A stretch of 64,000 bases of DNA, from assembly GCA_964016885.1 (NCBI GenBank), contig OZ024755.1, forward strand, positions 37,386,001 to 37,450,000, in the 5' to 3' direction. The position numbers and the translations under genes are program-made. Numbering within the stretch: position 1 is the stretch's first letter; the number at the start of each line of letters is the position of its first letter. Positions 1 through 64,000 of this stretch are shown piece after piece. The DNA comes from Eledone cirrhosa (Eukaryota). The notes under the pieces are model-generated. The model searched no databases, had not been told where the DNA came from, and saw nothing but the letters and a program-made list of their open reading frames with translations.

Positions 1-2
1 GT

Positions 3-231
3 TTAGTTCCTCAACAAATTAGCAAACCATAGTCGAGGACGCGCGTTCACCTAACAGATTTTCAACCCGAGTAAGAACTTCCGTTCTCCGCACAACCTCA
101 TTCGGGTTGAAAATCTGTTCGATGAAACGCGCGTCCATCAGTATGGTTGGCTAATTTGTTGGGGAACTAACTATATACAGAACTGGAATGAGTGCTCTAC
201 TTACTACAGATATAACCCCTCGGTTTTTCCG
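3..231 (+). mobile_element. PLE-type terminal repeat remnant with fold-back inverted repeat (arms ~3-70 / ~101-171)
   Basis: Arms are reverse complements; right arm carries hammerhead 3' half GAAAC-GCGC-GTC; tail resembles 7850-7925; abuts (TA)n. Confidence 0.6.
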
Positions 232-357
232 ATATATATATATATATATATATATCCAGGGAGTGTAACGCGGAGTTACTGTAGGTTCACCCGGGTGAGC
301 ACTCCATGTTTAGGTTCACGTCAGTAGCGAGGTGTAGAGCTAGACAGAGGGTGATAT

Positions 358-551
358 AATAATTGTTTCTACTTTTGGCACAAGGCCAGCAATTACCCAG
401 TGCATTACTGGTACTTTATTTTATCGACCCCATAACGATGAAAGGCAAAGTTAACCTCGGTCGTATTTGAACTCAGAATGGCAAGGGCCGTAACTCTATG
501 CGTCAAAGCATGGTGTCCGACCCTCTACCGATACTGCCAATCCACCGCCCC
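358..551 (-). mobile_element. tRNA-derived SINE, main family (Deu/Nin-like core)
   Basis: Minus strand reads A-box TGGCAGTATCGG, B-box GAGTTCAAAT, core GCCTTTCATC..GGGTCGATAAAATAAAGTACCAG, (ATT)n tail. Confidence 0.9.
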
Positions 552-555
552 TTAT

Positions 556-749
556 AATAATTGTTTCTACTTTTGGCACAAGGCCAGCAATTACCCCAGT
601 GTCTTACTGGTACTTTATTTTATCGACCCCGTAAGGATGAAAGGCAAAGGTTAACCTCGACGGAGTTTGAACGCAGACAAAAAGGGCCGTAACTCTTTGC
701 TGCAAAGCATGACGTCCGACCCTCTACCGATATTGCCAATCCACCGTCC
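556..749 (-). mobile_element. Main-family SINE, tandem second copy
   Basis: Same consensus; flanked by direct repeat CCCCTTATAATAAT (548-561 and 752-765). Confidence 0.9.
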
Positions 750-802
750 TTCCCCTTATAATAATACAAGGACGAATTGTTTCTCCTTCATTGCGTTTAT
801 TG

Positions 803-892
803 GTTGGTGACGCGCGTTTCGCTACTGATCAGCTCAGGGGTCGATGTGTATCGATCTACCCCGACTCTGGAATCAACAGTTCATCGGACTTT
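803..892 (-). ncRNA. Hammerhead-like motif with CCGAUGA core and long helix II
   Basis: Minus: CCGATGA-ACTGTTGAT...ATCAGTAGC-GAAAC-GCGC-GTC; helix I weak; inside inverted repeat ~775-940; homolog at 42193-42283. Confidence 0.45.
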
Positions 893-945
893 TGACGAAA
901 TGAGCATCACCAACCAATAAACGTAATGAAGGAGTAACCATTGGT

Positions 946-1026
<81 letters not shown>

Positions 1027-1365
1027 GGGGTGTACGTGGATCATTATTCATAATTGTCTCTGTTTTATCTTTATGGAAATTTCCATTAAATTCATTTGTT
1101 TCACCTCGTGTAATTTTTCGGATGTAACTTATGCGACGTAAGGATTATCTGAAAGCTTTCCAGGATGTTGAATATCGTCAATGCACTCTTAAAAATATAT
1201 ATATTTTAGATGGATCTCCCTTTTTCTAAACGTCAACTTTAGTAACTATATATTCGAGTTCGGTTAATCGAGTAACCTGCGTAGCTCGAACATCTTGTAA
1301 ACATGTTAATGAAACGTCAAAAAATTATATGATATAATATTGCTCATCAGTGACTGCTATTTAAT

Positions 1366-1394
1366 ACCCGAGCAACGCCGGGTACCTCTGCTAT
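1366..1394 (+). mobile_element. Helitron 3' terminus remnant
   Basis: CCCGAGCAACGCCGGG hairpin followed by CTGCTA(T), matching the intact ends at 46327 and 56920. Confidence 0.65.
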
Positions 1395-2280
1395 TATGAT
1401 ATAATATTGCTCATGTACAACAAAACATCGGCAAAACGACCATTGCTTGTTTTGCAGACAAAGACACGTTTAGTATAGCTTCTTATTGTTGTTTGCTTTA
1501 TATCTTTATTTTCTTTTTTCTTTTTCCTGCTGCTTCCTCCATGATTCCACCTACCATCCAAAAATAAACGGAAACTGAATAAATATTCCGTCAAATATTA
1601 AGTTACCTACATCTTTTATTTTCCTACTTTTTATTGTTGTATGTGTTGGCTCGCTTGTTTTCCAGAATTCAACTTGACGCCGCTCTTACTATCATCAATA
1701 TCTTATGAAATGAATAAAAACAAACGCTGTTTAAAAATATGACTGCGTGTATAGAATAATTTAGGTGGATAACGAATGAATATAACAAAGAGAAAATAGT
1801 AAATTTAGTTCAAATATTGCTGAATCAATGAAGAAATCGACAAACGAAAAACTGAGACAAAACAATTAAATAATTTTTAAAACTAATTTCATAAATATCG
1901 ACAAAAATGTAAATAAATTAAAATTAAACAATGAAATAAAGTCGGAATGGTTAAGCAAATAGTTGGTATAGGGTTCATTACGTGATGCGAATGAAATTTT
2001 GAAAAATAAATATTCAGTTGTTCCTCTTGAAAGCATAACATTGATTCTTTGTAAATATTCTTGAACAAATCGAATACATCTCTCTCATTGCTCATAAAAT
2101 GATCTGATAACTGCTATAATATTTAACATCATATTCCTCTGGAATTTTCAATGATTTTTAGGATTTTTTTTTTTGTTTTTGTTTGTTTCTTGTCGTTGTT
2201 CTTTTGACTGGAATATAAAGCGGGGTGGAAATTTCAAACGTTTACCTTAAACAGCATGATTATATATTCTGAATTGATAA

Positions 2281-2371
<91 letters not shown>

Positions 2372-2377
2372 AAATAC

Positions 2378-2409
<32 letters not shown>

Positions 2410-2412
2410 TAT

Positions 2413-2490
<78 letters not shown>

Positions 2491-2636
2491 TTGTTATACT
2501 TTGGGAGGGTCATGTTGCCAATAAGAAACACACGCACCAGTTGCTTTCACTTCAATTTATTATAATAAATTTATAATAGATTTATAAATTTCTGGTTGGT
2601 TGGTTGGTTCCACAACCAGATAGTTGTTTATATATT

Positions 2637-2680
2637 GTCATAGTTCTTTCGTCACACACTCTGTGACCTCTTCAGTGACT
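2637..2680 (-). ncRNA. Minimal type I hammerhead ribozyme
   Basis: GTCA-CTGAAGA-GGTCAC agagtgt GTGAC-GAAA-GAAC-TA-TGAC. Confidence 0.8.
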
Positions 2681-2820
2681 GGGGATTCCTTTCTTTGTTT
2701 CTGTGCCTCTCCTTTGTTCTGTCCTACGCCATTTTGTTTCTGTCTGTGTTTTGTGTGCTCAGTCTGCGCATGCGCCACATCCGGGTGTCTGTGTGTGTTT
2801 ATGTTCATTTATTTATTTGT

Positions 2821-3414
2821 TTATTTACATGTTACTGGTTGGTTGTTTGTTCTATGTGTGTGTGTGTATTCATTTTGTCCATAATTATAAGTTGTGATGT
2901 TACTGTTCCACTCATGTTTTCTATTTAATTTTGGTTGTAATTCTTTTATGTTTATTGCCTCTGTAATTTGTCTAAACATTGCGTCTTTTCTGTGTGTAGA
3001 TTCTATTTTTATTTCTATGTTCTCTAATTTACCCTTGTGTTCTATTTTAGCATGTTGGTAGAGTACAGATGATTCTTTACTATCTTGAAGATCTCGCCAG
3101 TGTTCATTTATCCGTTCCCCTACACTACGAGCTGTCTCACCTCTGTACACTATATTTTTGTCTCTACATTGTCCTTCAGTACATCTTATGCTATACACTA
3201 CATTTCTAGTTTTACAGTTAATATGGGGGCTTATTTTACAGGTTATACATTTCTTATCTATACATGAGGGTCTTTGAAAAGGGTATGTCTTGCTAATAAG
3301 TGTTTTTACGGAGGTACCTGGTCTTTCTACTATCTTAATATTGAGTTTATGTTTATTTAGGGCCCTTCTAAATGTGTAAGCTAATTCACCTCTAGGGGTT
3401 GTATCGAGGAACAT
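2821..3414 (-). pseudogene. PLE linker Cys motif plus GIY-YIG endonuclease fragment
   Basis: CxxxxCxxC..C, then VVYSIRC...YRGETARSVGERINEH, SVLYQH...H, RQITEAINI, LNRKHEW. Confidence 0.9.
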
Positions 3415-3416
3415 TA

Positions 3417-3473
<57 letters not shown>

Positions 3474-3532
3474 GTATTATATATATATAGTATTATATAT
3501 ATATATATATATATAGTATTAAATATATATAG

Positions 3533-3590
<58 letters not shown>

Positions 3591-3692
3591 TTATATATAT
3601 ATAGTATTATATATATATAGTATTATATATATATATATATATATACATATACGATATTAAACAAATGGAAACTATATTTATAAAACCATATT

Positions 3693-3758
3693 TATTTCAT
3701 TATACATATTTCGGGGATACCATATTAAAAATATGGCATGCATTCGTCAGATAAAATA
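3693..3758 (-). ncRNA. Minimal hammerhead ribozyme (inverted copy of 3844-3909)
   Basis: TATTTTAT-CTGACGA-helix II-GAAA-TATGTA-TA-ATGAAATA on minus strand. Confidence 0.65.
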
Positions 3759-3843
3759 CAATATATAAACAGTTTTATAAATAATTTTGACGTACCATAA
3801 ATATGAGCGACCATTATCTAGGAAGCTGGTTTGGTATATATAG

Positions 3844-3909
3844 TATTTTATCTGACGAAGGCATGCTATATTTTTAATATGGCATCCCCGAAATATGTAT
3901 AATGAAATA
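3844..3909 (+). ncRNA. Minimal hammerhead ribozyme
   Basis: Helix I TATTTTAT/ATGAAATA; CTGACGA; helix II ATGCTATATT/AATATGGCAT; GAAA; predicted AUA cleavage. Confidence 0.7.
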
Positions 3910-4041
3910 AATATGGTTTTATAAATATAGTTTTCATTTGTTTAATATCGTATATCTACTCCAAAAACTTGTCGAGTTCTTTATATCAGTTATAAAATAT
4001 TTACTTGTTGTAACCCAACAATTTTAAATAAAACTTTTGCA

Positions 4042-4124
<83 letters not shown>

Positions 4125-4137
4125 CTATATATATATA

Positions 4138-4187
<50 letters not shown>

Positions 4188-4220
4188 TATATATATAGTA
4201 TTATATATATATATATATAG

Positions 4221-4276
<56 letters not shown>

Positions 4277-4515
4277 TATATATATATTTCGTTTCTGAAT
4301 TTGTTTAGAAAGATTCTTTATCTGAAATCGTGTGTTGAAACCGATCGATATTGTTATACTTTGGGAGGGTCATGTTGCCAATAAGAAACACACGCACCAG
4401 TTGCTTTCACTTCAATTTATTATATATTTATAAATTTATAAATTTACAAATCTACAAACTTATAAATTTCTGGTTGGTTGGTTGGTTCCACAACCAGATA
4501 GTTGTTTATATATAT

Positions 4516-4560
4516 AGTCATAGTCCTTTCGTCACACACTCTGTGACCTCTTCAGTGACT
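4516..4560 (-). ncRNA. Minimal hammerhead ribozyme
   Basis: AGTCA-CTGAAGA-GGTCAC..GTGAC-GAAA-GGAC-TA-TGACT. Confidence 0.8.
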
Positions 4561-4703
4561 GGGGATTCCTTTCTTCGTTTCTGTGCCTTTCCTTTCTTCT
4601 ATCCTACGCCATTTTGTTTCTGTGTGTGTGTTGTGTGTGCTCAGATACAAAATGGCGTAGGATAGAAGAAAGGAAAGGCACAGAAACGAAGAAAGGAATC
4701 CCC

Positions 4704-4748
4704 AGTCACTGAAGAGGTCACAGAGTGTGTGACTAAAGGACTATGACT
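4704..4748 (+). ncRNA. Hammerhead copy with catalytic G12 lost (GAAA to TAAA), probably inactive
   Basis: Same as 4516-4560 except GTGAC-TAAA. Confidence 0.6.
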
Positions 4749-5239
4749 ATATATATAAACAACTATCTGGTTATGGAACCAACCAACCAACCAGAAATTT
4801 ATAAGTTTGTAGATTTGTAAATTTATAAATTTATAAGTATATAATAAATTGAAGTGAAAGCAACTGGTGCGTGTGTTTCTTATTGGCAACATGACCCTCC
4901 CAAAGTATAACAATACTATATATATATTTATATATATATAATACATATATATATATAATACTATATATATATTTATATATATATAATACATATATATATA
5001 TAATACTATATATATATTTATATATATATAATACATATATATATATAATACATATATATATATAATACATATATATATATAATACTATATATATATAATA
5101 CTATATATATATTTATATATATATATATATATATATAATACTATATATATATTTATATATATATAATACACATATATAATACTATATATATATTTATATA
5201 TATATAATACATATATATATATAATACTATATATATATT

Positions 5240-5290
<51 letters not shown>

Positions 5291-5348
5291 CTATATATAT
5301 ATTTATATATATATAATACATATATATATATAATACTATATATATATT

Positions 5349-5403
<55 letters not shown>

Positions 5404-5704
5404 TTATATATATATATATATATATTGTATTATATATATATATATATATATTTCTAGGGGTACTTAGTACTCGTGGGCATATTAACTTCATTTAATATTC
5501 TCCGTTATGTAGAGAACAAATCTGTTGTTCTATTTGGCTGCTATTTTTAGTGGCTGTGTAGACAACACGTCTATGTTTACTTCCGCTTTTGCTACGGACT
5601 GGTTCAAGTATAGGTCAAATTTGGGCCTAATTCGATCCTGTACTAGCTAGCAGATGGCAATATATTTTGCCGTTCCTGAGACTTTTTGTCCTAGGAAAGG
5701 AAAA

Positions 5705-5787
5705 TGCTCTCTGATGATCTTCACTTTTCCATTGGAGGTCCCATGGATTTCTAATGTTTTGTGGAGTGAAACCGATCGGTAAAAGCA
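5705..5787 (+). ncRNA. Type I hammerhead ribozyme with extended helix II
   Basis: TGCTCT-CTGATGA-tCTTCAC..CATTGGAG..TTCTAATG..GTGGAGt-GAAA-CCGATCGG-TA-AAAGCA; palindromic helix III; lies in 5455-5872 between (TA)n tracts. Confidence 0.75.
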
Positions 5788-5869
5788 CTGGAGTAGGTAA
5801 ATATTTAAATTATATTTTTTAATTTATCTTAAAAAATTGTTTGAATTTTGCTTGTTCTACTTATCTCAA

Positions 5870-5920
<51 letters not shown>

Positions 5921-5922
<2 letters not shown>

Positions 5923-6076
5923 CAGTCGGTGGACTTTCGTCAAATCGGACCGAGGAAACAATGCTTCCATTGGTCTTTCCAATTGCTAATACTATCTATG
6001 GGTCGCAACTCCAGGTAGAAGGAGCAACATGAAATGAAGTGTCTTGTTCAAGGAAATAACGCATACCCGGTCTGGG

Positions 6077-6082
<6 letters not shown>
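5921..6082 (-). mobile_element. Second SINE family (CORE/Meta-like central motif), partial
   Basis: Reverse complement of 33480-33635; CCTTGAACAAGACACTT motif. Confidence 0.7.
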
Positions 6083-6115
<33 letters not shown>

Positions 6116-6240
6116 ATAGGAAACGGAGAATCAGTGGTGCGACGAATAACATTTATTAGACATATTACAATCGTTTTTCTGGCGACCAGCTAGAGTTACC
6201 ATGGTTACTGGATATTTGGAAATTCTGCTTCGTAGAAACG

Positions 6241-6301
6241 AGACGTATCTGAGGAGTTGCGATTTCAGAGTGGTCGCCAAAGAAACGATTGTAATATGTC
6301 T
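6241..6301 (+). ncRNA. Minimal hammerhead ribozyme inside fold-back element 6111-6430
   Basis: AGACGTAT/ATATGTCT helix I; CTGAGGA; TTGCGAT/GTCGCCAA; GAAAC-GATT-GTA. Confidence 0.75.
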
Positions 6302-6655
6302 AATAAATTTTAATTCGTCGCACCACTGATTCTCTGTTTCTTATGTGATATTATACTCTGCTCTGTAAGAGCATCGAATGCTCAAACGGCTTACCGCTTA
6401 CGAACGCTTTAAGCACCCCACACCAATTATATATATATAAGATTAAAGTTTGAGCAAAGAATCGCTGCTTTCACCCGAAATTTAGTTTTCACATTTATTA
6501 TTACTATATATATATATGTGTGTATGCATATATATATACATACATGTGTGTATGCATATTTATATACATACACACATATATATATAGTAATAATAAATGT
6601 GAAAACTAAATTTCGGTTTAATCTTATACATATATATATATTAAAATAACAGATT

Positions 6656-6710
6656 AAAGTTTCAGAAGATCCCGTTAAGGGTGAAAGCAGCGATTCTTTG
6701 CTTAAACTTT
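6656..6710 (+). ncRNA. Hammerhead variant with CAGAAGA core
   Basis: AAAGTTT-CAGAAGA-tCCC gttaa GGGt-GAAA-GCA gcgattctt TGC-TT-AAACTTT; helix I extends to 20 bp (6643-6723). Confidence 0.6.
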
Positions 6711-6814
6711 AATCTGTTATTTTAATAAATATTTGCTCTACGGTTCTATATATTTGATATATATTTATCCTTATCGAGCCCTCTTTGGATTTTAGTCTTC
6801 AAATTTATTATTAT

Positions 6815-6896
<82 letters not shown>

Positions 6897-7261
6897 GGTG
6901 TGGGATGCTTAAAGCGTTCGTAATATATATACAAAATGTTGAAAAGGTAACACACTAGAGAGAGATACAGTGCGCCATCAATAAAACAGGGAAAAACCAC
7001 TAGTGTATGGAATCTATAACCTATGAAAGGCAGAATATAGACACAATAATTAAAAATATAAATTAAAGCGTAAATAAATACCTCTATAACTATATAACAC
7101 ACGTACAAATCCAAAGTGATCTGTTTCGCCAGTAAGTTGTTGACGGAAATGAAATAACCCAGGTTCATCAGCGTGTGATAGGCTATACATTTCAGACAAC
7201 ACTAAGAGAATTTTTAAAGCGGCCGTCCAACTACATGTAAGAGAGATGCAACACACCAGCT

Positions 7262-7639
7262 GTGGTCACTTCCAACCGACGAAACCAACCACAGGAGGTC
7301 AAATCCTATGTGGGCATGGCGGAGGGCCGATTTAAGGAACGTTTCCTGAACCACCAGTCGACCTTTAGGTAGCCGGACAGACGTTCATCCACGAAACTCG
7401 CGAGCCACGTATTGTCCCTCAAGGACTCAAGTATAGACTACTCCATTCAATGGAAAGCCATCACTAAGTCCAAACCATACGCAAGGGGAAATCCGTCGTG
7501 TGGCTTATGTATTGACGAACGAATAACTATTCTAAAGAGATTACGCAATAGTGATTGCCTAAACACGAGAAGTGAATATTTCACACGTCGTCCACACGTC
7601 TCGAAACTCCTATTGCATAACTACAAAGCTCCGGATTGA
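7262..7639 (+). pseudogene. PLE GIY-YIG endonuclease C-terminal fragment (second type)
   Basis: KSYVGMAEGRFKERFLNHQSTFR*...TKLASHVLSLKD..IQW..CGLCIDE..LNTRSE; in-frame stop. Confidence 0.85.
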
Positions 7640-7805
7640 ATTTATTGTAACAACATCATAATATTCTTATCAACTAAAAACTTTTCGGACTTTCGCAGTT
7701 ATCGCACCTCTCGCACGCATTTTAGTATTGCCTGTGTGAAGTGATCGGTTTCTGCGCAAGCGCTTTCGTACGGTTTTCCTTCCTGTTCCGTATAACCATG
7801 CCCAT

Positions 7806-7848
7806 TACGAGCTGAGGATCCGCTAAGCTGAAACAATTGTTCTCGGTA
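7806..7848 (+). ncRNA. Minimal hammerhead 3' of the PLE ORF
   Basis: CGAG-CTGAGGA-tccgctaagct-GAAAC-AATT-GTT-CTCG; helix II partly decayed. Confidence 0.65.
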
Positions 7849-8038
7849 TGGTGAACTAACTGTTGTGTAACCACTTTTACCTAACTCGTCCCATGGACTG
7901 AGTGCTCTACCACTACGGATATTACCTTCCAGTGTTCTACCACTATATATATATATATATATACATATATTATATATATATAATATATATATATATGTAT
8001 ATATATATACATATATATATGGATGGAAGGAGATGGGT

Positions 8039-8109
8039 GATGTGTTGGTGTAATGGTAGCACAGTGGTCTGTATAACCAAAGATGTGGGTTCGACTCCCA
8101 TGTACGTCA
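8039..8109 (+). tRNA. tRNA-like cloverleaf (pseudogene or isolated SINE head)
   Basis: Acceptor GATGTGT/GTACGTC (G-U rich), D loop TAATGGTAG, TGGT-CTGTATA-ACCA, T arm GTGGG-TTCGACT-CCCAT, T5 run ~10 nt downstream. Confidence 0.45.
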
Positions 8110-8243
8110 ATACTCATCTTTTTCCATTTATCTGAGGGTTCTAAACTCCATTATCAGGCTAAAATTTCTTTAGTCAAAAATACGGTGAAAGCTATTCTAT
8201 TTTCTAATTTCAAACCTGCTCACTGTTTAAAAACATACTTACT

Positions 8244-8279
<36 letters not shown>

Positions 8280-8357
8280 ATGTATATATATATTATATAT
8301 ATATATTATATATATTATATATATTATATATATTATATATATATATATTATATATAT

Positions 8358-8391
<34 letters not shown>

Positions 8392-8467
8392 ATATATTAT
8401 ATATATATATTATATATATATGTATATATATATTATTCAAAGTTTAATAACACAAAGGAATTAGTGT

Positions 8468-8588
8468 TTGGCAGTATCGGTAGAGTCGGGCGCCATGCTT
8501 TGCCTTTCATCCTTACAGGGTCGATATCATAAAGTAGTACACTGGTGTAATTGCTGGCATTGTGCCAAAAGCAGAAACAATTATTATT
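8468..8588 (+). mobile_element. Main-family SINE with internal deletion removing the B-box
   Basis: Head joined to core at CTTTGC microhomology. Confidence 0.75.
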
Positions 8589-8599
8589 TACTTATACAT

Positions 8600-9048
8600 C
8601 ACTACCGGCGTTTCAATGCAGCTGGAATATCCCATCCATTTGTGGAGAAATCCTACTAAGATATTATCAGTAAATGTACTCCATTATGGGTTCTTCACCA
8701 CAAAATGTATCACAGAGATATATATTGTTCAAAACTTATGCAAAATTGGAAAGTCCGTAGCCCACCTGAGGAAGAAGCCTATGAAGCTGGGTAGCTGTTG
8801 CAGCTGGTTTCACTGGCCATTCTCCGTGAAATGCCTTCATCGTTGCCTGCGAGTATCAGCTGAATCACCACTCAGATTCTGGTGTAGAGTCTGACACTCC
8901 CTCTCTCCCTTCCCTTCGTTCTTTTTTTATTTTTCCCTTTTATTCTGTTTTATTTAAATAATATTTTGTTTTATTTAAATATTATTTGGTCTAACTTTAC
9001 AATGTAATTTAATAATATTCAATAAATGTTTTTAAAGAAGAAAAAAAA
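8600..9048 (+). mobile_element. Possible decayed LINE (L1/Tx1-like) 3' end
   Basis: Short open frame, T-rich UTR, AATAAA, then A-rich tail; no diagnostic motif. Confidence 0.3.
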
Positions 9049-9129
9049 TCTTTTTAAATCTATTCATATTTTTGAATATTTTAAAAAATGATTTGCAAAC
9101 TGTCGGTACTATCTTTCATTTGAAATATA

Positions 9130-9521
9130 ATAATTATTTCCTTTCATAAGCACAAGGCCAGCAATTATGGTGGAGGTGTGTGGTACTTTATTTCAGCGAC
9201 CCCGTAAGGATGAAAGGCAAAGTTAACCTAGTTGGGATTTGAACTCAGCGCGGTAATTCCATGCTGCAAAGTATGACGTCTGGCCCTATACCGATACTGC
9301 CAATTCCATCGCCCTAATTTGAAATATAATAATTGTTTCTACTTCTGGTACAAGGCCAGCAATTAGTCCAGTGTATTACTGGTACTTTATTTTATCGACC
9401 CTGTAAGGATGAAAGGCAAAGTTAACCTCAACGGGATTTGAACTCAGACCATAAAGGGCCGTAACTCTTTGCTGCAAAGCATGGCGTCTGACCCTCTACC
9501 GATACTGCCAATCCACCGCCC
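9130..9521 (-). mobile_element. Two tandem main-family SINEs (9130-9314, 9327-9521)
   Basis: Consensus match; TTTGAAATATAATAAT repeated before, between and after. Confidence 0.88.
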
Positions 9522-9599
9522 TAATTTGAAATATAATAATGAAAGGGTTAATATTAATTTATACGTAAGTGACGTGCTTTCAAATGCTAATTGCATGTA

Positions 9600-9890
9600 A
9601 TTCCAGCTAGCTCAATTGTCAAGTATCTTGTCAAAAGAAACAGATGGTGATTGTCTTATTTGTTTGATCAATTGAACAACTTGTACATAAAACTAATCTA
9701 CAAGTAGCTCAGCATTCCATAGACACGTGTAACCTCAACGCAATTCTCAGGGTTGTTCAGCGTGACACAGTGTGTAACAAGGCTGGTCAATTGAATTACA
9801 AATGCAACACTACTTTACCAGCTGAGTGGAATTGAGCAATGGAATATAAAGCGACTCCTCAAGTACATAAAACGCCATCAAAAATCGAGC
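9600..9890 (-). mobile_element. Old SINE body (CORE/Meta-like family)
   Basis: Minus TTGCTCAATTCCACTCAGCTGG resembles 61790-61810; related bodies at ~28930-29030 and ~44290-44460. Confidence 0.5.
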
Positions 9891-10359
9891 ATCAACTTTC
9901 ACTGTTCAACGAGCATTTCAATATTTGACACTGTCCTAAAAATAAGATTAACTCCAACGATCAAAACTTAGATTGCAAGTTTAAATTCCTTACAGCACTT
10001 AACATCGTGTTTCAACATTATCTGTTTAATACAAGCGGGTACATACATGCGGGTACATAAATGCGTTTCTTTTGTACAAAATGAACCCGTAAAATAAATA
10101 CTATATATATAGTCTAGCGTAGCGTGCAGTCTAGCGTAGTGGGGTGTGGTGTGTGTGTGGGGGGGGGGGGGGGTAGAGCGTAGCGTACGGTATACGGAAG
10201 GAAAACTATGCAAATGAAATGAGAAGTCATGGCAATCCAGACGATCAAAGGCGAAAATTATTTGACCATATATACAAGAAACTACCCGACTATAAATATT
10301 AGATGGTAGCTAAAACTTACGAGATAAATTAAGAAATCATTTTCTATATTGATAATGAT

Positions 10360-10515
10360 CACAACCACAAGGATATGGTCCGAACGTGGAAGAGCCGAAC
10401 TCCCACTGTCATCGCCTCCATCTCTCTCGCCCTCCTTATCTCTCTGTATGGTGATCAAATGGGGTCCCACGTGCTGGCCTCCCCACAGCCCCGGGGGACA
10501 GAATGGAGAAGGCGT
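10360..10515 (-). mobile_element. CRE-like non-LTR retrotransposon 3' end
   Basis: Homologous to 15738-15965 and 58010-58228. Confidence 0.65.
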
Positions 10516-11610
10516 TTGACCAAGCTGTTCTGTTACAAGTGTGTGACTTTTGCAAAGATGAGAAGTATCTTGATTTCCTTTAGAGGAGTTCACTAAATTC
10601 CCGGTTAGTCTCACACAGATTTCATACAAACATTCCCCTGCAGATATCCACATTGGGCAGCACTCTACTCAGTATGAGAAAGACTTCACTCATCTGCATA
10701 CCAGCCTATAATGGTCAAATGGAACTTGTTAGGTAGAATTTGAACTGTAATTGTGTTCTGTGGAGTGGTGAGAGATATCCGATCGATATATCAGATACGG
10801 TATATTAGATAAGAAACAAGTTCAATATTTGCAGTGAGAGTCAATATCTCATTTAATTGCATGGAAACCAATAGAATTTAATGGAAGAACATAAATAGCA
10901 GCTCTATTAGGTATTTAGTAAAAGCTGTAGATTTAATACTTTCAGCCGTAAAACACGAACATTTGTGAGGATTAAGCTAACATATCTACTACAGGATAAT
11001 AAATAACTTGCAGGACAAAACGATAAGAAGAGTTTAGTAATGCAGGAAAGACGAAAGGGTAGAGAAATATTTCAGAAATTATTAACGTTCGACTGACTGT
11101 TTGCTCTTCGGTAACCACAATCAAAAATATACAACGAAATATGTTGTGTAAGGGGCGGAGAAATAAAAGGTATACTGGATGTTATTAAAGATAAGAATGC
11201 TGACAATAACCCAGATATGAGACAATTAAACATCCATGTAAACACAAGAAATGTCTATAACGAGTAATGGTAATAAGAAATGATAATAAACTAGATGACT
11301 TTTCAGACATTATTTCCATTAAAATATTATATAACATTAGTTCTATATATCTTCAAGATGCTGGAATAGACTTCCCTCGGATTTCTGGTCGTCTAGCTTC
11401 TTTCATACATTGAAATATTATTTGAAGCGTCTAATAGTCTAGGTTTAATTCAAACTAGCTGACCCTGTACAAATTCCACAGTTTTATTTGAAGCGACCAG
11501 AAAGTATTCTCTCTCTTACCAACCCTTTTCCATGTCACCACCACCACCACCGCTTTCTTTCTTTCACGCTTACCCCCCCCCCCCGCTCTCTATCTTTCAT
11601 TGCACACACA

Positions 11611-11659
<49 letters not shown>

Positions 11660-12298
11660 TGTTTCCTTGGCTCTTTTTCTCTTTTGAAGTGTAAACTGCA
11701 ATTTTGTTATATCGCTTTTTGCAAAAGAACAATAAATGTTTGCTCTTAGACCCAAGTCTACTGACGAGAATTAGCTGAGGGTGGGGAGGTCCAAAATTCT
11801 ACTCTTTTTACTGTTTTGTCACAAAGGAGAGGGCTTCACCCATCAACCTTTGTATTTTCATGGCACGCGAGACTGGGGCAAAGAAGGTAAAATATCATTT
11901 TGAAACTATAATCCAGGATAAAAGACAGAAATATCAGGTGGTAGTGTTAAATCGCCAAACACATTAAGTGTGCTAGTGCTACACAAGAATTCATAGCTGA
12001 AACAACCGGGAAAATATCACAAGACATTTTATGTTCAACTCGGGGATGTATTAAGTTTATCATTCATGTAGTCCACAGTGGGATTTGATCTCAGAACACA
12101 AAAGCCTGAACAAAGACAAGACATCTCTTTCGACACTCTAACAATTCGGTCAGTCCATCCATCATCTTGGACTGGTACTTTAATTACCCGAATGAAACCT
12201 CACCGGGATTTGAACTCAGTGCGAAAAAATCCTGATAAACCACCACTTGGTATTTCCCTTCGCTCTCACAACTCAGCTTATTTGTCAGCACAATATTA

Positions 12299-12490
12299 GA
12301 CATGTCATCTCTCCCCGTCAGACAGGGAGATCTTCCACTCACTTTGGGATGGGTTAGAGATGTCTCCAATTTTGAAAATGGGTATAGCTTTCATTATGTA
12401 AAATCTCCCCATTTTGCCTCATGTCTCCCAGTTTTGGGGCACTTTTTTTCAAGGTACTCCCCGTTTGGGTTTTAAGAGGTTGGCAGGTCG
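12299..12490. mobile_element. Possible old MITE
   Basis: Imperfect TIRs GACATGTCATCTCT / AGAGGTTGGCAGGTC; no clear TSD. Confidence 0.35.
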
Positions 12491-13210
12491 ACGATATACT
12501 CAATATATATAACACCTGAAAAAATGTGAGATTTTCTTGACTAGAAAGCTTTTAATCATAGATCGGTTTGATCAGGACTAACCTATGGTTAAACAACAAC
12601 AATGCTAACAACAACTATAATAGTATATGATCAAATGTTTTTAACTTGAGTGTTACTTTACTAGAGAAATGCATTAAATATTAATCCAAGACGCCGAAAT
12701 TTCGATGATGAAACGTTTAGATAAAGATAAATTCTGATATAGACTACTCTAGAGCCTATTAACCTAGTTCTGTGGAACTATGTATGTATAGAGTTTCAAA
12801 TCGTGTTCATATTGCTGTTAGAAATTAAGTATATGAAAGGATATATAAGGATCGCTGAAATAACTGAAATAAACGTATATGAATAAATTCCCGTGTAATA
12901 AAACAAACGAATTTGGTGGTGTACATGTGATAGGAGAAAGAAAGCGATATTTGTCATTTATAATTGAAATTCCTTCAAGCATTTATGGAACCAATTATCT
13001 GTAATGAATGGTTTGATATTAATGTGTTGTATCGAATTCCATCAAATACTTTCGACAGGTGATTATATTATTGTAAATTACAACTGAAATATCATGAAAA
13101 TTTCATTAAATTGAATAAACAATTTCTTTAAAGTAAACCTTATAGTTCAGATAATTAACATTGATTAATTATACAATAGAGTGTTAGATTAAACATCTAA
13201 CATTATTTAG

Positions 13211-13657
13211 TCAGGTGATAGTGTGAAAACTAGTAACAGTTAAACTGAACCACGCAAGGTTCGGGTGATGGTGTGAAAATTAGTTACAGTTAAACTGAAA
13301 CACCCAAAGTTCAATTGATGGTGTTAAAATTAGTTACAGTTAAACTGAACCACCCAAGATTCAGGTGATAGTGTTCAAATTAATAACAGGTAAATTGAAC
13401 CATCCAAGGTTCGGGTGATGGTGTGAAAATTAGTTACAGTTAAACTGAAACACCCAAGGCTCAGTTGATGGTGTTAAAATTAGTAACAGTTAAATTGAAC
13501 CACCCAAAGTTCAATTGATGGTGTTAAAATTAGTTACAGTTAAACTGAACAACCCAAGGCTCAGTTGATGATGTGAAAATTCGTAACAGTTAAACTGAAT
13601 CACCCAAGGTTCAATTGATGGTGTTAACATTAGTGACAGTTAAACTGAACCACCCAA
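13211..13657. repeat. 50-bp minisatellite, ~9 copies
   Basis: Unit TCA(G/A)(G/T)TGATGGTGT(G/T)AAAATTAGT(A/T)ACAGTTAAACTGAACCACCCAAGGT at exact 50 bp period. Confidence 0.95.
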
Positions 13658-13760
13658 TAGTTCATCCAACAGTTTTAATCTTCTGCAAAATTTCATTTGC
13701 AAAGCCCGGCTCATCCGAAATCTATGCGAAACCACATGGTTCCGTAGTGTACTTCTATAC

Positions 13761-14079
13761 CAGTCAAGGGCAACCTACGGCCCGCGAAGCTTTCTGAATA
13801 GCTCGCCTAAGTCACCTAAGTGAAATCTTTCTGATTTTTTTACCCCAACAGTTCATTCGTAATTTATCTTTCTATCATTTTTACGATCGAGGAAAACAAC
13901 GTGTACGAATTCTGAAGAAACAAATCGAAACAACCTGAGTTAACGCCCTTTTTTAATGAGGGCACAATGTAAATTAGCGCTTGCGGCCCGCCTGATGATG
14001 AGCCATATCTCATGTGGCCCGCCAGATGATGAGCCATATCTCATACGGCACGCTTCTCGAAAACGATTGCCCATGCCTG
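13761..14079. mobile_element. Non-autonomous hAT (Charlie-like) DNA transposon
   Basis: TIRs CAGTCAAGGGCAA / TTGCCCATGCCTG; exact 8-bp TSD TTCTATAC (13753-13760, 14080-14087); subterminal GGCCCG motifs. Confidence 0.85.
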
Positions 14080-14694
14080 TTCTATACCATGGTTTCACCC
14101 ATTAATGAACATCAAAAAAAGTCAAACATTTTCCAATGTGATATATTTACACGTACTACATTAACAGCAAAAACACTGTAAAATTAGTAAGTGTTTCTAT
14201 GGCTTGTATTTATTGCCTTCATTCCTCCAACGGTTCTTTAAATTGCTATAAAAATGATTTAATCAGCGAGGTGTCTCAACTAATTTTAACACCACCGCCA
14301 TTATTACATCAAAATGGACTTCATATGAATAAAACATTTCCGCGTGAATACTGCTTGATACATACTCTTAAACGGAAATTACGCACTTAATATATGATTC
14401 AATTTCCTCTACGTGAGAAATTAATAGATATTGTATGGGCATTTTTTTCTTTCATTCTTCGCTGTTTACTCAAGTAATTTAATAATTCGCCATTGTTATG
14501 CGATATCTTTGATAACCAATAGTTTTCTTCAAGTCATTTTGCATACCATCAACTTTATATTTTTTCTGTTTAATTATTTAACGTATAATTTACATAAAGT
14601 TGATGTGCACCTATATTACCTAAACTATAAGTTCCATTCCTCTAATTTCATTACCGTTTCTATTTCCTTATAACATTATCTCACCTATTTTCGC

Positions 14695-14730
<36 letters not shown>

Positions 14731-14920
14731 TAATTCTTTTCTTTAAGTAATGGAATTGTATATTCCATCAATCCATTAATGCGTAGCAGTATTTTATAGC
14801 AAATATTGATGAATTCCGTTTGTTAAAACAATTTTGCATATGTTTAACATGTAAACATCTGTTGACTTATGAGACATCGAGGAAATTAGAAATGGGGTTG
14901 TTCCAATGCAAATGACTATA

Positions 14921-15113
14921 GTAATTGTTTCTACTTTTGGCACAAGGCCAGCAATTATCCCAGTGCATTGCTGGTACTTTATGTTATCGATCCCGTAAGG
15001 ATGAAAGGCAAAGTTAACCTCGGCGGGATTTGAATTCAGATCATAAAGGGCAGTAACTCTATGCTGCAAAGCATGGCGTCCGACCCTCTACTGATACTGC
15101 CAATCCACCGCCC
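14921..15113 (-). mobile_element. Main-family SINE, full length
   Basis: Consensus match with A- and B-boxes. Confidence 0.92.
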
Positions 15114-15529
15114 TCAACGTTAATAATAAAAATGATTTCGTTATTGGTCACTAGGGCCCTCATATAGGGGAACAATACAAAAGCAGGGACAGTTGGGCTT
15201 TACAATAACATCGAATAAAAATATACAAAACAATTAACAATCAACATATATAAAATTATATAAAAATATAAAATATATAAAATATAACAAAATAAATACC
15301 CCAATAGGGGGGGGGGGAGCAACCACTCCGTGTCGACTTGGTTACCCCACCCATCCTGAACCACCCGACGCTTTGAGGGCATCCGGAAAGAGTACCCCTC
15401 ACCTCCTCAAATTAACCAGCCTTTAGGCGCATGTTCAGAGTAGGCTCATTCACATGGGCCTTTCTCGCCACCTTTTAACAAATGTACTGGGGGGGGGGGG
15501 GCAGTAGTTATCTCTCCACCTTCACCTTC

Positions 15530-15630
15530 TATTCCGTAAAGGATTGATTCTACTGTGGCTTTGAATACCCTGATTTTGGTGGAGCGATTGATTGGTGCTG
15601 TCCAGATATTACGAAGAGGGTGGATAGCTC
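15530..15630 (-). pseudogene. RTE-clade LINE ORF fragment
   Basis: LRNIWTAPINRSTKIRVFKATVESILYG. Confidence 0.7.
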
Positions 15631-15737
15631 CGTTCTGCATCTCTAGAATTATAACTTTTTTCGAATTTACAACTTTCACAAACATTGATAAAAGAGATCC
15701 TGCTAAAATATCAACAGTAAAGGTCTACTCACCATCA

Positions 15738-15965
15738 TAGGTGCTGAGTTGGCCAGCCTCAGGTGTGAGCCTCGCCAGATGGAATGGCTTTTCCAGCGCA
15801 TCTCCCTTACCATCCTCCGGGGAAACGCCTTCTCCATTTTGTCCGCCAGGGCTGTGGGGCAGCCAGCATGTGGGGCCTCATTTGCTCACTATACAGAGAG
15901 ATGGCGAGGCCGAGAGAGATGGAGGTGATATCAGTGGGAGTTCGGCTCTTCCGTGTTAGGACACA
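15738..15965 (+). mobile_element. CRE-like (restriction-like endonuclease) non-LTR element 3' end
   Basis: Frame reads GAELASLRCEPRQMEWLFQRISLTILRGNAFSILSA, matching the LFQRIS..I.RGNA terminal motif of RLE-type elements. Confidence 0.7.
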
Positions 15966-16244
15966 TTGCACCTGTCAAGAGTATATTTTCATACTTTTGA
16001 CAAACATTAGACATTAATTAAATGTCATTTTATTCCCATTACCATTTGATTTTGGGTTTCAATCTCACTGTTTGGTACATTCTATACGTGTCCTCCAGTA
16101 AAGATCTTATTAGTTTGCTAAGTTTACCCAATAAGGGTGGGGGAACCAAACAGGGGCGACTCAGTTTCCCTACCAATCCTGAACCACCTGACGCGTCGAG
16201 GGCATCCGGGAATGGCATCCTGTACCTCATTATTCTGTAAGTTT

Positions 16245-16752
16245 AGCAAGGAATATATTTCAACAAGAACAAGGAAGTACTAACATCAAAACGAGGTTCC
16301 TATCATTTGAAGGCTAAGATCTTTGATACTTACATCCTACCAGTTGTGTTATATGGTCTTGACTGTGTTAATTGGACGACAAGGTCACTTCAGAAGCTCT
16401 CTACATTCCAGAACCACATCATGAGACTTATGACTGACAAGCAACTCAGCGACCATATCTGTATCAGTGAGCTGCTCAACATTACCAAACTTAGACCAAT
16501 TACATCAATTGTCAAGTCAAGAGTACTCAAACTATACGGCCATATAATAAGATCAACTCGTGGTGTGAGTAGGTTATGCCTGGAAGGAAGGTTGGCTGGT
16601 AAGAGAAGCAAAGGCCGGCAGCCAAACGATGGCTTGACAATGTCAACTTATGGACTGGACTTGACCTTTGCTGCTGGTGATCGAACTTTGTGGAAAGAGA
16701 TATCACATGTTAATGCGCAGTCTGCAACTGGCGGAGTTTAGCGTCACAAGAA
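16245..16752 (+). pseudogene. RTE-clade LINE 3' end
   Basis: KIFDTYILPVVLYG...LKLYGHIIR...LEGRLAGKRSKGR-P-RW (frameshift). Confidence 0.88.
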
Positions 16753-16880
16753 GATATTTTCTACCCCATTTTGTAGGACTATATAATAAAACAAAAGTAT
16801 ATTTTGTACAAATATCTTTTACATGTTAAACATCCACATTGTGTGATGATTGCTCTTTTCATTTCTTTCTTTGAACGAAC

Positions 16881-16920
<40 letters not shown>

Positions 16921-17099
16921 AGATATACATATACACATATTTGAGTATAAGTAGCTTAACATTCATATTAGTATTGTTTTTTTTTGGGGGGGGGGGTATT
17001 TATACATATATGTGTGTGTGTGTGTGTGTAGGTAGATAAACATGTGTACATGTGGGTCAATATGCACGTATGGGTGTGTGGAGAGAGAGTGTGTGTATT

Positions 17100-17160
<61 letters not shown>

Positions 17161-17559
17161 CATTTTCAATTGTAGCGGAAATTATCTACTTGATACATAA
17201 AGAAATGAAAGAATTTTAATACTGGTACACACATAAGGCCACGTTTTTTGTTTCATAAAACTCATACATAGAAAATGGGGAACTCTCGTTTGAAATATAA
17301 ACAAGATACGAGATGTTGTAAATAAGTGAAACGAACACGGAATGTTAAAGAAACAAAGGAAGAACGAATGGTTTCCTTCAGACAATATATCACTGATGCA
17401 CGATTTTATATTCAATGAACTCAAAAGACGTTGGCTAGAATTCGTGTCACGATGATTGACAATAGATCATTGAAGTAAATATATACATACGTATATATGT
17501 GTGTGTGTGTGTATATACATTTGTTTATATATATATAGGTGTGTGTGTGTACATATATG

Positions 17560-17595
<36 letters not shown>

Positions 17596-17637
17596 TGTAT
17601 GTATATATACACGTGTGTGTGTGTGTGTATACATGTG

Positions 17638-17691
<54 letters not shown>

Positions 17692-17693
<2 letters not shown>

Positions 17694-17903
17694 GGAACGA
17701 GTAGGACCCCGACGGCTGAGGTCAAGCCGTTTCGACGGCTAATTCTGGACTAAAAAGCAGTCGAAATTTAGCTAAATTAGCCGTCGAAACGGCTTGAGCT
17801 CAGCCGTTGGGGTCCTACTCGTTCCTATGACCCACTCTACTACCTTAGTATTGAGTACTTTGGTGCGTTATGGTCCATCTGGTTCCTTACCACATTTCCT
17901 TCG

Positions 17904-17906
<3 letters not shown>
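17692..17906 (+). mobile_element. Fold-back PLE-type repeat with hammerhead 3' half
   Basis: 53-nt arms 17692-17744 / 17775-17827; GAAA-CGGCT..AGCCG-TT helix III; family copies at 25928-26070, 38116-38285, 41013-41196. Confidence 0.75.
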
Positions 17907-17939
<33 letters not shown>

Positions 17940-17995
17940 TGCCAATACTGGAATTGAACTATCAAGACCCTTGAGGTATGTCATACATCAGTTCA

Positions 17996-18063
17996 TGTAT
18001 TTTATCTGACGAGGACGTACTGAATAAACAGCACAGTACCTTCGGAATATATATAATAAAACA
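17996..18063 (+). ncRNA. Degenerate hammerhead (family of 3844/24583)
   Basis: TTTTAT-CTGACGA-GGACGTACTG..CAGTACCTTC-GGAA-TATATA-TA-ATAAAA; GAAA mutated. Confidence 0.55.
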
Positions 18064-18201
18064 TATATGTTGATTATGTGAATGTCTTCATTTATTATTA
18101 TTCTGAATAATAATAACTCCAGAAAACATTTTTGTAGAGTGCTTTTAATCTATTGTAAAACTATATTCATTGAGTAATCAATGAACAATATTAATCTTTG
18201 G

Positions 18202-18265
<64 letters not shown>

Positions 18266-18483
18266 ATATAGTGTATTTTGCAATATACTGTATGCTTAAT
18301 TAAAAGCATTTCGAAGACCTTATGCTATTGTTTTAGAGCTGTGACAAACTCACTTACTTTAATTTTCAGCAAACAAGGGGAGATAAAGCTGACAAGGCCT
18401 TGTTTCGCATTTATTGATGCTTATCAAATATATATATATATATATATGTATAGAAGTAGTTCCACAACAGTTAGTTCACCATA

Positions 18484-18523
18484 CTGAGAACAAATGTTTC
18501 ACCTTTTGCGGATCCTCAGCTAG
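18484..18523 (-). ncRNA. Hammerhead copy (family of 7806)
   Basis: CTGAGGA-tCC gcaaaa GGt-GAAAC-ATTT-GTT-CTCAG. Confidence 0.5.
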
Positions 18524-18564
18524 ATCTGAATAAAGTTGTACGGAAAAACTCTTTTTCCGTACAA

Positions 18565-19745
18565 CTTCTTGACTTTGCGAAGACTTTTGACAAGATCGAC
18601 CTCGGAATATCTCACAGATTACACAGACTCGGCATAACTGGAAAAGTAGGTGAGTGGCTTAAAAGACAGAAGCCAGACAGTTGCAGCCAATGGGGCCCTC
18701 TCAAAGGAAACATCAATAACAAGTGGGTTGCCCTCCGGGCACAGTCTTGGGAACACTACTGTTTTTGGTGGCTCTCTCAGACATGCCCTCTGTAGTACAT
18801 ACAACATCCCTCACTAACTATACTGATGACACAAAGGTAACACAAGCAACCAAAAACCCGGCTGATGCTGCCCTTTCACAACAAGATCTGGATGCCATAT
18901 ACAAACGGGCTGAGAAAAAGAACAAGTAATTTAATGCTGGAAAATTTCAAGCCCTACAATACCAGCCAGCAAACACAAATACAATACAACACAGCTACAC
19001 TGGACCAGGAAGGATCGAAATTCCCGTGTCGAAATCGATACGAGACCTGGGGATAGACATGAGTAGCGATGCATCTTTTTCTTCACACATCATGAGGGTG
19101 GCGACAATGTGCAGACGACTCGCTGGCTGGATCTTAAGAACTTTCCGGACAAGAGACCTAGACACCATGTTGACACTATGGAGGAAATTTGTCCTAAGCC
19201 GCCTGGACTATTGCTCCCAGTTGTGGTCACCCCATACTGTCAAACTAACCACGGAGCTTGAGGCAATCCAACGAAGCTACACCAAGAGGATTGCTACGAT
19301 GAAGAAGATAAGCTACAGGGAGAGTCTAAAAGAAGTGAACCTCTACTCCTTGGAACGAAAACGGGAGAGATACGCTTTGATATACATATGGAAATTCCTG
19401 GAGAGACTAGCACCAAACTTTGGCATTGGGAGCTGGACCAATCCCCGAACAGGACGTCACTGTGTCGTGTCTTCCACATCTAGAATAAGGACCAGATATT
19501 GCAATAACCTGGGGTTCAAACTCTTTAACAATCTGCTAAGGGATTTGAGAGATCTGCATGGTGCGACGTGGATGTTTTCAAGAAGCATCTCGACATCCTG
19601 CTATCCAGGATCCTGGATGAGCCCACAGCAAGGTACGAAGGTAACCTAAGGGCAGCAGCAACGAACTCCCTCTTACAGCAATGGCCAGCCAACACAAGCT
19701 GGAGATAGAATGTGTAGCAACAAGGGCATTACCCCAGCATGGCCT
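18565..19745 (+). pseudogene. CR1-group LINE reverse transcriptase and C-terminus, frameshifted
   Basis: DFAKTFDK; GCPPGTVLGTLLFL; YTDDTK; QQDLD; IRDLG; SRLDYCSQLWSP; LEAIQR; LYSLERKRER. Confidence 0.92.
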
Positions 19746-19773
19746 CAGCCAGATGGTTGGAACAGATAAAAGG

Positions 19774-19812
<39 letters not shown>

Positions 19813-19893
19813 AGAGGGGGGATATATACAGAGAGATAGAAATAGAAAGGGGTGATATGTATGTGTGTGTATGAGTGTGCAAACTATATACAT

Positions 19894-20067
19894 ATAATTG
19901 TTTCCACATTTGGCACAAGGCCAGCAATTACCCAGTACATTACTGGTACTTTATTTTATCGACCCCGTAAGGATGAAATGCAAAGTTAACCTCGGCGCGA
20001 TTTGAACTCAGAATGGCAAGGGGCGTAACTCTATGCTTCAAAGCATGGCGTCCGACCCTCTACCGAC
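19894..20067 (-). mobile_element. Main-family SINE
   Basis: Consensus match, slightly 5'-truncated. Confidence 0.88.
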
Positions 20068-20161
20068 TATATACTATAAACTATATACATATAATAAATT
20101 AAAATATAGGATATATGTTTCACTATATAAATAAATGCAGCAACTTATTCGGTCAGACTAA

Positions 20162-20216
<55 letters not shown>

Positions 20217-20570
20217 CTGTGTGAGTGTCTGTGTTTTCTGTGTGTCTGCGTCTGTATGTATGCGTTGTGTTTTGTCTGTGTGTTGCGTTGTGTGTGTGTG
20301 TATGTGTATGTATGTGTGTGTGTGAGCGCGTGTCTGAGTGTGTCTGCGTCTGTATGTGTTGTGCCTCCTCTGTGTGTATGTGTTGTGCCTTGTGTGAGTG
20401 TATGTATGTGTGTATTAAGGTAATGTAGGATCTATTAGCCGATGAGGGTGGTGGTGGTGGTGGTTGTGGTTGTTGTTGTGGTTCTCGCAATATTCAGTAA
20501 GGTTCCCATGAATTTATTATCTCGAAATATTAGTAAAACATCTTCTGAAATAAAGAAGTCGAAAAAAAAA

Positions 20571-20636
<66 letters not shown>

Positions 20637-20743
20637 AATGATAATAAATAATTTGATCTGAGAAAGTAAAAGTAAAATTCCGTCGACTCCACAGCAACCT
20701 CAAGGGAAATATGTCGATGTGAAACATTGTAAAAATTGCCTAC

Positions 20744-20745
<2 letters not shown>

Positions 20746-20818
<73 letters not shown>

Positions 20819-20906
20819 CTGTTTATATATGTATATATATACGGTTTATATATATGTATACATATATATACACGGTTTATATATATGTATACATATATAT
20901 ACACGG

Positions 20907-20964
<58 letters not shown>

Positions 20965-20995
20965 GGTTTATATATATGTATACATATATATACAC

Positions 20996-21044
<49 letters not shown>

Positions 21045-21111
21045 GGTTTATATATATATATATATATACGTATATATACTGTTTATATATATATATATAT
21101 GTATATATACT

Positions 21112-21158
<47 letters not shown>

Positions 21159-21160
21159 CT

Positions 21161-21221
<61 letters not shown>

Positions 21222-21234
21222 CTGTTTATATATT

Positions 21235-21270
<36 letters not shown>

Positions 21271-21384
21271 TGTTTATATATTATTTATATATATATATAT
21301 ATATACACACAGATTATATATATTTATATATACTGTTTATATGTATACATATATACACACACAGATTATATATATTTATATATA

Positions 21385-21450
<66 letters not shown>

Positions 21451-21535
21451 GTGTATGTGTGTGTGTTCTTGTATGTGTATAAATCTGTGTATGTGTGAAT
21501 GTGTGTGTATATATCCGTGTGTGTGAGTGTGTACA
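20746..21535. repeat. Compound (TA)n microsatellite with TACGGTT/TACTGTT variants
   Basis: Direct inspection. Confidence 0.95.
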
Positions 21536-21651
21536 TGCTGACTTATATATTTATCTATATAAAGAAACAGTTCTAACATGATAAGCGATATTTTAATATC
21601 TTTCCACCAAAGATTCCATGATTATATCACTTCTCCATACAGACATACATA

Positions 21652-21698
<47 letters not shown>

Positions 21699-21767
21699 TA
21701 TATATATATGTATACATATATATATATATATAATATATATTTATACATACATACATATATTTATACA

Positions 21768-22505
<738 letters not shown>

Positions 22506-22509
22506 GATA

Positions 22510-22942
22510 ACTTTGATAGTTTTCGGCCAGTATTGGCCCAGGCCATGTTTTATTTCATAACACCACCTGGCAAAGCCTTTCAAATCAAGATTTGGACACC
22601 ATGGCCCAATCAAGTAGAGTGATTGTTTACGGAGGTATATCCGGATGTAGGAGTATCCGGTATTTCTTGTAGGAATTTGTCCAAAGACTTCTTGAATTTG
22701 ATGGGGTCTGTTTCTGCTTTAATGGGTTTTGGTGGAATGTTAGAGAGCGGGGCCAATTGAGGTGAATTAATTGTGCTGTAACGTTATGAAATGTAAAGTT
22801 TGATTTTTGTTGTGGGTGGATAGCACAGCTCAACCTTAAAGGTGATGCCAACATCATTTGGGCAATTGTAATGGAATATATTCCACATTATTCAGTTGGG
22901 CGTAATGTTGCGCTCACAGCGGCGTTGGAGCGAGCAGAGTTT

Positions 22943-22945
<3 letters not shown>
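22510..22945 (-). pseudogene. CR1-group LINE 3' end
   Basis: SLQRRCER..., NIPPKPIK..DPIKFKKSLDKFLQEIPDTP...NN. Confidence 0.7.
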
Positions 22946-22991
<46 letters not shown>

Positions 22992-22993
22992 GG

Positions 22994-23040
22994 CTTCTAC
23001 AGGACTAGAAGTGTTTCATTCGGTAGAATTCATCAGGAAA
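22994..23040 (-). ncRNA. Hammerhead ribozyme (family of 42468)
   Basis: TTTC-CTGATGA-ATTC tacc GAAT-GAAA-CAC ttctagtc CTG-TA-GAAG. Confidence 0.65.
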
Positions 23041-23123
23041 TAGTATATTGAATAGTCTATATTGTTGTCCTTTACATTCCAAATTAGATGTGAAAGTGAA
23101 GTGGAAGATTTTTTATCGGACCT

Positions 23124-23365
23124 CGATAAAAAATCTTCCACTTCACTTTCACATCTAATTTGGAATGTAAAGGACAGCAATATAGACTATTCAATATCTT
23201 GGGCAACGATTTCGAAAGGACCTGCATACCGAAATATAGCTTTCTCAAGAATCTGTCATTTGTGTATCGAGGAATTTTTTTATATAATTAACTGTCAAAA
23301 CTATTAATTTAAAAACAGAATTATTCAGTTATTGCAGGCATCGCCAAAAATCAACTTTCCGGTGT
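23124..23365 (+). pseudogene. PLE GIY-YIG C-terminal fragment preceded by its own inverted copy
   Basis: STSLSHLIWNVKD..YSISW..CHLCIEE.. then INLKTELFSYCRHRQK after a frameshift. Confidence 0.85.
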
Positions 23366-24582
23366 ATTTTTAATCTATGATACTCATTACACTTGACTAT
23401 ATCTTATACACCTTTAAAATGATTCTGTTATTTACTGAGGTTTTTCTTTTAAATTAAAACTTTCAAATGATCTTTCTTCTTAAATTTAGTATTTTTACCA
23501 ATTGATATTCTTTTCCTAATGATACTCTTCTTAATCTATTTTTTATATTTATATATATATTTTTTTTAGATTGATACTTTTAATTGACATTCTGAAAGAT
23601 ATCCTCTTTACGGTAGTTCTTCTAAATGCACTCTTGACTTATCTAATAGTACATTTTTCCTCTCTTTAATCTTCAAACTTTTCACACATCTTTCGACGTA
23701 GATAATATATAATTGAAATTCTCATCCTTGAAAACATGTAATATAAAATACCTTATAACCTCACACAAAATAATATATAATTTTCTCTACATACTTTCCG
23801 CTTTTTCTAATAAAATTATTCATCAAATTTAATAGTTTAACAAATAATATTGGAGTTATCTTTTCCTTTACAATTGAGCAAACATAGACATAATAACTTT
23901 TATGATAAATTATATAATTTCGCTAAATGTTCTGGAAATATTTTCAATGTTGGATGAAAATATTTGAATCTACAAATTGTTCTTCTCTTATAATTTTAAC
24001 TACGTCTTTTTCTTAAATATTTATGTAAAATGTAAAATCAACATCCTTCGTAACTCATATTAGAAATGTAAACAATTAATACGTGTGTTTTATTTCTATA
24101 AAATCACCAATAATACTTATACATGCACAATTATTAATCTATATAGACATTTATATACTTACAACCTGTTGCAATATAATAAGATAAAATGTACTTACAA
24201 CCATAATTCTTCATATAATTAATTGATTATATATATAATATTATAACTCATAATATAGCTAAATATTTCTTTAAATTCTGGAATCATATTCCACCATTCC
24301 TATAAACTGTTAATTCTTTTTAAATTCACGTAAATACAAGCTTTTCTTTCTTTCCCTTTCTTCTTCCTACACATACATACATATATATCCTAATAATTAT
24401 TTAAATTTACATAGCGTCTAAAAATAACGTTCTTTTTCAGCCCTATACCTCAACCTCATTTGCATATTCATCATAATAATTTGAAATATTTGACTTTTCC
24501 TCTCTTTCCCCTCTTTCCAGGAAAAACTTGAACCGTTAAGATCTCCTTCCTGGATATGTCAATATTTATAAAACAAACTTTG

Positions 24583-24643
24583 TATTTCATCTGATGAGAG
24601 CGTACCAAAGTGTTGGTACCCTTGAAATATATATAATAGAATA
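24583..24643 (+). ncRNA. Minimal hammerhead ribozyme
   Basis: TATTTCAT-CTGATGA-GAGCGTACCA..TGGTACCCTT-GAAA-TATATA-TA-ATAGAATA; ~1.2 kb downstream of the PLE fragment on the same strand. Confidence 0.7.
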
Positions 24644-25173
24644 AATATGGTTTTATACATTGATCTTATACTCCAGAAAACTTGTCGAGTGCTTCGAACC
24701 AGTTAAATATATATATTTGTTGAATTACCAACAGATTAAATATCCCTTTTGCTTAACACTTTCTCTCTACTGACCTCTTCCTCACACTTCCACCCACTCA
24801 CTCACTGTTTCTCCCCTTCTCACTTCACCCCGTTCGCGACGAATACAATTTCCTTCTTTCTTACATTTGGATTCATCTCGAAAGGTCTTTTTTCTACGCG
24901 CTCATATATTCACCCAACTTATGCTGACAGAATAACTATGTAGCTTGTGTCAATTCCTCTCTACGGTTAGCTTTCCTCTTTGTTGTTTACTTGTCTCACT
25001 CGCTTTACGCGTTTTAATTGTCCTAATAACTTAATTTAGTTATTATTGCACCGACGTGAGGTATATGATTTTTAATGCAATGAAATATCTATGATCGTTG
25101 GCAAATCACTGATGAGGGACTCATTTTATAATATGTTATCCATGTGCAACCTGCAGTATTCGTCTCCCCATTT

Positions 25174-25240
<67 letters not shown>

Positions 25241-25487
25241 AGAGGCATCTGAACAGTTTTTATTCAGCAAATTATATTCACAACTTGAAGCTGTAAGAAA
25301 AGATTACACATAACATCACGTGGCTATGTCAAACTGGAAGATATATGGCGGGAAGTCGTATTTCATCACGTCTTTTCTATAAAAACTTAACAAAAGTAAC
25401 AAGCGTATTGCTGAGTAAAGCTTTTGAAGTATCTCTGAAGAGCAAAATACACAGTCACCTATACACTCACATAGTCACATATACACT

Positions 25488-25521
<34 letters not shown>

Positions 25522-25525
25522 CACT

Positions 25526-25571
<46 letters not shown>

Positions 25572-25883
25572 CACTCACACACACACACACATACATATAT
25601 ATATATACACTCACACACACACACATATATATATACACTCACACACACACACATATATATATATATACACTCACACACTCATATATATATATACACTCAC
25701 ACACACACACTCATATATATATATATACACTCACACACACACATATATATATACTCACACACACACATATATATATACTCACACACACACACGTATATAT
25801 ACACTCACACACACACATATATATATACTCACATATATATATATATACTCACATATATATACACTCACATATATATACATATA

Positions 25884-25927
<44 letters not shown>

Positions 25928-26070
25928 TAACGAAGGAAATGTGGTAAAGAACCAGGTGGACCATAACGCACCAAAGTACTCAATACTTAGGGTAGTAGAG
26001 TGGGTAATAGGAACGAGTAGGACCCCGACGGCTGAGCTCAAGCCGTTTCGACGGCTAATTCTGGACGGCT
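25928..26070 (-). mobile_element. PLE-type repeat (family of 17692)
   Basis: Reverse complement of 17775-17906, ending in helix II. Confidence 0.75.
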
Positions 26071-26086
26071 TGTGTATATGTGACTA

Positions 26087-26138
<52 letters not shown>

Positions 26139-26154
26139 TAGTCACATATACACT

Positions 26155-26186
<32 letters not shown>

Positions 26187-26557
26187 CTCACGTATACATA
26201 CACGCACGTTCATACATATCCAAAATGTGAAAGTTGTTTGAGTAATAAGGTCTTATAGACAGATACAGAAATGTTCTTTAAATGACACCTGGTAGGTAGA
26301 AAGTGTTAGATTGTGGTAATCAACATACCTACATCTCGTGAGCACAAAATATGATTGGGAAACTCATAGCAATTATGGAAACTAAAAGAATTCATCAAAC
26401 AGTCTTTCTTCCCAACGTTGACTTAGAACACTTTAAATTTCAAGCAACACCACTTATAATGGATATACGCCCTAATATTGGCTACTGCTGTCTCCGCGCT
26501 ATATCATTCTCGACATAAGATATTGTAGCAAAATATGTACATGGTATTGATTGCTTA

Positions 26558-26710
26558 AAGCGACGAATTATCAGAGTCATTAGAACGTTTGTAGAATGCT
26601 TTGTGGTATTCATTCCGGCTCTGCGAGTTCAAATCCCACCGAGGTCACCTTTGCATAATATCCTTTTTAAGTCGATAAAAAAGTACCAGTCTAGTACTGG
26701 AGTCGATTCT
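26558..26710 (+). mobile_element. Diverged tRNA-derived SINE
   Basis: GAGTTCAAATCCCACCGAGGTC B-box; GTCGATAAAAAGTACCAG core. Confidence 0.65.
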
Positions 26711-27010
26711 TTTTCTATATCTCTTTTTCATGTCCTCTCTCTCAATCTTTCTCTGGAAGAACTCTGCTCTGTTGAGACCGGGAGAGGAATGGGCTTCGCC
26801 AGGCTTAAAATGCCCAGGAAACGCCGTATGCCCCTAACAACTCCGTCGGGAGTTATGGGACTATAGCATACCATACCATTGATTACTTAATCGTGTATCT
26901 AGACCAGTAAGTTGGCCTTGCAACAGTTTACAAACATACATCTCTAATTTCAATATTCAGAAAATATCGCAGAAGAAAATGAAATTTTAGTTTTATTTTA
27001 CTTTCAATAT

Positions 27011-27180
27011 AATTGTTTCTACTTTTGGCACAAGTGTATTACTGGTACTTTATTTTATCGACCCCGTAAGGATGAAAAGCAAAGTTAACCTCGCGGGATT
27101 TGAACTCAGATCATAAAGGCCCGTAACTATGCTGCAAAGCATGGCGTCCGACCCTCTAACGATACTGCCAATCTACCACC
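27011..27180 (-). mobile_element. Main-family SINE with 18-bp TSD
   Basis: TTTTACTTTCAATATAAT at 26996-27013 and 27181-27198. Confidence 0.9.
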
Positions 27181-28382
27181 TTTTACTTTCAATATAATAC
27201 CTTTAAACCATTTTATATAGCTTAATAATTTTAACAAATTGTAACATTTTAGGAAATTTTTTGGTGTTTCGGGTAATTTCTTTTCTTTAAATCAGTTCAA
27301 GAGGATGCAGAGTAGCCGAATAGTTTAAAAGATTCGCAAACATTAGGTCAAGAGCTATTTATTATAGTATCAGATCGATATTAGCCGCGTGAGTGAAACT
27401 GAATCGACGGAAGATGTTTGGAAGCCCGTCAGACGAGAAATACTTTAAGGGCAGTCGTGTGTGTGGAATACTCAGTAACATAAACTTTAATTTCATGAGC
27501 AAGTTGTTGAGGGAGATGCTGGAACAATCATCGTCGATGCCCGACGGGGGTCTATCTCTTTCTTCTTTTTTTCTTTTTCTTTTTCTTCGACGTCTTTTTT
27601 TTCTTTTTCTTTTTCTTCTTTTTCGCCGCCTTCGTCTTCTTTTGTTCGTCGTCGTCATCTTCTTCTTCTTCGTCATCTTCTTCTTCTTCGTCATCTTCTT
27701 CTTCTTCTCAAGCCAAATGATAAGGTAGTTTGCTATTTTTACTGTTAATTATATTTCTTTACAATAATAGGTATAAAGTGATAACAAGTTGGTTCGGCAA
27801 CTAGAATAACTTGGACTCGGTCGGATAAAACATTTTTTAAAACTATTCTGAAAGGAAGAAACTGAATTTTTATGATATTTTTGTATTTGTGTTTTGATCG
27901 AACAACATCTTAGAGCAAATTACCATGTTAAAAAAAATGAACAAAATAATATATCTGAAAAGATTTCAGCCAACACCTGAATATACAGGTATGTTATTAA
28001 GACTTCAAAAGTAAAGATAAATTCCTTTGCTGTGTATCAATCAACTTCACATATGCCCTTAAAAATATAAGATATGATGTCAAGGAAATAGTATATGTGT
28101 ATATCAATATTAGTCTATTGATTTTGATGGCATGTGGCTCAGTGGTTAGAGTGTTCGGCTCACTATCAGCCTGTCCCTCCTCGTAACGGTGGGATCCAGA
28201 TCCACTCTGTAAATGTGGTTGATGTTAGGAAGGGCATCCAACTGTAAAATCCCCGACCATATTTACAGTCCTCGTCGGAGCAAGGTACTGAGTGGCCAAC
28301 TCTGGCCAGGCTTGTCTTCCAGCATGGACGACCCGTCTAACCCAACCATGGAAAAATGGACGCTAAACGGTGATGATGTTGA

Positions 28383-28431
<49 letters not shown>

Positions 28432-28603
28432 GAGAGAGAAAGAGTGAGAGAGTGAGAGTGAGTGAGTGAGTGAGTGAGTGAGTGAGAAAGTGAGTGAGTG
28501 AGAGAGAGAGAAAGTGAGAGAGAGAAAGTGAGAGAGAGAGAGAGAGTGAGTGAGAGTGAGAGAGAATGAGAGAGAGAGAGAGAGTGAGAGAGAGAGAGAG
28601 TGA

Positions 28604-28636
<33 letters not shown>

Positions 28637-29564
28637 TGTGTGAGAGTGAGAGAGAGAGTGAGAGAAGAGAGAGGTTAATAGAATATATATATTGAAGAAG
28701 AAAATGTCGTATACGTTGCTGTCATGAATGATCTTGGAGAGAAACAATAGAATATAGAAGAGGAAATGGAAGAAGGGGTAATGTTCTCTCTATAATTATA
28801 TATTATATGTTTGTATCTATACACACTTTATTTCAGGTTTCCCAGTCAAGTAAAATGACAAAAATTAGTTAAACTTGTGATTCAAATTGCACTTTGTCAC
28901 TATATCATGATGAACCTCCCCAAGAATTGAGTTACGGGTACACGTGTCTATTGAATGATCTGCCACTTTCACGTTAATTTTATAAGGAAGCTGTTCCATT
29001 GACCAACAAACTAAAACTATCATCGTTGAAACCGTTGGAGGTCCATTCAATAAAATAAGCCAGAGCGGGATAAAAATGAAATCAAATTTTCAACATATTA
29101 TAACGTGCTTTCCCAGTGAGTCGAGGAAATCGCGAACTAGATTGAGGTTTACGCTATGACATGAGTGTGAGCAACTGTGAGTTGCATGCCTGAATGAGTC
29201 CAGGTGGGTTTGAGTCCCATGTGTCGATAGCTGTTCCCGTACTTCAACCAGGTGAAAGGTGATCTCACAACATCCTCACGCGAACCAAGTACATACATTA
29301 TGAATATGTGAAGAAGCAAACTCTTTGTGTATAAAAAGGACAGCCTATTTATCGAACGGTAATTATCTTTTGATCAAAGGTCGATGACCTCCCGCGCGTT
29401 TCTTTCATAGGAATTGCTATGTCAGTGAGAGGAGGAAACGCTGGAACATTTCTTTCGCTACACACACATTTAAGTTATCAATGTAGCCCCCAAAGAGTTG
29501 ACTTCATCGTTATTACGCAATGAAATAACTTTATTCTAAACATTAAACTGAATATAGAGTTTAA

Positions 29565-29771
29565 ACCTTTAGTGTTCAAACCGGCCAAAACCGGCCAGAA
29601 TTCTCTACCTCTTTCTGTTGAAACTGGCTGTAACTGGTCATTCAAACTGATGTTAAGGTATTGTTCTCAAAATAAATACTTTCAAAATCTCATAGTTTCG
29701 ATATTATGCGAGGTAAAGCCTTTACCATGAAAATATAATAGTATATATAGAGTAATGTAAATGCTAAAGGG
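29565..29771. mobile_element. piggyBac-like MITE
   Basis: TTAA on both sides; TIR ACCTTTAGTGTT / AATGCTAAAGGG. Confidence 0.65.
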
Positions 29772-30639
29772 TTAAATGTGTTAGTGGTGGTGATGATGAT
29801 GATGATGATAATGCTTGTAGTTGTAATATTATGGGTGTGTTGTCTTTGTCACTGTATTGATGATGGTGGTTGTAAAGAGGGACTGAGGGATTAACGATAA
29901 TAGATTAGATGATGACGGCAGATGAAAATGTCAATCTTTGTGATAAAAACATAACGTGCAAAATAACGGCCATGATGAATGCATTGGTGTTTCAGCTATC
30001 GTTTGTAATATTAATACTGATGGTATTTGTTTGTGGAAGTGATGGAAGAGGATCGTCATTGTGGTGGTTAGATTAGCGTGGTGAGTTGATAATGTAGATC
30101 CTATCATTGTTAGAGATTGGACAACGATGATTCGCTGGTGAAGGTGATAGTGATAGCAAACGTAACGCCAAGCTCTTACAAAAACAAAGATACCATAGAA
30201 AAAGTAACTAGGAAGTTAACACTTGTTTCTAAAACAATTCCATCAAGCTTAGCTCTCTGAAAAAAAAATGGAGTGATTTATTGTGTCTACGAAATTCAAT
30301 TCTTTTTATACCAATCTGGTAAATGTACTGGATGGAAGAAAAAGAAAAAGAAACTTAATAAAACTCCAGAAATTACAAACACATAAAATAGTTAATTTTA
30401 TTCGTTTCTTTATCTATATTTGCTTGTTTGTTTGTATATGTTTGCTTTTATTAGTTCATGTGTTTCTTTATTTTCTGTTAGTTTGTCCGATATTTGTATT
30501 TCATTATAATGTTATTGGAATCTTTCGAAATGATTTCCCAAGATGAAAGGAAAATTCAAGACAAAAAAACAAAAGCAAACAAAAAGAACGAATATCCAGA
30601 TTTTCTTTTAATTATTCTTTATATATTAATCTATGGTTT

Positions 30640-31251
30640 AATGTATATATACACATATACACATGCACACATATTTACGCATGTGTTGGTGTATATATAC
30701 ATATATATACATACGTATATATATATATATATATACATAAGTGCGTATATACATATATATGCATATACGTATATATACATACGTATATATATATATATAT
30801 ATATGTGCGTATATATATATATATGCATATACATATATATGCATATACATACGTATATATATATATACATATATATGCATATATATACATACGTATATAT
30901 ACAAATACATATATACATACACACATATATATATACAAATATATACATACACACATATATATATACATACACACATATATATATATATACAAATATATAC
31001 GTACACATATATATATATATATACATACACGTATATATATACATATACAGACAAATATATATATATATACACATATATAGATATATATACATACACATAT
31101 ATATATACATACACATATATAGATATATATACATACACATATATATATATACACATATATAGATATATATACATACACATATATAAATATACATACACAT
31201 ATATAGATATATATACATACACATATATAGATATATATACATACACATATA

Positions 31252-31305
<54 letters not shown>

Positions 31306-31310
31306 TAGAT

Positions 31311-31344
<34 letters not shown>

Positions 31345-31478
31345 ATAGATACATATACATACACATATATATATATACATACACATATATAGATATATAT
31401 ACATACACATATATATATATATACATACATACACACACATATATATACATACACACACACATATATATATACATACTT
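30640..31478. repeat. Compound TA/CA/ATAG microsatellite
   Basis: Direct inspection. Confidence 0.95.
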
Positions 31479-32117
31479 GTATAAACACGGAAATACAAAG
31501 TTTAGATAATAAAGTCCTTTATTGACAGAGCCATGATACTGTGATACATATTTCTAAGACAACAGTGGTTTCCCAATTCAGCGTAGAATCCTCAGCCTTG
31601 ATCTCCTCAGACATCATCTTACATAATAAAGTTACAGTCAAGGAGGTAATCCAAAATTGAAGTGTCAAAGGGAACGGACAGACAGCGATGTTTATGAATC
31701 GAATGCCCGTTCCTACGTGAGCTTCAATTTATGCCAACAGGTCTGCGCATGCGTAAAAGTAGGATATATATATACCTGATTCCTATTGTAAACCATAGCA
31801 AATTATCTTAGGGATGAACATCCCCCCTCCCTCGTTTAAGGTCAGTCAGCCAGCCCCAAATCCGGCCGATATTTTGCTAGCCGAAGACCAAAATGCTGTG
31901 GTAAAGAGATATAAGTTTTAGTGGTTTTTAAACGACCCACATATCGGCCTAATTTTGGGTCAAGATATGGTTTCCTAATGGAAGTTAAAATTAGTAAATA
32001 GGCGAAATTAAAAGTTTTGAATTGGAGTAAATTAAAGAATATAACCTAAGGTATAGAATAAGATAACTTAGATGAAAACTAGTAAATATCATACTCCATC
32101 GGATGAATTAACACACA

Positions 32118-32553
32118 CTAGCAGAATCGCCCGGCGTTGCTCGGGATTCTAAACATTGATTGGCATGTTTATCCCTCCTTTCTGAAACAGTTTCGTCGTA
32201 TGTTCACCAATTGATGCAGAAGTCCTAATAAAAAGTGAAGTCGCCTTGGGTGAATAGGCAAATAATTTTCCATTAAGACTTTTCAAAAGCATGTAATTGC
32301 GTTCCCTCTCTTTTTTGTTTTTGTTTTTGCTGCTGTTGGTGTGATAGCAGCCATTGGTCTTACTACTAACACAGTCTCGTCCTTCTTGAGCCAATCGTTT
32401 ATATCCCCTTCTGCCTCGTCAGTAATGAGAAGAATATTTGCTCTAGGGTTCTTATATATTAGATATATATTTATCCTTATCGAGCCTCGTGAAATAAATA
32501 CGTTTGTTTATATTTTGTTATTGAGTATGCAAAAATATCTGTACACGAATATA

Positions 32554-32618
<65 letters not shown>

Positions 32619-32747
32619 CAGATTAAAGTTTAATCGAAGAATCGCTGCTTTCACCCTTAATGGGATCTTCTGAAACTAAAAGAATCAATCTGTGAACGCA
32701 GAAGTAAATATTTCGAAAAACATTACACACTATATATATATATACAC

Positions 32748-32779
<32 letters not shown>

Positions 32780-33023
32780 CACACACACATATAATGTCAT
32801 AATGTCGTAATGCAGACATCAGACATACAGACATATTATAAGGGCACGACGTTACCGGCGCCTAATGCGGTCCCTAGGACATTGAAAATTTGAAATATTC
32901 TTTGCTCAAAACATTCGCAGGACCATAAGTATTACATGTGTAAAGATTGAAAAAAATTGGTTGGGTGTTTCTCGAGCTTTAGGGAGTCAGACAGACAGAC
33001 AGTCTCTGTTTTAGATATATAGA
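32118..33023 (-). mobile_element. Non-autonomous Helitron containing a nested PLE-type insertion
   Basis: Minus strand A|TCTATATATCTAAAAC ... CCCGAGCAACGCCGGG..CTGCTAG|T. Confidence 0.8.
32625..32677 (-). ncRNA. Hammerhead variant with CAGAAGA core (second copy)
   Basis: AGTTT-CAGAAGA-tCCC attaa GGGt-GAAA-GCAGCGATTCTTCGA-TT-AAACT. Confidence 0.5.
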
Positions 33024-33208
33024 TAATTGTTTCTACTTTTGGCACAAGGCCAGCAATTACCCAGTGTATTACTGGTACTTTATTTTATCGACCCCGTAAG
33101 GATGAAATACAAAGTTAACCTCGGAAGGATTTGAACTCAGAGGGGAAAGGGCCGTAACTCTTTGCGTCAAAGTATGGCGTCCGACCCTCTACCGATACTG
33201 CCAATCCA
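33024..33208 (-). mobile_element. Main-family SINE
   Basis: Consensus match. Confidence 0.88.
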
Positions 33209-33426
33209 GAGTGAGAGATAATATAATCGGTAGAGAACATGGTAAGTATACATACATAAACACACACACACACATATATATATACAAATATATACACACA
33301 CATGCGCGTACATACATACATACATACATACATACATACATACATACATACATACATACATACATACATACATACATACACATCCATATACCTAGCCGAG
33401 TATATTAAGATAGAAATAGGATGTGA

Positions 33427-33638
33427 AGGCGCGTGGCTAAGTGGTTAGAGAATTGGATTCGCAATCGTGAAGTTGTGAGCTCGACTCCTAGACCAGGCGA
33501 TGTGTTATGTCCTTGAGCAAGACACTTTATTTCACGTTGCTCCTTTTACCTGGAGTTGCGACCGATAGAGAGTATTAGCAATTGGAAAGACCAATGGAAA
33601 CATTGTTTCCTCGGTCCGATTTGACGAAAGTCGATTGA
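33427..33638 (+). mobile_element. Second SINE family, tRNA head plus CORE/Meta-like motif
   Basis: TGGCTAAGTGG A-box; AGCTCGACTCC B-box; TGTCCTTGAGCAAGACACTT. Confidence 0.8.
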
Positions 33639-34552
33639 CAAATTTTAAATTTTTATAGGGTAGAATTGGTAAATATATTAACACTACATTCTTGATTTAT
33701 TTACATTAAATAGGTTTAGCACTAGGCTTAATTCACTTAGACAATATAATTGACCATCCTTAGGTTTAATACTAGGTCTAATTCACTTAGACAATAGAAT
33801 TGACCATCCCCCGCAAATAGAATTATATCAAGGTCTAGATATTATGTTTCCGTAATGGAAATTATATTTAGCAATACGAATGAAAAGTAGAAATTGAAAC
33901 CGTTTTAAGTAAATAAGGAATATATCCTAAAATGTGGAGTGTGAAAATTTAAAGAACCTATGAGTTAATATCATTCTCCATGACATGAAATTAGCAAAGA
34001 AAAGTATGAAAAAAATGATAAAACAATGAAAATAACATAGTGATAGAAGAAAAAAAATATGGAAAGCTAGGCTTTAAAGAGGCTGTTTGCATAATTGCAA
34101 ACGAATTGAATATTATTATTAATATTCGAAAAACTCGATTGCATTTATTGTAATCAGCCATGTAGAGCGATAACATATTTGTTAGTTATTTGAATATGGC
34201 AAAGCCGGCCATTAATCGCTCGTATAGATGAGACTGACTGGCCTATCAGCTGATATGCAATGCTGGCTGATCAGTGGGTCTGCTAATATGCAGATCTGAC
34301 TGATCAGGCAGTCTGTTAATATGCAAATCAGGCTGATCAGTCGCTGTATATTTTAGAAAATATCATATATTTTCACTAGCTTTGACAGTTGGCAGGTTAA
34401 CAGTAAACTGTACTGATGAAGGGTATTCACCTAGAAACTGCAGTTCTGTTTACATGCCAACACAAGAGCAAGAATGAGGAGCTCATTCTACTGACATGGC
34501 TCTAAAGAGGATGTTTGCATAATTGCAGACGAATTAAATATTATTATTAATA

Positions 34553-34655
34553 GAGGTTGACTTTGCCTTTCATCCTTACGGGGTCGATAAAATAAAGTAC
34601 CAGTAATGCACTGGGTAATTGCTGGCATTGTGCCTAAAGTAGAAACAATTATTAA
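34553..34655 (+). mobile_element. 5'-truncated main-family SINE
   Basis: Core and tail; TTATTAATA duplication. Confidence 0.85.
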
Positions 34656-34884
34656 TATTCGAAAAACCTGAGATTACATTTATTATATATAATTATGTAT
34701 ATATATATATAATTAGATAGCTCTGTTTTATACACAGAGCACACTTTTTCCTTTGCTTTTTCTTCTGAAATACTTTACATATATATAAGAGTGTTATATA
34801 TATAAGTTTGCTTGAAGCATTGCGGAATATGGAAAATAGTCGTTTTGAACGCATCAACAATGCAGATGGATAAATCTCTGGGTA

Positions 34885-35074
34885 ATAACTGTTTCTACTT
34901 TAGACACAAGGCCAGCAATTACCCAGTGCATTACTGGTACTTTATTTTATCGACCCCGTAAGGATGAAAGGCAAAGTCAACCTCGGCGGGATTTGAACTC
35001 AGATCGTAAAGGGACGTAACTATGCTGGAGAGCATGGCGTCCGACCCTCTACCGATACTGCCAATCCACCGCCC
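34885..35074 (-). mobile_element. Main-family SINE
   Basis: Consensus match; TCTGGGTAA flanking repeat. Confidence 0.92.
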
Positions 35075-36172
35075 TTCTGGGTAAAACAAATCTCTGGGTA
35101 ATAACATCAGGTGGTAGTGAGATGAGAGAGAGGGAATTAGGAGGAACTGTAGAAAGAGACGCAGAGAGCGTAAAAGAACGTAGGAAAAGTGTAAAAAATA
35201 ATAACATGAGATAGAGTTAGTTACCTTGGAAGTGATTTATTAATCCCTATATTTCGGATTTCACATTCATCGACAGGGTGATATATGAAGGTGCGTGGCT
35301 TCGTGTTTAGAGAAATAGGGAGAGACATAGAGGAAGAATTGATCCCTGCACCCCACAACCAGACACGTACTTTATCGACTATTAAAAGAAAAAGTTGACT
35401 TCCCTCTGTTTCAAAATGAAGCAAGATAGATTGTTTAGCACTGAACTACTTCTGCAGTTAGACGGCATATTAAGGGAAATAGTCGAGAAAATAATATAAT
35501 ACATACAAACTATTAATATTGCTTTCAATATTGTTTTATCCTAAACTTAATGACGAATGAGTGACGTATTCATGTAACAATTTAATAATATATTTTCTGA
35601 AAATAAGAATGGTAAATAAAAACAAAAACATAAAAATATAATATAAATTTCCATATCTCATACGAGTAATTATGAGATGGTTGAAAACGTGCACTAACTC
35701 AACTTTGAACCAATCTGAAAGCAGAGATTTAAAAATACAAACAAACAACATCACTAAACAATACAATACGTTAACAAAACAAAATAATACAGAAGTGTGG
35801 AGAGAATAAAACATTGATTGGATACGAAGTTGTATTGGGTTTTATGACGAGGGAGATAAACATTGAACTGATCTGACGTTTTAAATAAATCATTTCTCTC
35901 TCCCTCACACACATTCTCACACAGAAACATAAATACACACACACAGAAACATAAATACACACACACAGAAACATTAATACACACACACAAAATTTAACAT
36001 GTATTGTGTTGTGGCGAATTCCAATTGTTATATTAATCAATAAAGGGAATTGATCGTGTTCCGTTAATTATACACTCCATTATACTTTAATAAACAAGTG
36101 TGGATGAATGTAAGCTTTCTCTGTGCTAGGACTCTTCTATACTATTATTTCCTTGTTGTTATTGTTGTCGTA

Positions 36173-36410
36173 AGGGGCGGTGGACAGACAGAGTCGTTAC
36201 AGAGTCGGACAAAAGGATTTACAGTATTTATTCTACTTCCTTACGTACTAAGTTCAAATCACAACCATGTCAACGTTGTATTTCATCTTTCTGTGATCGA
36301 GAAAATAAAGTACCAGTAAAGTGTTGGGGTCGATATAATAAAGTACAAATCAAATGCTGTTATCGATTCAATCGACCAAAATTGCTGACCTTGTGCCTGA
36401 ATTAGAAACC
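36173..36410 (+). mobile_element. Diverged tRNA-derived SINE
   Basis: GGGGCGGTGG head, AAGTTCAAATC, core, CCTTGTGCC..TTAGAAAC tail. Confidence 0.65.
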
Positions 36411-36432
36411 ATTGCAATTTTTGTTTTTCTTG

Positions 36433-36975
36433 ATGCTAAACTCCGCCAGTTGCAGACTGCGCATCAACATGTGATGTCTCTCTCCACAAAGTTCGATCAC
36501 CAACAGCAGAGTTTAAAGGGAAAAGATCAAGTCCAGTCCATAGGATGACATTCAGTTGGTTTATCAAGGGCGACATTTTCTAAACATTAACAACATCTTG
36601 TGTGCTTCAGAACAACGGGGTAAAAACTTAATCATTCTTATCAGGGGACCCGAATCACCAACCAGGTTTCAAACCGTCAATTACAACAATCAATGTCTTT
36701 GGGAAAATCTTAGACGTCTACACAACTACTACTACTACTACCACTATTACGTTGGCGCTAAACTCCACCAGTTGCAGACTGCGCATCAATATGAGATATT
36801 TCTCTCCACAAAGTTTGATCACCAACAGCAGAGTTCAAAGAGCAAAGATCAAGTCCAGTCCATAAGTTGACATTGTCAAGCCATCGTTTTGGCAGCCGGC
36901 CTCTGCTTCTCTTACCAGCCAACCTTCCTTCTAGGCATAACCTACTCACACCATGAGTTAATCTTTTTATATGAT
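36433..36975 (-). mobile_element. Two RTE 3'-end fragments (36433-36550, 36755-36975)
   Basis: GVSRLCLEGRLAGKRSRGRLPKRWLDNV; same family as 16245-16752. Confidence 0.82.
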
Positions 36976-37022
36976 GTAATTGGTCTAAGTCTGGTACAAC
37001 ATTATTATTATCGTTATTAATA

Positions 37023-37214
37023 GGGCGGTGGATTGACAGTATCGGTAGAGGGTCGGACGCCATGCTTTCCAGCATAGTTACGTCCCTTTACGATCTGAGT
37101 TCAAATCCCGCCGACGTTGACTTTGTCTTTCATCCTTATGGGGTCGATAAAATAAAGTACCAGTAATGCACTGGGTAATTGCAGGCCTTGTGCCTAAAGT
37201 AGAAACAATTATTA
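37023..37214 (+). mobile_element. Main-family SINE with TSD
   Basis: Full length; ATTATTATCGTTATT on both sides. Confidence 0.92.
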
Positions 37215-38024
37215 TCGTTATTTTAATTACTGTTTTGAAGATATTTATTCGTGTGCTTGTAAATGCATTCGTGAGTTTTATATCGACAATTGTTTCAGGG
37301 TTATTACTCCTTGTCAAGATTGTGTACGAATGCATTTACGTATCCGCTATGTTAGAGCGAAAATAAATTATGTTTTTAATTTTCGGCAAAGCCCGACGTA
37401 AATATTAGCATATTTAGGAATCTTGAGCAACTCTCTAATATGTATATATTAGAAGGTTACACAAGAAAAGAAACTCATGAGACGAATGAACAAGAGTATC
37501 AACTCTCTCGTCAACCACCCTAGACAATGCAATTTCGTGCATCTGTGGTATTGCATAACATTGACCCAGGTTGCACGACGGCTTAGAACGAGTCAGCAGA
37601 AAAATACATATGAGATAATTCAACATAGAGAAAGAGGAAACAGTAAAGGTTACGGTGCTGACAAGTTGTGCAAACAGTAACGCTAAAATTAGAGAAATAT
37701 AAATACAGATACGTAAAATAAGGGGAGAAAAAGTATGTATGACAGAGAGTTGTGGCGGTGTTAATCAAAGAAGGGGAGCCTATTGTTACAGTAGTAATAG
37801 ATTGGTAAGTTTCAAACAAATAAAACGAAACACGCGGAAGGAATGAACAAACCATCAACTTCTTCCAACCACTAGCAAGATCATCAGACAGAAGTCTTGT
37901 CTAATTTGCAGGTGAAATTTCAAAGGAACAAAGCTCACTACTTCGCCATATTAAAGGAATATTTAAACTCCGCTTTGACAATGAGTACTTTTTCTCACGT
38001 CTGTCAATAATACACGGTTTTATA

Positions 38025-38098
<74 letters not shown>

Positions 38099-38115
38099 TG
38101 TGTGTATATATATAT

Positions 38116-38285
38116 AAGAAAGTGTGGTAAGGAACCAGATGGACCATAATGCACCAGAGTACTCGATACTTAGGGTAGTAGAGTGGGTAATAGGAAAAGG
38201 GCTGAGCTCCGGCCGTTTCGACAGCTAGATCCGAATCGGATCTAGCTGTCAAAACGCCCGTCAGGGTCCTAAGTTTTTTCCTATA
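38116..38285 (-). mobile_element. PLE-type repeat (family of 17692) with perfect helix II hairpin
   Basis: GACAGCTAGATCCGA-A-TCGGATCTAGCTGTC next to GAAACGGC. Confidence 0.7.
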
Positions 38286-38580
38286 TATATATATATAGAT
38301 ATATATATGAAAAAGTTTGTCCTCACCAGTGGCCTTCCAACCGTCGTAGGCATTTCGTCGCATTAAAGGCCATATACCTCAGGTTGGTGCGAGCAACGGG
38401 TAAAAAAAGTCCTTGGGACACGTAAATAAGGGGGACGCTAGGGTAAACAAACAAAATGGTTTAAGCAACGGAAAGTGATGATGAAGAAACAAGTCCCAGA
38501 TTTCTATGAATATAAATTCGGTGGAATCGCGAACGAGAGAATAAAGACCATCAAACCTGGTTGAAATGTGAGCAAGGAAG

Positions 38581-38656
<76 letters not shown>

Positions 38657-39040
38657 ATGAAGGCAAATATAACGCGTAGGTAACTGTGGGGGTGATTAGA
38701 AGTTAGAATGTAGAGTTATTGCGGTGTCATTAGGGCGTATTTCACCACCAGTACACCCTGCTGCCTGTACAAAGGATTTACAGAATGTGTGAAAAGAATT
38801 TCTCCAAAAGTTTTGTTCCTTTAACAAGTTTAAAACCCATCACGAAACGCCGTGCCAGCACAAGTTGAATAAATAAGGCCAGGGAGAATGAATTAAGCAT
38901 ATAAGATCGATGAGATTCTATTCTATAACAAATTGAATTCTTCCAGCTTTGGCCAATTTAAGTAAATGCACATTCACTAACGGTTTCAAAATGACAGGAA
39001 ACTCGTAGTTAACATGCACATCTCAACCGGTCATGCAGAC

Positions 39041-39044
<4 letters not shown>

Positions 39045-39124
<80 letters not shown>

Positions 39125-39197
39125 CACATGTATATACATATATATATATATATACACATACGTATAAACATACACATATTTATATATATACACACAC

Positions 39198-39242
<45 letters not shown>

Positions 39243-40340
39243 TGTATATATATATATATATGCATGTATATATATATATACATGTATATACATACACATA
39301 CGTATATACATACACACACACACGCATATATATATATATATATATACATATATATACATACACATACGTATATACATACACATATGTATATATATATACA
39401 CACACACATATACATACACACACATACGCATATACATACACACACACATGCATATATATATATATATATACATGTATATATATACATGTATATATATACA
39501 CACACATATGTATATATATATACACACACACACATATATACATACACACACACACGCATATATATATATATATATACACATACGTATATACATACACATA
39601 TATATATACACACACACATATATACATACATACACACATATACATACACACACACACACACAGATATATATATATACATATGTATATAAAGATAACTATG
39701 TATAGATATAAATATAAATGTATATGTCTGTACATGCACTCCTACATACAAACACTCACATACACATGTGTGTGTAGGGGGGGGGGGGTATGGATAGATA
39801 GATGTACATACGGATGTATATAAGTACTTTCTCTGTGTGCTTATTCCTGTATACGCATGCGCACACTGGCAAATTAAATAATGTATTGAATAAGATGTGT
39901 GTGTGTGTTTGTGTGTGTGTCTCTGTGTAAGTATGTGTGTGTGAATGTGCATCTGTGTGAGTGTGTCTGTGTGTGTCTCTGTAAGTATGTGTGTGTGAAT
40001 GTGTATCTGTGTGAGTGTGTCTGTGTGTGTGTGTGTGTGTGTGTCTGCCTGTCTGTATGTGTGTGTCTGTATGTGTATGTATGTGTGTGTGTCTGTGTGT
40101 GTATGTGTGTCTGTGTGTGTGTGTCTGTCTGTCTGTGTGTCTGTCTGTCTGTGTGCCTGTGTGTCTGTATCTGTGTGTGTGTGTCTGTCTGTCTGTGTGT
40201 CTGTCTGTCTGTGTGTCTGCCTGTCTGTCTGTGTGTGTGTGTATATCTGTGTGTGTGTGTCTGTCTGCCTGTCTGTCTGTATGTATATGTGCGTGTGTGT
40301 GTATGTGTGTGTGTGTGTGTGAGACAGAGAGAGAGAGAGT
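39045..40340. repeat. Compound TA/CA, then GT/GTCT microsatellites
   Basis: Direct inspection. Confidence 0.95.
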
Positions 40341-40454
40341 TGGAGGGACAATGAAGAGGCGTTTTATTCTTGAATGATATATAAAGCCGGAACTGGACCT
40401 CCGTCGATTTCAATGATGAGTTTTTGAGCCAACGGAGCAGCGTTCTGAAGAAAT

Positions 40455-40745
40455 GAACGTGTAATTGGCATCCCAGAACCACGTCAGCCCTTAACATCAT
40501 TCTCAAAGAGGTTCGGTGTGTTGAATTGGTGGTGTAGTCCGTCCAAAAGGTCTCCAAATAGGTTCCGTCTATCCAATTTCATCCTCCGGGGAAACATCTT
40601 CTCCCTTCTGTCCGCCGGGGCTGTGAGGAGGCCAGCACGTAGGACTCCATTTGTTCACCATACAGGGAGATGGGGAGAGCGAGAGAGATGGAGGCAATGT
40701 CAGTGGGAGTTCGGTTCTTCTACGTTCGGACCATATCCTTGTGGT
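40455..40745 (+). mobile_element. CRE-like 3' end, diverged
   Basis: ILRGNIFSLLSAGAV plus shared 3' UTR CAGTGGGAGTTCGG..TTCGGACCATATCCTTGTGGTT. Confidence 0.6.
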
Positions 40746-41012
40746 TTTGTTAATCAAGCCCTAGTGCAGTAATGGGATTGAGTTAAGCCAAGCTGGTTGT
40801 TTAAGCAATTGTCTCTAGCCTGAATAAATAAGTTGTGTTTCCATATTAAGTTATTTCGCTGACGCATCTAACAAGCAAACCTTAACCTAAGGCCTGCGTA
40901 AATGTCGTTTGGCTAAGAGACCCGGCAATGGGTTCGAACGCGGGACTTAATGATCTCCAAACAATCTCCTGCGCCTTCACACACACACATATATATATAT
41001 ATATGTATATAT

Positions 41013-41194
41013 ATAGGAGTAAGTAAGACCCCGACGGCTGAGCTCAAGCCGTTTCGACGGCTAATTCTGTACGTCGAAACGGCTTGAGCTCAGCCGTCGG
41101 GGTCTTACTTACTCCTATTACCCACTCTACTACCCTAAGTATTGAGTACTTTGGTGCGTTATGGTCCACCTGGTTCCTTACCACTTTTCCCTCG

Positions 41195-41196
<2 letters not shown>
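41013..41196 (+). mobile_element. Fold-back PLE-type repeat (family of 17692)
   Basis: Perfect 47-nt arms 41013-41059 / 41072-41118; GAAA-CGGCT tgagctc AGCCG-TC. Confidence 0.8.
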
Positions 41197-41247
<51 letters not shown>

Positions 41248-41528
41248 AGCAAATTATAAACGTAAACATGTAAGTATGTTTTTGAATATATATATTCAAT
41301 ATACATGTATATATATTAATATGTATACGTACATACATATATGTATACAGACGTACAGTAGTATGTATATATATATATACATGCACACATATATATATGC
41401 ACGTATCGGTTTACCGAACATTTATTATAATGCTCGGTTTGTTTGTTTGTAAACAAACAAACAGCCCGAATTGCCCCGTACAGTGTTTAGGAAACCATGT
41501 CACCTTTTTGTTTAACACTGACACAGGA

Positions 41529-41571
41529 ACGATGTACTAGTTTCAAGCTTATTAGCTATCGTCAGCATCGT
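41529..41571 (-). ncRNA. Minimal hammerhead ribozyme, intact
   Basis: ACGATG-CTGACGA-tAGCT aata AGCTt-GAAA-CTAG-TA-CATCGT. Confidence 0.85.
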
Positions 41572-41692
41572 ATACCTTCCTGCCAGATGGTTGAACGTCT
41601 GAAAGTATATACTTTCCTTATGCATATTAACGGCTGAGCAGCCTAATTTGCGTATATACTTTCAGACGTTCAACCATCTGGCAGGTAGGTAT

Positions 41693-41735
41693 ACGATGCT
41701 GACGATAGCTAATAAGCTTGAAACTAATACATCGT
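41693..41735 (+). ncRNA. Minimal hammerhead, inverted copy with helix III change (CTAA)
   Basis: Same as 41529-41571 with one substitution. Confidence 0.7.
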
Positions 41736-42192
41736 TCCTGTGTCCGTGTTGAACAAAAAGGTGACGTGGTTGCCTAAACACTGTACGGCGCAATTCGGGC
41801 TGTTTGTTTGTTTACAAACAAACAAACCGAGCATTATAGCAAGTGTTCGGTAAACCGATACGTGCATATATATATATGTGTGCATGTATATATATACATA
41901 CTACTGTACGTCTGTATACATATATGTATGTACGTATACATACATACTTACATTTAAGTAAGTGCCGTACTATGTATGTATACGTACATACATATATGTA
42001 TACAGACGTACAGTAGTACCACCACCACCACGTCACTATACCCCCCCCCGCCACCCCCCACCCCAACATATCACACATGCCAAACATTCCTCATAGCTAA
42101 ACCAATCAAAACAACATAAACTGACCACCATATGAACGCGAAACTTTACAGACATCTCTATGTTTTATATGTTCACGTGTCATTACTACCAC

Positions 42193-42283
42193 AGAGGGCC
42201 GACGAGCTTTTGATTCCAGAGTGGGGCCAGATCGATACAGATCGAACCTTGAGCTGATCAATAGCGAAACGCGCGTCACTAAT
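42193..42283 (+). ncRNA. Hammerhead-like motif with CCGACGA core
   Basis: CCGACGA-GCTTTTGAT...ATCAATAGC-GAAAC-GCGC-GTC; helix I not evident. Confidence 0.4.
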
Positions 42284-42325
42284 CAATTAACGTAATGAAG
42301 GCTTAACAAATCGTCCTTGTATTGT

Positions 42326-42383
<58 letters not shown>

Positions 42384-42467
42384 GTAGGTCCCGGGTTGAG
42401 TCGGGGATAACCACAGTAAGTAAGGTACTCAATACATGGCAGAGTAAATTTTTTTATTTTATAGAAG

Positions 42468-42520
42468 GAGCTTCTACAGGACTAGTACTGTTTCATTCAG
42501 ATGAAATCTTCAGGAAGCTC
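42468..42520 (-). ncRNA. Type I hammerhead ribozyme, intact
   Basis: GAGCTTC-CTGAAGA-tTTC atct GAAt-GAAA-CAG tactagtc CTG-TA-GAAGCTC. Confidence 0.85.
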
Positions 42521-42527
42521 TGATATA

Positions 42528-42566
<39 letters not shown>

Positions 42567-43677
42567 TTAAAAATAAGAAGAAAGCATGAACGGAAGAAAG
42601 TTTTCCTTCATCAGTTGTCTGCTGGGGGTCTCGGATATTTCTAGGCATTAAAGACAATATATCTCGCCCCAGTGCGTTCAATAACTCAGGTAAGTTATTG
42701 GGAAAACAAAGGAGGGAGAGAAAGAAAATATAGGATAACAGAAGGGAAAAGGGACGAAAAGAGAAATGAGAAAAACAGTGAAAAAAAACGGGAAATAACA
42801 AACCGAAGAGTGTGTGAGCGACTAGAAGAGAGAAAATTAAAGTCCACGACAATTACTGAACATAAGTTTCAGATTGTGCGGACGAGAAAAAAAGACACGG
42901 CTGACCTCTGCAAGTGTAAGTGAGAAAAGGACTGCAAGAGAGACAGGCGAGGGAAACAATGAGGTGGCTGAGTGAGAGGGAGAGAGTTCAATATATATAT
43001 ATATGCACAAACACGACACCCACAAATTGCAAGGTCTTGCATCGAGAGCTTGAGTAAAGGAAAATCGTAGACCTACCAACAAGACTTTGCGCCGTTTCAT
43101 ATGGCCATGCCGAACAAAGAATGAATGAGTTACAATCTCCACAATCACGTTACCCCAAACATATGACCTTTTAGTTCTCCAGAGATTAATCCGTTGCACT
43201 ACTATGTATGGTCTCTAGTCGAGAGACGAGACAATCAATGCCGCCATAACACTCTTAAGTCCGCTATGATTAGTACAATGATAAAGACCATCTGATTCGG
43301 GTTAAAGTTCCAGACGTTGTAATGAAGCAGCCATCAATGCTAACAGTGGATTCATTACGTAGATGTGTCATGAAGCATCTCAAATGTTTTCATGTCAATT
43401 ATTTCTCAAATAAAGCTCTTCTTTCATGAGATATGCGTCTTTCAATACCTTCATGAAAATATCGCCAAAGAACTGAGCAACCGTATGTATATACACACAC
43501 ATATATATTTATGTGTGTGTGTGTATGAGCGAGTGCGTGTGTATATATTATATGTGCGTGATGTTTTGTGTAAGTTTACTCTATTTAAAACAAAGAAACC
43601 TGCCAACTCTTTGAGTTTTCACACTTTCCTACTCTTCCATTATTATTTCCTATCAAGCTGACTATCTACAGCTTTCT

Positions 43678-44058
43678 ATCTACCTACCTACCTACCTACC
43701 TACCTACCTACCTACCTACCTACCTATCTACCTACCTGCCTGCCTGCCTACCTACCTACTACGTATCTACCTGCCTGCCTACCTACCTACCTACCTCCCT
43801 ACCTACCTTCTACCTACCTGCCTACCTACTACGTACCTACCTGCCTGCCTGCCTGCCTGCCTACCTACCTGCCTAGCTACCTACCTACCTACCTGCCTGC
43901 CTGCCTGCCTACCTACCTACCTACTTACCTACCTACCTACCTACTTACCTACCTACTTACCTACCTACTTACCTACCTACCTACCTACCTACTTACCTAC
44001 CTACCTACCTACCTACCTACCTACCTACCTAGCTTTCTATCTATCTGTCTATCTATCA
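43678..44058. repeat. (TACC/TGCC)n tetranucleotide repeat
   Basis: Direct inspection. Confidence 0.95.
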
Positions 44059-44759
44059 TTCACTCTTTCCACCCATATTCATGTATACATGTTTCTTCAC
44101 AGTTGTCCCTTAAATGAGGTCACATGATAGTGAAAATTTTAAGGGATTCGCATTGCAGTCATTAAGTCCCGACTTTGATCACACTGTCGAGTGTCTTGGG
44201 CACGTGGCCCTAGCTAAACTTCGGGTCAACTCAAGCCTTGTAAATGGGATTGGGAAGATGGAAAATGTTTGTGAAAGCCAGTCGGATGGACTGTACCTGT
44301 AATACAAACGGTCAACTTTGCCCCACTTTGCCCAGCCTTTCTGGTAATTACATCAATGATGCACGTGTCTGTGGAATGTACAGGCAATTACAAGTTAATT
44401 TCTTGACTAGGGTGTCTTGTTGATGGAACAAATGAAACATGCATAATAAAACAAAATCGACGGAGACCCATTGATGTCATTTAACGTTGATTAACTAGAG
44501 GATCATAGAGTTTACAAGAGTTCGGCAAGTCCCTCTTCATTTTCAGTATTATAAATTACTCACCACGTACTTATGAATTTCAATTACTAGACCACAACAA
44601 ATAATTCGAACTGCGAAACCACGTTGTATTCCCAGTGTGGAATGGAATCCAATTTGCTAAAGCATATTTAATTCATTGTTATATTACTACAAAACGTGGA
44701 ACAGGAATATCACTGAAGACATCTGTCTAATTGATTATCAATCATCTCTTCCTGCTTGT

Positions 44760-44831
<72 letters not shown>

Positions 44832-45300
44832 TAGGTGCGTGCGTGCGTGCGTGCGTGTGTTTGTTATGAGGCATTATACATACTAGCAGACAAACCACCC
44901 ACGGGTGGTTTTCTGCTAGCATATGTGGTGCGTATATTGATATTATACGCAAGTATATATACATGTAGATATAATACATCAAATAAAATCGTAATAAACA
45001 GAAATTGAACGAAGACTGCGTTACACTGTCTTATGTAATCAGTAACGTAATCCATGATACATTAAAAAAAGACGATATTATATATAAACTGTATTAGGAG
45101 AAAATTAGTGACAGAAAATTAGTATATTTATTTAAGTGATCGCCACCGGAAGTCTCTCTTTCTATATATATGGTAGTTGAAGTGGTGGTGGTGGTGGTGG
45201 CAACGATATACCTGAAGTGCAACTTTGAAAAGAAGTCAATTTTAAATTATTTATTTACGAAATTTAGTAGATAAATTATGTAATATTCATTCATTATTTA

Positions 45301-45413
45301 TTCAAATCCCGCCGAGGTTAACTTTGCCTTTCATCCTTACAGGGTCGATAAAATGAAGTACCAGTAATGTACTGGTTAATTGCTGGCCTTGTGCCAAAAG
45401 TAGAAACAATTAT
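45301..45413 (+). mobile_element. 5'-truncated main-family SINE
   Basis: B-box to tail; TTATTTATTCAAA flanks. Confidence 0.85.
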
Positions 45414-45684
45414 TTATTCAAAGTAATCCAACTTATTTTACTAACGGGATAAAAAAACAAAACCGTACGCAGTCCCGCAGGCCTTCCTTTATTATAGTTT
45501 AGATATAATACCTCACAATACACACACACACATATAAATATATATGGAGAGAGGAAGGGAGGGAGATAGATAGATAGATATCTTTCTTTATTTGCCACAG
45601 GGGCGTACACAAATGGGACATTACAAGACGTGACGGCGGGGGTTTTACATATAATCATATAATTTTAACATTAATAAATAACAA

Positions 45685-45705
45685 TCTATATATATAAAAC
45701 TGAGG

Positions 45706-45766
<61 letters not shown>

Positions 45767-46327
45767 TGTGAGTTTCAATCCCTAAAACTCGAGAAGTACG
45801 CAACCGATTATTTTCAAACTTTACATGTGTATTAGTTAGATTTCAGGGAGTGTTATGCGCCTGAAAAATTCAACTTTTTGATCCCCTAGGGCCAGCATTA
45901 GATGAAAAACTGCGTTTTTTTTCAGCTTTTTAGGGCTTTTTTGAGGCGTTACGTCAGACTGATTTCCTTGAAATTGTAACTATGTATTCGTCAGTCTCTT
46001 CTTAATACCGTGAGCAAAGAAAATCCAACTTTTTTATGGCCTAGGGCCCGCATTAGGTGAAAAACTTCATTTTTTCAGCTTTTTAGGGCTCTTTTGAGGC
46101 GTTACGTCTAGCCGATTTTTCCCGAAATTTCAGGACATATTATGCACATAAAAGAAATTCATTTTCCTGCTTCATCAGGGAAAATCTTAAAGATTATCGA
46201 GCCATCAGAGTATTCGGTTTACTTTCTTTGCATATTGTCCAGGCATGCAGTTTTGCCACGATTAAATCTGTTGAAAGCCCGCGTTCCAAAATACCCTATC
46301 CCGTGCAACGCCGGGTACCACTGCTAG
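45685..46327 (+). mobile_element. Non-autonomous Helitron
   Basis: A|TCTATATATATAAAACTGAGG, (GT)n, internal ~130 bp duplication, CCCGTGCAACGCCGGG hairpin, CTAG|T. Confidence 0.88.
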
Positions 46328-46852
46328 TAAACTATAAAAATAAAATAACAATTGAAATCCCCAATAGGGGGAACGTTACTGCAGGGTTGTTTTACACCCC
46401 GTGGATAGAACAACCCTCAACACCAGGAACACGTGTTGTAGGTGTTCCCGTCTTCCCTCTGTTTGTCTTCCTCAACAGATAAAATGATAGATAGATAGGT
46501 AGAAAAATAGATAGATAAATAGATAGATATATATGGATGGATGCACTGAACCAAATTATTACAATGTTAATTTATCGAAGTGTATGATAGTGCCCAAATA
46601 CGAATGAATGAATGAAATGTGAGTGAGAGTCAGTTCTCTAAGAGTATGCCTGTCTCAAGTAAACAAACGGAAATAATCTCCTTGAAACATGTCCCAGAAA
46701 GATAATATGTAATATTTATTAATGTTTACCTGGCATGACATCTAGGTGTTTCGATTCAACACCTGTTAAACTCAAAGTAGTTATTCCTCTAGACATATAT
46801 TATATAGCCATTGTTAATGTGATGGGTCAGTAGAGCCTTGTATTAAATGGAC

Positions 46853-49800
46853 AGGCGGCGAATTGGCTGAGTCGTTAGAAAGTCGGATAGAATGGTAGAG
46901 TGGTTAGAACGTCGGATAGAATGGTAGAGTGGTTAGAACGTCAGATAGAATGGTAGAGTTGTTAGAACGTAGATAGAATGGTAGTGTGGTTAGAACGTCA
47001 GATAGAATGGTAGAGTGGTTAGAACGTCAGATAGAATGGTAGAGTGGTTAGAACGTCAGAGAGAATGGTAGAGTGGTTAGAACGTCAGATAGAATGGTAG
47101 AGTTGTTAGAACGTAGATAGAATGGTAGAGTTGTTAGAACGTAGATAGAATGGTAGAGTGGTTAGAACGTCGGATAGAATGGTAGAGTGGTTAGAACGTC
47201 GGATAGAATGGTAGTGTGGTTAGAACGTCAGATAGAATGGTAGGGTGGTTAGGACGTAGATAGAATGGTAAAGTGGTTAGAACGTCAGATAGAATGACAG
47301 AGTGGTTAGAACGTCAGATAGAATGGTAGAGTGGTTAGAACGTAGATAGCATGGCAGAGTGGTTAGAACGTCAGATAGAATGGTAGTGTGGTTATAACGT
47401 AGATAGAATGGTAGAGTGGTTAGAACTAGATAGAATGGTAGAGTGGTTAGAACGTCAGATAGAATGGTAGAGTGGTTATAACGTAGATAGAATGGTAGAG
47501 TGGTTAGAACTAGATAGCATGGCAGAGTGGTTAGAACGTAGATAGAATGGTAAAGTGGTTAGAACGTCAGATAGAATGGTAGAGTGGTTAGAACGTCAGA
47601 TAGAATGGTAGAGTTGTTAGAACGTAGATAGAATGGTAGTGTGGTTAGAACGTCAGATAGAATGGTAGAGTGGTTAGAACGTCAGATAGAATGGTAAAGT
47701 GGTTAGAACGTCAGATAGAATGGTAGAGTGATTAGAACGTCGGATAGAATGGTAGAGTGGTTAGAGCGTCGGATAGAATGGTAGTGTGGTTAGAACGTCA
47801 GATAGAATGACAGAGTGGTTAGAACGTCAGATAGAATGGTAGAGTGGTTAGAACGTAGATAGCATGGCAGAGTGGTGAGAACGTCAGATAGAATGGTAGA
47901 GTGGTTATAACGTAGATAGAATGGTAGAGTGGTTAGAACTAGATAGAATGGTAGAGTGGTTAGAACGTAGATAGAATGGTAGAGTGGTTAGAACGTCAGA
48001 TAGAATGGTAGAGTGGTTATAACGTAGATAGAATGGTAGAGTGGTTAGAACTAGATAGCATGGCAGAGTGGTTAGAACGTAGATAGAATGGTAGAGTGGT
48101 TAGAACGTAGATAGAATGGTAAAGTGGTTAGAACGCCAGATAGAATGGTAGAGTGGTTAGAACGTCAGATAGAATGGTAGAGTGGTTAGAACGTCAGACA
48201 GAATGGTAGTGTGGTTAGAACGTAGATAGAATGGCAGAGTGGTTAGAACGTAGATAGAATGGTAAAGTGGTTAGAAGGTCGGATAGAATGGCAGAGTGGT
48301 TAGAACGTCGGATAGAATGGTAGAGTGGTTAGAACGTCAGATAGAATGGTAGAGTGGTTAGAACGTCAAATAGAATGGTAGAGTGGTTAGAACGTCAGAT
48401 AGAATGACAGAGTGGTTAGAACGTCAGATAGAATGGTAGAGTGCTTAGAACGTAGATAGCATGGCAGAGTGGTTAGAACGTCAGATAGAATGGTAGAGTG
48501 GTTATAACGTAGATAGAATGGTAGAGTGGTTAGAACTAGATAGCATGGCAGAGTGGTTAGAACGTAGATAGAATGGTAGAGTGGTTAGAACGTAGATAGA
48601 ATGGTAGAGTGGTTAGAACGTCAGATAGCATGGCAGAGTGGTTAGAACGTAAATAGAATGGTAGAGTGGTTAGAACGTCAGACAGAATGGTAGTGTGGTT
48701 AGAACGTAGATAGAATGGTAGTGTGGTTAGAAGGTCGGATAGAATGGCAGAGTGGTTAGAACGTCGGATAGAATGGTAGAGTGGTTAGAACGTCAGATAG
48801 AATGGTAGAGTGGTTAGAACGTCAGATAGAATGACAGAGTGGTTAGAACGTCAGATAGAATGGTAGAGTGGTTAGAACGTAGATAGCATGGCAGAGTGGT
48901 TAGAACGTCAGATAGAATGGTAGAGTGGTTAGAACGTAAATAGAATGGTAGAGTGGTTAGAACGTAGATAGAATGGTAAAGTGGTTAGAACGTCAGATAG
49001 AATGGTAGAGTGGTTAGAACGTCAGATAGAATGGTAGAGTTGTTAGAACGTCAGACAGAATGGTAGTGTGGTTAGAACGTAGATAGAATGGTAGTGTGGT
49101 TAGAAGGTCGGATAGAATGGTAGAGTGGTTAGAACGTCAGATAGAATGGTAGAGTGGTTAGAACGTCAAATAGAATGGTAGAGTGGTTAGAACGTCAGAT
49201 AGAATGACAGAGTGGTTAGAACGTCAGATAGAATGGTAGAGTGGTTAGAACGTAGATAGCATGGCAGAGTGATTAGAACGTCAGATAGAATGGTAGTGTG
49301 GTTATAACGTAGATAGAATGGTAGAGTGGTTAGAACTAGATAGCATGGCAGAGTGGTTAGAACGTAGATAGAATGGTAGAGTGGTTAGAACGTAGATAGA
49401 ATGGTAGAGTGGTTAGAACGTCAGATAGCATGGCAGAGTGGTTAGAACGTAAATAGAATGGTAGAGTGGTTAGAACGTAGATAGAATGGTAAAGTGGTTA
49501 GAACGTCAGATAGAATGGTAAAGTGGTTAGAACGTCAGATAGAATGGTAGAGTGGTTAGAACGTCAGATAGAATGGTAGTGTGGTTAGAACGTAGATAGA
49601 ATGGTAGTGTGGTTAGAAGGTCGGATAGAATGGCAGAGTGGTTAGAACGTCGGATAGAATGGTAGAGTGGTTAGAACGTCAGAGAGAATGGTAGAGTGGT
49701 TAGAACGTCAGATAGAATGGTAGAGTGGTTAGAACGTCAGATAGAATGGTAGAGTGGTTAGAACGTCAGATAGAATGGTAGAGTGGTTATAACGTCAGAT

Positions 49801-51455
49801 AGAATGGTAGAGTGGTTAGAACGTCAGATAGAATGGTAGAGTGGTTATAACGTCAGATAGAATGCTAGAGTGGTTAGAACTAGATAGCCTGGCAGAGTGG
49901 TTAGAACGTAGATAGAATGGTAGAGTGGTTAGAACGTAGATAGAATGGTAAAGTGGTTAGAACGTCGGATAGAATGGTAGAGTGGTTAGAACGTCAGATA
50001 GAATGGTAGAGTGGTTAGAACGTCAGACAGAATGGTAGTGTGGTTAGAACGTAGATAGAATGGTAGAGTGGTTAGAACTAGATAGCATGGCAGAATGGTT
50101 ACAGCGTAGATAGAATGGTAGAGTGGTTAGAACGTAGATAGAATGGTAGAGTGGTTAGAAGGTCGGATAGAATGGCAGAGTGGTTAGAACGTCAGATAGA
50201 ATGGTAGAGTGGTTAGAACGTCAGATAGAATGGTAGAGTGGTTAGAACGTCAGATAGAATTGTAGTGTGGTTAGAACGTAGATAGAATGGCAGAGTGGTT
50301 AGAACGTAGATAGAATGGTAGGGTGGTTAGAAGGTCGGATAGAATGGCAGAGTGGTTAGAACGTCGGATAGAATGGTATAGTGGTTAGAACGTCAGATAG
50401 AATGGTAGAGTGGTTAGAACGTCAGATAGAATGGTAGAGTGGTTAGAACGTCAAATAGAATGGTAGAGTGGTTAGAACGTCAGATAGAATGGTAGAGTGG
50501 TTAGAACGTCAGATAGAATGGCAGAGTGGTTAGAACGTCGGATAGAATGGTAGAGTGGTTAGAACGTCAGATAGAATGGTAGAGTGGTTAGAACGTCAGA
50601 TAGAATGGTAGAGTGGTTAGAACGTCAGATAGAATGGTAGAGTGGTTAGAACGTCAAATAGAATGGTAGAGTGGTTAGAACGTCAGATAGAATGGTAGTG
50701 TGGTTAGAACGTCAGATAGAATGGTAGAGTGGTTAGAACGTCAGCTAGAATGGTAGAGTGGTTATAACGTCAGATAGAATGGTAGAGTGGTTAGAACGTC
50801 ACATAGAATGGTAGAGTGGTTAGAACGTCTGATAGAATGGTAGAGTGGTTATAACGTCAGATAGAATGGTAGAGTGGTTAGAACGTCACATAGAATGGTA
50901 GAGTGGTTAGAACGTCAGATAGAATGGTAGAGTGGTTAGAACGTCAGATAGAACGGTAGAGTGGTTAGAACGTCAGATAGAATGGTAGAGTGGTTAGAAC
51001 GTCAGATAGAACGGTAAAGTGGTTAGAACGTCAGATAGAACGGTAGAGTGGTTAGAACGTCAGATAGAATGGTAGAGTGGTTAGAACGTCAAATAGAATG
51101 GTAGAGTGGTTAGAACGTCAGATAGAATGGTAGAGTGGTTAGAACGTCAGATAGAACGGTAGAGTGGTTAGAACGTCAGATAGAATGGTAGAGTGGTTAG
51201 AACGTCAGATAGAACGGTAAAGTGGTTAGAACGTCAGATAGAACGGTAGAGTGGTTAGAACGTCAGATAGAACGGTAGAGTGGTTAGAACGTCAGATAGA
51301 ATGGTAGAGTGGTTAGAACGTCAGATAGAACGGTAGAGTGGTTAGAACGTCAGATAGAATGCTTTACGGTATTCATCCCGGCTCTCTCCTCTCTGAGTTC
51401 AAATCCCTCCGAGGTCAACTTTGCCTTTCATCCTTTCGATGTCGATATATAAAGT
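46853..51455 (+). mobile_element. tRNA-derived SINE with massively expanded A-box segment
   Basis: SINE start AGGCGGCGAATTGGCTGAGTCGTTAG; array; resumes ATGCTTTACGGTATT..GAGTTCAAATCCC..GAGGTCAACTTTGCCTTTCATCC. Confidence 0.85.
46863..51361 (+). repeat. 27-29 bp minisatellite, roughly 155 units
   Basis: Unit ATGGTAGAGTGGTTAGAACGTCAGATAGA; copy number estimated as length divided by period. Confidence 0.97.
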
Positions 51456-51479
51456 GCTAATCTACAGGGTCTAAAGAAT

Positions 51480-51667
51480 TTGGTGAGAGGGAAAAGTCGA
51501 TTAAATCACCCCCAGTACATTACTGGTACTTTATTTTATCGACCCCGTAAGGATGATAGGTAAAGTTAACCTCGGAGGGATTTGAACTCAGAACGTAAAG
51601 GGACGTAACTGTATGCTGCAAAGCATGGTGTCCGACGCTCTACCGATACTGCTAATCCAGCGCCTTC
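51480..51667 (-). mobile_element. Main-family SINE
   Basis: Consensus match. Confidence 0.85.
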
Positions 51668-51719
51668 CTTCTGTGTATATACCGACAGGGACGCTGAGTG
51701 TCAGAGTTTTATACAAAAA

Positions 51720-52348
51720 CTATACCACCCGTGACCCGTTGGGTCATGCTCACTACAAAATATTTTTTAAAAATCCTGTTCACTTAAAAACAATTTTTAA
51801 ATAAGTAAAATATACACAGACATGTATATAATGTGAAATGGAACTGGAAGGCCCATATATATACGTGTGTGTATGTATATATATAAATGTGTGTGTGTAT
51901 ACATATGTATATGTGTGTGTGTATATATATATATATATATGTGTGTGGGTGTCTGTGATCCATATACACTGGTCATAGACACACACACATATACACACAC
52001 ACACACACTCACATATATATATATATATATATACACAACACCACCACCAGCTCTCTTCCATTCTCCTTCTCTCTCTCCTCTCCCTCTCCCTATGTCTCTC
52101 TTTCAATCTACTCTCTCACAACCACTATCTCTTCTTCTTTATCTTTCTCTCTCTCGGTTTCTGAAAGTACCCGGAAAAACCCCATATCTCGGGATCCCGC
52201 GCTCCGATTTACGCGAAACTTGTTTCATTCCATTTGTATTCCCATTCCAGGGGCAACTTCCTTTCAAAGTATTTTCCCATTATGCGCCCTTTTGGCTGTA
52301 TTACATCACAGACAAGTAAGCAAGCAATCACAGACTTTTAGTAATATA
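51720..52348 (-). mobile_element. Non-autonomous derivative of the adjacent Helitron, head-to-tail
   Basis: 51720-51920 resembles 52349-52510 (hairpin TGACCCGTTGGGTCA); 52160-52348 resembles 57670-57867. Confidence 0.8.
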
Positions 52349-52514
52349 CTAGACCACCCATGACCCGTTGGGTCATGTTCACTTAAAAATAATTTTTAAA
52401 TAATTAAAATATACATAAAATGTATATAATGTAAAATGACATTGTAAAGCCAATATATATATATACGTGTATGCATGTGTATATGTACGTGTATATATAT
52501 ATATGTGTGTGTGG

Positions 52515-55215
52515 AGAACCATTTCTTTTGGCAAAATAATTTCCTCATTTTCAGTTTTTTTATCTTATCTTCTTCAATATCCAATAGGAACTGTGAATAG
52601 TCTCCTGCTCCCCCACCCAATCGCATGTTTGTCTTCAAGTGAAATCTTTTGAAGCTTCGCCATAAGTAGGATTTTTTAACGCAGGCATATTCAACGTCCG
52701 CTTCATTTCCCCTTTTTACTACCGGAAGAAGCTGATGGAAATCGCCACAGCAAATTGTCAAAATTCCACCGAATGCCTCATTGTTGTCGCATATGTCACG
52801 CAGAGTGAGGTCAACAGCTTCGAAGCTTTCACTCCGAATCATGGGACACTCATCCCAAACAATCAGCCTTGTATGCTGGAAGAGATTTGCCGTCTTTGAG
52901 TTTTTATCAATGTTGCACAGACCCTTTTCTTTCACTACTATCGGTATTTTGAACCTAGAATGGGCTGTTCTTCCACCAGGCATCAGTGTTGCGGCAATGC
53001 CAGATGACGCAACAGCAATAGCAACAGCTTCTGATGGACCGATATATCTTCCTGTTAAATACTGTATTACCTCATCTTCCCTGTTCACTCCAAACATTGC
53101 CTGATCACTGCCCTTCATGGTATATTTGATAACGTATTTGATCGATTTCACGGAAGAGCACATCTCTACGTTTAGGTGGCAGTTGAACAGTTTTAATAGT
53201 TTCATATTGTAGGGAGCCACCCATTCCGAAGTTATATTTCGGCTTCCCCTTCCTTCTTGGTGTCCCTCAAATCCTCCCATTCCTGGAGACCATCTTCTGT
53301 ACACAAGGTAAGAGTCCTCTCCACACAATGTATATTCACTGAAAGGCTTAAGGTACCGCTTACTGCACGTTCCATCTTTCCAACACGGCGAATTGTTAGA
53401 GCAATTCGGATCGTGGATCCTGTGCTTCAGCACCAATTCATGACCCTCTGGATCTTTGTTTGGATCTGGTATTTCGGCTTGAACAAATTTATCGTATTCC
53501 TGCAGTCTGGGCTTGGAGGCTTCACTGGGCCATAGCAAACAGTGCACATGAGGAATACCTCGCTTTTGACATTCGACTGTCAGCACGTAAGCAATGCACG
53601 TGCCAAATAGGTCATCTACTCCAGTAAGATACTTTCTTAACAGTTTCCGCTTCAGGTCAAATACTCTGGCAATTAAATCTGGCCTGTCATGTGGCTTCTG
53701 ATTCAGGAATAGGTTTTGCCGGATTTCGGGCCAGTTTGGATTGCATGTCATTGTGATGAAGAACGAAGGATTGCCGTACTTCCGTATGTACATCATGGCA
53801 TCCTAGCATCGCTCCATCATATATCTCGGTCCACCGACAAATGTGGAAGAGAGTATGATTCGCCTGCCAATATTGCGAAAATCGTCATCATTCAATGCGT
53901 CAGTAAGGCCCTTGTATGTTGTAGATCACAATGATGTTTGATTCATTCGGATGTATTGCAGTCTATCTCCTTCAATCTTCGCAGCCATGTCAACCAAATA
54001 TTGCTGAAATAAACGACCGCCTCTGAGAAATTGGTTGAATTCGATAGGCATAGTAGCACATTGGCGTCAACTTCTTGTTGTTGCTCTTTAACAGCTCATG
54101 ATGCCATCCGTCATCGCCAAAAGGAAAAATTAGAACATACTGCAAACTGTCATAGGACCGATGGGACTGAGATTATTTGCAACTGTCCGCCTTTTTCTTT
54201 CAACACAGTGTGCAGTGCTTTTGCTTGAAGTTCGGTGCTGTTTTGTATAATAACGGCAACTTCGTTTGCAGTTTGTGCATTGAATCTTCTCTCATGTTCC
54301 ATTGCTGGTCTCCTATCAGGATCAATAATAATCGAAGCTTCGGGAATATTTTTAATTTGTTCTTTTGCCATTCGAAATGAAGCAACGTAAGGGTTATATT
54401 GTCTGAGTATTATTTCCAATAATTTAACTATGTCGCGCTGAATGTCATCGTTATGGAGTATCCCGATCCTCAAATCAACACTATCCTGAGGATCCAAGAA
54501 GTAAATTTGAAGAAATTGGGGTTGTTCGTTGGGATTAGGGGTTAAGGAACTGATGTAATGGTGAATTTGACCATGAATAGCGATAGAAGGATTCCATCCA
54601 CTCCTTGAGGAACGAACTTCTTCGGCCCCAAAAGATGTCATTTGGAACAGGCAGTTATATTGTCTGAGATCCTTCCTGAACTCGTTTGCCCTAGGTTGAT
54701 CAGTACTAAATAAACTGTGAAGTTCCTGGGGTAAAGGCTGCAGATTCCCCAACCTGACTTTTCCATTCATACAGCAAAAGTTAGCAGTTTCTCCATGAAA
54801 AAGCATTGCATGACAACAGACAGATCTTATTCATCCGTCCAACATCAGCAGAGAGGTCACGTCGTTGAACTGTCCTTGCTCTATCCCTAATGGTTTGTTG
54901 GCAAAGACGCTCAGTTCTCCGAGCGTCCGATTCATGATCTCTCGTGCTTCTATCTCTTTCCCTCTGTTCCGCCAGGCGCGCAGCTCTCCGACCATCCGAT
55001 TCATGATCTCTCCTGCTTCTGTCTCTTTCCCTCTGTTCCGCTAGATGCGCAGCCCTTGCTTTATCAGTCTCATCGATCCTTCTATTCGCATGCCTGTCCC
55101 GATCTTGTTGGCGTTGACCACTATCTTGCTCACCTTCTTCGGCTCTCCTTAGCCGTGCTTTCTTTCCACTATCGATAGACCAACCAGATGTTTTCTTTCT
55201 TCCTCGTCGAGGCAT
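52515..55215 (-). pseudogene. Helitron RepHel (HUH Rep plus Pif1-like helicase), disrupted
   Basis: Zn motif CC..GK; FITMTCNPNW; EC(F)QKRGIPHVH; KYVIKYTMKG; ASSGIAA..GGRTAHSRFKIP; WDECPM; FGG..GDFHQLLPV; LKTNMR; frameshifts, a stop and deletions. Confidence 0.95.
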
Positions 55216-55779
55216 TATTTAAGAATCGAAAATCGTATTCACCTTAGAAAAAATTCCTATTACCTCAATAAATATTTTTTTTAAATCATCATTTAGAAAT
55301 ATTTCTAAACAATGAAAGTATTGTCTGTTTAAACAACTCGTATTTTTCAAATCATATTCACTTAAAAAATACTTATTCATAATTAAAATATTCAGTGTAC
55401 AAATAATTTGTATTTTTTAAGTCATTTTCACTTAAGAATATTTTTTAAATATGCCAAGAAATATTTTTTCCATCGTATTCACTTGAAAATAATTTTTAAA
55501 AAATGAAGATATTGTCTCTGTAAATAAAGCTATTTGTGAAATCAAATTCACTTTAAAATATTTCTAAATAATTGAAATATTCTTTTTAACAAAAGCAAAA
55601 ATACAAACACCTACTATTTAACACCAACTGGTATTTTTCAGTGATATTCACTTAATGCTTTTCTGACAATTAAAATATCGTCTGTTTAAAGAAAGCTCAA
55701 ATATAGATACTTGAAGTACAAACAACTTGTAGTTTTGAAATCATATTCACTGAGAAATCACTGAAAAATCTTTTTTTAA

Positions 55780-56920
55780 TCTATATATATAAAACTGAGG
55801 TTGTCTGTCTGTCTATCGATTTTTGGCACACATCTCCTCTTAGAATCTCTCACGGAATTGCACCGAAATTGCTATACTTGTACATTGAGCCCTAGCGAAG
55901 ACATCGGAAAAAAAATATTTCAAATTGACCCGCCCTATCTGACGAAATCGAATATAATGTATCGATTTTTGAGCGTAAGTGATCAGTTATTTCCCTTTGT
56001 TCTGTTTACATTCAGCGTAGCGTCTTACGTTCTCTTTACATTTTCTGCGTGCAAAAATTAAAAAAATGATTTCCCTTTGTTCTGTTTACATTCAGCGTAG
56101 CGTCTTACGTTCTGTTTACATTTTCTGCGTGCAAAAATTAAAAAAATTACGCTGGCAAAAATTAAAAAAATTACGCTGGCTTTCTCAGCGTTTAAAATGA
56201 CATTAACACAATACACGAACAGTTGTCGAGCCAGCAAAATTTTGACCTGCAAAATTCATCAGTTCGAACACTAAGCTTCCGTTTTGCTTCATTTCCATTT
56301 AAAAGCCTTTTAAAACAATATTTTTACTTGAAAACAAGTCTATTTAAAGACTACGTAAAACAAGCAAATATTTCGTAAAAAAAAGCAAAAATGATATGAG
56401 TTTATTTAAAATATATGTATCTGTAAATTTCGTTAGGCGTGCAGACAGACAGTCGTGCAGACAGACAGTTGTGCAGAGAGGTGATATACGCGTGCAGACA
56501 GACAGTCGTGCAGAGAGGTGATATACGCGTGCAGACAGACAGTCGTGCAGAGAGGTGATATAGGCGTGCAGACAGACAGTCGTGCAGAGAGGTGATATAG
56601 GCGTGCAGACAGACATAACTGATAATTTGGTTACGCTAATGTTTTTCTCTGCGTTGCAGTGTTTACATTTTCGATCTTTGTTAATAAGCAACCAGTGCAG
56701 TTTTTATCCCCAGCATCCTCTTTTGTTATAACATTCGGGTTATCGTTATGTTTTCTTAACTTCATAAGGCATATTGTTGGTTGAGGGAATATTAATCAAA
56801 AACACCACATGCAAGTCTGCACAGTAGACACTACAGTTTTTAAGCCAAAAAAGAAACTTAACATTGTAACTTTAACACAGCTACTGAGCGACCCCGAGCA
56901 ACGCCGGGCTTTACTGCTAG
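55780..56920 (+). mobile_element. Non-autonomous Helitron nested antisense in the autonomous Helitron
   Basis: A|TCTATATATATAAAACTGAGG ... CCCGAGCAACGCCGGG..CTGCTAG|T; internal ~78 bp duplication and 36 bp minisatellite (56437-56615). Confidence 0.9.
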
Positions 56921-57272
56921 TAATTATTAAAACTATTTCTCGAATGATGAAAATAGTTTATGTCGATTTACGTCAAACTTGTTTTATCCCCATTTCAGGG
57001 TTATATCACTTACAGGGCTATTTCTCCATTATGCACCGTTTTGGCTATTTACGAAGGTATCCTACACACACACACACACAAATATATATATATATATATA
57101 TATATGTCTCTATCTTAAGTACTGTTACACACACATATTCACACACACATGTCTCTCTAAGTACGTAAACACATGCACTATGAAAGAGGGAGAAAGAAAT
57201 CATGGATAGGAGGAAGAGTTAAAATAAATAAAAGTTAAGGACGCTGTATCTTTTTCCTATCTGTCATCCCTC

Positions 57273-57310
<38 letters not shown>

Positions 57311-58009
57311 TCTTTATTCTCTCTCTCATCCCCTCACACTCTCTCGTCCCCTTACACTCTCTCTTTCTCTCTCTCATCCCCTCTCTTTCTTTCTCTCCCT
57401 CACCCCCTCTCTGTCTCTCTTACCTACAGAATGGACAACCAAAAAACAAACGGATTATTTCTTTCGATATTCATTATAAAATAAGATAAATTGAATTTAG
57501 ATGAATTCCTTGCTATTTTTGGAAAATTGAAAATATTGTCCATGTCCGATTTACTCCAAACTTGTTTTATTCAGAGTATTTTCTCATTATGCAATGTTTT
57601 GGCTATTTACGAAGTTTTGCAGGGTTATGTTAATTTCGGGGTATTTTCCCAGTATGCACCGTTGTGGCTATTTACGAAGGTACCCTCAAAACCCGCGAAT
57701 CTCGGGAACCCGGGGTCCGATTTTCGCGAAACTTGTTTTTTTTTCAATTTTTAATTCCATTTCAGAGGCAACTTGCTTTCAAAGTATTTATCCATTATGC
57801 GCCATTTTGGCTGTATTACATAACAGACAAGCAAGCACGCAAGATCAGAGTTTTAGTAGTATATAGATAGATAGATAAATTCTCAATCGTATGGTCGCGA
57901 TACCTTTCGTTTTAATGTTAATCATACACAAGCCTGGGTTCTTATGTGCTGTGTACACATATATGTTGTTGTTCTGATGATTCCGGTGAATGAACTCTAT
58001 AGATGATGA

Positions 58010-58228
58010 ACACAACCACAAGGATATGGTCCGAATGAGGAAGTTCCGAACTCCCACTGTCATCGCCTCCATCTCTCTGTATGGTGAGCAAATGGGGTCC
58101 CAAGTGCTGGCCTCCCCACAGCAGACAGAATGGAGAAGGCGTTTCCCCGGAAGATGGTAAGGGAGATGCGCTGGAAGAGCCATTCCAACTCGCGAGGCTC
58201 ACACCTGCGGCTGGCCAGCTCAGCGCCT
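58010..58228 (-). mobile_element. CRE-like 3' end
   Basis: Minus GAELASRRCEPRELEWLFQRISLTIFRGNAFSIL. Confidence 0.7.
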
Positions 58229-58479
58229 AATGTTTATATTTTGTTAGCTAAATGGTTTGTAGGTGTTATCTGTGTACAAACTATGATTATGTGAATATGG
58301 CTGTCTTGTTTTCTTTCTGAATCTATTGAGGACCAAATCATATTTATCATAGATCAACTGTGATGTTTTTACACCGATGTTATTTCTTTTATCTTTCGTC
58401 TCGTTTGGCTTTGTTTTCCATGTGTACTGTGATTATTTTACAAGTGTCGTATATAACTTCTAGTAATTTCATCTTTTAT

Positions 58480-58790
58480 GTTTGTCTTACGTTTATGCTG
58501 TTGAATTGTATTCTTTTGGTGTCCTCTTGTGTTTTTGGTACGAGAGAATATGGTGCTACTTTAACAGTATTAACTTGGATTATAATTTCATGACGATTCA
58601 TATTGAGTGGGAGTAGTTTTGTAGCTGTGTCTAGAAATCTGTAAGAAGATGACAGTGTCATATCATCTGCAAATGAGACAATGTATACTTGTGAACATAT
58701 AGGTGGAAGATGTTGGTATAGATGAAAATGATTAGAGGAGGGGGTGGGTTGTTCTTGAGGTTAAACATATCGTAAACTTCAAAGTGTAGA
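58480..58790 (-). pseudogene. Very old LINE reverse transcriptase fragment
   Basis: PQ...PLIIFIYT..P....IVSFADDMTL across a frameshift. Confidence 0.5.
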
Positions 58791-59045
58791 TACGTTGATT
58801 GCTTTTACACTGCATGGTATTCCCAACCTAAATGATAATTCCCTATCAAGCGTTCTATCCAGGTTGTGAGATTAAGGAATTCACTTTGCAAGCATGCATT
58901 CCTTTGTTTGTTCCCACTTCGTGACACATTGCAAATGTGTCTTCAAACTTTATCCTTTGTTGATATATTGTAATATTCGAGAGGCAGAAACTGTGCACAA
59001 CCCTATGATACATTCACACACACACACACATTTATATATTTATAA

Positions 59046-59234
59046 TAAGAACAGACTAAAGTTTAAGCAAAGAATCGCTGTTTTCACCCTTAACGTTAAG
59101 GGTGAAAGCAGCGATTCTTTGCTTAAACTTTAATCTGTTCTTATAAATATTTGCTCTACGGATTTATAATGTATTATATATATATAATCCTTATCGAGTC
59201 CTATTCGGATTTTAGTCTTCACATTTATTACTAC

Positions 59235-59235
<1 letters not shown>
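59046..59235 (+). mobile_element. Fold-back PLE-type repeat; 98-bp palindrome centred in helix II loop
   Basis: Arms 59046-59094 / 59095-59143, no spacer; same family as 6643-6820. Confidence 0.82.
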
Positions 59236-59265
<30 letters not shown>

Positions 59266-59910
59266 ATGTGTGTGTGTGTGTGTGTATATTACTCACAATA
59301 ATAAGGATGGCAAATCTACAAAAAAATGTTCAGGCAATGGCCATATTACCTATAAAGAAACTCTAACGAATAAATCCGAGCATTTATTAAATAATCTTTA
59401 GAAATGATTGATATATATATATATATATACATAAATATATTAAACATTAACAGAAGAAAATGTGTAAAAGGAAGTAAAAACATATATCTAATTCCAAAAG
59501 GTGGCATATTTAAATTGTAAATATTTAAATTCGAAAGAAATCATCAGGAAAAATCGCTGGTGCTTTTATGTGAACGTAAGCGACACACTACCAGATAGAT
59601 GTAATAACAACACACAATTGCAAGCAAACTGATGGATGTGTAAGAAAAAGTGGAATAAGTAAACGCTAAATTGACTGGAAACGAGAACATCGTTGCTGGG
59701 ATACGTTTTATTGCTTATTCTGTGAACGATTTCTAGTTATAATACGACATCAGACTTGTGATCATATTGATAAATTGGGAATTGTAGACGTCTTGTCTCA
59801 TCAGATTCCTGTTCCTCGGGATACACGAGTATGGATAACAATTTATCCAGCTCTCCTCCACAGTTTCAAGTTTGCTATACTAAATTATACCAGATTATGA
59901 CGGCTGTTGT

Positions 59911-60003
<93 letters not shown>

Positions 60004-60008
<5 letters not shown>

Positions 60009-60707
60009 TGTATATATAGTGTATTTTGCAATACACTGTATGCTTAATTAAAAGCATTTCGAAGAACTTATTCTATTGTTTTAGAGTAGTGACAGTCTCA
60101 CTTACTTTAATTTTCAGCAAAAAGGGGAGATAAAGCTGACAGAGTCCTGTTTTGCATTTTTTTATGCTTATCATTGCATTTTTTGATGCTTATCAAATGC
60201 ATAAGGTCTTCGAAATACTTTTACTTAAGCATACAGTGTATTGCAAAATACACTATATATACATTCATATATATATAGCTATTTCAGAGCACCAATTCTA
60301 ATTTTCAATTTCTGCTTGACCGGCAACCGCTCTGTATAATCAGTTCCTGATTATTTACTAGAATTCTATAAGAATCAAACATCCATGATATCCAGCAAAC
60401 AGGAGGAGTAGTTAGCTTTGATAACATAAAAAAATGCAAAACAGGGCTCTGTCAGCTTTATCTCCCCTGTTTGCTGAGGTTAACTTTGCCTTTCATCCTT
60501 ACGGGGTCGATAAAATAAAGTACCAGTAATGCACTGGTAATTGCTGGCCTTGTGCCTAAAGTAGAAACAATTAAATTAAGTGAGACTGTCACTACTCTAA
60601 AACAATAGCATAAGGTCTTCAAAATGCTTTTAATTAAGCATACAGTGTATTGCAAAATACACTATATATACATTCATATATATATACCTATTTCAGAGCA
60701 CCAATTC

Positions 60708-60714
<7 letters not shown>
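60004..60714. mobile_element. Inverted plus partial tandem repeat of probable PLE type
   Basis: 60004-60170 inverted relative to 60420-60680; partial copy 60199-60303; family copy 18268-18427; GAAA-TGCTT..AAGCA-TA helix III-like; (TA)n flanks. Confidence 0.6.
60477..60571 (+). mobile_element. 5'-truncated main-family SINE nested in the repeat above
   Basis: Interrupts TTGCTGA|AAATTAAA seen intact in sister copies. Confidence 0.85.
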
Positions 60715-60740
<26 letters not shown>

Positions 60741-60893
60741 CAAGTAAGAATATTTTCGAAACAGCGAGCGGGTTTGAAATTATTAGAAATGTAAGCTATC
60801 GCCGTATTGTGACTAAAGAAATTAAAGAAATTATTTAGCCTGATAGTGGGGTTAAGAACCCTAGGAGAAATGGAAAAAGATGAGTATTGACGT

Positions 60894-60927
<34 letters not shown>

Positions 60928-61125
60928 TGGAAAGTGAGGTTTTTTTTACAAATTGAAAAATAACCGAGGTGTCCTACACGAGTGAAAGTATAAAGAAAAA
61001 GAGATGAAATCGAAAATGTAACTGGAGTCTTATTTTTTTTAAAAATATATATATATTTATTTGGTTCCTTTACCGGTTTCGCAGTTCTTCTGCTTTTCAA
61101 AAGGTGAGTTGAGATGGAGGGTCTG

Positions 61126-61245
<120 letters not shown>

Positions 61246-61684
61246 TGCAGAATGAAGAATTTCTTAAAAGATGATGAAAACGAATTTTATCTTTTAAAGC
61301 TATCTTAGATAACTTAATTACAGTATATCAAGTAAAGTAGGAGCAATTCCTCCACCATGTAGGCAATACCATAGTCCATGACCATTGAAATCCCCATGAA
61401 GTTGTAATTGTAGTAAAGTTGGATATGGATAATATGTGTCCAACTCTATTCTGCAGTTTAAAGTTTGCTATACGTGTGATAGTATAGACAAGATAAGGAC
61501 CGCCGCCCCTCGAAACATGCCAACAAAAGTCATCATCTGAGACAACAACAATAACAGTAGAAACCAGAAAACGTAATAAAACCTCTGCTGCAACCAACCA
61601 TCTCAAGTTCGAGGAGAACAAGTACAGAAGCAAATCACATCGTCGGGAAAATATCTCAATGAGAGGAATCTATATTAACATTAA

Positions 61685-62480
61685 GGGGCTTAGTGGTTAG
61701 AGCATTGGGCTTGCAATCGAAAGGTTGTAAGTTCGATTCTCGGAGAGGGTGATGCGTTGTGTACTTGAGCAAGATGCTTTATTTCACCTTGCTCCTGTTT
61801 ACTCAGCTATAGAAATGAGTTGCGACGTCACAGGTGCCAAGCTGTATCGGTCATAGCCTTTCTCTTGGACATCATCATATATAGTGTATATATTGTATAT
61901 ATAGAGAGTATATAGAGAGTATATATAGAGTATATATAGAGTATATATAGTGTATATATAGACTATATATAGTGTATATAGTGTATATATAGACTATATA
62001 TAGTGTATATATACTATATATAGTGTATATAGTGTATATATAGACTATATACAGTGTATATAGTGTATATATAGACTATATATAGTATATATAGTGTATA
62101 TATTGTATATATAGACTATATACAGTGTATATAGTGTATATATAGACTATATATAGTGTATATAGTGTATATATAGACTATATATAGTGTATATAGTGTA
62201 TATATAGACTATATATAGTGTATATAGTATATATATAGACTATATATAGTGTATATAAAGAATATAGAGTGTATATATAATGTATGTTACGACATCACTG
62301 GTGCCAAGCTGTATCGGCCATATCCTTTCCCTTGGACAACATCAGCGGCGTTGAGAGGGGAAGCTGGTATGTATGGGTGACTGTTGGTCTTCTGCAAACA
62401 AACTTACCCGGACTTGTGCCACGGAGGGAAGCATTTCTAGGTACAAATCACATGATCATTCGTGACCGAGGGGGTTCTTC
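61685..62480 (+). mobile_element. Second-family SINE split by a TA-rich minisatellite (61878-62282)
   Basis: GGCTTAGTGG A-box, AGTTCGATTC B-box, CTTGAGCAAG motif; ~58 bp segment repeated on both sides of the array. Confidence 0.75.
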
Positions 62481-62769
62481 AAGTTTCATATGGGGAAGGA
62501 TTCTTATTGAAACTACCAATAATTGAAGAATCCGTCAAAGGGTAGTTTAATTCTTCAAAATCTAACAGAAATTGACCAGGAAATCATACATACTGTTCCA
62601 TATACCGAGGTAGTATGTCGAGGTAACATGTTGGAATAAAAACACGTTGCGTTGCGTAATCAAAAAGGCCCTAGCATATTAGGACTACATGACAGGCTTA
62701 TAATTTCGCTAGATATAACAGCCAAAGAACGTGTGGTACAATTCAACAAATTAATGAGTAGTTTAATAA

Positions 62770-63084
62770 AGGTTTCTTATATAGGCACAAGGCCAGCGAT
62801 TTTTTAGGAAAGGGAAAGTCGATTAAATCGACCCCGTAAAGATAAAAGGTAAAGTTAACCTCGGCGGGATTTGAACTCAGACCATAAAGGGCTGTAACTC
62901 TATGCTGCAAAGCATGGTGTCCGACACTCTACCGATACTGCGAATCCACCGCCCTCAGGAGTACTTTAATAATAATTGTTTCTACATTTGGCACAATGCC
63001 AGCAATTACCCCAGTGTATTACTGGTACTTTATGTTATCGACCCCGTAAGGATGAAAGGCAAAGTTAACCTCGGGGGGATTTGA
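62770..63084 (-). mobile_element. Two main-family SINEs (62770-62954; truncated 62972-63084)
   Basis: Consensus match. Confidence 0.85.
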
Positions 63085-63319
63085 GGTTAATAATAATAAT
63101 TAAACATCTCAATGAGAGGAATCTCTCAGATTTGTGTGATGTGTGTGTGTGATGTGTGTGCGTGTGTGTGTGCATGTGTGTGTGTGTGTATGCGTGCGTG
63201 CGTGTGTGTGTGCGTGCGTGTGCGTGTGGATTTATTCTTAACTGCGTACAATTTTTTTAATTCTTAGACATGTATGCAATGACATGCTGAATTTCTTTCC
63301 TATTCTCTCGTACATATAT

Positions 63320-63611
63320 ATACACCGACGGCGATGAATTTGTTTTGCGAGGTTTTTTATATGAAATCGTGTGTCGAAACAAATATTGTTATACTTGGGG
63401 AGGGTCATATTGTTATAATAATATTGCCAGAAATAATAACAGAACACACTCACTGTTTGGTTGGTTTTCGCTTCTGTATCTTTTATATCTCTACAGTTAA
63501 TTCATTCGGTCCTCAATGTTTACCATTGACTGACCAACGGTAAAAAATACAGATATAATATGTGTTTATAGATATAAATTATATCTGTATTTTTGGCCAT
63601 TGGTCAGTCAA
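63320..63611 (+). mobile_element. Diverged PLE-type repeat with terminal inverted repeat 63525-63611
   Basis: GAAATCGTGTGTCGAAAC..TTGTTATACTTGGGGAGGGTCAT shared with 4324-4373. Confidence 0.5.
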
Positions 63612-63838
63612 TATATATACATTGATTACAGCATAATTGTATACACATTTATGAATATATACACCATACAAAACCATTCCACAATTTGTTCAGGTGGCTT
63701 ATTTTCCATTTCTTATCTATTTTCTATCTATAGACGTAAGCAATTTTTTTATCAAATTTTATTGCCTGCTAATCTTCCAAAAGAATAAATAGTTCAAGTC
63801 TTCTGGGAAATATGTTCCTTGTGTTTACTCCATTGGGT

Positions 63839-63900
<62 letters not shown>

Positions 63901-64000
63901 GGCGCATGGCTTATATATATATATATGTGTGTGTGAAGGCGCATGGCTTATATATATATATGTATATATGTATATATATATATATGTATATAGGAACCAG

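Follow-up and report, generated by a model that had tools for sequence, protein, structure and literature searches.

The window analysed here is a stretch of 64,000 nucleotides (C15:37386001-37450000) of a 3.0-Gb genome; its repeat content is presumably octopus-like, as is, we assume, the SINE with which this account is concerned. At 46853-51464, the head of one copy of this SINE is repeated in tandem (Table 1). The initial annotation had described an approximately 155-fold array inside a single SINE, and this is borne out: TRF reports a period of 29 and 156.9 copies at 46869-51361, and splitting at the A box gives 157 units at 46864-51359, with the SINE's own head unit counted in. It had also seen the SINE break off and resume in register, and here too the alignment agrees, with head (46853-46892) and tail (51360-51464) matching the unexpanded copy L046 at 93% and 85%, respectively, across a gapless joint. 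Since both are in register with that single copy, the two flanks are parts of one SINE. The element ends at about 51464, so that the ~190-bp 3′ part and the tail of its siblings are missing, and an array SINE without this 3′ end would presumably be unable to act as a master.

Table 1. Features of the window (position 1 is its first letter)
Feature	Position	Strand	Remarks
SINE 5′ leader GGCGGCGAAT, start of the element	46854..46863	+	from sequence; siblings share this start, and the DNA before it is unrelated
Original head unit	46864..46892	+	A-box-like 11-mer; ancestral C10 and G22 kept
156 further tandem units, each 27-29 bp	46893..51359	+	junction GATAGAA/TGG
SINE body, resuming in register	51360..51464	+	85% to L046 positions 14-145, nothing beyond
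B box GAGTTCAAATCC	51395..51406	+	starts 64 bases downstream of where the last unit begins; same spacing in unexpanded copies
Central core	51411..51455	+	common to an abundant sister SINE family
Unexpanded full-length copy of the parent subfamily	26559..26877	+	13-bp target-site duplication with one mismatch (26546-26558, 26878-26890; by eye)
Inverted sister-family SINE, tail-to-tail with the array SINE	51481..51664	-	contains the first plus-strand T4 terminator (51534)
Broken Helitron Rep/helicase	52399-54830	-	~700 bp past the inverted SINE; Helitron_like_N and PIF1 domains in a 468-aa frame (52399-53802)
tRNA-Tyr(GTA)	8038-8110	+	ARAGORN and Rfam
Unrelated 50-bp tandem repeat	13211-13657		~9 copies; 150-bp higher period

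Along the array, about 45 unit variants are arranged in ordered zones. The commonest unit, TGGTAGAGTGGTTAGAACGTCAGATAGAA, has 37 exact copies at the locus; short units are confined to the first three quarters, and units starting with C to the last 14, where 8 of the 14, including the one adjacent to the B box, have this C instead of the A-box T. The motif TGG(T/C)AGAGTGG, attributed to every unit, is exact in only 105 of the 157. The C form, said to make a better A box, is rare in its exact form (19 of 157 units), and C at unit position 4 is ancestral in the family rather than gained; the common T form has one mismatch to TRGCNNAGYGG, the same as the head unit. These box calls rely on A-box and B-box consensus sequences that we take to be the accepted ones. 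The reported lack of a plus-strand T4 terminator is correct for the whole of 46853-51400, and it follows from the 29-mer itself, which contains none. Two other possibilities were set aside. A coding role was rejected, as no frame in the array is open beyond 93 codons, and so was a structured RNA or a hairpin-driven expansion: there is no Rfam match, and a stretch of four units folds less well than shuffled versions of it, on either strand (z +1.7 and +1.4).

The parent subfamily is ~320 bp long and consists of a leader, the A and B boxes, a core shared with the commoner sister family, a 3′ part of its own and a CATA-type tail. The core we take to be Deu/Nin-like; its short motifs were not found in the text-form supplements of four papers (all files but one in two of them). 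The repeat unit corresponds to positions 11-39 of the subfamily, and the ancestral state of the subfamily head is C at unit positions 4 and 10 and G at 22. Dispersed copies share a common 5′ end, A and B boxes, a simple-repeat tail and target-site duplications, all features of tRNA-derived SINEs; a tRNA homology of the head was not found by Rfam in one single copy or in the copies of the window. Single-unit heads with exact flanking motifs number at least 844 in the genome, and 2085 matches lie within one mismatch, array ends included. As for the neighbourhood, the array SINE and the copy at 51481-51664 form an inverted pair of roughly 75% identity, and the sister family has at least 15 copies or fragments in the window, mostly on the minus strand.

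Expansion of the same unit across the genome

Is this locus unique? It is not, because the 29-bp unit is expanded at many other loci. An array query returned 223 genome matches on many contigs, and all 20 stretches examined hold arrays, mostly with a SINE head before, a body behind and unrelated flanks. A pattern made of a fixed junction and body start, with a free 19-base interior, then served to collect arrays; its 97 matches, among which the window's own array does not figure, are all arrays of two or more units, with a median of 17. Independent expansions of the same SINE segment, with the same unit and junction, are therefore found at no fewer than 97 other loci. Six or more units are present in 72 of these arrays, and the unit count is a lower bound in 9 of the 97 (L311 has 2 units). 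Lengths range from 2 to >400 units, the latter figure being reached twice on C17, and at C1:21.4 Mb there are 21 pure-array stretches across at least 45 kb, if continuity between them is assumed. Over all the loci examined, 134 distinct array starts were counted, some of them in segmental duplicates, and 102 have a canonical SINE head. The terminal units run into the SINE ends on both sides here, and do so in most loci.

How often a copy is expanded can be estimated from copies picked by their body, without regard to the head. The sample combined 30 of 280 matches from one motif search with all 88 from another, and of its 108 distinct copies, 2 are duplicated, 76 have one unit and 30 lack a recognisable head, which gives an unbiased rate of ~2%.

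The 29-base back-joint also occurs in at least four runs, raw reads included, with labels for three organisms (A, B and C); X1 may be the source sample. In organism B, the 5′ flank of the array (46606-46752) shows 12 differences and one gap, i.e., ~8% divergence. From the presence of the back-joint under these labels and the divergence of this flank, the array family is likely older than the species.

Some loci have further peculiarities. Two copies with head arrays, L027 (C17 ~7.445 Mb) and L037 (C22 ~3.36 Mb), also carry a second tandem repeat derived from their own 3′ part, with units of ~67 bp and ~38 bp, respectively, which points to locus-level instability. At L149, L169 and L182, an array copy has a subfamily copy in the opposite orientation within ~3 kb.

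Several observations bear on whether the arrays were inserted as such or grew where they stand. Array copies are of the same age as single ones, their bodies diverging from the majority sequence by 12.6% (n=76) and those of single copies by 13.4% (n=47), and no body column that separates arrays from singles was found (lowest p 0.03 among ~60 columns). Both body subtypes are represented among the 97 arrays (A 59, B 36, unclear 2). Array copies thus do not form a subfamily with diagnostic body variants, unlike a VNTR-carrying mobile element; in an SVA-like element, the array travels with the mobile element. Where the head is intact, a 10-14 bp target-site duplication encloses head and tail in 8 of 68 arrays, and a locus-specific change is common to the head unit and most later units in 18 of 68. 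L334, for instance, shares three head-private changes through its array, L325 is a further example, and L259, a body-picked copy, carries two private changes in each of its two units. Many of these shared changes lie at CpG sites, however, and could be parallel.

The arrays are also unevenly placed. On C1-C4, 20 of 21 lie within 60 Mb of an end, as against 33 of 96 body-picked copies (p=2e-7), and the shortest, of five units or fewer, do so in 6 of 6 cases (p=0.002); contig ends are here taken as chromosome ends, and the bias is broadly distal rather than strictly subtelomeric. On C15, the window's array lies 7.6 Mb from the contig end. Taking recombination to be high near chromosome ends, we infer that the arrays expanded in place, after insertion, in regions where it is high. 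A neutral SINE-derived minisatellite family, expanded in place, is very probably what these loci represent. The birth of a satellite from a SINE, which the initial annotation had proposed for one locus, is supported and turns out to be more general, extending to at least 97 loci.

One junction and its possible origins

A more difficult question is why the same junction recurs. The perfect GAAT microhomology in the head would be expected to give a 30-bp junction; this has one match, against 97 arrays with the 29-bp junction, and the sole match is a one-base insertion inside a 29-bp array. Arrays with other junctions are rare, namely one of 35 bp (L174) and one of 42 bp (C4:75.2 Mb). The latter region (L073-L083, C4:75.17-75.21 Mb) holds a long array of 42-bp units from the same head, with 29-bp units mixed in at its start.

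Array units differ from ordinary heads at two positions. T at position 4, on the junction side, is present in 52 of 97 last units as against 11 of 100 single heads; for GG at 10-11 (G10), the figures are 30 of 97 arrays and 2 of 100 single heads, as counted by eye with the first 100 of the 844 single heads, all on C1, as control. The position-4 change is polar: of 68 arrays, 12 have T in the first unit and 38 in the second, and between unit 1 and unit 2 the change from C to T was gained 29 times and lost 3 times (n=66). Both variants rise towards contig ends (rho -0.41 and -0.46; n=90, after four arrays on small contigs and three segmental duplicates were dropped). Where two arrays with unrelated flanks lie less than 2 Mb apart, both have or both lack position-4 T in 40 of 45 pairs (p=0.0004 in a test stratified for distance from the end). 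G10, the base that makes the GG of the A box complete, becomes more frequent in longer arrays (rho 0.32). It also creates a telomere-like GGTTAG hexamer. Unit 2 retains private changes of the head in 7 of 23 cases if it has position-4 T, and in 20 of 36 if it has not (p=0.07). The possibility that position-4 T is templated by a downstream TGGTA was discarded, as the two are unlinked (16/31 vs 13/25, p=1).

The account that we favour, tentatively and at somewhat less than an even chance, is that the SINE head arrays combine neutral growth in place with seeding from the junction of an existing array nearby. Damage to a head with one unit, by a break or a stalled fork, would be repaired on an existing array; the repair would copy a short tract across the junction and return to its own locus one unit back, leaving two units. 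From there, slippage and unequal exchange would lengthen the array and make it more homogeneous in regions of high recombination, with no selection for Pol III function. Copying a neighbour's tract at the first duplication fits the junction ratio, the gain at position 4, the trend towards the ends and the agreement between neighbours. The data suggest seeding between arrays without being decisive. The agreement at position 4 falls to 15 of 19 (p=0.06) when only disjoint neighbour pairs are counted, G10 shows no agreement between neighbouring arrays (p=0.29), and the distance from first to second unit does not differ between position-4 T and C arrays (p=0.53). Moreover, the enrichment of G10 and its rise with length find no direct explanation in a neutral model. 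A bolder version, which we regard as rather unlikely, is that of a "contagious" array: resident single-unit heads nearby would be converted through a junction lent during repair, and the best-spreading units would be those with a fuller A-box match.

Alternatively, each array could be fully independent, the nascent strand slipping from GAATG at the unit end to GAATTG at the unit start, always with the 29-bp junction, neutrally and with no exchange between loci. Position-4 T and G10 would then be recurrent misalignment mutations, which make the sub-repeats (TGGT-AGAG, TGGTTAGAA) more alike and so help slippage. The head is indeed prone to slip: six single copies (L191, L197, L198, L219, L248, L254) have all lost the same 12 bp between the unit's two TAGAA motifs, units of 17 and 21 bp occur in arrays, and the independent 35-bp and 42-bp arrays, which count against seeding, demonstrate that a head can duplicate without a donor. 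Head-private changes carried through whole arrays also speak for it, and, in the available text of a study of Alu minisatellites (PMC3389668), short flanking direct repeats are described as a route to them. Yet the better, perfect microhomology, with its 30-bp unit, gave no array against 97, and the agreement of neighbours at position 4 is left unexplained, with no help from the unlinked TGGTA template; we therefore consider it unlikely that slippage acted alone. A retrotransposing master, or several, already with two units (C and then T at position 4), whose daughters inserted with the junction and expanded later, would explain the one junction and the polarity between unit 1 and unit 2 at a stroke, and the canonical heads of most array starts suit it as well. 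What makes such a master decidedly unlikely is that even arrays of 2-5 units avoid the interior of C1-C4, home of two thirds of the subfamily, that arrays with position-4 T are spread over the two body subtypes (27 of 59 in A, 22 of 36 in B), and that no body variant marks the arrays, nor is agreement between neighbours predicted. That the array is an artefact of assembly is scarcely credible: the unit count here is that of the assembly, but the many variants lie in ordered zones, and the back-joint recurs in separate runs, raw reads among them.

A different kind of alternative concerns function. The array could be a working Pol III element, in which many A boxes before one B box provide alternative starts, or a TFIIIC-bound boundary, with better A boxes favoured; judged from the sequence, this is very unlikely. 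In its favour, TRGYNNARYGG is matched without a mismatch by 116 of 157 units, this locus has an intact B box, G10 improves the A-box match and is enriched in arrays, and the first terminator comes only at 51534. On the other hand, the proximal unit is without the A-box T, arrays shift from C to T at position 4, away from TRGCNNAGYGG, and array length is far from constant (2 to >400 units). An intact B-box core is found in 63 of 97 array copies as against 42 of 71 single copies (p=0.52), and in 31 of 45 arrays of at least 20 units; B boxes being no better kept in array copies, there is no sign of purifying selection on them. Retrotransposition of copies from internal starts was considered and rejected, as only ~5 of 134 array starts fall within a unit, two of these at 12-13 bases upstream of an A box, and none has a credible target-site duplication. 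The promoter ladder, TFIIIC binding and insulator that had been suggested for this locus find no support in a B box that is not better kept, a damaged proximal A box and a lack of internal-start copies, although this does not amount to a refutation. With TFIIIC anchored by the B box, only the last few units would be reachable, and it is possible that Pol III uses these. The array as such is likely without promoter function, and the locus is probably an ordinary one as a promoter. In yeast SNR6, according to the available text of PMC9136082, transcription is limited by how far apart the A and B boxes are and by their phase, and seems to be reduced by additional pseudo-A boxes.

Comparison with known systems

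SINE-derived minisatellite families are a known kind. The closest parallel is provided by sSat1-3 of squamates (Vassetzky et al. 2023, PMC10702118), where part of a tRNA-SINE is likewise repeated in tandem at many loci, from a few to hundreds of units, with a dominant unit accompanied by minor variants, greater similarity among the units than among the SINE copies, alternating sub-variants and a subtelomeric preference. By the criteria of an sSat, the present family is one: its unit represents a shorter segment of an abundant SINE, several loci have four or more middle monomers of this same unit, the terminal unit passes into the SINE end and the preference is distal. There are also differences. 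Units of sSat1-3 span ~67-290 nt, which is a descriptive range and not a definition, and 29 nt falls outside it; the commonest snake unit holds box B, whereas here there is box A only; loci with both SINE ends are uncommon in sSat and the rule here, where 102 of 134 starts have the head (the 97 arrays were selected for the body); and the host group is not the squamates (PMC10702118).

Alu minisatellites (Jurka and Gentles 2006; Ahmed and Liang 2012, PMC3389668) and the mouse B1 VNTR family (Bois et al. 1998; PMC9659126) resemble the present arrays, as far as their available texts go, in having short units inside many SINE copies, with short direct repeats at the ends and hotspot segments in the SINE. 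A single junction that dominates ~100 loci, with a polar, junction-side variant common to neighbours, is not described for Alu or B1 in those texts (PMC3389668, PMC9659126). Mollusc SINEs in tandem are also on record from bivalves, but, in the available text of PMC11481361, near-whole SINEs are repeated 2-15 times, and not a 29-bp internal piece as here. No paper on a cephalopod SINE-head minisatellite was found in the openly accessible literature.

The sSat paper leaves the mechanism of spreading open and asks whether such satellites exist outside squamates (PMC10702118). How does one satellite unit reach many loci? This open question is the one addressed here, in a genome that holds all of the stages at once: single heads, arrays of 2-5 units, arrays of hundreds of units and one of at least 45 kb. 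Each array is anchored and dated by its own SINE ends and target sites, with a marked junction, and with such staged, anchored arrays the three routes, namely independent birth, spread from a master and seeding from locus to locus, can be tested directly against each other. If arrays do lend their junction to resident heads, this would be a satellite family that spreads without transposing, by way of thousands of landing sites that its SINE has placed beforehand; and if a fuller A-box match favours the spread, this would tie it to the binding of Pol III factors.
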